In this document: piece after piece, positions 1 through 64,000 of the stretch
How positions within the stretch are numbered: the first letter of the stretch is position 1
How the letters are laid out: each line of letters begins with the position of its first letter
Source of the DNA: Scyliorhinus canicula
Lineage: Eukaryota
Reading direction: 5' to 3'
Length of the DNA stretch: 64,000 nucleotides
Assembly: GCF_902713615.1 (NCBI RefSeq)
Contig: NC_052156.1
Location: 111,267,120-111,331,119, forward strand
Notes under the pieces: model-generated
Told to the model about the DNA's origin: nothing
What the model saw: the letters and a program-made list of their open reading frames with translations, nothing else
Database searches by the model: none
Position numbers and translations under genes: made by a program

Positions 1-1196
1 GATTTTGCAGAGAGTCGGGTGGAGTGGCTGAAAGATCAGCTTCTGCTGCCACAGTTAGGGAGATGGGGGGGGGGGGGGGGGACTGTGGAACATGAGGCAG
101 CCTTGGGTTGTTTCTGACTCACAGCACTGCTCAACATGTGGTTAGACTCAGAACATCCTGTACGGAAACTGACTGCGCTTGTTTTCAGTTGCCGAAAACA
201 GGCCAGTTTGTCCCTGGAAGTGCTCAGGTTTCTTATTGTTTCAGATAAGAAATCACATTTCCAAAAACCATGCTCGGATCTTCATTTCTCCTCATTTTTA
301 CCACCGGCCATAATCGCCCACTAGCATTTCATGAAAGACAATCATTTGTTCAGCATGGCTGCACCCTGGTGCTCTTAAAAAAAAGAGTTGTCAGTTTAAA
401 TTACACACAAAATCTATCTAGTTTGCTGTAATGGATTCTTTGTTGGCCTCTGTCCGTTCTTATTTTGAAAGATAAGGTCCCCGAGATATATTATCACCAT
501 TTAAATGAAAAGCTTTGTCAGGACTGTTATTATGAAGAATTAGCGGCCGAAACATACATGGACTAAGATACAAACGGTACTAGATGGAGCCTTTCGAATA
601 TTGAACAAGTGGTATGAGCTTTCACTCTGTGGGATGGATTGCCCCAAAACTGGATCTAGGCCATGCAACTCTCCCGCTGCCAGACCAACCACTCACCCCC
701 ACATGAGGGAATGTAGGCCGCCTGCCACAGGTGAATGGCGCTGAGGAATGATGAGCCCATGAACCAGTCCAACTTCTCTTCCTTTCCCTCATCGACCAGG
801 ACGTAACTCTCGGGCAGAGGTGGAACGTACAAACCAAGAAACAGGAGTTGTCCATTCAGCCCCTAAAGCCTGCTCCGCCATTCAATAAGATCATGGCCGA
901 TCTGATTGTGGCCCCTACTCCCTACTTCTGCCTCCCCCCAGTAACCTTTGACTCTCTTGTCAGTCAATAATCCTTCTGCGTCTGCCTTAAAATATGTTCA
1001 TTGAGCCTGCCTAAACCGTATTGTGAGGAACAGAGTTGCAAAGACTCGCGACCCTCTGAGAGAAGAAAATACCCTCCACAACTCATATTTTAAAAGAGGC
1101 GCCCCTCATTTTTAACCTCTGCCGCCCAGTTCTAGTCTCTCCCACAAAGGGAAACATCCTTACAGCATCCACCCTGCCAAGTACCCTTGAGATCTT

Positions 1197-1514
1197 GGCC
1201 GGGATTCTCTAATCCCGCGGCCAAGTTCTGACTTCGGCGTGAAAAGCGGCGTAAACACTCCAGTGCCAATGGTCCTCGATTGTCAGGTATTCACCCCTTC
1301 CTAGGGGGCTAGGTCAAGAGTGGTCTCTGCTGCTCCAGCCGGCGCAGCCGGCGCGAGTCTGCACATGCGCACTGCAGCCAGCACATGTGTTTGCGCCGAC
1401 CCCCAGGCAATATGGCAGATCCCTACAGGGCCCGGCACGGAGGAACATAGGCCCCCACAGAAATAGCCGCCCGCCAATCGGTAGGCCCTGATCACAGGCC
1501 AGGCCACCAGGGAA

Positions 1515-1545
<31 letters not shown>

Positions 1546-1816
1546 CCCGGGGTTGGATCTCGCCGCTGCCCTCCAGGACGGCCCCCGCAGACAGAACTAC
1601 TAGGTCTCACCGTGTGGGACCATACATGACCCACGCCGGCGGGACTCGGCCGAACTCAGCCTGACGAGGCATGGAGAATCGCCGGGGAGACTGCTTTAAA
1701 CAGCTTCCGACTGACGTGGCGACGATCCAGCGGGCAACCGAGAATCGGCGCCGGAGCAACGTGGCGCGACTCTCCCGCCCACCCCGGGGATTCCCGGGGT
1801 CGGAGAATCTCGGCCC
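1197..1816. mobile_element. GC-rich Harbinger-type MITE inserted in a CR1 fragment
   Basis: TIR GGCCGGGATTCTC / GAGAATCTCGGCC; internal poly-C tract. Confidence 0.72.
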
Positions 1817-2029
1817 TGATGTTTCACCTCCAGTTAATAAAGACCCAATCTGTCCAACTTTTTCTTGTAAGATAACCCCACTTCACATCCCAGGTATCAG
1901 TCCAGTGAACCTTCTCTGAACTGTTTCCAACGTATTTATATCTTTTCTTAAATAAGGAGACCAAAACTGTGCATAGTACACCAGATGTGGTCTCATCGAC
2001 ACCTGGTACAAGTATGGCATTACATCCTT

Positions 2030-2729
2030 TTTTAGAAAAATATTTTTAGTGAACTTTAAAATTTTTATCTAAAAAATATACAACCAAAACAATATGAACA
2101 CCAATATCAAAAATTACAAACAACAGTAGTAACAGTAATCCCCCCAAAAAAAAAATACAACCTGACTGAGCAATCCCCCAAACCCCCCACTTCCACCGCC
2201 AACTCCACCCCCACCCCCCACTAACAGCTGACAGTGATCGATTCCTTAAAATGCAAAATGAAAGCTTGCCATCTATGGTAGAACCCTTCAATCAACCCCC
2301 TCACTGTATATTTGACCTTCTCAAGGTGCAGAAATTCCATCAAGTCACCTCGTCAACTAGCCACGCTGAAGTACTAGGTGGCACCGCTGACTCCAGCTCA
2401 GCAGAATTCGCCTCCGAGCAACCAATGAGGCAAATACCATGGCATCTGCCCCCGCACGCAACCTCATCTCCGGCCAATCCGAGACCCCAGATATAGCCAT
2501 TAGCGGGCAGGGCTCTAAATCAATATTTAAGATTGCTTATGTCGCACTAAAGAAAGACACCCAAAAACCTACCAATTTGGGACAGGAACAGAACATGTCT
2601 GTGTGATTTGTGGGCCCTCTTGAACACCGCTCACACCTATCCTCAACTCCCTCAAAAAATCTACTCATTCTAGCCTTGTGCCCTGAACACCACCTTGAGC
2701 TGTATCAAACTCAACCTTGGACACACACA
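2030..2729 (-). mobile_element. 5'-truncated L1-clade 3' fragment
   Basis: Reverse frame NHTDMFCSCPKLVGFW; 8-bp TSD ACATCCTT (2022-2029, 2730-2737). Confidence 0.7.
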
Positions 2730-2754
2730 ACATCCTTACTTTTATATTCTATTC

Positions 2755-2998
2755 TAACCGGGGGCTAGTTTAGCTCAGTTGGCTAGACAGCTGGTCCATA
2801 ATGTGGAGCGAGGCCAGCAGTGTGGGTTCAATTCCTGTACCTATGGCGGTTATTCATGAAGGCCCTGCTTACTCAACCTTTCCACTCACCTGAGGTGTGG
2901 TGGTCCTCAGGTTAAATCACCACCAGTCACCTCTTCCCCTCAAAGGGGAAAGAAAGCAGCCGATGGTCATCTGGGACTATGGTGACATTACCTTTACC
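2755..2998 (+). mobile_element. tRNA-derived SINE; related copies at ~5850-6072(+) and ~20020-20230(-)
   Basis: TAGCTCAGTTGG A box, GGTTCAATTCC B box, 12-bp TSD TATATTCTATTC (2743-2754, 2999-3010). Confidence 0.8.
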
Positions 2999-3596
2999 TA
3001 TATTCTATTCCTGCATTCCGGAAAGATAAGTCGACTTGGTGTTGATATTTAAGCCTGTTCTGCCCCCTCTCGTTTCCTCCTCTTCTGGAGCTACAGCATT
3101 GCCACATTTCCAAACCACCTTACTGGCAGTAGTGGTCTCATTTCTAATTAACTTCTAATCAGCTTGAATACCCTCAAGCTTATACAGTGCCAGCTCAAGG
3201 AAATCATTTGGGGGATCTTCGGAGGTCCAGCCTAGATACCTCACACCAACAGCAAATCCACCCTGGTTGAAGTTCCAGGCCTCCGGGTTATGAGGATGTT
3301 CTCTGTGTGGAAACATGTCCCATAGAGTTGAACTCCTGATTAATTCCACTTAATTTCCACCCCTTGCATCCATTTCTCTCCTTGTGATCATCACCCACTT
3401 CTTCCCCTACTTTTGTAAACTCCTCCAGCTCTACAGGTTTCTGTGCTCCTTTAATTCTGGCTTTCTGCACACCTCCAATTGCCTTTGTCCACAAGCTCTA
3501 GAATTCCCTCCTTGAGCTTCTTTGCCTCATCCTCCTCCTTTATCGCTCTTTAAAATCCACCACTTGGAGCAAGCTTTTGGTCACCTGTCTGTTATC

Positions 3597-3992
3597 TGTG
3601 TTGGTCTAACAGCGACTGCAACTGGATGCAGTAAAACGAAAAACAGGCTTCCGACACAGGAGATGGTCCAACACTGTTTTATTTAACCTGTTGATTGCTG
3701 TACATAATCTGCTGTGGGTTGACACTCTATTAATCTAACTGGTAACCTCCTACTGGCTTGACCAGACTAGCTCTCTATCACATGGTGATGATGTTCATTG
3801 GCCTGTGCACTGTTACTATCTCAGTAGCCGTGTCCTGTGAGAGAGGGAGAGCCTTAATGCCCTGTGGGCTTTATCGTGGTGGTGTCCTGTCTGGTGATTG
3901 GTTGTTCTGTGTTGTGTGTGTTCATTGGTTATCCTGTGTGTCAATCACTGCCTGTCTGCATCTCATGATATACACGAGTGGATATTATGACA
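3597..3992 (-). mobile_element. Solo LTR (396 bp), U3 related to 58134-58536
   Basis: TG...CA; TSD TTATC/CTATC; AATAAA on the minus strand near 3679-3684. Confidence 0.8.
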
Positions 3993-4409
3993 CTATCCTT
4001 ATATCTTCTTCTGTAGCTCATTGTCAACTTTTGTCTTTAATTAGACTGACGTGAAGCTTCTTATGTTTTTTTTCCACTATATTAAAGGTACTATATATGC
4101 TGTTTATATGTGTATTCCATTTTTAAATTGTGGGTAAAGTGAACTTTTTGAAATGCCCAAATGAACAGTAATTTTCTGTTATTAACATCAGGTGTTAACA
4201 ACCAGGATTTGTTTTTGCTTTCTTATTTAATTGGACGTCATGACAAGAGTTAAGAGAAATTAGCACTAGCAATTTAACTGCTCATTAAGTGTTTGATTCA
4301 TTAATAAAAGTGAATTCTTCAAAATTATTGTTTATAAAAGCTGAGTAACCCAATGTGAACTGTTTTTGTTTATGTTTATAATTGTACTGCAACATTGGTA
4401 TTTAACTAA

Positions 4410-4705
4410 ATAGAACAGTACAGCACAGAACAGGCCCTTCGGCCCTCGATGTTGTGCCGAGCAATGATCACCCTACTCAAACCCACGTATCCACCCTATA
4501 CCCGTAACCCAACAACCCCCCCTTAACCTTACTTTTTAGGACACTACGGGCAATTTAGCATGGCCAATCCACCTAACCCGCACATCTTTGGACTGTGGGA
4601 GGAAACCGGAGCACCCGGAGGAAACCCATGCACACACGGGGAGGACGTGCAGACTCCGCACAGACAGTGACCCAGCCGGGAATCGAACCTGGGACCCTGG
4701 AGCTG
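4410..4705 (-). mobile_element. V-SINE (HE1-like), 5'-truncated
   Basis: Near-identical to 25556-25908. Confidence 0.88.
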
Positions 4706-5235
4706 GAGTTTGGTTGTCACTATTCCAATGTGTGCATACAGCATAAAACTACATTTAAATCAAGATGCAAATTGCTGCGTGAAATCAGGAAGTACCAATT
4801 CCTTGGGATCATCCAAGGCCAAATTATAGTAAAACAAAAATAGTTCTGGATTATTGGGATAGATACTGCCAGAAAACTGTTGTGTTTATTTTTATTCATT
4901 CATGGATTACTGACCCAGTGGGCATCGCTGGACCAACATTTGCTGCCCATCCCTAATTGCCTTTGAACTGAGGCCATTTAAGAGTCATCCATATTACTGT
5001 GGGTCTGGAGTCACATGTAAGACAGACCAGGTAAGGACAGCAGATGGATTTTAATGGTGGGTAACAATGGTTTCATGGCCATTATTAGACATTTAATTCC
5101 AATTTTAAAAATTTAATTCAAATTTCACCATCTGCTTGGTCCCCAGAGTGTTTCCCTGGGTCTCTGGATTACTAAACCAGTGAGAATACCAGTACACCAC
5201 TATAGAACCTACAACATAGAAAAAAAATTCCAAGA

Positions 5236-5810
5236 ATACTAAATATCCATGGATTGACAGAGGGGAATGTGCAACAAGACCCAGGTGTCCTTGTGCACCA
5301 GTTGCTGAAGGTAAGCATGCAGGTGCTGCAGGCAGAGAAGAAGGCAAATGGTATGTTGTCCTTCATAGCAAGAGGATTCAAGTACAGTAGCAGGGATGTC
5401 CTGCTACAGTTATATGGTGAGACCACACCTGAAATACTGTGTGAAGTTTAGGCCTCCTTGAGGAAGGATATTCTTGCTATGGAGGGAGTGCAGTGAAGGT
5501 TGACCAGGCTGATTCCTGGGATGGTGGGGACTGGCATATGAGGAGAGATTGAGTCGGTTTGGATTATATATAATGTAGTCGTGAAAAATGAGGAGGTAGC
5601 TCATAGAAACCTGTAAAATTCTAACAGGACTATGCCGTAGATGCAGGAAGGATGTTCCCGATGACAGGAAGTTAAGAACTAAGGATTACAGTCTAAGGAT
5701 ACAGGGTAAACCAATTAGGACTGGCATCAGAAGATCTTTCTTCACCCAGAGAGTGGTGAGCCTGTGGAATTTTCTACCACAGAAAGTAGTCGATGCCAAA
5801 ACATTGTATT
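5236..5810 (+). mobile_element. Degenerate CR1 3' fragment (others at ~836-2029, 9478-9766, 26820-27003, 33650-34140, 39900-40370, 60060-61600)
   Basis: KKANGMLSFIARG, RTRGHRL and TQRVV-type remnants. Confidence 0.75.
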
Positions 5811-6104
5811 AGCACAAACATGTTGGGCTGGCGTTTCTTCTGCTTTGTATCGCTCAGTTGGCTGGACAGATGGTTTGTGATGCAAAGTGAGGCAAACAGC
5901 ATTGATCCAATTCCTGTACCGGCTGAGGTCATTCATGAAGGTCCACTTTCTCAGCCTTGCCCCTCGCTTGAGGTGTGCTGATCCTCAGGTTAAATCATCA
6001 CCAGTCAGCCCTCTCCCTCAAAGGGGAATGCAGCCTATGGTCATCTGGGACAATGGCGACTTTACTTTTACTGTTAGCTCCAAACAGCCACTGCCTTTTC
6101 AGTT

Positions 6105-6325
6105 AACAAGTCACAAGATTACCAAATGTAAAGTGAACAACAATTTATATTGCATGAGAAGAGAGTGCTGATTGGTTGGCAAGTGGAATCAGAGTCCACT
6201 TGCCAACCAATCAGCACTCTCTTCTCATGCAATATAAATTGTTGTTCACTTTACATTTGGTAATCTTGTGACTTGTTCTGTTGAGTCCAAGATGAAAAGC
6301 TTCAATATCACATGTCTTTTACACT
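6105..6325. repeat. Perfect 83-bp inverted repeat (7-nt loop) followed by a degenerate hammerhead-like motif; probably Penelope-derived
   Basis: Arms 6105-6187 and 6195-6277 are exact reverse complements; CTGTTGAGTCCAAGATGAAAAGCTTC follows at 6278-6303. Confidence 0.8.
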
Positions 6326-6490
6326 CAGCACACAAGTTCTGCACTCCCAAACGACGATTGATAGCCGGATAATGAATAATAGCCACGATTCCCAACCAAT
6401 TTGACAGTTTAACACGCACTGGCATGACTACCATCTTAAATAGAGTGAAGAAATACAAAACTATTCAGGCAAATAACAGCAGTGCAATAA

Positions 6491-6682
6491 AGGCTGGAAT
6501 TATCCAGTCGTTGGGATTCTCTTTTCCCAATGCCAGTGCACCCCCGCCTGCAGGTTTCCTGGCAGCGTGGGGTGGCTTCAATGAGAAATCCCATTGGCAA
6601 GCGGCGGGAGTAGAGAATGCCGACGCCAGCAAATGGTGCATGGCCGAGAAACATGCGGCTGGGTGACCGGAAAATCCCACCC
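6491..6682. mobile_element. Short (~190 bp) Harbinger-type MITE; related copies at ~9767-9882, 32951-33126, 33228-33403
   Basis: Degenerate GGGCxGGATTCTC-type termini and a shared core (TTTCCCATTG/CAATGGGAAATC). Confidence 0.6.
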
Positions 6683-7544
6683 AAAATATTAACAATTGCA
6701 GTAAAGTCCATAATGGGTTAATTACTTTTCATGCTGAGTATCAGCAATTTTGACTTAAATGTTGCCAACCTCTCCGAATAACACAGTCTCTAATGCAAGA
6801 GTGAAACATTTTCTTGGGTTGTCATTAGCTAGAAACTGGTCTAAGTGCACATTAATCCAGCTCAATTCAACAGATTTATTCAGCACAACGAAAGCTTGAA
6901 GATGGTCTATGTTTCCACTAAAATCAGATATTCTCTTTGAGGAAAAGTGCTACTGTAATACAGACATGGAAGAAGCAAGCTGTTTAAATCAGCCTAATGA
7001 GGCAGCTGGATCAGACTAAATGGCAGAAACAGTGGCAGTTTGCTTTATTCTAATTAACCCAATCATTTTTAATAAAATGCCAGCATTATGGGATTTCAGT
7101 TCTCTCACATGTTACAAAAGAAGGCGAAGTAAAGGTCGAAATTAGTTTATCAGAAAACACAAGGGCGATATTTACGTAGTAACTGAAATTTGTCATTTTA
7201 ATTGAGGTCCCAATCTTATTGAATGTTAAGAACCTGCATAGTCATTTCCCTAATACTTTTGCATTCAGTTTAATTCCTGATTAATGCCTTGATACAAAAT
7301 GCATCAACCACTCATAAAAATGATTCATGCCATCCTCAACACAGCTTCTGTATATGTGCCTGACCACACTGCTCAATAGAGTACAGCTGTATAGATCAAA
7401 GGATCTGGAGATGTGATATTGAAAAGACAGATATCTATTTACCCAAAAACAATTTGCAAGATTAATTTCTAATCCCTCACAGTTTCCTCTCCATGTTACG
7501 CACCATTTGCATTAATTCAACATGGCAAAAATGAACTTGCATTC

Positions 7545-7848
7545 AGATAACACTTTTTGCAGATCCAGAAGACGCTTTGTAACCAATGAGACAATTTTGA
7601 AGTATAATCATGTTAATGCAGATGTGGCAGTCAATTTATACACAGCAGGATCACACAAACAGCAATGTGAGAATTGCCTGATAATTTGTTTTTAATTTTG
7701 TGGGCAGGATCCCAGGATATATACCCTGCTCTATTTTGAACAGCTGGAGGACCTTTTACATCAAGCTGAGGGGATAGACAGATGAAACATCCCATCCGAA
7801 AGAAAGTACATCTGAAGGTGCAGCACTCCCTCAAGTACTGTAGTGTCC
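7545..7848 (-). mobile_element. Deu-domain SINE (SacSINE1/AmnSINE1-like) remnant; another at ~49255-49450
   Basis: Reverse-strand Deu-core-like TCACATTGCTGTTTGTGTGATCCTGCTGTG..AAATTG. Confidence 0.6.
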
Positions 7849-7850
7849 AT

Positions 7851-8536
7851 GGCACGGGGACAGGCCTCGGAGGCCGCTCCTCTCACCTTATTCACCCCCA
7901 CCCCCGGGGGGCTAGGAGCGGTGCTCCGTAACTCTCGGCTGCCGGGCCTTGACGCTTGTGTCAAGGCGGTGCGCCGAGAATGACGCAACGGCGGCACCTA
8001 TGCGATGACAGCCGCGCATGCGCAGGTTGGCCGGCTCCAACCCGCGCATGCGCAGCTGACGTCACGCCGGCTGACGGCTCCAACCCGCGCATGCGCGGTT
8101 GTCGTCTTCCCCTCCGCTGCCCTGCAAGACCGTGGCGGCTTGATCTTACGGGACGGCGGAGGGGAAAGAGTGCGTCGCTTTGAGATGCTGGCCCGACGAT
8201 CAGTGGGCACCGATCGCGCGGGCCAGTCCCCTCCCGTGCACGGCCGTGGTGCTCACTCCCCTCTCCGCCCCCCACAAGCCTCATACCAGCATTTGGCGCC
8301 CATGTTCACGACGGCAGCGACCAGGTGTGGTTGCCGCCGTCGTGAACTGGTCAGGAACGGTAGGCCGCTCGGCCCATCCGGGCCGGAGAATCGCCGGTCG
8401 CCGTAAAAAACGGCGAGCGGCGATTCTTCCGAGCGGGGGGTGGGAGAATTGCGGGGGGCGCCGGGGGGGGGGTGTCGTAGTCGCCCGGCCCTCCCGCGAT
8501 TCTCCCACCCAGCGTGGGGAGCGGAGAATTCCGCCC
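7851..8536. mobile_element. GC-rich Harbinger-type MITE (left end truncated)
   Basis: Right end GGAGAATTCCGCCC; repeated GCGCATGCGC palindromes; GGAGAATCGC subterminal motifs shared with the family. Confidence 0.7.
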
Positions 8537-9922
8537 TAAGCTTCATGACAAATCAGTAATTCTGTCTCGATCCGAGACCCCAACAGCAGACCCTGTGGTA
8601 TCACCGACATCAACTTGCCTATTTCTACATTTAAACGTACGCATGTGAAATTGCTGTCACTTTTGTCCACTAATGACAGGGTGTACTGACAGCTTCCCCA
8701 TCATTACAAATGCAAATTGTGGGTCTTAATTATACACATTGTAGGTTTCTACTGGAAATAGCAGCTCAAAGATAATAATCAAAGAGATTAGCTGCAACAA
8801 TTTTTGTGCATTCATTCTAGCTGCTTCAACCTTAATAGACAGCGTGAACATTGTGAGCAGTTTATCGCTGGAGCCAAGCATAGACTGAGCAATGAAAAAT
8901 ATAAAAGTTCAAATCTCACCATGCCAAATGGGTGAAACTGGATTTCGTAGATCTGTCAAATTTTGCGGCTAGTGGTAGGCATTGCCTGAGAAGTAAAAAG
9001 CCAGCTGGTTCAAATATACTTCAGGGAAAGTAATTTATTATTCCTCTTGCTCCGGTCTACATGTGACTCCAATCTCACACTATGTGGCTGATCCTTAATT
9101 CTCTTGGGGAAACTAGGAACAGGCAATGAATACTGCCTTACCACTTTTGTCCTCACCAAAAGGAACAATGAGGAAAAATGTATTGGATTCCACATTAAAC
9201 AAGTAAAGAAAATTCTCAGTTACCAATGTCAGTTTATTCTTCACTATACCAGCATATGTCTTGGGCATCGATGTGTAGAGTGCTTCTGGGATTGGTGTTT
9301 TGACTCACTCAGCATTAAAAAGACACATGATCCAATTTAAGGCTCTCCACACACTGCATGCAACAGCAGTTTGCATTTATAAACCACAAGGCACTTCACA
9401 GGAGCGTTATCAACTGACATTTGATGCTGAGGTAAACTAGGATAATATGGGAATGGAGTTGACCAAAAGCTTGGTCCTCAGACTGATTCCTGGGATGCTG
9501 AAATTGATGTGCAAGGAGAGATTGAGTCGGTTAAGATTATATTAGCTGGAGTTCATCTCATAGTAATCTATAAAATTCTAACATGACTAGACAATGTAGA
9601 AGCAAGAAGGGTGTTCACAATGGTAGGGATGTCCAGAACCAGGGGTCACCGTCTGAGGATACGGGGTGAACCATTTAGGACTGAGGTGAAGAGAAATTTC
9701 TGCACACAGAGAGTAGTAAACTGTGGAATTCGCTACAACAGGAAACAGTTTAGATCAAAACATTGTGGGCGGGATTCTCCGGCCACGCCCACCTGGCAAC
9801 TGGAAATTCTCGCCCAAGATCAATGGACCTTACTTGATCTGTGTCCTGCCCGTGGCGATCTTGTGGTGGGTGGGGCAGAAGAATTACTGATTGGGGAAAG
9901 ATTGGGGCATTATTCTGAAGTA

Positions 9923-11082
9923 CCGTATATACTCGCATATCATGCGACTTTTGAAGACCTAAATTGTAACCTAAATTTGGGGGTTCGCATGATACGCGAG
10001 ATACAAAATTTGCGGGTGTTTTACTTGCTGTCTTTTCTGATGGAAAGAACACTTCCATTCTTAGTAACATCTTCATAAACTTCCTCTGTACTTTTCTCTA
10101 TTGGTTTTGAATTTGTAGCTAGTAAAAAGGAAGCAGTTGGGCCAGATACATTACTGCTCCTGGTAAACAAAAACAGCTCATTCTTTATGCATGTCTGTGG
10201 GTTGATTAATATGCTGCTGCTCCATTGTGAGCTGCCTGTGGGGGAAGCGCGGTTTCTGGTGGGTCACGGGATGGCCCTTCCACCATCACCATAAGCGTTC
10301 TGGGGTCTCCCACCCCTAATTGTCTCAGCCCTTATTCAATCCTTCTTCACCTAATACTTCAGCTGCCGGTCAGTTCTAGTGCATGACCACAGATTACCTT
10401 TAGCCATCACTGCTGTGCTCAGTGGGGGGGCGGGGGGGGGGGGGGGGGCGGTGAAGCGGATGGGGGTGCTGTGAGGGCCGCTGGTGAGAAGACAGATCAG
10501 CAGATGGCATTTATTTAGAGGACTACTCCAGACTGAGCTTTACCAGACTGTCATCCAGATGATGGCACAGTCGGCAGACTAAGGCAGGTAATTCCCTGGC
10601 AAAATCTGGCAGTTTCCAGCTGTCTTTACTAGCGTAATTCTGCCACTTGACGTTTCCATTCATAAAAACATGAATGGAAACGTCAAGTGGCTGAACATCT
10701 TCCCATCAGAATGCTGTGGTCAAAATTTGAAGAGTAGTACAGTATTCCTGATCATATGGGTAGTTTATTCAATACATGGCCGTCTTTTTCCGATACAGAA
10801 TTCGCGGGTGTTTTACTTGCCGTTTTTATGAATGGAAACGTCAAGTGGCAGAACGACGCTAGTAAAGACAGCTGGAAAGCTGTTCGATTCGCGAACAGCT
10901 TTCACAACAGAATCCAGTCTGCAGAATCCACAGACAATGATACCATTTGGAAGTTTTAGTTTGGGCATTAATTAAAAAGTGACTCGCATGATACATGAGA
11001 TATAGCATAGAATCATGTTTTGGGGACGAAAATTTAGGGGTCGCATGATACGCGAGATCGCATGATACGCGAGTATATACGG
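9923..11082. mobile_element. Non-autonomous Tc1/mariner-superfamily (pogo/Tc2-like) element
   Basis: 25-bp TIR CCGTATATACTCGC(A/G)TATCATGCGA (24/25), TA TSD on both sides, repeated TCGCATGATACGCGAG subterminal motifs. Confidence 0.88.
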
Positions 11083-11495
11083 TATATAGAAGAACCGGAT
11101 TCCACCTGTGTCAGAAGGAGGAAAAGTGACCCTGTGCCTGCATTCTCTGGGTTATGTGAATAAACCTGGGAAAGGCTGGCTCCAGATTACTCCTTTTCTC
11201 AGTGACTAAGCAATGAATTACATCACTTGTAACACCAACTCCCCATCACCAATATTCTCATCAGACTTATACCATTTATTGTGCAATTCATTTGTATGGA
11301 TTAAAATATACTCCCAAACTCAATGTGCGCAAAATGAAAATGTCGTAAACTTTGAGGTATCAGTTTAATTCTTCTAAAACACTGCCTTCATAAAAGGTTG
11401 CTATCGGCAAACCTTTTTGCATTTCTTTAGAAATAGGGTGAAATTATGGTTGAACGACTTCTGGTGGCGCAATATGAGGGGAAGAAACGCACAAG

Positions 11496-12200
11496 TGGTG
11501 GGATTCTCCGGTATCCAGCGGGCGGGCCGTACTGGAACCAAAGAGTAGCATGAACCACTCCGGTGTCGAGCCGCCCGGAAGGTGCGGAATTCTCCGCACC
11601 TTTGGGGGCTAGGCCGGCGCTGGAATGATTGGCGTTGCGCCAACTGCCGCCGAAGGGCCCCCACCGGCTGGCGCATGCTCAGGAGCGCCAGCGTGTTCCC
11701 AGAACTGCTAGCATGAATCTTGCGCATGTGCAGTGGGTTTCTTCTCCGCGCCGGCCATGGCGGAGCTTTACAGCAGCCGGCATGGTGGGAAAGAGTGCCC
11801 CCACGGCACAGGCCCGCCTGGAGATCGGTGGGCCACGATCACGGGCCAGGTCACCATGAGGGGGCCCTCCCAGGGCCAGATCCCTCCGCGCCCCCCCCCC
11901 CCCCCCCCCCAAGGACTCTGCAGGCCACCTGCAGAGCCAGTTCCTGCCGGTACAAAACTTGTGTAATTTACGCCGGCGGGTCTGGCCGAAAGCGGGCGGC
12001 CGCTCAGCCCATCGCGCAGCGGAGAATCACCGGTGGGGGGGTGCCGCTGCCAACGGCCCCCGAACGGCACGGCACGTTTCCCGGCCCCGCCAAAAATCCG
12101 GCGCCGGAGAATTCGGCAGCCAGGTACGGGGCGACGGGGTGGCATTCACGCTGCTTCCTGACGATTCTCTGGCCCGGCGGGGGGTTAGTGAATCCCGTCC
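11496..12200. mobile_element. GC-rich Harbinger-type MITE
   Basis: TIR-like TGGTGGGATTC / GAATCCCGTCC with 3-bp TSD AAG on both sides. Shares internal sequence with 43392-44064 and 61870-62551. Confidence 0.8.
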
Positions 12201-12589
12201 AAGATGTTTCTCGCTGGAAAACTGACCTTTTTCCCTTTTCTCTTGCACCATGGGTCCTTTACTTCTCTGAACTCTTGAAATTTAGCGGTCTAGAGTTCTC
12301 CCTTCTTTGAGGTGTCCAAGTTAGGCAGAACCAAGTACGATTTGATCCAAAATCGTCGGTGGCATGGTGGCCCAGTCGCTAGCACTGCTGCCTCACAGCT
12401 CCAGGGACCCAGATTTAATTCCCGCCTCGGGTAACTGTATGTGGAGTTTGCACTTTCTCCCCTTGTCTGCGTGAGTTTCCTCTGGGTGCTCCGGTTTCCT
12501 CCCATAGTCCAAAAATGTGCAGGTTGGGTGGATTGGTTGTGCTAAATTACACCTTAGTGACCAAAAAAAAGGTTAGGTGGGTACTTTCA

Positions 12590-14540
12590 GGGAGTACTTC
12601 CAGGGGTACTTATTATGAGTACGGGGAGAAGGCCAGCCGTCTCCTGGCTCACCAACTCAAACGTCAAAGGGCTTCCTGTGAGACCCCTCAGATACACAAT
12701 CCGGGTAGCGGCTCTATTTCCATCGCTCTCCAGGTCAATGCAGCTTTTAAATCCTGCTACTGTGACCTGTATAAATTGGATCCCCCACAGACAAATCGAT
12801 TATATCTGACTTTCTGGACAGTCTGCCTATCCCAACTGTTGAAGTGAACAAGACCTGTCAGGGGACTCCCCGTTACGCTCCGATGAGATTTTAAAATGTA
12901 TTGGGCTGATGTAGGCTGGCAAGGCTCGTGGCCCGGATGGCTTTCCGATTGATTTTTATAAGAAGTTCACGAAACAACTTGTACCTTTGTTATCGGGTAG
13001 TTTAATGACCCCATGTCTCGGGATTTGTTGCCTCCGATCCTCACTCAAGCCTCTATTTCTTTGCTCCTGAAAAGGGACAAGCATCCGACCGAGTGTGGTT
13101 CACACCGATCCATCTCGCTCTTATATATGGACATTAAGCTGCTCACTAAGGTTTTGGTGCACCGGTGGGAACCTTGCCTCCCAAGTATCATTTTGGAGGA
13201 TCAAACAGGTTTTGTAAAGGGCAGGCAAATATCGGCCAATATACGTTGTCTTTTAAATGTTATTCTTTCCCCCTCCCCTGCACCCGAACCTGAGGTGATA
13301 ATATCTCATGACGCTGAAAAAGCATTTTACAGGGTGGAATGGGAATATTTATTTGAGATTCTTGGGAGATTTGGATTCAGCCATGAATTTGCTTTGTGGA
13401 TCTGCTTGCTACATAATGCCTCTACTGCCAGGGTTCGTACAAACACTCTATACTCAGACTGCTTCCCCTTGAGATAGGGGCACGAGACAGGGCTGCCCAC
13501 TTTCTCCAATTTTATTTACCCTGGCAATAGAGCTGTTCTTATAGCGTTAAGAGTGTCTAGTCACTGGAGGAGTATTAGTTGTGATGGGATGGAGCATTGC
13601 GTATCTCTCGATGCAGATTACCTACTTTTATGTATTGCAGACTTAACTCCCTCCATTGATGGCATAACAAAGACATTTCATACCTTTGGTTCCTTCTCTG
13701 GCTATAAATTAAGTCTAGACAAGAATTAATGTTTTCCAGTTAACCCCCCTGGTCAGCGACCCCAATTAAGCGCGTTACCTTTCTGCCTCTCCAGTACAGG
13801 TTTTCATTATTTGGGGGTTCGGGCGGGCCACAATTGGGCCTCACTTCACAAGTTGAATTACTCAAACCTGATCAACAATGTTAAAGTGGATCTACAGCTG
13901 TGGAACAACCTTCCTCTATCTTTGGCGGGTAGGATTCAAACAATAAAAATTAATGTACTCCTTAGGTTTTCATTTCTCTGTCAATGTCATTCCATTTTCT
14001 CACCAAACCTTTTTAAAAAAAATATAAATTTAGAGTACCCAATTATTTGTTTCCAATTAAGGGCCAATCCACCCACCCTGCACATCTTTGGGTTGTGGGA
14101 GTGAGAACTACAGAGACACAGAGAGATTGTGCAAACTCCACATGGACAGTAACCCACAGCCGGAATCAAACCCAGGTCCTCAGCGCCGTGACGCAGCAGT
14201 GCTAACCACTGTGCCACCGTGCCTCCTAGCCCAAACACTTTTTTTTATTAAGGTTAACAAACTGATATTTCTTAGTTGGAGATCTCCCATTCCACCCAGT
14301 GCTTCTGCCTGGTTGGGTGATTTAACGTTATTCCTGCATATAGAGGAAATTAAATTCATCATCAGGGTTTCAGTGGAGAGGTTTCACCTGAATTCACAAC
14401 CATTTATTTCCTTTTTTAAGGATCGAGACACCGTCAGCTGTTAGGGCGTTTAGGTATAGTGTTTATGTCATTTATGTTGTGGGAATTTTTAGTTTACTTC
14501 TAATTTTTGTACTCTTGAGTTTTGGTGCTTGTTTGTTATT
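12590..14540 (+). mobile_element. Degenerate L1/Tx1-clade LINE ORF2 fragment with nested SINE
   Basis: YYEYGEKASRLLA, ISLLLKRDKHPTECGSHRSISLL, DQTGFVKGR, DAEKAF, LPLSLAGRIQTIKINVL; multiple stops. Confidence 0.85.
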
Positions 14541-15489
14541 ATGTAAAACTCACTGCAAATCACTTTCTCTGTGGCATTGCGTCAAAAATGATATATGTGC
14601 CTCGGGGCTAAGCAAACATGAACACACCCGAGTCCTGAAATTTTAGCTCGAATAGTGCATCAAGTAGACACACGGTGATATTAAATGTTCAACCATTTAA
14701 CAGTATTATACTGCTATTATACAATTGGCCATTTGCACTGAGAAATGGACCAGAAATCCCATATTTTTAATATGCATCAACTGCCTTACCATCGATAATA
14801 GCCAGTTGGGGTACATCACAGTCCTACCCACTATATTACAGTGTGAGGATACACCGGGCCATGTGAGCACAGCCTGTCAACATGTTCACAATGCAGGGCT
14901 GCATAGGAACATTGGAGCAGGAGTGGGCCACTCAGCTCTTTGAGCCTGATTCGCCATTCCATAAGCACATGGCTGATCTAGTTGTGGGCTCAACTCCACT
15001 TTCATGCGAGGTAACGCATCACATATCCAAAATATTCCAAACGGGGAAGCGAGCGGTTTACTTGCAAGTCTCACAATTTGCAGAACCTTCTGCCGGTTAG
15101 AATACCAGTGATTCACATGGCAAATAGAAGCTTGAACCATGAGCATTGACAAAAATGACTCCTGAAAATCACGGGGTTCATTCATAAATTGCAAATGGCA
15201 CCTACAATGTAATTATGGCCCCTGGGCTGACGCTGGCAGAGACGGAACAGCTGGAAAAGTGTAACAATGCATTAAATTACATGTGAGGCCAGTGATCAGG
15301 AGTGATGAAGAACGGGCAATATTTCTCCAACAGCCCTTACACAAACATATCTGAAGGAAGATACTGTACCAACATTTCACCCACCGTGGTCGCACACTGC
15401 GTCAGCAATTCCAGAGACTTGAGCACAAAGTTCAAGGTTGACAATCCAAAGTAGCGTTGAGGGAGTGCTTGACTGTTGGAAGTGCCATC

Positions 15490-16240
15490 CTTCCTCCTCT
15501 CCATGAGCTCCAGCTTCTCTGAACCCCCAAATATCGCCACCAGAGGGTCCGGGTCCACCTCCTCTGCCACTATCCTGGCTATGACCGCGAACACTCCCGT
15601 CCAGAATCGTCCCAATTTTTCGCAACCCCAAAACATGTGCGCATGATTCACTGGCCCCTGCCCACACCTCTAACACTCATCTGCTACCCCCCTGAAAGAA
15701 CCCACTCATTCTCGCCTGAGTCATATGCATCCTGTGCACCACCTTAAACTGTAACAGGCTCATCCTTGCACAAGAGGAGTTCCCGTTTACCCTACGCAGT
15801 GCCTCACGCCCAAGTCCGCTTCCCATTTCTCCTTGATCTTCACCACTCGCTCGCCTCCCTGCTCCCCCAGGCACTTGTGTATCTCCCCAATTCTTCCCTC
15901 CCCTTCCACATCTGGAAGCAGCAGTCACTCCAAAAGGGTGTAACCCGGCAACCGAGGGAACCCCCTCCAGACCTTCGTGCAAAGTCCCTAACCTGCAGAT
16001 ACCTGAACTCACTTCCCCTCAGCAGTTCTACCCTCTCCCTTAGCTCCTCCAGACTGCCAAACCATTCCTCCAAATACAGATTCCACACCTTGACCAGCCC
16101 CACTTCCCTCCACTTCCTGTATACACTATCCATCCCCCCCAGCTCAAACCCATGATTCTCTCACACCTCCTCCCACTCCTCAGGAGGTTGGGCACCCAAA
16201 CCTATGCACTCACTTCCGAAAATCTTTTGCCACGTCACTC
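15490..16240 (-). mobile_element. L1-clade LINE ORF2 C-terminal fragment
   Basis: EFRYLQVRDF, CARMSLLQFKVVHR, NHAHMFWGCEKL (CCHC-region remnants) across frames. Confidence 0.8.
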
Positions 16241-18686
16241 TTGACGCTTCATGATTTAAGGTTGGGCAGCTAGAACTGGAGAAAACCAAAATCTGACTTC
16301 ACAGACAGGGCCACATTAACCATGGGCCTATCAACAGAATATGGGTCATCAATGAAAGCAAATGTAGACATTACTCACGATAAAAATAAACTTGATATCC
16401 ACTGATTGGGTAATTAGAAATGTACAGTGGGCAATGCTGGCCGGTGTGGTGAGGAGGGGGGTTCATGGAATAATGTGTTGAGGAATTGGGGGTGGTGGAT
16501 ATTTGGTTATTTGACTGGGACTGCCTTACATGGTCCCAGCGGCTAGAAGACATGAATGGAGGAACCAAAGAGCAGATCAGAAAGATGCCTCTGTAACAAG
16601 GGGAAGAAGACAATATTCGACAGCTCTTCACAAGGACGAATAGTGAATATTTTAGACATTTCATTGCACATTTGTGTTTGAATGGCAGATGGTTTGTGGT
16701 TGGGGGGAGCAGTGGGAGGGGAACAAGAATTATTTTATGGTGGAGGCACCCTGAATTTTCTTGGTACCCAAAGCCCCGTGAATACTTCATGCCAGCCCTG
16801 TTTCCTAATGACTTGCACAAGGAGGTATAATGGTCAGGATTCTTTGTCCCCAGGACACCCAGAATGCATTCCCTGATGAGACTGAGAATCAGACATTGGG
16901 TCATAATCGGGATCGGCGCCAGGCCCCAACCCAAATGCCATGCTCTGATGCATCACTGGTGGCTGAAATGAGTTCCATGCTGCACGCCAGCGGAGCATGG
17001 AAATAAATCCAAATGTGTCATAATAATCCATTTGCATCTATTTAGCGGAAACGGCACCCTATGCTCTGTCATGCCTTGATTGTCCGGTCCCCGCAGCTGG
17101 GAATCAGTTGGGTGAGGTTCACTTGTGGTCTTTACCATCATGGCCCTGACATGGCGGAACCCGCAAGGTCTACCATGCCAGGGCCATGATGGTACAAATC
17201 ATCTGAGGCCAACCCCCACCCCCGCATCGCAAATCAGCCTCTCCCTCCCCTCCCTACCAACACCTCACAGCTGCCCCCAACTCCTGGATTGATTGGATGC
17301 ATGTCCATTCATATTGCTTCAGTGGCCAAAGTGGTGAAACCCCAATGTTTGTAAACATTGCCCACATCAAAGAGATGTAAGTTGCACTAAGTGCAATCCA
17401 ATCACTCAAGCGTGTGATTTCACTCCACTTACCTCTCTTTGATGTGAGCAATGTTTACAACATTGGAGTTTCATCACTTAGGCTACTGAAGCCTGAAGGG
17501 ATATGAATGGATCAAAGTGACAGATAGTATTTACCACCTGTCAATCACAGTCCACTACTAGAAAACCATGAATGGATTGCAGACAGTGAATCTGTGGTAT
17601 CAGATGCAGGCACAGCTAGTCACCTTTGAGGAATAGACATGTGGAGATGCGAGGTAAGTGTTGCAGCTATTATGCTTCCCACAGCCCTTGTCTGGGCTGC
17701 TCTCTCTCTTCCAGATAGGGGTCAATATTCTGGGGGGGAGGGGTCTGTGTGTGTGTGTGGGGGGGGGGGGGGTTCAATGGAGGGGATTCCTTTAGGCAGG
17801 GGCTTCCTGTGGGGGGCCCCTAGTCCAGGAGTCCCTGTGAGGATCCTCCTATTACAGGGGTCTGTGGCATGAGGGATGGGTCAGGTCACCCCATATTTGG
17901 GGTGGAGGAGAACCCAGGCAATCAGTGGGTGGGGGCTGACATGCGGTGGGGGGATCCAGACCACTTTGCGGTGTGGTGGGGGTTGTGGCCGATTTGCGGT
18001 TTGGGGAGGGTCGTGGCCAATTTGCGGTGTGGGGGGGAATACCGGCTGCAGGACTCCACTATCGGTCCATGTGCCCAAGGTGGCAGCCCGATATCAGGAT
18101 TCTTCTGGGAATCCCCTCATATTCCACTTCATGCATACATTTACATGGCGCGGAATACTGAATTGCATCCCGCTGGGGGATCGTAAAACTGAAGCAATTC
18201 AGCTAATCCAGCTCAATGTCTTTCAAGCACCCTCAAGTTTTAACAATCATTTAACTAGTTTTGTCTATAATACCTTCATACTTGGTCAAATCTTTTGAGT
18301 GAGGCAGTAACCAACATAGTTTAACTTATGCTTCCTAAATTTTGCAAACTCTTTCACTTTGCATGCATGAACCATTTCCTGTGAATGTTTCAGGGAAGCT
18401 CCCAGACAATAACTTTCTCCGTTAAAACCCACTGACTCAAGGCGGCACGGTGGGGCAGTGATTAGCACTATTGCTTCATGACGCCGAGGACCCGGGTTCG
18501 ATCCCAGTCCCGGGTCACTGTCCGTGCGGGATTTGCACGTTCTCCCTATGGCTGCATGGGTCTCACCCCCACAACCCAAAGATGTGCAGGGTAAAATACA
18601 TTTTATAAAAACCCATTGGCTCCATTGGCCACAGGATTTAGGATTCACAGAGGATTTTGCATCAAATCTTACAAAACTGTGCGTAC

Positions 18687-18844
18687 CTGCCTGATGAGGC
18701 CTCATGAGAGGGCTTGATGCTCGCACTGCGGTCCCTCCTAACAGGCCCAGGCTCCATGGTGGGCAGACCAGTGGCGGACGTTGTTGTTGTCCATGTGGAC
18801 GAAATCCGTCTCAATAGTCCCGGAGGCAGACTTCTCCTGAGCCG
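18687..18844 (-). CDS. PDE3A: PDE3A internal coding exon (human exon 4 equivalent), 158 nt, phase 0/2
   Basis: Translates [52 protein letters not shown]. Acceptor ttttatttccttcag| at 18845, donor CAG|gtacgc at 18686. In frame with the upstream exon (..IPK|RLRR..). Missed by the ORF track. Confidence 0.95.
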
Positions 18845-21217
18845 CTGAAGGAAATAAAAGGATTAAATAAATTCAGTGGGGCCCAGCTGAAATTATCAAT
18901 AAGCTTGATTTTAAAAACTGTGCATGAGAACAATATCGTCTTAAGTCGATTCAGCTCAGTCCTCAAGGCAGAAGTACAGAAGTACAATATCTCAAATGCA
19001 ATTGCTGTTCGTTGATTCTTCCGACAAAGACCTCTTCAACAAATCTTTTTCTATCCTTTTGGAGTAAAATTACAATTATAAATTAAATATCATGATAACA
19101 GATCTTTTTCATTACACTTTAAAGCATAATAAACAAAGAAAAATGTTGCAATTTTGTAAACAGAATAAATAGTTGATTGAATCAAATTATATAGAATGGT
19201 TTTTCAGTTTATCCAAGACTGTGATAAAGGGATACTCATGGATTTTATTCATTCAGCTTCCTCTTTACAAATCCACAAATCCATCTGTCTGATGGTTTGA
19301 TATACACCAATCTAGTAAAGGTCAATAATTGTTTTAAACAGCATTTTCATCCGACTTAATGGCTGTCCTCACAAAGAATGAAATTTGCCTGTAGAATCTA
19401 GGACGCCACTGGTTGAATCATCTCAAAGGAGGATTTTGGTGAACCATAATGACTTTGTAGCACCTACTGTCTTTTCCCTGTTCAATTCTGTCAAACTGTT
19501 CATCTAGAAATCACTTGAAACATTGACCATTGCCCATCACAATTGCAGGTGCAACCAATTACTGAATGTGTGGCAGATTGCTATAGCGATGCAACTGTCA
19601 TAGAACTTTATAGAGTTTAATTCACTGATGTACTAATATCTCTGATATTCTTTTACATGCCCCCTCACAATGTTCTATTCCAATGTGCGGAAGATGTCAG
19701 CTCAATCTCATTGGAAACCAAGTCGTGGGTCTCATCTATATAAAACCAGTGTGCTGTGAAGGAACACATGATTAGTCACCCGAGAATGAAGTTTTCAATA
19801 CCAAAGCTTGTTTGCAGGTATATTTTAGGAAAGGAGATGTGCTGAGCCAAGGGGAATGTCATGACCAGCGAGGCAGGGCCTGCAGTACAGCTGAGGTGGC
19901 TCGAAGAAGCACTCCTCCACCTTTTGGGTCCACATTAACGATAATGAAAGAAAGTGTTTGCCATCTCCTCTAGTTCCTTTAACCCTCAATGGCTAGGTTG
20001 CTGTTGACCCAGCAAAACGGTAATTATCCATAGTCCATGAAGGACCATTGGCATCTCTCACCATTAGAGTGAGACAAATTGGTTTGATCGCTTGACAAGC
20101 ACAACGCATCAAGTGTGGGGCAAGGGAAAAAGGTAGACTTCCATGATCTACCACAGCGAGTACAGGTATTGAACCCTTGCTGTTGGCATCATACTGCACC
20201 ACACTGTAGCCATCTAGCCAACCCTGCTGGCCAACTCCACAAACAGTTTATGCAAAACTGTTGCTCACTATTCACCCAAGCCCCTCACTGGGTTCTTCAT
20301 TGAGACATCCTCCCTCTCTTTGCCTTTGCACCAAGTAGCCCCTCAGCTTCAGTGACATTCACCAAACTTCCTCAGTCCCCTCAGCTCACTTCACCGTTGT
20401 CCTGTCCACACACATATGGAACAGGAATTCTCCACTCAGCTGTGCCATACCAGGGGCCCCAGTGGAATTTTATTTATTGCCTAAGGGGAGCACAGGTCAC
20501 AGTCACTTCTTCTATATTCCCAAAAGTTGAGAAGCTAGCGAGGTATCTGGAAAGAAACTTACGTAATATCCCGCTCGGTGTCTACAGGATGGGAATGCTT
20601 GTGTTCCCATTCTCCTTGCGGAGTATGAATTCTCCTCCGAGGGGAGGGGGGGATATTTCCTGGAGCATATAAGGTTGGCCAGTAAGGTACCAACCAGAAG
20701 AGGACCCGGAGTGCAAATATTCTGTTTGTAAATAAAACTTTGTTCTTACTTCTACTTGGTGTGGACTCCCGCTTCCTTATTAAACTTTCTGAGCGGGGCC
20801 GAGTGGAACAGGAGTGTCCCATCAGACCCCACAAGGAAAGACTAGGCCTCTGTCATCCCCAACTCCGTTAATCCCCTGCCCCCATTATCTTCAGCTGTGG
20901 GGCCCTGCAATAGGCCCTCTAATTTGGTGCCAGCAGCTACCCAATTTTCCTCCCCTCCTCCCACCGTCCAGCTACCCGGAAATCCTGAATCCAAAACGCA
21001 CTTCGCTCTTAAGGATTGCCATTGCTGCCACCAGGATATATCAGAAACATTGAATATCCACAACATTTCTGTTTGAAGGCTGCGGTGCACGGGTGAACTA
21101 TGGATTTGTTAGATTGTAGAAAGAGAAACAGGAACGTTAAATGGCTAAAACATGTGCAGATTGCTGCCAACCAACCAATGACCTTTGGGAAAGGGAAGTG
21201 AACATTTCTTGCCGCAC

Positions 21218-21472
21218 CTTTGGGATGGTAAGCTTCTCGCCTGGGCATTCTTCGGAGTCAGAGCCAGCGTAGGATTCACTGAACGACACCAATGGATTTA
21301 TTCTGGGCTTGTGGACAGGCTGGAAGGTCAGTTGTGTGCTGAGGAGATTGCTGACAGCCCTCAAAGAGGTACTGACATTGGGAGGCAGAGAAGGATCAGC
21401 CAGAAGGTCAGTAATTAGTCCATGGGCCTCACCCATCACAGCTACATCGACAGTGACGCTGGTGCCTGAAGA
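21218..21472 (-). CDS. PDE3A: cGMP-inhibited 3',5'-cyclic phosphodiesterase 3A, internal coding exon (human exon 3 equivalent), 255 nt, phase 0/0
   Basis: Translates [85 protein letters not shown], close to recalled human PDE3A and unlike PDE3B. Acceptor ttatttctttcag| at 21473, donor AAG|gtgcgg at 21217. Confidence 0.95.
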
Positions 21473-22004
21473 CTGAAAGAAAATAAGGAACGTAAATACA
21501 TTGACACATTAACAGTGGCCCAAGAAGGTGCATCAAACCTTTACTTATTCTTCAACAAATGAAATGCAGAAACTCTGCTTTTAATTCAGATGAATTTTCC
21601 ATATCCACTACTTTTCAATCAACCTGCGTTATGCTCATTAAAATGAATTAGCTAATTCCATCATTCAAAGTAAGAATGTAGGTTATCTAGTAACACTCCA
21701 TCCTTCATGTTAGTTTGACCACTGATTGAATGGTGAAGTGAAAATACGGATGTGAAAATAAGGATGAAATATGGTACAATTTAACTGTCTACTTACATCT
21801 GTCTTCAATGAGATTACTTTGGAACTCAAGCATGGCTTAAAACAGCTAACAACTAATTTCAACCAATACGCCACGATTTAATCATAATCTTCACTCAAAT
21901 TACATATAATTCTTAGTATTTAGTATTCCCAAAAGTAGAAAATGCAGGAAAAACAGCAGATCTGGCAGCGTGGGACTCACTGAATGATGCTAATGGGTTT
22001 ATTT

Positions 22005-22770
22005 TGGACTACAGAAGGGAGATAGATCACTTGGTTGCATGGTGTACTGAAAACAACCTCTCTCTAAATGCTGGAAAGACCAAGGAACTGATCATCGACT
22101 TCAGGAAGCGTCGCAACACCCACACGCCTGTCTACATCAAGGCTCTGAAGTGGAGATGGTCGATAACTTTAAGTTCCTGGGAGTCACCATCACCAACAGT
22201 CTGTCCTGGTCCACTCACAGTGATGCAACAGTCAAGAAAGCCCAACAACGTCTCTACTTCCTCCGGAAGCTAAAGAAATTTGGCATGTCTACATCAACTC
22301 TCACAAACTTCTACAGATGTGCCAGAGAGAGCATCCTATTTGGCTGCATTACAGCTTGGTATGGCAACTGCTTGGCCCAAGATCGTAAAAAACTGCAGAG
22401 TGTGGTGAACTCAGCCCAACGCATCACACAAGCTTGTCACTCTCCCATTGATTCTGTCTACACCATTTTCAGAGGCCCCTCACACCCATTTCTTCTTCCA
22501 GCCATTTCCATCAGGCAAAAGATACAGAAGTCCGAAGACCCGCACATCCAGATACAGGAACAGGTTCTTCCCACAGCTACCTGTAAGAACACTATTCACG
22601 ACGCCTTATGCTGCTGTCCACTCACTATTTGCTGATGTACCATTTGTCAATGTACTCTGTCGATTATTCTTTTGTCTACTATGTACATACTGTGTATGTT
22701 CCCTTGGCTGCAGAAAAATGCTTTTCACTGTACTTCGGTACATGTGACAATAAATATCTACCAATCAATC
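22005..22770 (+). mobile_element. Rex1/Babar-clade LINE 3' fragment (RT C-terminus, frameshifted)
   Basis: YRREIDHLVAWCTENNLSLNAGKTKELIIDFRK / FKFLGVTI..KKAQQRLYFLRKLKKF..ITAWYGNC; AATAAA and (CAAT)n tail. Confidence 0.85.
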
Positions 22771-22905
22771 AGTTCCGAAGAGTCGCATTGGACTCGAAAC
22801 GTTAATTCTGTTTCTCTCCTCACACATGCTGCCAGTCCTGCTGATATTTTCCAACACTTTCTCGTATTGATTCAGATTTTCAGCATCCACAGTATTTCGC
22901 TTTTA
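22771..22905 (+). mobile_element. Penelope-type terminal fragment with degenerate hammerhead motif
   Basis: AGTTCCGAAGAGTC-GCATTG-GACTCGAAACGTTAATT followed by a typical tail; partial inverted partner at ~21930-21970. Confidence 0.5.
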
Positions 22906-25555
22906 TTTGGTATTCAGACTTTGATTCTCCCGTGACCCTGAGGGTAACTCTATCTTATTCGAAAATGGAGGGTTGCAGTCAGCCTTCATGGTAATCAGTA
23001 TTTCTCAATCCTTCTATCTGAGCTGTATTAGATATTTCCCTTCAATGTAGTATTGATCCTACCAGGACTTATAACTGGATCCCTTTTCTTTTGGTTCGGT
23101 GAACTATTTTCAATTCAGGGGAAGCTCTTTGGGGAATCTTGCATAAGTTATAAGTTAACCATATGTTATTACATAATCCTGCAAACGACATGAGAAAACA
23201 ATTCTTTTTCCTGGAGAATGATTTCCATAGTGTGGGAAATCAGTTAAAAGTCTTTGGCAACTGAATGATGTGTTAAAAAACAGATTTCTGTTGGCGGAAT
23301 AATTATGCCGAGCTTTTAAACGCACCGAGAGTGCATTTGAAAATGGGCATTATTCTGTTTATCATGGTATCAGCTGGCAGTGCGTTGGAGACACTCATAA
23401 GGAATTCCCATTGACCACGTTAAAGTTAGTTGTTGAGTCTCGACTTAACGTTGCTCATTGCAATGTTAATGGCCCTTGTCACTTTTAGATTGATTATGAA
23501 CACAATGAACATTTGTCTGAACTTTCTGTCCGCTGAATTTTGTAGCTGTAAACTTGACGTCTGCTTCTGTATGGCTGACTGAGCTCTAGAACATTTTACA
23601 CTGGACGACCATCATCTAGGAGCTGGATTCTGAGAGTCGAGGTATGTCCTGGGCTATCAAAACAATCAGTGTTACATCAGTCTTCAGTTATGTGTTCATT
23701 ATCTTGGAATGGAATATCTGATGGATCGCACAACAGGGAACTGAAGTGCTACTGCCAGTTTATGGTAGTGATCTGCCTATAAAGGCTGGTACTCCGTACC
23801 TTTCTCCACACTTCATGGTCCTGTTACTCATGAGAGCATTTTCAATTTATCATAGAATTTACAGTGCACAAGGAAGCCATTCAGCCCATCGAGTCTGCAC
23901 CGGCTCTTGGAAAGAGCACCCTACTCAAGGTCAACACTTCCTCCCTATCCCTATAAACCCACCCAACACTAAGGGGAATTTTGGACACTAAGGGCAATTT
24001 ATCATGGCCAATCCACCTAACCTGCCCATCTTTGGACTGTGGGAGGAAACCGGAGCACCTGGAGGAAACCCACGCACACACGGGGAGGATGTGCAGACTC
24101 CGCACAGACAGTGACCCAAGCCGGAGTCGAACCTGGGACCTTGGAGCTGTGAAGCAATTGTGCTATCCACAATGCTACCGTGCTGCCCAATATAGCTAGG
24201 GAACAGAATGCATGAGGTGGTTTCCCGTTGCCTGCATCATGTGCACTCAAAAGGAGATGCAAGTCCTCTTCCTGAAGATTCTTTTTTTTAAAAAGAAATG
24301 TTGAGTACCCAATTATTTTTTTCCAATTAAGGGACAATTTTCCAATTAAGGGCCAATTCACCTAACCTGCACATCTTTGAGCTGTGGGGGTGAAACCCAC
24401 ACAGACACTGGGAGGACAAGCAAACATGGACAGTGACCCAGGGCCAGGATCGAACCCAGGTCCTCAGCGCTGTAGGCAGAAGTGCTAACCACTGCGTCAC
24501 CGTGCCACCCGCTTCTTGAAGAACCCTCGCCTGTAAACAGCTATTCTTCCTCGTGTTTCCAGCTTTTACCACCGTAAATTTGCTGCTTCTGTTACTGGAC
24601 ATGGCTCGTAACTGCGATCAAGGAACCCTTACTTGGGTCTTTTATTGTGACTTGTGAAAGGAGATTGTCGGCCACTACCACCCAGCTCACCTAGGGTCTC
24701 AAATGCCACTGCTACCCGAACTGTCTGTTTAGCAATGTTAAATCTGGTTTCCATATCCGCAGTAAAACTGGATCAATAAATCTACAGAATCCAATAAAAT
24801 AAAAACCAAAGGGCCTTTTATCAATAGCATTGTCCTGCATTTTACTTGTGTTGGCATGGATAACATGGTTGCTTGAAGGACAGAACTAATTGATTTTCAG
24901 ACAACCAGGCCAATAGAACCTCATTGTCAATAGTTTGTTCTTATTATTCACAGGATGCAGACTTTGCTGGCTACGCCAGCATTTATTTCCCATCCCTAAT
25001 TTCCCCTGAGAGCATGGTGGTGAGCTGCCTTCTTGAACAGCTGTAGCCCATGTGATGTAGGTACATCCTGTGTTCAGGAGAGAGCTCCTGGATTTTGACC
25101 CAGCGACAGTAAACGAATACCAATATATTTCCAAGTAAGGATGGTGAATGGCTTGAAGCTGAACCTCCAGCCGGTGGTGTTTCCATGTATCTGCTGCTCT
25201 TGTCCTTCTAAATGGCAATGGTCATGGGTTTGGAAAGTGGAGTCTAAGGAGCCTTCTTGGTGAGTTCCTGCATGGCATCTTGTAGATGGTAAGCATTGCT
25301 GCTACTGTGAGTCGGTGGTAGAGGGAGCGAATGTTTGTCGATGGCGTACCAATTTAGCGGGGTTACTTTGTCCTGAATGGTGTAGAGCTTCTTGAGTGTT
25401 GTTGGAGCTGTACTCTTCCAGGTAAGTGGGGAGTGTGCCATCACACTCCTGACTTGTGCCTTGTTGGTGGACAGCCTTTGGGGAATCATGAGGAGAGTTA
25501 CCTGTTGCACAGGATTCCTGGCCTCTGACTTACTCTTGTAGCCACAGCAGGGTTT

Positions 25556-25908
25556 GGGGCAGCAGGGTAGCATGGTGGTTAGCATAAATGCTTCACAGCT
25601 CCAGGGTCCCAGGTTCGATTCCCGGCTGGGTCACTGTCTGTGTGGAGTCTGCACGTCCTCCCCCTGTGTGCGTGGGTTTCCTCCGGGTGCTCCGGTTTCC
25701 TCCCACAGTCCAACGATGTGCGGGTTAGGTGGATTGGCCATGCTAAATTGCCTGTAGTGTCCTAATAAAAGTAAGGTTATGGGGGGGGGTTGTTGGGTTA
25801 CGGGTATAGGGTGGATATGTGGGTTTGAGTAGGGTGATCATGGCTCGGCACAACATTGAGGGCCGAAGGGCCTGTTCTGTGCTGTACTGTTCTATGTTCT
25901 ATGTTCTA
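25556..25908 (+). mobile_element. Full-length tRNA-derived V-SINE (HE1-like) with CR1/HER1 tail
   Basis: A box TAGCATGGTGG, B box GGTTCGATTCC, V-domain GGGTTTCCTCCGGGTGCTCCGGTTTCCTCCCACAGTCC; tail GAGGGCCGAAGGGCCTGT..(TTCTATG)n matching the 3' end of the 51388-55801 LINE. Confidence 0.9.
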
Positions 25909-28444
25909 AGGTTTTGGAATTGGTGATATTGTTAAGTTCAGTTTAAAAACAAAATAAGATACATAAACTCAGAAGTGTTTCGCTTTCCCTGGTTCCGAGA
26001 GAGGACTATTCTATTATTCACTTTGCCTGTGCCAGAAGCAAAGACTTGTTTCCATAAGGCAGCTGACAGAGTTCCATTTTAAGTGTTGAATTATCTAAAT
26101 TGTTCTCTGCAAAATATAGAAATTTTACTGTTCGAAGCACCAAGTGTCATTGCTGCACCTCAATAAAGTAATCACCTTTACACTTAAAGCCAAAAATACA
26201 GACCAGAGAGAAGAAGCTGCAGATTTGTTCTCTGAAAATTTTAAACCAGAATGAACATTTTTATTTTGGATGCCATGCTTTGCAGAACTAAAGATGTCGG
26301 TGTCTGGTAATATTGCCCTTTTTTAAGTAACATTTTTTTTGTTTAATAAACGCTGTCAGGATTTTAGTCTGTACCAGTCAATACCGTGAACCTGACATTG
26401 CCACATTCAAGGCAATTGAAGCCTCCCTAAATTAGAGCATGACCTATTACTGAGAAATGGATGTGCACACTGAGTCAGTAGGGGCACTGCTCACTCACAT
26501 GGCGGATTTTAATATGGGTGAGGAAAATCATGCCAGTCAGCTGGGAGCCAGCGAGAGCCCTCTTTCAGAAGGGCCATCAAATTCATTGCCAACAAAATGA
26601 CAAGTCTTATGCCTACCATTAGGTGAGTGCAAGCAGCAATGGGATGAGGTCTTTATGTGGTCGTTAATTTTTTTTCCTTCTTCGTTCATGGCATGATGGC
26701 ATCGCTGGCTAGGCCTGCATTTATTGCCCATCCCTAAATGCCCTTGCTCATAGGGCATTTAAGAGTCAACCACATTGCTCTGGGTTTGGAGTCACATGGA
26801 GGCCAGGCCGGTAAGGGTAGCATAGATACATAGATACATAGAAAATAGGAGCATGAAGAGGCCTTTTGGCACTTCGGGCCTGCTCCGCTATTTTATCACG
26901 ATCATGGCTGATCATCCAACTCAATAGCCTAATCCTGCTTTTTCCCCATAACCTTTGATCCCATTCGCCCCAAGTGCTATATCTAGTTGCCTCTCGAATA
27001 TATTCCTAAAGGACATGAGTGAACCAGATGGGTTTGTACTACAATCAACAATGGTTTCATGGTTAGACTTTTAATTTCAGATTATTATTGACTTCAAATT
27101 TTACCATTTGTCCTGGTGGGTTTTGAATCCAGGTCCCCAGACCATTACCCTGGGTCTGTAGATTGCTAGTCCAGTGATGTTACCACAATGTCACCTTCTC
27201 CCCCATTACCCACGTCGGAGCCTTAATTGGCGGCAGGGCGGGAAGTCCGTCCATGGGCTTTCCTGCCCTGACCTTAATCGGGGCAGAAGTGGGATGGCGG
27301 CAAGGGCCCCAAAGCCACTCTCCCACCAAATTAAATGATCCTTCCTACACCAAAAACCTCAGGGGAGGTCATATATTAAACTTCATTCAAAGAATGATAG
27401 AAAGGGAGGTAAAACCACCAGTTGCAATAAGTCTGAAATACCATGGTGAATTTTGTTAATCCAATGACATGCAATCCCTAAACATGGTATTTGCAAGGGT
27501 GTGAGATACAAAGGATAGAAAAAAACATGCCAATGGAATCTGTACTTTGTTTTGAATCCAAGTACAGTACTGAGAGAAAAGCCTAAATAATCTTATAACC
27601 AACATAATACAGCAACTAATTAGGGCTTTATCCTTTGTCAGATTCTGTAACTATCCCCTCAGTTCAGGCTTTCTTGCATACATTGTCAGGCCATGAATTG
27701 TTGGGTCGTGGGTGGTGGTGGGGAAGCTATTTGTCACCCATTAGTGCGCAATTAATGCGCACATTTCTCTAAGACATCAAAGGAGGATCAATTTCAGATT
27801 TTACTTGCTGCACTTCTGGACGGTTTCATTCAGTGCTCTAAGCCTCAACATGGGGTTACCATGGAAACTGCTGAAAGGCATCACAATTCACATCATTATA
27901 TCTGAAGGTTGCTGCTTCTGATTGGAAGGCACAAACTGGGTTGAGCAATACAATTCCTGACGTAAAGAGCAGTGCAGTGAGGCCTACTCATGAGCTAAAA
28001 GCCATTGATTTACTGTTCATAAACAAAAAAGCAAAAACATTAATGGGTTAGGTTTGAATTAAGCTGAGCAGGATGAGGCAGAAGGTCAATAGTTTTGAAG
28101 TCCGTAACTTTGCACATCTATTAGATTTGATAAGGAGACCTGACTGTTGCAGCTCATAGCTGTGATCACATCCTGGCATCATTCTCGGAGCCTAATATCC
28201 AACAGCGGCCTCCATTTATATGGCACCATTAACATAGTACAACTTGCCAGGTGTTTCCCAGGAGCAATATCAACAAAGTATGACGCCTGAGCCAAATGAG
28301 GAAACATTAGGATATGTGAATGAAGCTTGGATAGTGAAGGAGCATCTTAACGCGGAGAGAGTGGGAGAAAGGACGAAAATGTTTGGGAGGGAATTCCAAA
28401 GATTAGCACCTAGGCTGCAAGGCATAGCCGATAACGGTAGCCAT

Positions 28445-29164
28445 GATGTGGAGATGCCTGTGTTGGACTGGGGTGAGCACAGTAAGAAGTCTTACAACAC
28501 CAGGTTAAAGTCCAACAGGTTTGTTTACAATCACTAGCTTTTGGAGCACTGCTCCTTCCTCAGGTGAATGAAGAGGTATGTTCCAGAAACATATATATAG
28601 ACAAATTCAAAGATGCCAGACAATGCTTAGAATGTGAGCATTTGCAGGTAATTAAATCTTTACAGCTCCAAAGATAGGGGTAACCCCAGGTTAAAGAGGT
28701 CTGAATTGTCTCTAGCCAGGACAGTTGGTAGGATTTGCAAGCCCAGGCCAGATGGTGGAGGATGAATGTAATGCGACATGAATCCCAGGTCCTGGTTGAG
28801 GCCGCACTCATGTGTGCGGAATTTGGCTATAAATTTCTGCTCGGCAATTCTATGTTGTCGCGCATTCTGAAGGCCGCCTTGGAGAATGCTTACCCAGAGA
28901 TCAGAGGCTGAATGCCCTTGACTGCTGAAGTGTTCCCCGACTGGAATGGACCATTCCTGCCTGGTGACTGTCGCGCGATGTCTGTTCATTCGTTGTCGCA
29001 GCGCCTGCATGGTCTCGCATGTACCACGCTTCGGGATGTCACCATCGCCAGGCAGGAATGTTCCCTTCCACTCGGGGAACACTTCAGCAGTTAAGGGCAT
29101 TCAGCCTCTGATCTCCGGGTAAGCGTTCTCCATGGCGACCATCAGCACGTGCGACAACGCAGAA
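28445..29164 (-). mobile_element. Penelope-like retroelement 3' fragment (GIY-YIG endonuclease end + terminal repeat) with inverted duplication
   Basis: Peptide ETMQALRQRMNRHR..PVGEHFSSQGHSASDLWVSILQG..RIAEQKFIAKFRTHECGLN. Hammerhead motif at 28532-28566 (-) with GAAA changed to AAAA. Inverted copy at 29033-29164. Confidence 0.85.
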
Positions 29165-29269
29165 AATGTATAATTTCGCACTTCTCTGCATTAAATTACT
29201 ATACCACCATGCTGCCCTATTTATGTGCCGATAGAAGACCTTTGGATTCCCATTTGGAGCCTTAGAAAA

Positions 29270-30197
29270 ATTGGAGTTGATGGGAATAAGGGGAAAATCT
29301 CTCCACTAGTTGGAGTCATACCTAGCACAAAGGATGGTGATTGTAGGTTGTTGGAGGGTAATCATCCCAGTTGCACAACATCACTGCAAGAATTCGTCAG
29401 AGTAGTGTCCGAGGCCCAACTGTCTTCAGCTGTCTCACCATTGACTTTCCTTCCATCACAAACGAGATGCCAACCATCTCCCCTTGACATTCAATGGCAT
29501 TATCGTTGATGAATCCCCCACAACCAGCATCTTGGGGTTGGGGGGGGGGGGGGGGGGGGGAGGGGGTTACCAGTAACCAGAAACTGAATTGGACAAGCCA
29601 TATAAAAACTGTGGCAATTACAGCAGTTCAGAGAACAGGGATTCTGTGGTGAGCAACTCACCTCTTGTTCTCCTCAAATCCTGTCCATTATCTACAAGGC
29701 ACACGTCAGGAGTGTGATGGAATACTTTCCACTTGCCTGATGGAAGCAGCTCCAAAAATACTCAAGAAGCTCAACACCATCCAGAGCGAAGCACCCCATC
29801 CACCACCTTCAATAGTCATTCCCTCCACCACTGACGCACAGTGGCAGCCGTGTGTACCATCTACAAGATGCACTGCAGCAACTCACCGAGACTCCTTTGA
29901 CAGCACCTTCCAAACCCACAAACTCTATCACCTAGAAGGACAAGGACAATGGATGCATGGGAACACCGCCACCTACAAATACCGTGCAAGCCACTCACCA
30001 TCCTGACTCAGTACCGTTCATTCAGTGTTGCTGGGTCAAAATCCTGCAACTATCTCCCTGACAGCACTGTGGGTTTACCTACACCACAGGGGCTGCAATG
30101 GTTCAAGAAGGTGGCTCACCACCACCTTTCCAAGGGCAATGATGGATGGGAAATAAATGCTGGCCGAGCCAATCACACCCACATCCCATGAGAGAAT
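29270..30197 (+). mobile_element. Degenerate LINE 3' fragment (CR1/L2 group); a related copy lies at ~24945-25547 (-)
   Basis: RT C-terminal remnants (AAPKILKKLNTIQ) and tail TTCAAGAAGG..CTCACCACCACC..AATAAATGCTGGC..CACATCCC. Confidence 0.65.
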
Positions 30198-31494
30198 TAA
30201 AGACATGCTGCAAGAATGGACTTTAGAGTATTTTTAGATGGATGCCCCAAGGTTGACTAACTGGTCTTGTCTATTTTTCTTTCTGGTTTGATGAAATTTA
30301 TAGAGAGGTGAGTTTTAAAAAACAAAGGCCGCTACTGAATTAGTCATAGCGGGCCATTGAGCATACATGTACATTGTTCAACTGCAGAAAACAAACAAAG
30401 GTCTCTGTTGAATTAGTCACAGTATGCTCAGGAGTGGACATGCACATTGTTCAAGTGCTCCAGTGAGTTATGTTTGTGGGTTCAATCGCTGTACCAAGGA
30501 TTCAGGGGAGTAAATCAGAAATTCCTGGCAACAACCACTTTGTTTTTCTCCCTTGAGCTGCTTTCATATTTTGCTCTTCCCTTGCTTCCCACAGTCCCTC
30601 GTTAGAGTAAGTTTCATAGAATTCATACAGTGCAGGAGGAGGCCATTCGGCCCATTGAGTCTGCATTGACCCTCTGAAAGAGCACCCTACCTAAGCCCAC
30701 TCCCCTGCCCCACCCTGTAACCCCACCCAGCCTTTGGACATTAAGGGGCAATTTAGCATGGCCAATCCACCTTACTTGCTTATCTTTGGACTGTGGGAGC
30801 CAAATCAAAACACCCCGGGGGAAGACAGGCAGACATGTGGAGAACGTGCAAAATCAACACAGTCAATCACCCGAGGTTGGAAGTGAACCCGGGTCCCTGC
30901 CGCTGAGGCAGCAGTGCTAACCACTGTGCCATCCCATATGACTCGTTTTTTTTAAAAAATTGTCTAAAAATCATGAAAAAGGAGGCAACCCAAATTGTGT
31001 TTCTATTCTCCACTGCGATAAGGACCTTTGGAGCCATACACATCAGCAGTGGCCAGCACTGGGATCTCAGGAGTCTCTTCAATTCAAAACAGCAGCAAGG
31101 TGTGGGTGGAGGTCAGGACAGCTGACAGACATTTCCAAAACTTGGCCTGGAACATTTGGAGGGAAGCCATGTGAAAAGAGGAAAGTACATATTCTAGGCA
31201 CCTATCTTCATGTTGAGACTGTCTTGTGAGATTTGGGACATTCAATGATTTATAGAGGCCCGCAGTGAAACTATCGAACATATGATGGCTTCAACTGTTT
31301 CTCCCAAACCATTGTTTAAATCAAATAAAATGCAGGAAATGGAACATTTACCGCTCCATGCCAATGCATAAGTCGCTGATTTTAAAGTAAATTGTGGTCA
31401 AAAGGAAAATAACTGCAAATAAACGTACTAGGCTTCAGAGACAATTCAACCTTGCATGAACCATGACAATATCTGGATGATATAACAACTTATA

Positions 31495-31999
31495 TTTATA
31501 TTGCACTTTTTTTAACATAATGAAATAACCTAAAGTGCTTCAAAGGAGCATTATAATTCAAAGTATGACATCCAGACACATAAGAACATATTAGGTCAGA
31601 TGACTGAAAACTTGGTTTTAAGCAGTATTTAACAGGATGAATGTGAGGTAGTGAGGTTGAGGGAGATATTTCTTCAGCTTGGGGCCGAGGCAACGGAAGG
31701 TACAGCCACCAATGGTGGAGCAGTTTTGATTGGGGGTGCACAAGAAGAGAGAACTTGGGGCGACATATATCTTGGAGGGCTGTGGGGATGGAGGAGATTA
31801 CAGTGATTGGGCAGGGCGAGGCCATGGAGGGAATTTGAAAACATTGCTTGACCGAGAGCCAACACGGGTCTGCAAGCACAGGGTTGATTGGTGAATGGGA
31901 GTCGCAGTGAAGACACGAGCAGCAGAGTTTTGGACGACCGTGAGTTCACAGAGGGCAGCGTATGGGAGCTCAGCTGGGAATGCAATGCAATAGCCGAGT
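31495..31999 (-). mobile_element. L2-like LINE 3' fragment (continues at ~33405-33650)
   Basis: Reverse-strand L2-type tail TGAAGCACTTT..GTGCAATATAAAT and RT C-terminal remnants. Confidence 0.55.
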
Positions 32000-32950
32000 C
32001 ATAAGAACATAAGAACTAGGAGCAGGAGTAGGCCATCTGGCCCCTCGAGCCTGCTCCGCCAATCAATGAGATCATGGCTGATCTTTTGTGGGCTCAGCTC
32101 CGCTTTCCGGCCCGAACACCATAACCTTTAATCCCTTTATTCTTCAAAAAACTATCTATCTTTACCTTAAAAACATTTAATGAAGGAGCCTCAACTGCTT
32201 CACTGGGCAAGGAATTCCATAGATTCACAACCCTTTGGGTGAAGAAGTTCCTCCTAAACTCAGTCCTAAATCTACTTCCCCTTATTTTGAGGCTATGTCC
32301 CCTAGTTCTGCTTTCACCCGCCAGTGGAAACAACCTGCCCGCATCTATCCTATCTATTCCCTTCATCATTTTAAATGTTTCTATAAGATCCCCCCTCATC
32401 CTTCTAAATTCCAACGACTGCAGTCCCAGTCTACTCAACCTCTCCTCATAATCCAACCCCTTCAGCTCTGGGATTAACCTAGTGAATCTCCTCTGCACAC
32501 CCTCCAGTGCCAGTACGTCCTTTCTCAAGTAAGGAGACCAAAACTGAACACAATACTCCAGGTGTGGCCTCACTAACGCCTTATACAATTGCAACATAAC
32601 CTCCCTAGTCTTAAACTCCATCCCTCTAGCAATGAAGGACAAAATTCCATTTGCCTTCTTAATCACCTGTTGCACCTGTAAACTAACTTTCTGTGACCCA
32701 TGCACTAGCACACCCAGGTCTCTCTGCACAGCGGCATGCTTTAATATTTTATTGTTTAAATAATAATCCCGTTTGCTGTAATTCCTACCAAAATGGATAA
32801 CCTCACATTTGTCAACATTGTATTCCATCTGCCAGACCCTAGCCCATTCACTTAACCTATCCAAATCCCTTTGCAGACTTCCAGTATCCTCTGCACTTTT
32901 CGCTTTACCACTCATCTTAGTGTCATCTGCAAACTTGGACACATTGCCCT
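32000..32950 (-). mobile_element. Young 5'-truncated CR1 LINE (open RT C-terminus, 32094-32950)
   Basis: VSKFADDTK..LVRPHLEYCVQFWSP..FFTQRVVNLWNSLP with no stops; (TTCTTATG)n tail at ~32000-32015. Confidence 0.9.
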
Positions 32951-35125
32951 GGGCTGGATTCTCTTGTTCCCCCAGCCGCGTGCTCCTCAGCGGTGTGCCC
33001 TCACCGGCAACGGGATTCTCCGTTCCAGCGATTTCCCATTGTGGCCACCCCAAGCCGCCGGGTAACCCGCGGGCGTGGATGCGCAGCCGGTGGAACAGAG
33101 AATCTCGCCGGCAGAGAATTCACCCCAATAAAGGCACGAGTGTGGGTTTCAGCATCAGATAAACTGAGAAAAGGGCAATGTTACTGAGGCAACTTCATGA
33201 TAGCCTGAAAAGCAGGTTGAAACCTCAGGTTGGATTCTTCAGTGCTCCAGCCACGTTTTCTCAGCAGCGCGCCGTTCGCTGGCGTCAGGATTCTATACTC
33301 CCACCGCTTGTCAATGGGATTTCCCATTGATGCCACCCCATGCCCGGCGGAAACACGCAGGCAGGGGTGCGCTGCCGGTCAGAAAAGAGAATCCCAACAG
33401 CCCTAATCTTGAATCAGATGTGGCACCAAGGTTGCAAACAGGCAAGCTGAATTACAGCCAGGGAGGGAGATGCAGTTGCAGAATGGAGTTTGGAGCTGGA
33501 ACTGAAAACAATGGATTCAGCCTTCCCAATATTTAATTAGAGGAAACTTTTACTGATCCAGTTCAGGGGATCCGATCTGTCTGATAACTTGTGGAGGAAT
33601 TGAAATAGGTGGCGGTGAGGTAGAGTTGGATGTCGTCAATGCATTTGGCTGATACCTGAACTTCAGGGGTTACGTTATGAGGAGGGATTATACAAAATTA
33701 GGCCCATTTTCCCTAGAATTTAGAAGGTTAAGGGTGATCTGATCAAAGTTTTTAAGATATTAACAGGAAAAGACAAGGTAGATAAAGATCCACTGTTTCC
33801 CCTGGTTGGAGATTCTGGAACTCGGGGGACATAGTCTATAAATTACGGTTCGACCATTCAGGAGAGATGTTAGGAAGAACCTCAGCAGACAAAGGGTAGT
33901 AGAGGTTTTGAACTCCCTTCCACAAATGGCAATCAATGCTAGACCAGTTGTTAATTTTAAATATGAGATAGATACATTTTTGTTTGGCAAAGGTATTAGA
34001 TACATTTTTGTTTGGCAAAGGTATTGAGGGATATGGACCAAAGGCTGGTATATGGAGTTCGACCACAGATCAGCCAGGATCTCATTGAATGGTGGAGCAG
34101 GCTCGCAGGACTGAATGGTCTCCTTCTGTTCCTATGTTCCTTGGGGCAGGATGTAGATGAGGAATTCCTCCCATTAAACTGAACTGAACAGGGACAGTTT
34201 TATGCTTTATGCTGTTACAAGTTTCACTCTTTTTTTGAAGGTTCTAAACTATATCCACATAAGATATATGGCACAGAAACAGGTCATTTGGCCCAACCAG
34301 TCCATGCTGGTATTTATGCTCCACTTGAGCCTTCTGCCATCTTTCCTCATCTAAATCTATAATCATTACTCTCTATTCCCTTCTCTCGCATCTGCTTGCT
34401 TACCTTAACTCCATCTATACTGTTCACTTCAACCACCCCCCTGTGATAGTGAGTTCCACATTGTCATCACTCTTTGGATGAAGAATGGTCTTCTACATTC
34501 TTTATTGGGGGCGTGATTTAACCACCGCGTTGTGCGTGGTGCGGATCTGGGCGCAGCAGTTAAATAGCAAGAAAGACCAAAATCAAGATTTGCGGCGGAT
34601 GTGAATCAGTTTTCTACCTAACCGGCCCGCACCCGATGGCAAGTTCTGGATCATGCACAAACATGGCGAGCACATAATTAAACCTAACTTGCACTCATTT
34701 CCATCTCATCAGCAAGTTGAAGTCGAATGCAACCGCCTCCCAGGAATTAATCGGCTCCCCAGAGGGAAATCATCCGGCCGTCATTTAGTACTCCTTTTTA
34801 AAATGTGAGGGGAACTGAGGGGGTGAGTAGCCATTTGCATTTCCCATCTGATACAGTGTTTGTTGGAGGGTGGGGGAGGTGGGGGTGGGGAGCTGGGGGG
34901 TGGACCCCTCAGTGGGGTCGGGCTTTGTTGGGGAGCAGAAGTGTTCCTGGTCGGGTGTCACCTTTGAGCCGGGGGGGGGTTGGGGAATGTGGGGGTAGGG
35001 ACCTTTTGTCTGTGAAGCCTTCAAGTCACTGTTAAATATTGTTACCCATAACAGGGGCAACTACAGCTGTTGCCTGTCTGTCCTACTACACACGTCCAGA
35101 ACAGAATCCTGTTCTTGGTTCTATG

Positions 35126-35350
35126 TTTTAAAAAATAAATTTAGCGTACCCAATTCATTTTTCCAATTAAGGGGCAATTTAGCGTGGCCAATCCACCTAG
35201 CCTGCACATCTTTTGTTGTGGGGACGAAACCCACGCAAACATGGGGAGAATGTGCAAACTCCACACGAACAGTGACCCAAAGCCGGGATCGAACCTGGGA
35301 CCTCGGTGCCGTGAGACAGCAGTGCTAACCACTGTGCCACCGTGCTACCC
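35126..35350 (-). mobile_element. Short V-SINE, third tail type; same subfamily at 14010-14223(-), 24282-24510(-); related partial copies at 18441-18600(+), 49940-50040(-)
   Basis: tRNA head, shortened V-domain and tail CCCTTAATTGGAAA..AATTGGGTAC.CTAAATTTATTTTT. Confidence 0.8.
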
Positions 35351-35877
35351 CTCTTGGTTCTATGCTGAAGGTCACTTTAACTCACTTTGCCTGTGAGCAG
35401 CCTCTAGCTTCACATGAGGAATTGGCCTTGTTAGTTGTAAGAGCAGTTTACAGCTGCCTGTTGTGTTTGCTGCTTGCTCCTGCTGGTGGCTGCAAATGCC
35501 TGGAGGCTGCTGTTGCTCTTTCCTTCTATTTCTGTAGCTGGAAAGAAGGACAACTTTTTCTAAGATCCTTGGGTCATGGAACACCAGACTCAGAGGGACG
35601 TATGAGTCCAGAAGGCAATCCGGTTTGAAGCACAGACACTGCGGGGCCTGCTGTGTGATATTGATCCAAATGGGTCACCTGATCATACCGTGAAAGAAAT
35701 GCTTTCGCAGATTCCTGATGCTTCTGTTGCTGGTGTGATGAGTGCTGCTTGTAACTGGCACCTCACCGTGGATTAAACACACTGAAAGTCAAGGATGTTC
35801 AACTGTACCTTGAGTGCCAGTGGAATATGTGGATGCCAGGATTTGGTTCCGGTGAGATTGGGCCGCGTGGGAGGGCC

Positions 35878-37130
35878 ATGTGCTGCAGGAGACTCCGTCT
35901 CAATGAAGAGATAGTGCGGCACCTGTGCCACGTACTCGCAAACCTGTCACCCCGCCAAGGAGGAGGACACCCACTTCTGGTGGCTGTGAAGGTCACCGCA
36001 GCCCTGAACCTCTATGAAATTGTTTCATTCCAGTGCTTGGGGGAGGGGGGGGGGGGGAACTTGTGCGGCATTTTACAAGCTACAGCCCACAAGTGCAGCC
36101 ATGTGATGCGTTGGATGCTCTGGATGCCTAGGCAGCAGACTTCATCAACTTTGAGTTGAATGAAATGAAAATCGCTTATTGTCACGAGTAGGCTTCAATG
36201 AAGTTACTGTGAAAAGCCCCTAGTCGCCACATTCCGGCGCCTGTCCGGGGAGGCTGGTACGGGAATCGAACCGTGCTGCTGGCCTGCTTGGTAAGCCGAC
36301 GATTAGCCCTGTGAGCTAAACCAGCCCCTAGTTGGACTAGGCCCACCAAGATACCCGGGCTGCAGGATTTCTGCCTTCGCCGGAATGCCTTGGTCCAAGG
36401 GGCAATAGATGGCATGCATGTTGCCTTGTGCGTACAGGGGCATCAGGGAGTGTCCTTCATTAACAGGAAGGGGTTCCACTCCATGACTGTTCAACTCATG
36501 TGCGAATACCACCTCCGGATCATGCACATGTGTGCACCTTTCCCAGGGAGCATGCATGACAGCTACATCCTGTGATGCTCAGAAATCCCCAGCGTCTTCG
36601 AGGACCACCACAGGATGACGGATTGGCTCTTGGGGGTTGAGGGGAATCTGTTGAGGTCCTGGTTGATGATGCCAGTGTGGAGGGCTGAGACTGAGGTAGA
36701 GATATGATATAACAAGTCCATGCTGTCACCCGTCATTGACCGATGCAACAGCTGGCTGAACATGGAGGTCCGATGCACGGACCGCTCTGATGTTGCACTG
36801 CACTACATCCTCCTACTGGGGCTGTTTAGCTCACTGGGCTAATCACTGGCTTTGAAGGCAGACCAAGGCAAGCTAGCAGCACGGAATTCCCGTACCAGCC
36901 TCCCCTGAACAGGCGCCGAAATGTGGCGACTAGGGACTTTTCACAGTAACTTCATTTGAAGCCTACTCGTGACAATAAGCGATTTTCATTTTTCATTTCA
37001 TTTCAGAGGGTCTTCCGCCTTGTGGTGGTCTGCTGTGCCCTCTATAATCTGGTACAGCGGTGCCACGACATGCTGGAGGAGGAGGGGAGACATGCAGCCT
37101 CGTCTGAGGAGGAGGAGGATGAGGACCTAA
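35878..37130 (+). pseudogene. Harbinger (HARBI1-like, DDE_Tnp_4) transposase pseudogene
   Basis: Fragments CCRRLRLNEEIVRHLC..VAVKVTAALNLY, VQGAIDGMHV..FINRKGFHSMTVQLMC..FPGSMHDSYIL, WLLGVEG (expected Asp lost), VVVCCALYNL + acidic tail. Stops, frameshifts and two SINE insertions. Confidence 0.88.
36159..36329 (-). mobile_element. Short tRNA-derived SINE with (TTTCA)n tail; second copy at 36818-37005(+)
   Basis: GGGGCTGGTTTAGCTCA head, GGTTCGATTCCC B box, TSD AGTTG; both copies interrupt the Harbinger transposase. Confidence 0.82.
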
Positions 37131-37399
37131 AGGGGATGGAGTTTATGCTAAAGTCAGAGTCCTGTCTTTCTGCTGACAGCGCGTTCACACCTATCCTCTG
37201 AATGGGGTCTGCATTGCAGATGTTTGATAATGGACCACTGTGCCAAGGGGCCTACTGCGACGTGTGTCCCCAGGATACACATCAGAGGTGGAGGCGGCCT
37301 GCTGTTTACTACATCCTGTGGCCTTTGATGCCCTTGGCAGACGTCATCTGGAGAACCTGGAGCCTGAGGGTCCGGCCACGTTACCGGTGTCACTAGCAT

Positions 37400-39135
37400 T
37401 GCTGTGCCACCGGGTTCTGCCCGCTACCTTCGAGTTGTGCCGGTGTGAGGAAAGGGGGATTCAGAAGAACTGGAGACTGCTGTCATCTCCTTGGTGGCAG
37501 GCCACGGGTTGGCCTCCAGGGATTCCTCCTCCCACGTGGTACCCCCAGGTCCCTGGGGGTCTCAATGGGGTGGAGGGTCAGCTGGACGGAGCTCCAGAGA
37601 CCTCTGAATAATCTGGCTCTGCCAGTCCTGGCGGCTCCCCATTGTCGGCACCATGTTGTCGACGCCCTCAGCGATGGTCCTCATGCTCTGCAGTGCCTCA
37701 GCAACGTCCATCTGCGACAGTGACGCGTTCCTCAGTGACTGGGACATGCTTTGCAGTGTCTCGGTAATTTCCACCTGTGTCTGGGACAAGATCCTTCAGC
37801 ATCTGGGACACGATGTCGAGGCCCTAAGCCATGTTCATCATGGACTGAGCTATGACTTGGGCACCAGCGGACATCGCGCTCCAGGCTTTCCACTGCTGTC
37901 ACCAACCTAACAGTGTTGGCCCCGGTGCCACGTATTGTCGGCATCATCTCCTGCGCCCGTGTCCTTTGGGACTCCTCCAATCGGCTATATACTTGCTGGA
38001 ATGTTGCTGACATCCCCTCTTGAATCTCACAGCTGTGTCCTATCAGCTACATCTGCTCTGGGATAATCGTGTCCAGAGCCTCAGCATCTGGCTCGAAACC
38101 CAGCTGAGTCCTGGGATCCAGCAGACCTCCGACTGCTGACTCCCTTGAATGTTCCTTCCTCCACCTGATGTGCCCTGGAAGCCCGTTCACTAATGTCACC
38201 CACCCAGGTGTGTGTCTCTGCGCTGGTGGATGGTGGGGGTGATTACTGTGATGCCTCGATAATGGTCCCTTGGAGCTCTCCTCTGCGGTGGTCTCTTGGG
38301 TGGCGGGGGGTTGGGGGGGGGGGGGGGGGGGGGGGGGGAACGGGACGACTGCAGATGCCCCGGCCCCATCAGATGGAGTTCCTGTGAGACAATGAACATG
38401 TGGTCAGCATCATTTTGCTTGACATGAAAACTCACTTGAGACAGGTCATCTAGGTGAAGGGGCAGTGCATCCTCACCTCTGTGGTGCAGGCTGACTTCAT
38501 TGTCAGTGACTGCTCTCTCCTCGGTCAACCCCACAATTTCCATAGCCTGTCCATCTTAGAGGGTGAGGACTCGAATCTCTGGTACTCCGCCCCTTGCTTT
38601 GGCCTTTTCCCGCTTATTATGGGCTATGTTTACCTGCGTGAACAAAGTGACAGCATTGTGAGCTGCACGCTTGATGAGTCGGGGGCAGGGGTCAATAGCA
38701 GATGACATGTGTGGGCAATGCAACCGGGCATGAAGGGGTTGTACTGCTGGTTGCCAAGGGTGTTCTGAGGAGCAAACACAAAGATCAGATGTGGGGGAAG
38801 GTTGCGAGGTATCAGCCAGGGATTTGTGGGATGGTGTTGGGGTGTTGGGTGTTTGAGGGTTGGCAGGCTGACACGATGCCAGGAAAGAGGTGGTAACTCA
38901 CCCTTGCAGATCAGTGGAGGTCATTGGTCATCTTCCGAGATTGGACGGCGGTCCTCTTGGCCATGCTGTCCGTACTGACAGCCACTGCCACTGCCTTCCA
39001 GTCAGTATTGGTGACTCTACTGCTGCTCCTCTAACCCCCTTGGGGGAACAGGATGTAAGGTTTCACATTGACGGCGTCGGGAAGGTTGGCCAGGTCGGCA
39101 TCCCGAAAGCGAGTAGCAGGTCTGTGGGCTGCCAT
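37400..39135 (-). pseudogene. Harbinger Myb/SANT-like (NAIF1-type) DNA-binding protein pseudogene with GT-AG introns
   Basis: Exon 39135-38902 MAAHRPATRFRDADLANLPDAV..DWKAVAVAVS..RTAVQSRKMTNDL|gtgagt; exon 38633-38477 (IAHNKREKAKARGGVPEIRVLT); third exon from 38381 with coiled-coil remnants. In-frame stops present; 3' boundary approximate. Confidence 0.78.
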
Positions 39136-39437
39136 GCTTGTGCGCTGACTGGGAGTGAGTGATGAGGGAGCGTTTAAAAGTAGCTCCCCGTTGTTCGCGG
39201 CGAGTCTGGATAATCAGATGGCGAGACCGCCAGTAATGGCGAGAAACTCATGATGGCTCATTTCTGGCACTAAGTGCCGTTAAATACAAGCTGCGATCTC
39301 GCCAACGCGGACGTCGGGAAACACCCCATCAAACACGCCCAAAATCACACTTGGAAATGTTTCCGTTAAGTCGTGCCCTGGATTTCTTATGTTGAGAACC
39401 TCAAGAGCTACATTCTCTCTGCATCTTCTCTATTATG

Positions 39438-39897
39438 TGTAGGAGTGTATGATTATTATTGTAGGAGTAGATGGTTATTAATGTATACAACTGCTGTGGT
39501 CAGCAGCAGATGTTGTGGAACTAAGTTAAAGTATACGTGAAAAACAACACGATTTCAGTTACTCAGTAACTGACTCACCAAAAACACAATAGGTTATAAT
39601 TGATTAAGACATAAACCCAATCAGTGGGGGATAAACCCAATCGGTGGGGGATAAACCCAATCAGTGTGGGGGGGGGGGGGGGGGGGGGGGGGGGGTAATG
39701 TTCTACTGCGGCATATTACAATCAATCCGTGTAAGGAACTGACACTCTCACAGCCCTGCCTCTGAAAGGTGTTATAAAAGTTGTGAAAATTGGAGGCGTT
39801 GTAGAGAAAGAAGTGATAACAGCCTGTAACGTTGAAGACTGAATAAAGTTTAGTACAATTGTACCACAACTCCGGCCCACGTCTCATGAATATAACA
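39438..39897 (+). mobile_element. Solo LTR (460 bp) with an internal 20-bp tandem repeat x3
   Basis: TGTA...AACA; TSD TATG; TATAAAA near 39773; AATAAA at 39842; ATAAACCCAATC(A/G)GTG repeats at 39611-39670. Confidence 0.82.
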
Positions 39898-40828
39898 TAT
39901 GCATTCATATTTTTAAAGATCTTTACTCGATCATCCCTCAGTCTTCTTTATTCAAAAGAAAAGAGATCCTACTTGTCAATCTTCAATTTTGCATATATAT
40001 ATGTATCCATACATTTCATCTTTGTAAATCTCCTCCATACCCTCTGACAGCTTTAAATCCTTTTCAAAATATGGTGACCAGAACTACACAAGGTACTTTA
40101 AATGTGATCTAAGGTTTGCAACAGATTTAGCATAATATCCCTATTTTTCAATTCTTTTTCAATGAACCTTTAAAAATAAAGCCTCATGCTTCATTTGTTT
40201 TTGTTTGATATGACCTTACTATACCTGTACTGTAACATTTAGTGATTGATGAATTTGTACTCTGAGATTCCTTTGTTTCTCTACCCGACCTAGACTTACA
40301 CCGTCCAAGTAACAAATGACCTCTTTTTCCTCCTAAAATGTACAACCACAAGATTGTTGAATTTCATTTGTTGTTTCCTGAACAGATAGCTGACTATCAG
40401 CTTTAATTACATAGAAATTACAAACCAGAAACAGACCCAACTTTGTAAGTTGGGGTTGATGCAATACCCCGTCCTACCACACCCCCTACCAACCGACTCC
40501 ACCACATCCTTTAGCTCCCCACCCCACTACACCTTCTCCCATTACCACCACCCCATCCACCCATTCCCTGTACCCCTGCTGCCCCCCCCCCCCACCTTTC
40601 CTCTGTCCACTTTAACAGATGTAATCAACTGCCCTGAACATTTCTCCCTGATCTCTTCATCCCTCCACCTTCCCCTTCAACAACTCCTTAAACCTAATTT
40701 CTGTGATCACATGTAGGCCACCGCCACTCCTTTCTGATATCTTCCTTGACTCGGCACCCACTTTGGTCTGATGATACCTGAGTGAAGCAGCTTGCGGCAT
40801 TTTCCTACGATAAAGGCTTCATTTAAAT

Positions 40829-41597
40829 CAGTGGTTCTCAATCTTTTTTAACCCATGGACCCCTTTTCCTCTTAATTTGTTTTTGTGGACCCCCATAGTG
40901 AGTAATTAAGAAAAAAATGCAGATTTATTCAATGAGATCCCTGTGGTTGATGCTGCTCAGCGAGTTTTTTTTTATATTCGGCTACATCGAGGTCAATGAT
41001 AGTCGAAGATGACCCTTTTTCACAATGTCGAGTCTATTACGAGCTTTTGATAATAAGTGAAAAACACGACTAAATCCTGATTCAACAAGGTAAGATGATG
41101 GAAAAGCTATAACGTAGAGCTGTGCTTTATCCCAGAGTAGTGGGTATTTTTTAGCAGTGTCATTTGTTTTCCATATATTATGCTTCCCATCTTTGAATTT
41201 TGCGTGCAATATTTCATCACTTTGTAATTCAATGAGGGTCTCCTGTAAAGAAATGTTATTCATAACTTGAGTTAGGATGAAAAATCTGAAAGAAAAATAG
41301 TTTGAATCGAACTATGAACTTTATTAAACATATGAAAACTGCGTTCCAGGCAAAGCAAGGCATATTCTCTTCACCCATAAGTTTATGAATCCCAACGGAG
41401 ATTAGTGGGACAATTAGGGCCACAGCAAATGCACCTTCAGCCCTCAAGGTAAATTAGATAGATTATAATCTCTCTAGTGCTCTATGGACCACTAAAATAT
41501 CACCGTGGACCCCCAATTCGGTATTTTTTTTGTGTGGACCCCCGGTAATGTTACATGGACCCCCAGGGTCCATGTGGACCCCGGTTGAGAACCACTG
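40829..41597 (-). mobile_element. Internally deleted hAT (Charlie/Buster-like) transposon retaining the C-terminal dimerisation-domain fragment (40982-41263)
   Basis: 13-bp perfect TIR CAGTGGTTCTCAA; 8-bp TSD ATTTAAAT (40821-40828, 41598-41605); TGGACCCC subterminal repeats; peptide ..KYPLLWDKAQLYVIAFPSSYLVESGFS..RNRL..LRLSLT. Confidence 0.92.
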
Positions 41598-42084
41598 ATT
41601 TAAATGGAAGTAGTTGTCTTTACCTATTGAACATCCACCAATCCCATGGTTGCATTTTATATCATGTAAGTATTGGTTTAAATTGCAATAAATGTATTGC
41701 AACATGATTTGAATCCAATTTTAGAATTTCCCTTTTCTCATATGTCTACTTATCCCTTTTTGTCTTGAACCCATTACCTAAAATTTTTAGAATTTGCCAT
41801 GACCTTGTTTCAACCACAAACTTTGATGTACCCCACAAACTCACACCTTCATTGCTTGCTTATTCCACAAATTATGATTTTGTTTCCAACTTGCAAACTA
41901 ACAAAAATTGCAAAATTGGATTCAAATCATGTTGCAGAATGTTCAGATTCAAAATCAAGTTACTGTAATTTAAGTCATTACTTACATGATATAAAATGTA
42001 AACCATTAATTAGAATACTCTACCCGGTAGTCTTATAACTCAAATCCTCCTATTCACATTGTTAAACAATACTGAGAGCTCTCT

Positions 42085-42806
42085 AGGGGATTGATTAAGT
42101 TCAGTCCCAGGCGATTGGGGGCCCCTGGATGGCCGGGCTCTGCGCAGCATGGTACCCTGCCGCCCCTGATGCCACCAGGGCACCCTGATACTTCCAGCCT
42201 GACATCCTGGCAATGCCACCCAGCGTGCCCAGGTGGCACTGACAAGGGGGCCATTTTGCATGTGCCGGGAATTGGGCCCGGGGTGCTTTGCCCTAATGGG
42301 GTAGGGTGCGGGGGATGGGGGGGGGGGGGGGGGGAGCACGATGACCCCTATGTAGATGAGTTGGGCCCTTGGGGAGGTCTCGAGTGTGGATAAGACCTCG
42401 GCGGGATGTTCCTCGCCGAGGCTCCGAAATGAAACACGGTAGCATAGTGGTTAGTACGGTTGCTTCACAGCTCCAGGGTCCCAGGTTCGATTCCTGGCTT
42501 GGGTCACTGTCTGTGCGGAGTCTGCATGTTCTCCCAGTGTCTGCGTGGGTTTCCTCCGGGTGCTCCGGTTTCCTCCCACAGTCTAAATATGTGCATGTTA
42601 GGTGGATTGACCATGCTAAATTGCCCTTAGTGTCCAAAATGATTGGGTGGGGTTACGGGGATCGGGTGAATCTGTGGGCTTGGGTAGGGTGCTCTTTCCA
42701 AGGGCCGGTGCAGACTCGATAGGCCAAATGGCCTCCTTCTGCACTGTAAATTCTATGATTCTATGAAGCATAGTCAACAATGTTTCATTTCCGTTAAATC
42801 ACACCC
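42085..42806. mobile_element. Harbinger-type non-autonomous fragment with nested V-SINE
   Basis: Right end GTTAAATCACACCC matches the TIR of the 34509-39378 element; TGCCA/TGGCA subterminal repeats. Confidence 0.6.
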
Positions 42807-43391
42807 ATGATGAAAAAATTACCATCACACACACTTTAGAATTGTATACAGTTATTTTTTGACATTGTGCAAGCGTTACAAGTAATTCGGGAGAGACAGT
42901 AGGTAGCATGCCAAGGTCACTGGGCTAGTAACCATGCGCCCAGGCTAATGGGGCCATGGGTTCAAATCCTACCCGTGGCAGCTGGCGGAATTTAAATTCA
43001 ATTGATAAATCCTGAAATTGAAAGCTGTGAAACTGTGAAACTGCAATCGATGTCTGTAAAAACCCAGCTGGTTCATTAATGCCCTTCAGGGAAGGAAGCC
43101 TGCCGTCTTTACTTGGTCTGGCCCACATGCGTGTCCAGGCCTACAACAATGTGGCTGCCCTCTGAAATGGCCTTGTCAGCCCGTCAGGTTCATGGGAAAT
43201 TCAGGGTACGGCAAACAAATGTGGCCTTCCCAATTAAGCCCACATCCTATGAAAGAATAAAAACAAAACGGGAACTCTATCCCACAAAGACCATAGGTGG
43301 TGGGTTAATTGAAGCTTTCAACTTCAAAATATGTTTGTCAGATAAAGATGTCATGGCAGAGGAAAGGTTACTGGAGTTGTGGCACAAATTA

Positions 43392-44064
43392 GGGCTGGCG
43401 TGGCGGGGGTCCCGGCGTGATGGAGTGGCGTGAAGCACTCCAGCGTCAGGCCGCCCCAAAGGTGCGGAAGTCTCCGCACCTTTAAGGGCCAAGCCCTCAC
43501 CTTGAGGGGCTAGGCCCGCGCCGGAGTGGTTCCCGTCCCGCCGGCTGGCAAGGAATGCCTTTGGCGCCACGCCAGCCAGGGCTGAAGGGACTTCACCGGT
43601 CGGCGGAAGTCCGCGCATGCGCCGAAGCGTCAGCGGCTGCTGACGTCATCCCCGCGCATGCGCAGGGGTGGGGTTCACTTCCGCCCCTTCCATCGTGAGG
43701 ACCATGGGGAAGGCGGAAGGAAAAGAGTGCCCCCACGGCACTGGCCCCATGGCCGATCGGTGGGCCCCGATCGCGGGCCAGGTCACCGTGGGGGCACCCC
43801 CCGGGGCCAGATCGCCCCGCGGCACCCCCCAGAACCCCGGACCCCACCTGCGCCACCTGCTCCCGCCGGTGAGGTAGGTGGTTTGATCCACGCCGGCAGG
43901 AGAGGGTTGACAGCGGCGGGACTTCGGCCCATCACGGGCCGGAGAATCGCCGGGGAGGGCCCGCCGAATCTCTGGTGGCGGAGAATTCAGGACACGCGGG
44001 GGCGGGATTGACGCCGGCCCCCGGCGATTCTCCGACCCGGCGGGGGGGTCGGAGAATTCCGCCC
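43392..44064. mobile_element. GC-rich Harbinger-type MITE (left TIR deleted)
   Basis: Right end GGAGAATTCCGCCC; body similar to 61870-62551. Confidence 0.72.
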
Positions 44065-45027
44065 CAGTTATTATCTGATTAAATGGCTGAACATATTTGA
44101 GGGGCTGAATGACTCACTACTGTTCCAATATTTTATAGAAATTAGAGCACTGGATCAAGCCATTTAATGATGCAGCTAATTGTGTCAATCCCATTTTAAG
44201 GCAGAATTCAGTAAACTGGTAACCTATAGCAAGAAATTATATTTTAAAAATGCTAAAAGTTAATAGGAAAAAATTATGATCCTCGTTATTCTCTTGATGA
44301 AGACGGCCATCAGATCCAGTTGTCCTCTGAATGCTCCTGCATTTAAACTCACAGCTGTCGAGACGGCACAGAAGCAAATGGAATGATGAATCTGCAGGCT
44401 CACAACTCTATAATATTTTGTAAAAATGAAAGATACATGAAAGGGACATCAAGGATTCAGTCTCATCTCGAGATTCAAATCACAGTCAAGAGAGTATCGT
44501 TTGAACTGCCTGGATGAGATAATTTGTTGAGTGATCACTCCCAGGTACCCAATATTGCCTGCTTAATTTAATTGGACACATAAACTCCTCAAATTAAACT
44601 GCAGGTTACTGTATCACTTGCAAAAGCAATTGTTCATTATCTCATGTGAACATTATGTACGAACACCGAGTACTGAATCAGTTGCACCAGCTGACCAATA
44701 ACAGTAATAATATCATATATAAAACTCAAACTCTGACCTTGTGTATATTTATATTTATATGGAACATATCTAACACCCTCCTTTTCTCAGTGTTGCATTG
44801 ATGTGTCAGCCTGGATTAAATGTTCAAGAGGTTGCTGTCGGACTTGAACCCTTTACCTTCCGACTCAGAGGCGTGAAGTGCTGTCAACTAAGGCAGCACT
44901 TTGACCAACTGATTTCATTCTGAACGTCAAATTGACATGAGGAAGCTGTGCAGTGTGAAAATGTCACCATGAAGGCAATGCAGAAGATGACCCTGGACCC
45001 TTCCGGCTCATTCTCTTCCCAGAATGG

Positions 45028-45297
45028 TGATGCGACCATCAATTCACGTGAAACAGAGTGTAGATGTAAATTGTGGCTTTAATCGACTAAAACAGTGCCT
45101 GCCTGCGACTGCGCTGCTACTGAGAGCCGCCTACAGGGCTACTGCTCTGGGGAGGAGCCAGGGGCGGAGCGCACAAAGGCACCACCATGATACATCACAG
45201 GTAATACCTTACAATGTTCCATAGGTGGAGCCCTCATGGGCAACAGTGTGGGACAGTTACATATACGGTGAATGGTTACTGCAATACGTTCACCACA
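45028..45297 (-). mobile_element. Short solo LTR (270 bp)
   Basis: TG...CA; 5-bp TSD AATGG (45023-45027, 45298-45302). Confidence 0.75.
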
Positions 45298-45604
45298 AAT
45301 GGTCACTTTGATTCCTCACCATTTATAGATACAAATTCAAATACATGGATTGAGATAAGAAGACATCCATCAAACAATACTGCTAGTAGGATCCAAGCTG
45401 GTTGGTAAATCTGAAACCAAGACATGGAGCATTTATTTATCTGCGGGTTTACTGACTTGTACAGTCTTACAGCTCTCCTCCGACACAACCCAATGTCCCA
45501 GCTGTCCCCTCTTTATACTACTGTGCTTCGAACTACACCATGAATAAATTAAACAAAAATTACAGGGGTGACAGCGCCTAATGGGGCACTGCAATTAAAA
45601 CATA

Positions 45605-47778
45605 GGGCGCGATTCTCCGGAATAATTTCGAAGTGCGGTAGCGAGCGGGAATTGCCGCAAGCTTCCCGACGTTCGGGCCAGCGAGGTTGGCGAAGCAATT
45701 CAACGTCAATTGGCCCACTTAACAAGGCCTCATGGGCTTCTCATTGCAAATGATGGCTCGCCAGCTGATTCGGTGGCACCGTGCTCACCAGTCAGCCCCC
45801 CCGCTGATAAGTACGAGCAGCGCTGAGCTCACTTGCTCAGCCAACCCCAGCCAGCTTGAAATGATGGCGGCGAGGAGGCCGGCCCCAAGATTCGGGGACA
45901 CTGACTGAGGGAGGCTCCTGGACATGGTGGAGGGCAGGAGGGATGTTCCCCGAGGGTCCCGGAGGGTGAGCCACAGGGTAGCCAGTGCTGCCTGGGATGA
46001 GGTGGCAGCAGCCGTCAACTCGGGGCGTGTGGCCAGGAGGATTGGCCTTCAGTGCCGGGAAAAGGTCAACGACCTAGACCGGGCAGCACCCCCGGGCAGC
46101 CTCCCCCCCAAAGGGAGCATCCAACCCCCCAGGTGACCCCCAGCCCACCCTCTCCCCTCAACCCACACCAACCCCACCTTCCCACCCCATCTATTTGTCT
46201 TTGAGGGCTGAGCAATAGGGGACATTTTGATGCTACGGGTGATGTGCATGTGCCACCGACAAGGGAGCCGGGCCCTCCGGACCCAAAATACCCGGAGGAC
46301 ACCCGCCAGGGGCATCGAGTGTCACAGGACACGATAGGCAGCTGGCTGCCTCCACCTCAGGTGTGCATCCTGGGGAAACACCGAGACGTAGTGGTAGAGC
46401 TAGGAGGGCCAGGCACGTTGAGGATCGCTGAGGGAACTGGGGGAGGGGGTGTAGGTTGGGAGTATGGGGGGGGGGGGGGTGCGTGTTGGGGGGACTGCAC
46501 CACAAGGAGTGGGTCTTGTACAGCACATTAAACTCCTTTTTGCACAACCATTATGATGCCTCTGCCACTTTCTTCCACAATGTGGGCTGACCCCCTGACG
46601 CTTTTCCCATCTCTCCAGACAACCCCCCCCCCCCCCCCCCCCCCCCGTGGCGCTCACTACCCCTCCCCGTGGATATGTCGCCCGAGCTGTATCCCATCCC
46701 CTGGGTGTTCGGATGCTGTGTGTGTGGTGTCGCCTCCCGCAGTGTTCAAGCACAGTGTTGATGCATGAGGGTGTGATTGGGATGCTAGGCACCACCACGG
46801 ACGCCCACCACGGGGATCCACTTGGGTTGTGTGAAGTGCTCAATTAACCACGAATGCCAATTCCCTATTAGCAATGGACTACCCCCTCAGTAATCAGTTG
46901 GGGGGTATGGGTGATCAGTGAGGCAGGTGGGAACAAGTGTTACTCCCGGAATGGGTAAACATGATCCAGAGGTTAGCATGGTGGTGCCATGAACGGTTGC
47001 CTCCTTGTTGCCCCCTAATGTCTCCCCCCCACCCCACCTCCCTCCCCATGGTGACCCACCCCTTCAGAACGGTGTCGGTGGCACATGCACATCACCCGTA
47101 GTATCAAAATGTCCCCTATTGCTCAGCCCTCAAAGACAAATAAATGGGGTGGGAAGGTGGGGTTGGTGTGGGTTGAGGGGCGAGGGTGGGCTGAGGGTCA
47201 CCTGGGGGGTTGGATGCTCCCTTTGGGGGGGAGGCTGCCCGGGGCTGCTGCCCGGTCTAGGTCGTTGACCTTTTCCCGGCACTGAAGGCCAATCCTCCTG
47301 GCCACACTCCCCGAGTTGACGGCTGCTGCCACCTCATCCCAGGCAGCACTGGCTACCCTGTGGCACACCCTCCGGGACCCTCGGGGAACTGCCCTCCACC
47401 GTGTCCAGGAGCCTCCCTCGGTCAGTGTCCCCGAATCTTGGGGCCGGCCTCCTCGCCGCCATCATTTCAAGCTGGCTGGGGTTGGCTGAGCAAGTGCAGC
47501 TAAGCGCTGTTCGTACTTATCAGCGGGGGGGCTGGCTGGTGAGCACGGTGCTGCCGAATCAGCTGGCGAGCCACCCCTTCTCCCCCAGCCGAGGCCCTCA
47601 CCCCCCCACAATCCCAGTGGCAAACCCAGTGCGCCCGGTCTTTTTGCCTGTGAGCCAAGATGGCTACTCACCTCCTCAACTCCCCACAGAAGCCCTTCCG
47701 CCAGGTTCACATTTTTCAAAAGGAGTACTAATCGGCGCCAGTGTGAGCACTTGCTGGCGAGGCCGCTGAATCGTACCC
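45605..47778. mobile_element. Non-autonomous Harbinger fold-back derivative with ~500-bp internal inverted repeat carrying Myb-domain remnants
   Basis: TIRs GGGCGCGATTC / GAATCGTACCC, TSD ATA (45602-45604, 47779-47781). Arms 45754-46261 and 47073-47573 encode MAARRPAPRFGD..AAWDEVAAAVNSG..QCREKVNDL. Confidence 0.87.
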
Positions 47779-47924
47779 ATAACATTAAAATGTTCCCTAT
47801 TTCTCTGCACACAAAGATAGTGAATACCCATCACCTGTTTCTCTTAATCATAAGATTGTAATTTACATTAACAAACCTTTACAATCTGATTAACAAGACA
47901 TTAATAAATGCCACTCTTTCTTTA

Positions 47925-48131
47925 ATGTGGAGATGCCGGCGTTGGACTGGGGTGAGCACAGTAAGAAGTCTTACAACACCAGGTTAAAGTCCAACAGGTT
48001 TGTTTCAAACACGAGCTTTCGGAGCACGGCTCCTTCTGACATTTCACCTGAAGAAGGAGCCGTGCTCCGAAAGCTCGTGTTTGAAACAAACCTGTTGGAC
48101 TTTAACCTGGTGTTGTAAGACTTCTTACTGT
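47925..48131. mobile_element. Penelope-derived 207-bp insertion forming a perfect 80-bp hairpin
   Basis: 12-bp TSD ACTCTTTCTTTA (47913-47924, 48132-48143). Arms 47958-48037 and 48052-48131. Same sequence family as the terminus of the GIY-YIG fragment at 28447-28566. Confidence 0.88.
48045..48079 (+). ncRNA. Minimal type I hammerhead ribozyme motif (Penelope type)
   Basis: CAC-CUGAAGA-A-GGAGC-CGU-GCUCC-GAAA-GC-UC^GUG: intact core, 5-bp stem II, palindromic AGCU stem III, CAC/GUG stem I. Predicted cleavage after 48076. Confidence 0.78.
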
Positions 48132-48230
48132 ACTCTTTCTTTAGGCAGATCATGGGCAATCTACCTATCGTGGTTTGTACTAACTCATTTACTCTTAATA
48201 AAATGCTAATAAATTCGACAGAAAGCTAAT

Positions 48231-48867
48231 GGGCGGTATTCTACCCCACCCCCATGCCGGGTGGGAGAATCGCTGGGGCGCCGTGCGAGTCACGCTATGC
48301 CGCCCTGACACCCGCACACAATTCTCCCACCCCCCCAAAACCAGAATCGTAAGAATCGCGCCGGGCCGCTTGGAGATTCGCCGCAAACGGCGAGCAGCGA
48401 TTCTCCGGCCCGGATGGGACGAGCGGCTGGCGAAAAAAATGACACTCCCGCCGGCGCCGTTAACCCCTGGTTGCTGCCTGTGGGAACTGTGCGGGAACGC
48501 TGGGGGGGCGGCCTGTGGGAGGGTGGGGGGGGGGGAGGGGGTTCCTTCACCGGGGTGGGGGGAGGGGGGACCTCCGATGGGGTCTGGCCCGCGATCGGGG
48601 CCCACCAATCGGTGGGCTGGCCTCTCCCCCCCCCCCCCCCCCCCCCCCCCCCCGGGCCTACCTCCTTCCGTGCCCCAGAACCCCGGTGCATGTTGTGTCG
48701 GGGCCGGCACGGGTTGGCGCAGCCGCGGCGTGAACCGCTCCAGCGCCGTGCTGGCCTCCTGTGGGGGCCAGAACAGGTTGTGCCCGGGCCCTGTTTGTGC
48801 CGTCATGAAACGCGACGGCGTTCACGACGACGCGGGCACTTAGTCCCGGGAGCGGAGAATACCGCCC
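48231..48867. mobile_element. GC-rich Harbinger-type MITE
   Basis: Perfect 12-bp TIR GGGCGGTATTCT / AGAATACCGCCC; flanks AAT/AAA. Confidence 0.8.
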
Positions 48868-50169
48868 AAAATGACTCGGTTCCATCCATTCCAGCACTAT
48901 TTTCCTATTCTTTCTCAATTTCTTCAATTGTATTGGAATTACTATCTAACGATGACTAGTATCATCCAACACCAAGCTTCCAAATCCCACTAATCTGCAG
49001 CCATCCATTGTGTCATCCATTGCACATCCCCCACCCCTACCCCTCACCCCCCCAATCTTGACAGAGTTTTAAAAACTCTGTTAGTTTGTCCCACTAGCTG
49101 CTCTGTGGTGATTGATGGCTGTCACTGATGGAGCACCCGGAGACATGGGGAGAATGTGCATGCACCACATACACAGTAATCCCAGGTCGGAATCTCTGGT
49201 GTTGTGAGGCAGATGTGCTAACCACTGTGTCACTGTGCTGCCTGGTCTCAAGACATGCCAAAGCGCATTGTAACCAATGACGTACTTTTGAAATGTTGTG
49301 TGATAAGCTGTAATGTGGAAAACATTTTGTGCACAGCAAGATCCCACACACAACAGCATGATAATGGCCAGGAAAACTATTTAAATTGTTAGCCGAGGGA
49401 TAAATATTGACCAGGACACCAGAAAGACATCATCTGCTCTCTTTTGAAGTTCAAATTGCATAGAGAATAGTGAATACGCCTGAGTAAGGAGATGCCATTT
49501 TCACATGGTTCACAATATGTGAACCAACAAGGCATGAACTACGCAAAAATAAAGCGATAGGCATGCAGCCTTTAGACTCTATGCACATTGTCTTTTTTTG
49601 GTTGTACAATTGTCTGCTCAATTTCTCCATCGTTAGGCAATTGGAGCTCGTGGTTAACCATTTCCTTTTCACTGAACTAACAAAACATGTTATTTGTCCC
49701 CTTCTTTGAGTCGGGTCTCCATGGAGTTTGCGTCCATCCATCCTAACTTTGTATTTCAGCTGAAGATAACTCTGACGCATGAACAATAGAAATTAAAACT
49801 TAGTCAACACTGAATTTTCAAAAGAAGCCGGGGAGCAATTCCAAATAATTCTCAGCAGAAATGATACTTCTAACCGCAAGGGTAAAACTTGCACCTGATC
49901 TCACTAAACCACTGCTTCCTATGAACAGAATTCATTAAAAAAATTTTTTAAAAAAAATATCCAGTTCATTTCTTGTCCAATTAACGGGCAATTTGGAGTG
50001 GCCAATCCACCTACCCTGCACACCTTTGGATTGTGGGAGGAACGCATAATTTCTTAGAACTATAGAATTCCGAAAGAGCAGAAGGAGGCCATTTGGCCCA
50101 TCGAGTCTGCACCGACCCTCTGAATGTGCGCCCTACCTTGGCGCACTCCCTAATTGCCTTCTCAAAAGA

Positions 50170-50910
50170 CAATCAGGTTATACAGTATATGCAGGACCCT
50201 TAAGTATATTGACAGGCAAAGGGATCTGGGTGTACAGGTCCACAGATCACTGAATGTGTCAACCAACGCAGGTGGAGAAGGTTGTCAAGAAGGTATACAG
50301 CATGCTTACCTTCATTGGCCGGGCACCGAGTATAAAATGAGTAAGTCATGCTGCAGCTGTACAGAACCTTAGTCAGGACGCATGTGGAACATAGCATTCA
50401 ATTCTGGTATCCACATACCAGAAGGATGTGGAGACTTTGGAGAGGGTACGGAAGAGGTTTACCAGGGTGTTGCCTGGTATGGAGGGCATTAGCAGTGAGA
50501 AGAGGTTGGATAAACTTGGTTTGTTCTCACTGGAAGGACGGAAGTTGAGGGGCGACCTGATAGAAGTCTACAAAATTATGGAGGGGCATAGACAGAGTGG
50601 ATAGTCAGAAGATTTTTCCCAGACTGGAAGACTCAATTACTATGGGACATAGGTTTAAGGTGTGAGGAGAAAAGTTTAGAGGAGATTTGCAAGGGAAGAT
50701 TTTTTACACAGAGGGAAGTGGGCGCTGCCGGAGGAGGTGGTGGGAGCAGGTACGATAGTGATTTTTAAGGGGCGTCTTGACAAACACATAAATTGGATGG
50801 TAATAGAAGGATACAGACCCGGAAATGTAAAAAGTTTTAGATTGGACGGGCAGCATGGTCGGCGCAGGCTTGGAGGGCCGAAGGGCCTGTTCCTGTGCTG
50901 TGCTGTTTTT
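50170..50910 (+). mobile_element. Degenerate CR1 3' fragment
   Basis: QRDLGVQVHRSL, LQLYRTLVR; 3'UTR GAGGGCCGAAGGGCCTGT. Confidence 0.8.
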
Positions 50911-51488
50911 TGAAACCGCGAAGCCAGGGGAAACCCACGCAGACATGGGGAGAATGTGGAAACTCCACACACAGTTACCCAAGGCCAGAATTGAACCCGG
51001 GTCTCTGGTGCTATGAGGCAGCAGTGCTAACCACTCTGCTGTGTAGACCAATTTCCAACCATGGAGTTTAAATCTGGTGTTCAGCCTCTGAAGCTATTGT
51101 GGAGTGGAGAGACTAGCTCCTTCCGGATGTCACAACACTCTTTACGCTAATATGAGCTGGGACCTAATTAATTCCGGAATACAAGCTTGATTTACTTTTA
51201 AATGTGACATGAAACTGCTTCCGTCCTCTATGCAAACTTGTTCCGATTTGGAACAGGGTCACTTTAAGAATTCGATCACGTGATGTGCTGATGACATCAT
51301 CAGCAGCAGTTTGGGAGGGTGAACCGTCAGTCTATGCCAGCAGACTGTGTGCCAGCACCTTTCCAATAAAGCTTTGTTTCTTTGGTACATAGAACATAGA
51401 ACATAGAACATAGAACGATACAGCGCAGTACAGGCCCTTCGGCCCTCGATGTTGCACCGACATGGAAAAAATCTAAAGGCCATCTAAC

Positions 51489-54392
51489 CTACACTATGCC
51501 CTTATCATCCATATGCTTATCCAATAAATTTTTAAATGCCCTCAATGTTGGCATGTTCACTACTGTTGCAGGTAGGGCATTCCACGGCCTCACCACTCTT
51601 TGCGTAAAAAACCCACCTCTGACCTCTGTCCTATATCTATTACCCCTCAATTTAAGGCTATGTCCCCTCGTGCTAGCCACCTCCATCCGCGGGAGAAGGC
51701 TCTCGCTGTCCACCCTATCTAACCCTCTGATCATTTTGTATGCCTCTATTAAGTCACCTCTTAACCTTCTTCTCTCTAACGAAAACAACCTCAAGTCCAT
51801 CAGCCTTTCCTCATAAGATTTTCCCTCCATACCAGGCAACATCCTGGTAAATCTCCTCTGCACCCGTTCCAAAGCTTCCACGTCCTTCCTATAATGAGGC
51901 GACCAGAACTGTACGCAATACTCCAAATGCGGCCGTACTAGAGTTTTGTACAACTGCAACATGACCTCATGGCTCCGGAACTCAATCCCTCTACCAATAA
52001 AGGCCAACACACCATAGGCCTTCTTCACAACCCTATCAACCTGGGTGGCAACTTTCAGGGATCTATGTACATGGACACCGAGATCCCTCTGCTCATCCAC
52101 ACTACCAAGAATTTTACCATTAGCCAAATATTCCGCATTCCTGTTATTCTTTCCAAAGTGAATCACCTCACACTTCTCCACATTAAACTCCATTTGCCAC
52201 CTCTCAGCCCAGCTCTGCAGCTTATCTATGTCCCTCTGTAACCTGCAACATCCTTCCGCACTGTCTACAACTCCACCGACTTTAGTGTCGTCTGCAAATT
52301 TACTCACCCATCCTTCTGCGCCCTCCTCTAGGTCATTTATAAAAATGACAAACAGCAACGGCCCCAGAACAGATCCTTGTGGTACGCCACTCGTAACTGA
52401 ACTCCATTCTGAACATTTCCCATCAACTACCACTCTCTGTCTTCTTTCAACTAGCCAATTTCTGATCCACATCTCTAAATCACCCTCAATCCCCAGCCTC
52501 CGTATTTTCTGCAATAGACGACCGTGGGGAACCTTATCAAACGCTTTACTGAAATCCATATACACCACATCAACTGCTCTACCCTCGTCTACCTGTTCAG
52601 TCACCTTCTCAAAGAACTCGATAAGGTTTGTGAGGCATGACCTACCCTTCACAAAACCATGCTGACTGTCCCTAATCATATTATTCCTATCTAGATGATT
52701 ATAAATCGTATCTTTTATAATCCTCTCCAAGACTTTACCCACCACAGACGTTAGGCTCACCGGCCTATAGTTACCGGGGTTATCTCTACTCCCCTTCTTG
52801 AACAAAGGGACCACATTTGCTATCCTCCAGTCCTCTGGCACTATTCCTGTAGCCAATGATGACCTAAAAATCAAAGCCAAAGGCTCAGCAATCTCTTCCC
52901 TGGCTTCCCAGAGAATCCTAGGATAAATCCCATCCGGCCCCGGGGACTTATCTATTTTCACCTTGTCCAGAATTGCCAACACTTCTTCCCTACGCACCTC
53001 AATGCCATCTATTCTAATAGCCTGGGTCTCAGCATTCTCCTCCACAATATTATCTTTTTCTTGAGTGAATACTGACGAAAAGTATTCATTTAGTATCTCG
53101 CTTATCTCCTCAGCCTCCACACACAACTTCCCACCACTGTCCTTGACTGGCCCTACTCTTACCCTAGTCATTCTTTTATTCCTGACATACCTATAGAAAG
53201 CTTTTGGGTTTTCCTTGATCCTACCTGCCAAAGACTTCTCATGTCCCCTCCTTGCTCGTCTCAGCTCTCTCTTTAGATCCTTCCTCGCTTCCTTGTAAAT
53301 ATCAAGCGCCCCAACTGAAACTTCACGCCTCATCTTCACATAGGCCTCCTTCTTCCTCTTAACAAGAGATTCCACTTCTTTGGTAAACCACGGTTCCCTC
53401 GCTCGACCCCTTCCTCCCTGCCTGACTGGTACGTACTTATCAAGAACATGCAATAGCTGTTCCTTGAACAAGCTCCACATATCCAGTGTGCCCAACCCTT
53501 GCAGCCTACTTCTCCAACCAACACATCCTAAGTCATGTCTAATGGCATCATAATTGCCCTTCCCCCAGCTATAACTCTTGCCCTGCGGGGTATACTTATC
53601 CCTTTCCATCACTAACGTAAAGGTCACCGAATTGTGGTCACTGTTTCCAAAGTGCTCACCTACCTCCAGATCTAACACCTGGCCTGGTTCATTACCCAAA
53701 ACCAAATCCAATGTGGCCTCGCCTCTTGTTGGCCTGTCAACATATTGTGTCAGGAAACCCTCCTGCACACATTGTACAAAGAATGACCCATCTAATGTAC
53801 TCGAACTATATCTTTTCCAGTCAATATTTGGAAAGTTAAAGTCTCCCATAACAACTACCCTGTTACTTTCGCTCTTTTCCAGAATCATCTTCGCCATCCT
53901 TTCCTCTACATCCCTAGAACTATTAGGTGGCCTATAGAAAACTCCCAACAGGGTGACCTCTCCTTTCCTGTTTCTAACCTCAGCCCATACTACCTCAGAA
54001 GAAGAGTCCCCATCTAGCATCCTTTCCGCCACCGTAATACTGTCCTTGACTAGCAGCGCCACACCTCCCCCTCTTTTGCCCCCTTCTCTGAGCTTACTAA
54101 AACACCTAAACCCCGGAACCTGCAACAACCATTCCTGTCCCTGCTCTATCCATGTCTCTGAAATGGCCACAACATCGAAGTCCCAGGTACCAACCCATGC
54201 TGCCAGTTCCCCTACCTTATTTCGTATACTCCTGGCATTGAAGTAGACACACTTCAAACCACCTACCCGATCACTGGCACCCTCCTGCGAAGTCAAATCT
54301 GTGCTCCTGACCCCTATACTCTCAATCTCCCGTACCCTAAAACTACAATCCAGGTTCCCATGCCCCTGCTGAATTAGTTTAAACCCCCCCAA
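51489..54392 (-). CDS. CR1 ORF2p: APE endonuclease + reverse transcriptase; no upstream AUG, probably entered by -1 frameshift
   Basis: 967-codon open frame. APE motifs YFNARS, AISETW, YRPP, MGDFN, LDLVL, SDHN; RT motifs YRPVSLTS, QHGF, DFSKAFD, GVPQGSVLGP, FADD. Track start codon is TTG; the first ATG is codon 125. Confidence 0.93.
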   Translation of the reverse strand: MGGFKLIQQGHGNLDCSFRVREIESIGVRSTDLTSQEGASDRVGGLKCVYFNARSIRNKVGELAAWVGTWDFDVVAISETWIEQGQEWLLQVPGFRCFSKLREGGKRGGGVALLVKDSITVAERMLDGDSSSEVVWAEVRNRKGEVTLLGVFYRPPNSSRDVEERMAKMILEKSESNRVVVMGDFNFPNIDWKRYSSSTLDGSFFVQCVQEGFLTQYVDRPTRGEATLDLVLGNEPGQVLDLEVGEHFGNSDHNSVTFTLVMERDKYTPQGKSYSWGKGNYDAIRHDLGCVGWRSRLQGLGTLDMWSLFKEQLLHVLDKYVPVRQGGRGRAREPWFTKEVESLVKRKKEAYVKMRREVSVGALDIYKEARKDLKRELRRARRGHEKSLAGRIKENPKAFYRYVRNKRMTRVRVGPVKDSGGKLCVEAEEISEILNEYFSSVFTQEKDNIVEENAETQAIRIDGIEVRREEVLAILDKVKIDKSPGPDGIYPRILWEAREEIAEPLALIFRSSLATGIVPEDWRIANVVPLFKKGSRDNPGNYRPVSLTSVVGKVLERIIKDTIYNHLDRNNMIRDSQHGFVKGRSCLTNLIEFFEKVTEQVDEGRAVDVVYMDFSKAFDKVPHGRLLQKIRRLGIEGDLEMWIRNWLVERRQRVVVDGKCSEWSSVTSGVPQGSVLGPLLFVIFINDLEEGAEGWVSKFADDTKVGGVVDSAEGCCRLQRDIDKLQSWAERWQMEFNVEKCEVIHFGKNNRNAEYLANGKILGSVDEQRDLGVHVHRSLKVATQVDRVVKKAYGVLAFIGRGIEFRSHEVMLQLYKTLVRPHLEYCVQFWSPHYRKDVEALERVQRRFTRMLPGMEGKSYEERLMDLRLFSLERRRLRGDLIEAYKMIRGLDRVDSESLLPRMEVASTRGHSLKLRGNRYRTEVRGGFFTQRVVRPWNALPATVVNMPTLRAFKNLLDKHMDDKGIV

Positions 54393-55300
54393 AGAGCACT
54401 AACAAATCTCCCCCCCAGGATATTGGTGCCCCTCAGGTTCAGATGTAGACCATCCTGTCTATAGAGGTCCCACCTTCCCCAGAAAGAGCCCCAGTTATCC
54501 AGAAATCTGAATCCCTCCCGCCTGCACCATCCCTGTAGCCACGTGTTTAATTGCTCTCTCTCCCTATTCCTCATCTCACTATCACGTGGCACGGGCAACA
54601 ACCCAGAGATAACAACTCTGTTTGTTCTCGCTCTGAGCTTCCATCCTAGCTCCCTAAAGGCCTGCCTGACATCCTTGTCCCCTTTCCTACCTATGTCGTT
54701 AGTGCCAATGTGGACTACGACTTGGGGCTGCTCCCCCTCCCCCTTAAGGACCCGGAAAACACGATCCGAGACATCACGTACCCTTGCACCTGGGAGGCAA
54801 CATACCAAACGTGAGTCTCTCTCGCTCCCACAAAATCTCCTATCTGTGCCCCTGACTATTGAGTCCCCAATTACTAATGTTCTACTCCTTTCCCCCCTTC
54901 CCTTCTGAGCAACAGGGACAGACTCCGTGCCAGAGGCCCGTACCCCATGGCTTACCCCTGGTAAGTCGTCCCCCCCACAAGTATCCAAAACGGTATACTT
55001 GTTACTCAGGGGAACGACCGCAGGGGGTCCCTGCACTGACTGCTTCTTCCCAGTCCCTCTTACAGTTACCCATCTATCTCCAGTCTTTGGTGTAACTATT
55101 TCCCTGAAGCTCCTATCTATGACCCCCTCTGCCTCCCGAATGATCCGAAGTTCATCCAGCTCAAGCTCCAGGTCCCTAACACGGTTTTTGAGGAGCTGGA
55201 GTTGGGTGCACTTCCCACAGATGAAATCAGCAGGGACACTGACGGCGTCCCTCACCTCAAACATTCTGCAGGAGGAGCATTGTACTGCCTTCCCTGACAT
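54374..55300 (-). CDS. CR1 ORF1p: C4 zinc finger + leucine zipper + SGNH/GDSL esterase (308 aa from ATG)
   Basis: CSSC-x16-CGKC; heptad LQLLKNRVRDLELELDELRII; SGNH blocks LVIGDS, CCLPGA, HIGTND, DGLHLN. ATG at 55300 (preceded by an in-frame GTG). Confidence 0.92.
   Translation of the reverse strand: MSGKAVQCSSCRMFEVRDAVSVPADFICGKCTQLQLLKNRVRDLELELDELRIIREAEGVIDRSFREIVTPKTGDRWVTVRGTGKKQSVQGPPAVVPLSNKYTVLDTCGGDDLPGVSHGVRASGTESVPVAQKGRGERSRTLVIGDSIVRGTDRRFCGSERDSRLVCCLPGARVRDVSDRVFRVLKGEGEQPQVVVHIGTNDIGRKGDKDVRQAFRELGWKLRARTNRVVISGLLPVPRDSEMRNREREQLNTWLQGWCRREGFRFLDNWGSFWGRWDLYRQDGLHLNLRGTNILGGRFVSALWGGLN
54377..54383 (-). promoter_or_regulatory. Candidate -1 ribosomal frameshift slippery heptamer U_UUA_AAC at the ORF1/ORF2 junction
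   Basis: Minus strand reads TGG GGG GGT TTA AAC TAA in the ORF1 frame. The -1 frame TTT AAA CTA ATT CAG is ORF2. Confidence 0.7.
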
Positions 55301-55577
55301 CACCTCTAGATTTAAAAAAAAAACAAGAAAAAGAAAAAGGAAGAGTTTACCTGATATTACCTCAAACCCTGCTCCCGCTCAAAGGTAAGCAAATTTAAAG
55401 GCACTCACTCACCTTCACGACAGGCCCCTGCTCCCGCTTCCCAACCACCGTGGGGTGGGGGGGTTGGTTAGAGGAGGAGGTAGGGTGGGGGGGTTGGTTA
55501 GAGGAGGAGGTAGGGTGGGAAACACTCACGAAGTGTTTCGGGTTTAACTGTCACTTGCCAACAGCCTCTCCACAAAC

Positions 55578-55798
55578 CACCTTCAACTTAGGCTGACCGC
55601 ACTGCACGTATGCAAATTTCCCCAGAACAGCTGATCAGTAGCTCTGCTCTGCTGCCCTCTGCTGGATGATTGCCTTCACTCAAACTCCTCGGGTCCCCTT
55701 CGCAGATTCACCTTCAACTTAGGCTGACCGCACTGCACGTATGCAAATTTCCCCAGAACAGCTGATCAGTAGCTCTGCTCTGCTGCCCTCTGCTGGAT
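55578..55798 (-). repeat. Two identical 90-bp monomers (55578-55667, 55709-55798) in the CR1 5'UTR
   Basis: Direct repeat with period 131. Each copy has ATGCAAAT (55610-55617, 55741-55748) and CAGCTG. Confidence 0.9.
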
Positions 55799-56860
55799 AG
55801 TGTACCTTTGTGGTCTGTGAGCTTCTCTTATAAAACAGCACAGCTTTGCAACAATATTATAGTTGTGGCATTGAAAACTAATTTAATTCAAAATGTTTGA
55901 TATTTTTAAAGCTGGAGCTCAGTCTTGCAGTCACGAGATCAAATGCACTCATCCACACAACACATTTTACCTGGTGGCACAACACCAAATACACAGGATA
56001 GGACATTCCTACCCTTGTCCTTTTCTCCCCCCTTTATACTTTGTTTATTAAATATTTAGGTTCTTGTGAAATGGCTGGAAGAAAAAGGTCGAACTACGTT
56101 TATTTTCCCAAAATATGAACAGAAAAAATGAAAGCTGCTTTATTGTTGATGTTTCCAGTAATTAGTTGAAGCATATTTATTTGGTTTGGGAAGGATATCT
56201 TGTCTCTTAAAATAGATAATTTACAGAAAACTATTCAGTCTGTTATTTTATGTTGGATGGAACACAATGGACGATGAACTCTTTAATCCCAGTTCGTTTA
56301 ATAGGTTGGTGTTTATTGTAGTTTTATAATGGACCCAGATTGCTAAATTGCCTTTATCCTATATGTTCAAGACTGATGCCCAGGGAAAAGAGTCAACAAA
56401 ACCCTTTGCGCCACCATCATGGTTTAGGCCCAACACAGTCAGCAGTGGCACAAGCAGGGGGCTCGTCAGCATGTTTAAACAGCTCGCCCTCCCCCAAATG
56501 AATCAAATTGTTTAAAATATCGAATCACTCTTTCTTTTGAAAATCCTTGGATAAAACACATAAAGGTGAGATGAACTTCTAAATTTCATAGATTGGTGTT
56601 ACCACCGAAAGAGACCATTCAGCCCTCGTCAGCTCTCTACAAAAGCAATTTAGTTAGTTCCACACCCGCGCCTTTAATTACTTCATGATTCGGTGATTTC
56701 TCCGCCCCCCCCCCCCGCCCCCTTTCAGGTGCTTATCCAATTCTCTTCTGAAAGCGATGATTGAATTTCCTTCCACCACTCTGAGGCAATGCAACCCAGA
56801 TTCTAACCACTCACTGGGGTGAGCGGAAGAATTTTTGAGGACGTGGTGGAATAGTGGTAT

Positions 56861-57159
56861 GATTATACTAATCTTTACTGTCACAAGTAGGCTTACATTA
56901 ACAACGCAGTGAAGTTACTGTGAAAAGACCCTAGTCACCACATTCCGCCGCCTGTTCGGATACACAGAGGGAGAATTCAGAATGTCCAATTCACATATCA
57001 GCACGTCTTTTGGGACTTGTGGGAGGAAACCGGAGCACCCGGAGGAAGCCCACGCAGATGCAGGGAGAATGTGCAGACTCCGCACAGACAGTGACACGAG
57101 CCGGAATCGAACCTGTGACCTTGGCTCCGTGAACCGACAGTGCTAACCACTGTGCTACC
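56861..57159 (-). mobile_element. V-SINE with a fourth tail type
   Basis: V-domain joined to GGCGGCGGAATGTGGTGACTAGGG..CACAGTAACTTCA..GCCTACTTGTGACA; TSD GTGGTAT (56854-56860, 57160-57166). Confidence 0.8.
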
Positions 57160-57202
57160 GTGGTATTGTTACTGGGCTAATAACGTGGGTACCTAATCCC
57201 GC

Positions 57203-57461
57203 TGTTATAACCGCACTGGAATAACCCATTTTAGGGGGTAGGGATGATTAACTACCCCGGGGATCTTGTAGAATACGAGCTCCCCTGATATGGGGGCGGG
57301 AAACCCTTAACAATACTTGGCTTTGTATAAACAGAGTCGGCCAGTAAGGCACTGACTGGAGAAGACCCAGGAGGGAACTACTGGAGCTGTATGTAATTGT
57401 AAAATAAAGGAAGTTTTGTTTCAAACTACTCGGTGTGGACTCTTTGTTGCTCTTATAAAAC
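57203..57461 (+). mobile_element. Short solo LTR-like element; related copy at 20562-20785
   Basis: TGTTATAA start, TATAA, GGCCAGTAAGG, AATAAA and GGTGTGGACTC..CTTAT end; the internal motifs are shared by both copies. Confidence 0.65.
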
Positions 57462-57675
57462 GCACCATGGAATTTTCAATTAAAATAAAGCTTTTTTCTC
57501 ACAAGCTCTTTAGTCCTTTTACCAATCTTATTCAGTCTGTATCTGCTGCTCCTTGATCATTCTGCCAATGGAAAGATCTTTCTCTCTATCTGCTCTGCCT
57601 CCATGATTGTGTACATCTGCAACAAATCTTGTCTCTACCTTTCCTTCTCAAAGGAGAACAACCCCAGTTTCCCCT

Positions 57676-58548
57676 TGTTTTGTTATGCTCTTGACGTAGC
57701 ATAAGCTGCTTCCTTGATGTGCACTCTGACAAAGGAAGGTTCAGACTTGGAGATAGCTTCAACACGTTTATTAAACTGTTAACGATTCTCCTACTTGGAT
57801 TCGACTCTCCTGTTAATCCTGCTATAGGTACTCAGACTGACGAACCAGTCTGCTACAATCCACGTGGTGGGTGTGATGTGTTTCAAATCAACCCTGTGTA
57901 CTCACTGAGTGTCTCCACTGGAAAGAGGAAGATCATGTGTGCTGTGTCCTTATATATGGGTTGGTGTAATGCCCTCCTGTGGTAATGTCACCTCTGCGTG
58001 TATTGTGAATGCCCATTGGTCGTGTCCTATCTTATTGGCCTATTGGTTGAATGTCTGTGTGTCATGTCTCTGGTGCTCCCTCTCGTGTCTAGCTGGTCTA
58101 CGTGTATTTATATTAACCCCTTGTGATTCATATTGTCATAATATACACCAGTATATCATAGTGCAGACACACACACTGATTGACACACAGCAAGACCAAT
58201 CAACACACACAACACCGCAGCCAATCACCAGTTAGAGCACACTCACTATAAAGACAGAAGGCATCAGTTTTCCCGCTCATTCGGGATGCAGCCTCTCAGA
58301 AGGACAGGGCTCACAGCTTGCAGCACAGATCTTCACCATGTGCTGAGTGCATAGATTGGTTAGGATAGGCATAGGTCTTTAGTTTAATCTAACATAGTGT
58401 CGACCCACAGTGAAAGTATGTTCAACAGTTTCTAGCTTAATAAAATAGTGTTGAACTATTTCAAGTGTTGGTAGCGTGTATGTGTTACTGCTGAGGTAAA
58501 CGCAGTCTCCACGGATCCAGAGTACCCAACACATCACATATCACCACA
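57676..58548 (-). mobile_element. Solo LTR (465 bp net) containing a nested solo LTR
   Basis: TG...CA ends; 5-bp TSD CCCCT (57671-57675, 58549-58553); AATAAA on the minus strand near 57767-57772. Confidence 0.8.
58134..58536 (+). mobile_element. Solo LTR (403 bp)
   Basis: TGTCA...CA; TSD CATAT (58129-58133, 58537-58541); TATAAA near 58247 and AATAAA at 58439-58444. Confidence 0.85.
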
Positions 58549-60448
58549 CCCCTTACTTCTCCCATCCCTTGAGCCAGCCTTGTAAATCTTTTCTGCACCT
58601 TCTCCAAAGCCTTCACATCCTTCCTAACGTGTGGTGCCCAGAATTAGATACAAATACTCCAGCTGCAGTCCAACCAGCATTTTCCAAAGGCTACATCACT
58701 TGTGCGTTGGCATGTACCACCATGGTGATCAGTCTTTACAATGGTTTGGCAACATGTACTACCACCGAAAACCATCAAATAAACAACAGCTGACAACCCC
58801 CTTCACAAGCGGCAGTAGTTGCCACTCACGGATTGGTCTCTTGCAGCCATCAGCAAAAGTGCATCATATGGGCGGCACTGCTGCCTCAGAGCTCCAGGGA
58901 CTCGGGTTCAATTCCGGCCTCGGGTGACTGTGTGGAATTTGCCTTTCTCCCCGTGTCTGCATGAGTTTTCTCCATGTGCTCCGGTTTCCTCCCACAGTCC
59001 AAAGATGTGCAGGTTAGGTGGATTTGCCAAGCTAAATTGCCCCTTCATGTCCAAAAGATTAGGTGGGTTTACTGGGTTACGGTGGAGGTGTGGGCTTAAG
59101 TGGGATGCTCTTTCTGAGGACCGGTGCAGACTCAATGGGCTGAATGGCCTCCTTCTACACTGTAAAAAAAATTCTATGATATGAAGCTACCCCTTCCCCA
59201 GTGGATTTGATTTGCTGCAGGTCTGTCGTCTTGCATGTGGGAGGATACCGACCACCCCCACCTCCAAGGAAGGAATCCCCCCAACGCCTCTGTCACTCAG
59301 TTCAACTTGGGGATTGAAACTGGGACCCTCTCCTTGCCTGCGTAGGCCAGTAACTCACTGGGTAAATCCCACTATTGCCGAGAATAATTTATGTTCGAAG
59401 CCAAAGGATTTAAATGACATTTCCATTTGAAAAGTTTCTGTTCAGCTGACGTGGGTACTACATCAGAATGCCTCTCAAACACAAAACACTTCTTGGCAAC
59501 CCATTGTTTGTTATTCATTTGACTGAGGCAGAAGGGTCATTATAAAGTGAACCCTTAAGTTCCCATTTCCATTACATTTCTTCAGGTTTTTCACCTCAGC
59601 CATTAAGCAAAGCAAAGGAAGGTCGGAAGGCTATTAGTAGTCTGCTAGAAGGGGCTGGTAATCATCTACCAGTCCTGACACATCACCACCAAATGCTCCA
59701 AAACGCAGTAACATTAGGCCAATTTGTCTCTATCAATCAGTGCCTGTGCAAATACAGTCTCACAGGCAGCTTTCAGCCATGTTTATTTACACAGCTCCTG
59801 CTGCATTTCCACTTCTCACACGTATCTATCAGCTTCAGCAGGCAATAGTTACGTTTGTAAGGCCCTGCCTGTTTAATGCATTGTACAAATACCATAATCT
59901 ACCATGTGACAAAAAAAGATAGAAACCATATTAAAATTTGTAGCTTCTTAAAATTAACATTGCATGCAAACATCATTGCCTTCATTAACAAATTGACTAC
60001 CCATTGTGCTTGCTGGAGTTCGATCAGATTCTCGGACCTGTTTTTGCTTTCTTCGACTGCTTAGCACCCCCACACCCCCCCAAGTTATTTGTTAGGCTTC
60101 AAGGCTCACACAAGAGAAAACTTTGAATCGTAAACAGCTACAAAATGAAGCCCCTCGGCCCATTATATTGGCTCTCGGAAAAGTAACTCAGCTCGTTCCT
60201 TCCCCGTTCCTGTTCTTTCCCCATAACTCTGCAAATGATTTTTCTGTTCAGCTGCTTATGAGATTTCCTTTTGAAAGCACTAATTGAATGAGCCTCCACC
60301 GCACTCTCAGGCAGCGCATTCCAGAGCCTAACCACTTACTGCACAAGAAAATAAAAAGCTTTTCTTAATTTTGCATTTGGGTCCTAGCTTAAATCGGTGT
60401 CCTCCTGTTTTTGGCTGTTCTACCAATAGGAACAAGTTTTCTCTACTA

Positions 60449-60779
60449 GGGCAGCACGGTAACACAGTGGTTAGCACAGTTGCTTCACAGCTCCAGGGTC
60501 CCAGATCGATTCCAGGCTTGGGTCACTGCCTGTGCGGAGTTTGCCCGTTCTCCCTGTGTATGCATGGGTTTCCTCCGGGTGCTCTGGTTTCCTGCCACAG
60601 TCGAAAGATGTGCAGGTTAGGTGGATTGGCCATGCCAAATTGCCCTCAGAGTCCAAAAAGGTTGGGAGGGGTTACGGGGATAGGGTGGAGGTATGGGCTT
60701 AGGTTGGGTGCTCTTACCAAGGGCCGGTGCAGACTCGCTGGGCTGAATGGCCTCCTTCTGCACTGTAAATTCTATGATT
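60449..60779 (+). mobile_element. V-SINE, second tail type; same subfamily at 23850-24188(-), 30615-30935(-), 42433-42765(+), 58870-59182(+), 63905-64000(-, partial)
   Basis: V-domain plus tail GGCCTCCTTCTGCACTGTAAATTCTATGAT. Confidence 0.85.
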
Positions 60780-61869
60780 ACTTTGCCTAGACCCCTCATG
60801 ATTTTGAACACCTCTATCCAATCTTTTTTCAATCCTCTCAAAGGAAAATAACCCCAGCTTCTCCAATCTATCCATGATACTGAAGTTCCACTTCCCTGGA
60901 ACTATTATTGCAAATCTTTTCTGCACCCTCTCTGAAGCCTTCAGATCCTTCCAAAGGTCTGGCGTCAGAATCGGGACACAATACTCCAATTGAGGCCGAA
61001 TGTACAAAGGTACATCATAACTTCCTTGCGCCTGTGTGGAGAGACAGTGGCACAGTGGTAATGGGGCCAGTTGTGGTGAATGCTCTGGGGCACGGGACGC
61101 ACTTATTTTAGTTGAGGCCAAACTAGTGACTTCAACATAACCTCCTTGCTCTTGCACATAACCTCCTGACTCGATCTTGCTCTGGAGTTTGGGAGTTTGA
61201 TGGATGATCTCATCAGGGTGTTTAAATAATAAAGGGATTTGATAGGGTAAATAGAAGCTATTTCCTCTGCTGGGGCAGTCTAGAACAAGAAGCCATATGG
61301 TCTTCAAATTTGAGCTGGAGTATTTAATTAGGAGTGAAATCAGGAAGCACTCTTTGAGAATCTTAAAATTAGTGCTCGGCTGTTCAAGGATGATGTCAGG
61401 AAGCATTTTTTCAAACAAAGCTGTGTGGAAATCTGAAACTGTCCCTTTAGCAGACTGTGGATATTGGATGGTTACAAAGATTTCAGCCTAAAATTTTTTG
61501 TCAGCAAAAGGCAGCAACTTACGTGGATCAAAGACAGGTAAATGAGCTGCTGGTCAGCTACAAACTATTGGAATAACAGAATAGACTAGGGAGGCTGAAC
61601 GGTCTTATGGGATTCACACCAAGAAGCAACAAATTGACTGCATGAAATAAAGGGGACGATTCTCCAAAAAGAGGACAAAGTCCCCTAGCGAGTGTGTTTA
61701 GCCAAGTGCTTCCTGGCGCTCGCAGTGCTGAGCAGGAGATGGCTATTCGATAAGACTCGCGATGAACAAGGGGCCTGAATGGGGAACGCACAGCCAAGGA
61801 TGCATAAAGTCCCGTTTTGCACAGTGGGAGCTCCGCTCACTGGACCTCCCAATAGGAGTCTGAGATCTG

Positions 61870-62551
61870 GGGCGGAAATCTCCCCTACCCGACGGGGCGG
61901 GGGGTCCCGGCGTAGCGGAGTGGAACCAACCATTCCAGCGTCGGGCCTCCCAAAAGGTACAGAATTCTCCACACCTTTAGGGGCCAAGCCCTCACATTGA
62001 GGGGCTAGGCCCGCGCTGGAGTGGTTGGCGTCACGCCGACTGGCACCAAAACCGGCACCAATGGCCTTTGACACCCGGCGCGGGGCTGGCCAAAAGGCCT
62101 TCGCCGGTTCGCGTATGCGCAGTAGGGGGGTTCTCTTCCGCCTCTGCCATGGTGGAGGCCGTGGTGACGGTGGAAGAAAAAGAGTGCCCCCACGGCACTG
62201 GCCCGCCCGCTGATCGGTGGGCCCCGATCGCGGGCCTGGCCACCGTGGGGGCACCCCCCGGGGTCCGATCGCCCCTCGCCCCCCCCAGGACCCCGGGGGC
62301 CCGCTCGCGCCGCCAATCCCACCGCCACCAGAGGTGGTTGAAACCACGGCGGCGGGAAAGGCCTCTCAGCGGCGGGACTTCGGCCCATCGTGGGCCGGAG
62401 AATCGCCGCAGGGGGCTCGCCGATCCGCGCGGCGCGATTCCCGCCCCTGCCAATTCCCGGGTGGCGGAGAATTCCGGCCGCGGCAGGGGCGGGATTTTCG
62501 CCGGCCCCAGGCGATTCTCCGACCCTGCGGGGGTGTCGGAGAATTTCGGCT
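61870..62551. mobile_element. GC-rich Harbinger-type MITE nested in a related older element (~61652-62880)
   Basis: Ends GGGCGGAAATCTCC ... GGAGAATTTCGGCT, flanks CTG/CAG. Internally similar to 43392-44064. Confidence 0.75.
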
Positions 62552-63274
62552 CAGGGCACCATTTTTCACTGGCATCCCAATCTCTGAGGTCTCCGAAACA
62601 ATCCCCGACCTCCCTCCCCAGCCCGAACATATTATGGGAGAGTCCGGTGCCCATGCCAGCTGGCTGTGCCACCTGGACACCATGGAAGTTCCAGGCTGGC
62701 ACCCAGGTGGCTCTGCCAATGTGCTAGGCTGGCACTGCCAGGGTACCCAGGTGGCACCAGCAGAGCCACCTGGGTACCACCCTGCTCAAAGGGCATGCAG
62801 CTGGGGGCCTCCATGATGTGTTTTAGCCCGTGAAGACAAAGTTTAATGGCTTGCCTGTCTAGTTTTGACACACCTGGATCAATAAACCACAGATCTGTAC
62901 GCTGTTTAAACATTTTGAATTCAGATAGTAGGACAGCTGTATTCTAATTCAAACTGGGGAATTCTGTGAACATTTGAAAATATTGTGTTGACTTTCGGCC
63001 TTGCTTTGTTCAATTTATTGTTCAGGAGCTACTGAAGCCACCCATTGTCATCAAAACCGTCTCTCACCCGAGTTTATGATAGTTTTGTTTGTTTTGTTTT
63101 ATGCTTTGCTTCCCCACCCCACCCCGACCTCGCTCGCTATCGATCTAGCGCACACCCTGGTCCCTCACCTCGCCTGACTCAGCTGGTCCTCTCAATGCTC
63201 TGTTACACTCAAGTGAATTGAAAGGCTATATGCTACAATCTCACCATGAGGGATCTGTCCGCTCACCAGAAGAT

Positions 63275-63900
63275 CATAAGATATAGGAACAGAATTAGTC
63301 TGCTCCACCTTTCATTCATGGCTCATATGTTCCTCGTCCCCCTTCTCCACATAATCTCTGATCCCCTTATTAATCAAGAACCTATCTATCTCTGTCTTAT
63401 AGACAGTGACCTGGTCGCCACAGCCTTCTGCGGCAAAGAGTTCCACAGATTCACCACCCTCTGGTTGAAGAAATTCCTCCTCATCTCTGTTTTAAAGGAT
63501 CACCCCTTCAGTCTGAGGCTGTGCCCTCTGGTTCTAGTTTCTCCTACAAGTGTAAACATCCTCTCCATGTCCACTCGATCTAGATCTGTCAGTATTCTGT
63601 AAGTTTCAATGAGATCTTCCCTCATCCTTCTAAACTCCATCGATAACAGGCCCAGAGACCTCAATCGCTCCTCATATGAGAAGCCCTTCATTCCGGGGAT
63701 CATTCTTGTGAATCTCTTCTGGACCCTCTCCAAGACCAGCACAACCCTCTTGAGATACAGGGCCCAAAACTGCTCACAATATTCCAAATGGGGTCTGACC
63801 AGAGCCTTATACAACCTCAACAGTATATCCCTGCTCTTGTATCCTAGTCCTCTCGACATGAATGCTAACATTGCATTTGCCTTCCTTACTGCCAACTGAA
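63275..63900 (-). mobile_element. CR1 3' fragment
   Basis: KANAMLAFMSRG..LVRPHLEYCEQFW..RTRGHSL. Confidence 0.85.
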
Positions 63901-64000
63901 CTTAGAATCATAGAAGAAAATCCTTACAGTGCAGAAGAAGGCCATTTGGCCCATTGAATCTGCACCGGCCCTTGGAAAGAGCACCTTACTTAAGCCCATG

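Follow-up and report, generated by a model that had tools for sequence, protein, structure and literature searches.

A conserved slippery heptamer at the ORF1/ORF2 junction of a shark CR1 LINE points to probable synthesis of ORF2 by -1 ribosomal frameshifting

Introduction

In mammalian L1 elements, ORF2 is translated by termination-reinitiation, and it can be produced without its AUG. How ORF2 of LINEs is translated has been described as a question both important and open (PMC3894237). With SART1, the stop and start codons are coupled as UAAUG and the coupling also relies on RNA located 3' to the stop (PMC5972666, PMC10275272), and reinitiation of the TURBS type is known to tolerate near-cognate start codons (PMC10275272). 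For TRE5-A and TRE3-A of Dictyostelium, a figure legend in a review states that ORF2 needs a -1 frameshift (PMC5911963); these are likewise APE-type non-LTR elements, from an unrelated host and with a different type of ORF1. CR1-group elements are described in the abstract of PMC13343379 as the dominant retrotransposons of most vertebrates. The word frameshifting had no match in PMC13343379, PMC4316615, PMC4120745 or PMC3905857, and no report of frameshifting in CR1 was found in the open literature, the primary CR1 papers lying outside its reach.

Two viral systems are also relevant. The coronavirus ORF1a/1b junction carries U_UUA_AAC (in IBV), which ranks with the heptamers most prone to shifting, with the polymerase ORF downstream in the -1 frame (PMC5009743); the usual stimulator of such a shift is a structure 5-9 nt downstream (PMC7618472). 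The arterivirus (PRRSV) nsp2 -2/-1 frameshift is stimulated by nsp1beta together with PCBP, and in its signal a spacer of 10 nt separates the heptamer from a pair of C-patches that lie within 21 nt (PMC4937337).

The CR1 Element and Its Junction

The window, by which is meant the whole 64,000-nt stretch of Scyliorhinus canicula DNA analysed (NC_052156.1, positions 111,267,120 to 111,331,119), contains a full-length, intact CR1 LINE on the minus strand, to which all coordinates given below refer. Its 5' UTR (55301..55798), matched as far as 55798 by 31 of 59 further copies listed for the family, includes two 89-nt repeats, read from the sequence, that lie 131 nt apart. ORF1 (54374..55300; 308 aa), identified by its open reading frame and domain matches, encodes a CX2CX16CX2C finger, a predicted coiled coil (helix 29-69) and an SGNH esterase (143-304; PF13472, E 8.6e-15), and it matches the ORF1 protein of PDB 4C1B with an E value of 1.1e-40. 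The ORF2 frame (51489..54398; 969 aa from stop to stop) holds an AP endonuclease domain (53634..54245; PF03372, E 4.2e-20, residues 52-255) followed by a reverse transcriptase (52125..52793; PF00078, E 3.6e-36, residues 536-758), and the 3' UTR (51388..51488) ends in four TTCTATG repeats. A zinc finger/leucine zipper and SGNH esterase in ORF1, the order APE then RT in ORF2, short tandem 3' repeats, the lack of LTRs and an interspersed distribution at high copy number (4,768 junction matches for families A and D together) are all features of the CR1 class that the element shows. The same ORF1 architecture of zinc finger, coiled coil and SGNH esterase (PMC13343379; ZfL2-1 ORF1p, PDB 4C1B, PMC3905857), and the same APE-RT ORF2 and short-repeat 3' tail (PMC13343379), are found in the vertebrate esterase-type CR1 LINEs. 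Assignment to CR1 rather than to L2 or Crack finds indirect support in the likeness of the junction to rows labelled LINE/CR1; the family B junction matched one such row in the PMC13343379 supplement, as searched by heptamer, which can reveal matches but not misses.

ORF1 ends in GGT TTA AAC TAA, which places the X XXY YYZ heptamer T TTA AAC (54377..54383) in zero-frame phase with the stop (54374..54376) immediately 3' to it, and the downstream ORF is open in the -1 frame. The location of this heptamer, as given in the original prediction, was thus confirmed. Also borne out was the claim that the first in-frame ATG of ORF2 (54020) falls inside the endonuclease, after the motifs YFNARS (codon 52), AISETW (78) and GGGVALLV (110); this ATG is codon 127 from stop to stop, or 120 counted after the shift, and not codon 125 as first given. 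G GGG GGT, noted as a second run, does not have the form X XXY YYZ with Y = A or U; the canonical second site is G GGT TTA (54380..54386), which overlaps the main heptamer and occurs in 5 of 14 lineages, being present only where Gly precedes Leu. As the two ORFs hold six phased heptamers in total, one alone is little proof of frameshifting, and the weight of the case lies in codon-level conservation and in how often heptamer-N10-GGGGNNNGGG recurs in the genome.

Conservation of the Heptamer and of the Reading Frame

Of 156 genome copies, belonging to seven families, 154 carry the heptamer in phase, as do all 14 aligned lineages, shark and bird-type copies alike, even though synonymous sites of the latter are saturated; identity at four-fold sites among four deep groups was 0.09-0.47 in the pairs given. 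Alignment of junctions, proposed earlier as a check, bore out the conservation of both heptamer and phase in the lineages covered. The last Leu is encoded by TTA and the Asn by AAC in each of the 14 lineages, whereas not one of a control set of 24 further conserved residues in ORF1 kept a single codon, and the codon before TTA ends in T although it encodes several different amino acids. The chance of the heptamer was 0.0145 per independent lineage and, calculated by hand, about 3e-6 for three independent contrasts; the lineages are related, so that the counts exaggerate their independence. In the genome, heptamer-N10-GGGGNNNGGG was matched 25,243 times compared with 465 for the reversed control, these matches being repeat copies and not independent events.

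Protein homologues conformed to this pattern. Among the 78 that reach the end of ORF1, 54 finish in LN (those named including sharks, rays, frogs and a bird), one in LNY, and two continue into the -1 frame as FKL. A residue whose codons cannot end in T (E, K, Q, M or W) precedes LN in only 1 of the 54, compared with 32 of 54 one position earlier. The L and N are more than 90% conserved and lie outside the predicted fold, the last helix of which spans 289-304, and residues 306-308 have a pLDDT below 50. Fifteen distant homologues do not have the terminal L-N, and those named are mostly from teleost fish. Of 30 loci recovered in a metagenome scan, an intact ORF1 end was reached in seven, all seven with the heptamer, and 18 end before the ORF1 terminus; the heptamer was also present after an upstream indel in L064 and beside a mutated stop in L084, while it is absent from L078 and L081, both distant elements, and L090 is unrelated. 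No relatives were found in scans of genome contigs and viral contigs. In family F, the stop is shifted one codon further on, with the heptamer and its distance to the G motif described below unchanged. Conservation of the heptamer at the nucleotide level exceeds what the protein needs.

The linker between the shift site and the endonuclease (54258..54377 in the window) varies from 80 to 239 nt, but its length is 2 mod 3 in each of the 13 representatives of lineages, by which the -1 phase is kept; each family was represented by one copy, and in families B, C and E indels break the linker of several copies. No stops occur in the -1 frame of the linkers, compared with 25 and 35 in the other two frames, in the nine lineages counted. 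Selection on the amino acids of the linker was considered as further evidence and set aside, the constraint being weak: uncorrected pN/pS was 0.59-0.83 for four pairs and 1.19 for another that aligned poorly, compared with 0.10-0.41 for the endonuclease.

Proposed Mechanism of ORF2 Synthesis

The codons, phase and linkers together lend strong comparative support to the original prediction that ORF2 is produced through a programmed -1 ribosomal frameshift at U_UUA_AAC, a reading to which we assign a probability of roughly 0.78. The 962 aa read after the shift would be joined to the 308 aa of ORF1 as a fusion of 1270 aa, made beside a majority of free ORF1 protein. In the best supported step of this scheme, tRNA-Leu and tRNA-Asn would leave UUA AAC and re-pair with UUU AAA, and reading would go on as LIQQGHG into the endonuclease. 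By analogy with Gag-Pol, the shift would set the ratio of ORF1p to polymerase and tether the endonuclease and reverse transcriptase to the ORF1p multimer. The pause would be provided by the adjacent stop, by an unstructured GGGG-NNN-GGG located just outside the mRNA entry channel, or by both, rather than by a hairpin or pseudoknot. The heptamer and the downstream polymerase ORF in the -1 frame are shared with coronaviruses, but in CR1 no pseudoknot or stem was detected, the stop is adjacent and the conserved element is unstructured and 10 nt away.

The two-patch motif GGGG-NNN-GGG (54357..54366), a candidate 3' stimulator, starts exactly 10 nt after the heptamer in the aligned lineages (GGGG in 14/14 and the second GGG in 13/14) and is exact in 143 of 156 genome copies; in the lineage alignment, the intervening spacer (54367..54376) is fixed in length and variable in sequence. 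Four G-runs had been noted at first, all of which are present in the window copy, but the third and fourth are not conserved. With only two tracts conserved, the suggested G-quadruplex was rejected; prediction gave a quadruplex for 2 of 10 lineages and none for the window's family. The short UUCAG/CUGGA or CAGG/CCUG stems suggested as stimulators likewise failed, as neither they nor other local hairpins are conserved, and the window junction folds no better than shuffled sequences (z 0.06). No conserved RNA structure was found after the heptamer in 10 lineages (z -1.24 to +1.32), nor was any stem-loop or pseudoknot 5-9 nt downstream using ViennaRNA, which does not model pseudoknots. The linkers are purine-rich and offer no conserved pairing partner, and a long-range partner for the G motif was rejected because the best duplexes in seven long copies fell at differing places or inside ORF1.

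The arrangement of slippery site, fixed spacer of about 10 nt and short unstructured motif of two homopolymer patches resembles that of the arteriviruses; the patches are of G and not C, the heptamers differ, and the binding protein in CR1 is only hypothetical. The chances that the G motif plays a stimulatory role in the frameshift are about even, and those that a protein is bound to it are lower. The fuller proposal of a protein-triggered -1 frameshift in vertebrate CR1, in which a G-tract-binding protein of the host, or ORF1p acting as feedback, would sit on GGGG-NNN-GGG, is put forward tentatively and considered rather unlikely. If true, a chromosomal element would possess a frameshift under protein control, retained since the divergence of sharks and birds, and the host would have a switch on retrotransposition. 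The fixed-distance motif may represent a novel type of frameshift stimulator. Should frameshifting itself be correct, CR1 ORF2p would occur within a fusion of roughly 1270 aa and not as a free protein, copies annotated as having "ORF2 without a start" or as "frameshifted, dead" would have to be re-annotated, and frameshift regulators could act on CR1 elements. The conserved cassette measures 27 nt.

Alternative Explanations

The strongest competitor, to which we nonetheless give a low probability, is that ribosomes terminate at the end of ORF1 and begin afresh, from an AUG or a near-cognate codon located at +2 or +5, to make free ORF2p, with the conserved bases serving as reinitiation signals. 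The earlier argument that ORF2 has no AUG and hence needs a frameshift starts from an absence that holds in the window's family, one of 4 of 13 lineages with no in-frame AUG ahead of the first endonuclease motif (its stop context is TAATT and its nearest AUG, at +15, is out of frame); the argument is too weak alone: several related lineages have an in-frame AUG ahead of the endonuclease, in four cases no more than 5 nt from the stop, and reinitiation can accept near-cognates (PMC10275272). An in-frame AUG is found at +2 in family B (TAATG), the commonest type among 100 matches listed, and at +5 in L063, L065 and L067, the four lineages comprising family B and three bird-type copies, and ATT occurs at +2 in families A, D and G and at +5 in family C. 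CR1 shares the bicistronic LINE RNA of SART1 and mammalian L1, and family B shares TAATG with the UAAUG coupling of SART1. Unlike in those elements, it is the heptamer and phase, and not the start codon, that are conserved across the CR1 clade: an AUG overlapping or adjoining the stop is confined to the same 4 of 13 lineages, no start-like codon lies at +2 or +5 in L061, L068 or L070, and family E has near its stop only GTA/TGG and an out-of-frame AUG at +4. Moreover, AUGs in the linkers are divided almost evenly between the ORF2 frame (16) and frame 0 (18), the G motif of family F follows the heptamer and not the stop, and reinitiation leaves the exact in-phase X XXY YYZ heptamer unexplained. 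In the AUG-bearing families, frameshifting may be accompanied by some reinitiation.

Much less probable is a correction at the RNA level, whereby splicing, an internal promoter or slipping of the polymerase on the G7-T3-A3 run would bring ORF2 into frame or give it a fresh start. A G7 run does precede the heptamer in families A and D, with seven +1 and five -1 assembly indels among 100 matches listed, and donor- and acceptor-like sequences occur within the 5' UTR. This run is missing, however, from families B, C, E, F and G and from bird-type copies, and an internal transcript of the window's family would find no AUG to use. In raw RNA reads sampled at about 1 in 100 from a single run (X24), the junction was covered to a depth of about 180-230, likely in the sense direction, with no joint listed, no pile of starts and no indel listed at 3% or more in the G run. 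Ten naturally fused copies (L141, L142 and L173-L180) were discounted as proof of a working fusion, since they owe their frame to one base added within the G or T run, or to minor changes nearby; with +1 and -1 slips nearly equal in number and unlisted in the RNA reads, they are ordinary slips or assembly errors, and none of the families sampled is fixed as an ORF1-ORF2 fusion. Least probable of all, the notion that the bases were kept only for the C-terminal Leu-Asn of ORF1 and the Gly-x-Gly of ORF2, the heptamer being incidental, could appeal to the conservation of both residues and to an extension by Leu307 of the hydrophobic face of the last ORF1 helix, but it leaves ORF2 expression unexplained and is largely refuted by the codon-level comparison, given the single codons in 14/14 lineages against 0/24 control columns, the predicted lack of structure at residues 306-308, and the use of GGG for both motif glycines wherever present, although GGG accounts for just 31% of the Gly codons in ORF2.

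Structure of the element and its junction

The full-length, uninterrupted LINE that holds the ORF1/ORF2 junction under study lies on the minus strand from 55798 to 51388, and is probably of CR1 type. ORF1 (308 aa; 55300-54374, minus) combines a finger of four cysteines with a predicted long helix (29-69) and an SGNH esterase, the last matching Pfam PF13472 and the ORF1 protein of PDB 4C1B (E 1.1e-40); a structure model was also made. Its closest named relatives are from sharks and rays, which points to a shark as host. ORF2 (54398-51489, minus) encodes both an AP endonuclease and a reverse transcriptase (RT). This is a young, abundant family: identity at the junction is 99% or more among its 40 best-scored copies, and one junction pattern returned 4,768 matches for families A and D.

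As originally predicted, ORF1 ends GGT TTA AAC TAA with the heptamer T TTA AAC (54383-54377) in correct phase, and the -1 frame entered there (FKLIQQGHG) stays open for 962 codons past the site. A second slippery site, in the canonical form G GGT TTA rather than G GGG GGT, overlaps the heptamer; the first in-frame ATG of ORF2 (54020) falls downstream of YFNARS, AISETW and GGGVALLV, but at codon 127 (120 after the shift) instead of 125. With a probability a little below 0.8, judged from sequence comparisons, this CR1-type LINE would use -1 ribosomal frameshifting. IBV shifts at U_UUA_AAC, which ranks with the heptamers most prone to shifting, and CR1 is not mentioned in the part of the frameshifting review covered (PMC5009743). 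A -1 frameshift has been stated in PMC5911963 for the Dictyostelium elements TRE5-A and TRE3-A. No report of frameshifting in CR1 was found in the literature searched, including PMC13343379, PMC4316615, PMC4120745 and PMC3905857; the primary CR1 papers of 1997-2003 lay outside the search and may hold an earlier passing suggestion.

Conservation of the heptamer

The heptamer junction is a real and conserved feature. Genome searches with diverged ORF1 proteins identified seven related families (A-G), and 164 loci were examined; 159 from searches and fetches, 156 of them distinct, formed the tally, which excluded ten hand-picked fused copies and L205-L209. The in-phase heptamer was present in 154 of the 156, a sample biased to young intact copies because the best-scoring ones were taken; the two misses, L182 (TTG instead of TTA) and L185 (a broken end), both belong to old family E.

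Across 14 aligned lineages (8 from the genome, 6 from metagenomes), all seven bases are invariant, while 24 other conserved residues of ORF1 all use more than one codon and synonymous identity between the deep groups is near saturation. The residue preceding the terminal LN varies among 11 amino acids, being one whose codons cannot end in T in only one of 54 proteins, and the last three ORF1 residues are unstructured in the predicted model. The constraint on the heptamer acts at the nucleotide level. Linkers from stop to endonuclease measure 80, 92, 119, 134, 137, 182, 185, 215 or 239 nt, every one in -1 phase; in nine lineages the -1 frame of the linkers is free of stops, whereas the remaining two frames contain 25 and 35. 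Their weak amino-acid selection fits a flexible connector.

Beyond this genome, 78 of 109 homologous proteins reach the ORF1 end: 54 finish in LN, one in LNY (Callorhinchus) and two run on into the -1 frame, the other 21 being 15 distant homologues, largely from teleost fish where named, one ending in IN and five truncated. Seven of 30 metagenome loci have an intact ORF1 end, all with the heptamer, and six of these are bird-type as judged by likeness to the homologous protein P0086. In the part of the PMC13343379 supplement covered, inspection by eye identified ORF1/ORF2 junctions in 18 of 22 rows (hosts: alligator, crocodile, lizard, frog, coelacanth, bowfin, a halosaur, chimaera, rays and sharks); these rows were picked by the heptamer itself, and so show matches only and give no rate of misses.

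Natural copies in which ORF1 and ORF2 share a frame also occur (L141, L142 and L173-L180), some open for more than 1300 codons; most owe this to one extra base in the G or T run. The fused junction is identical in L177 and L178. At 54382-54350, contigs of three runs step back by 33 bases and gain 6 extra bases across the heptamer, which may reflect a single copy whose junction is duplicated or an artefact of assembly. Two vertebrate-like CR1 ORF1 proteins, P0008 and P0075, bear the source labels Pseudomonas aeruginosa and Protopolystoma xenopodis, likely through contamination.

Candidate downstream signal

The G motif (GGGG-NNN-GGG) is exact in 143 of the 156 loci. Anchored on the heptamer, the alignment has G at +11 to +14 in 14/14 lineages, GGG at +18 to +20 in 13/14 and A at +22 in 14/14, with the spacer and three middle bases variable. 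Both glycine codons of the motif are GGG, which accounts for 31% of ORF2 glycine codons. In family F, ORF1 ends LNF-stop, yet the distance from heptamer to motif is unchanged. Among the 18 supplement junctions of PMC13343379, whose sequences are limited to 400 characters, the motif lies exactly 10 nt past the heptamer in six. The matches listed for the genome also include junction types that differ in spacer and middle codons.

The proposed G-quadruplex or hairpin stimulators are not supported: no conserved hairpin, quadruplex or distant pairing partner was found in the lineages compared. The candidate downstream signal is most likely non-classical and unstructured. Structured stimulators typically lie 5-9 nt from the shift site (PMC7618472). 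In the PRRSV signal, a 10-nt spacer is followed by two C-patches, to which PCBP and nsp1beta bind, and 21 nt suffice (PMC4937337); the likeness to the present LINE is one of layout only (10-nt spacer, two patches), the patches being C in PRRSV and G in the LINE.

Alternative routes to ORF2

Production of ORF2 by reinitiation, alone or alongside frameshifting, is possible because start or start-like codons lie near the stop: an in-frame AUG is found at +2 or +5 in 4 of 13 lineages, an ATT at +2 in the window's family, and a TAATG in family B as in SART1, which depends on RNA downstream of the stop (PMC5972666, PMC10275272, PMC3894237). The other nine lineages comprise five with an AUG farther downstream before the endonuclease and four, the window's family among them, without any. 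However, reinitiation leaves the heptamer unexplained, and its start codon is itself unconserved among lineages. The abundant family B copies (L116-L140) combine heptamer and SART1-like TAATG, a natural test case for frameshift vs reinitiation. Splicing or frequent polymerase slippage fixing the frame in RNA is argued against by one run's reads, which span the junction with no joints, indels or starts listed, although these reads merge many copies and host pre-mRNA may be their source.

Other observations

A large pile of opposite-direction RNA reads at 54963-55347 probably reflects oligo-dT priming of antisense transcripts at the A-run beside the ORF1 start. At 55412-55304 (minus), part of the 5' UTR resembles a small intron: it opens with a strong site of splice-donor type, and a pyrimidine tract ending in AG lies just before the ORF1 ATG; no joint for it is listed in the RNA reads, whose depth is low and which are cut at the repeat. 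Within 55798-55580 and 55520-55455 (minus), the 5' end contains two repeats of 89 nt separated by 131 nt, together with a C-rich duplication of 30 nt absent from some reads and contigs. Other truncated LINE RT 3' fragments, 37-67% identical to the window's ORF2, lie at 32975-32130, 63901-63404, 50221-50793, 5272-5806, 2038-1886, 58652-58563, 9557-9718 and 61001-60864.
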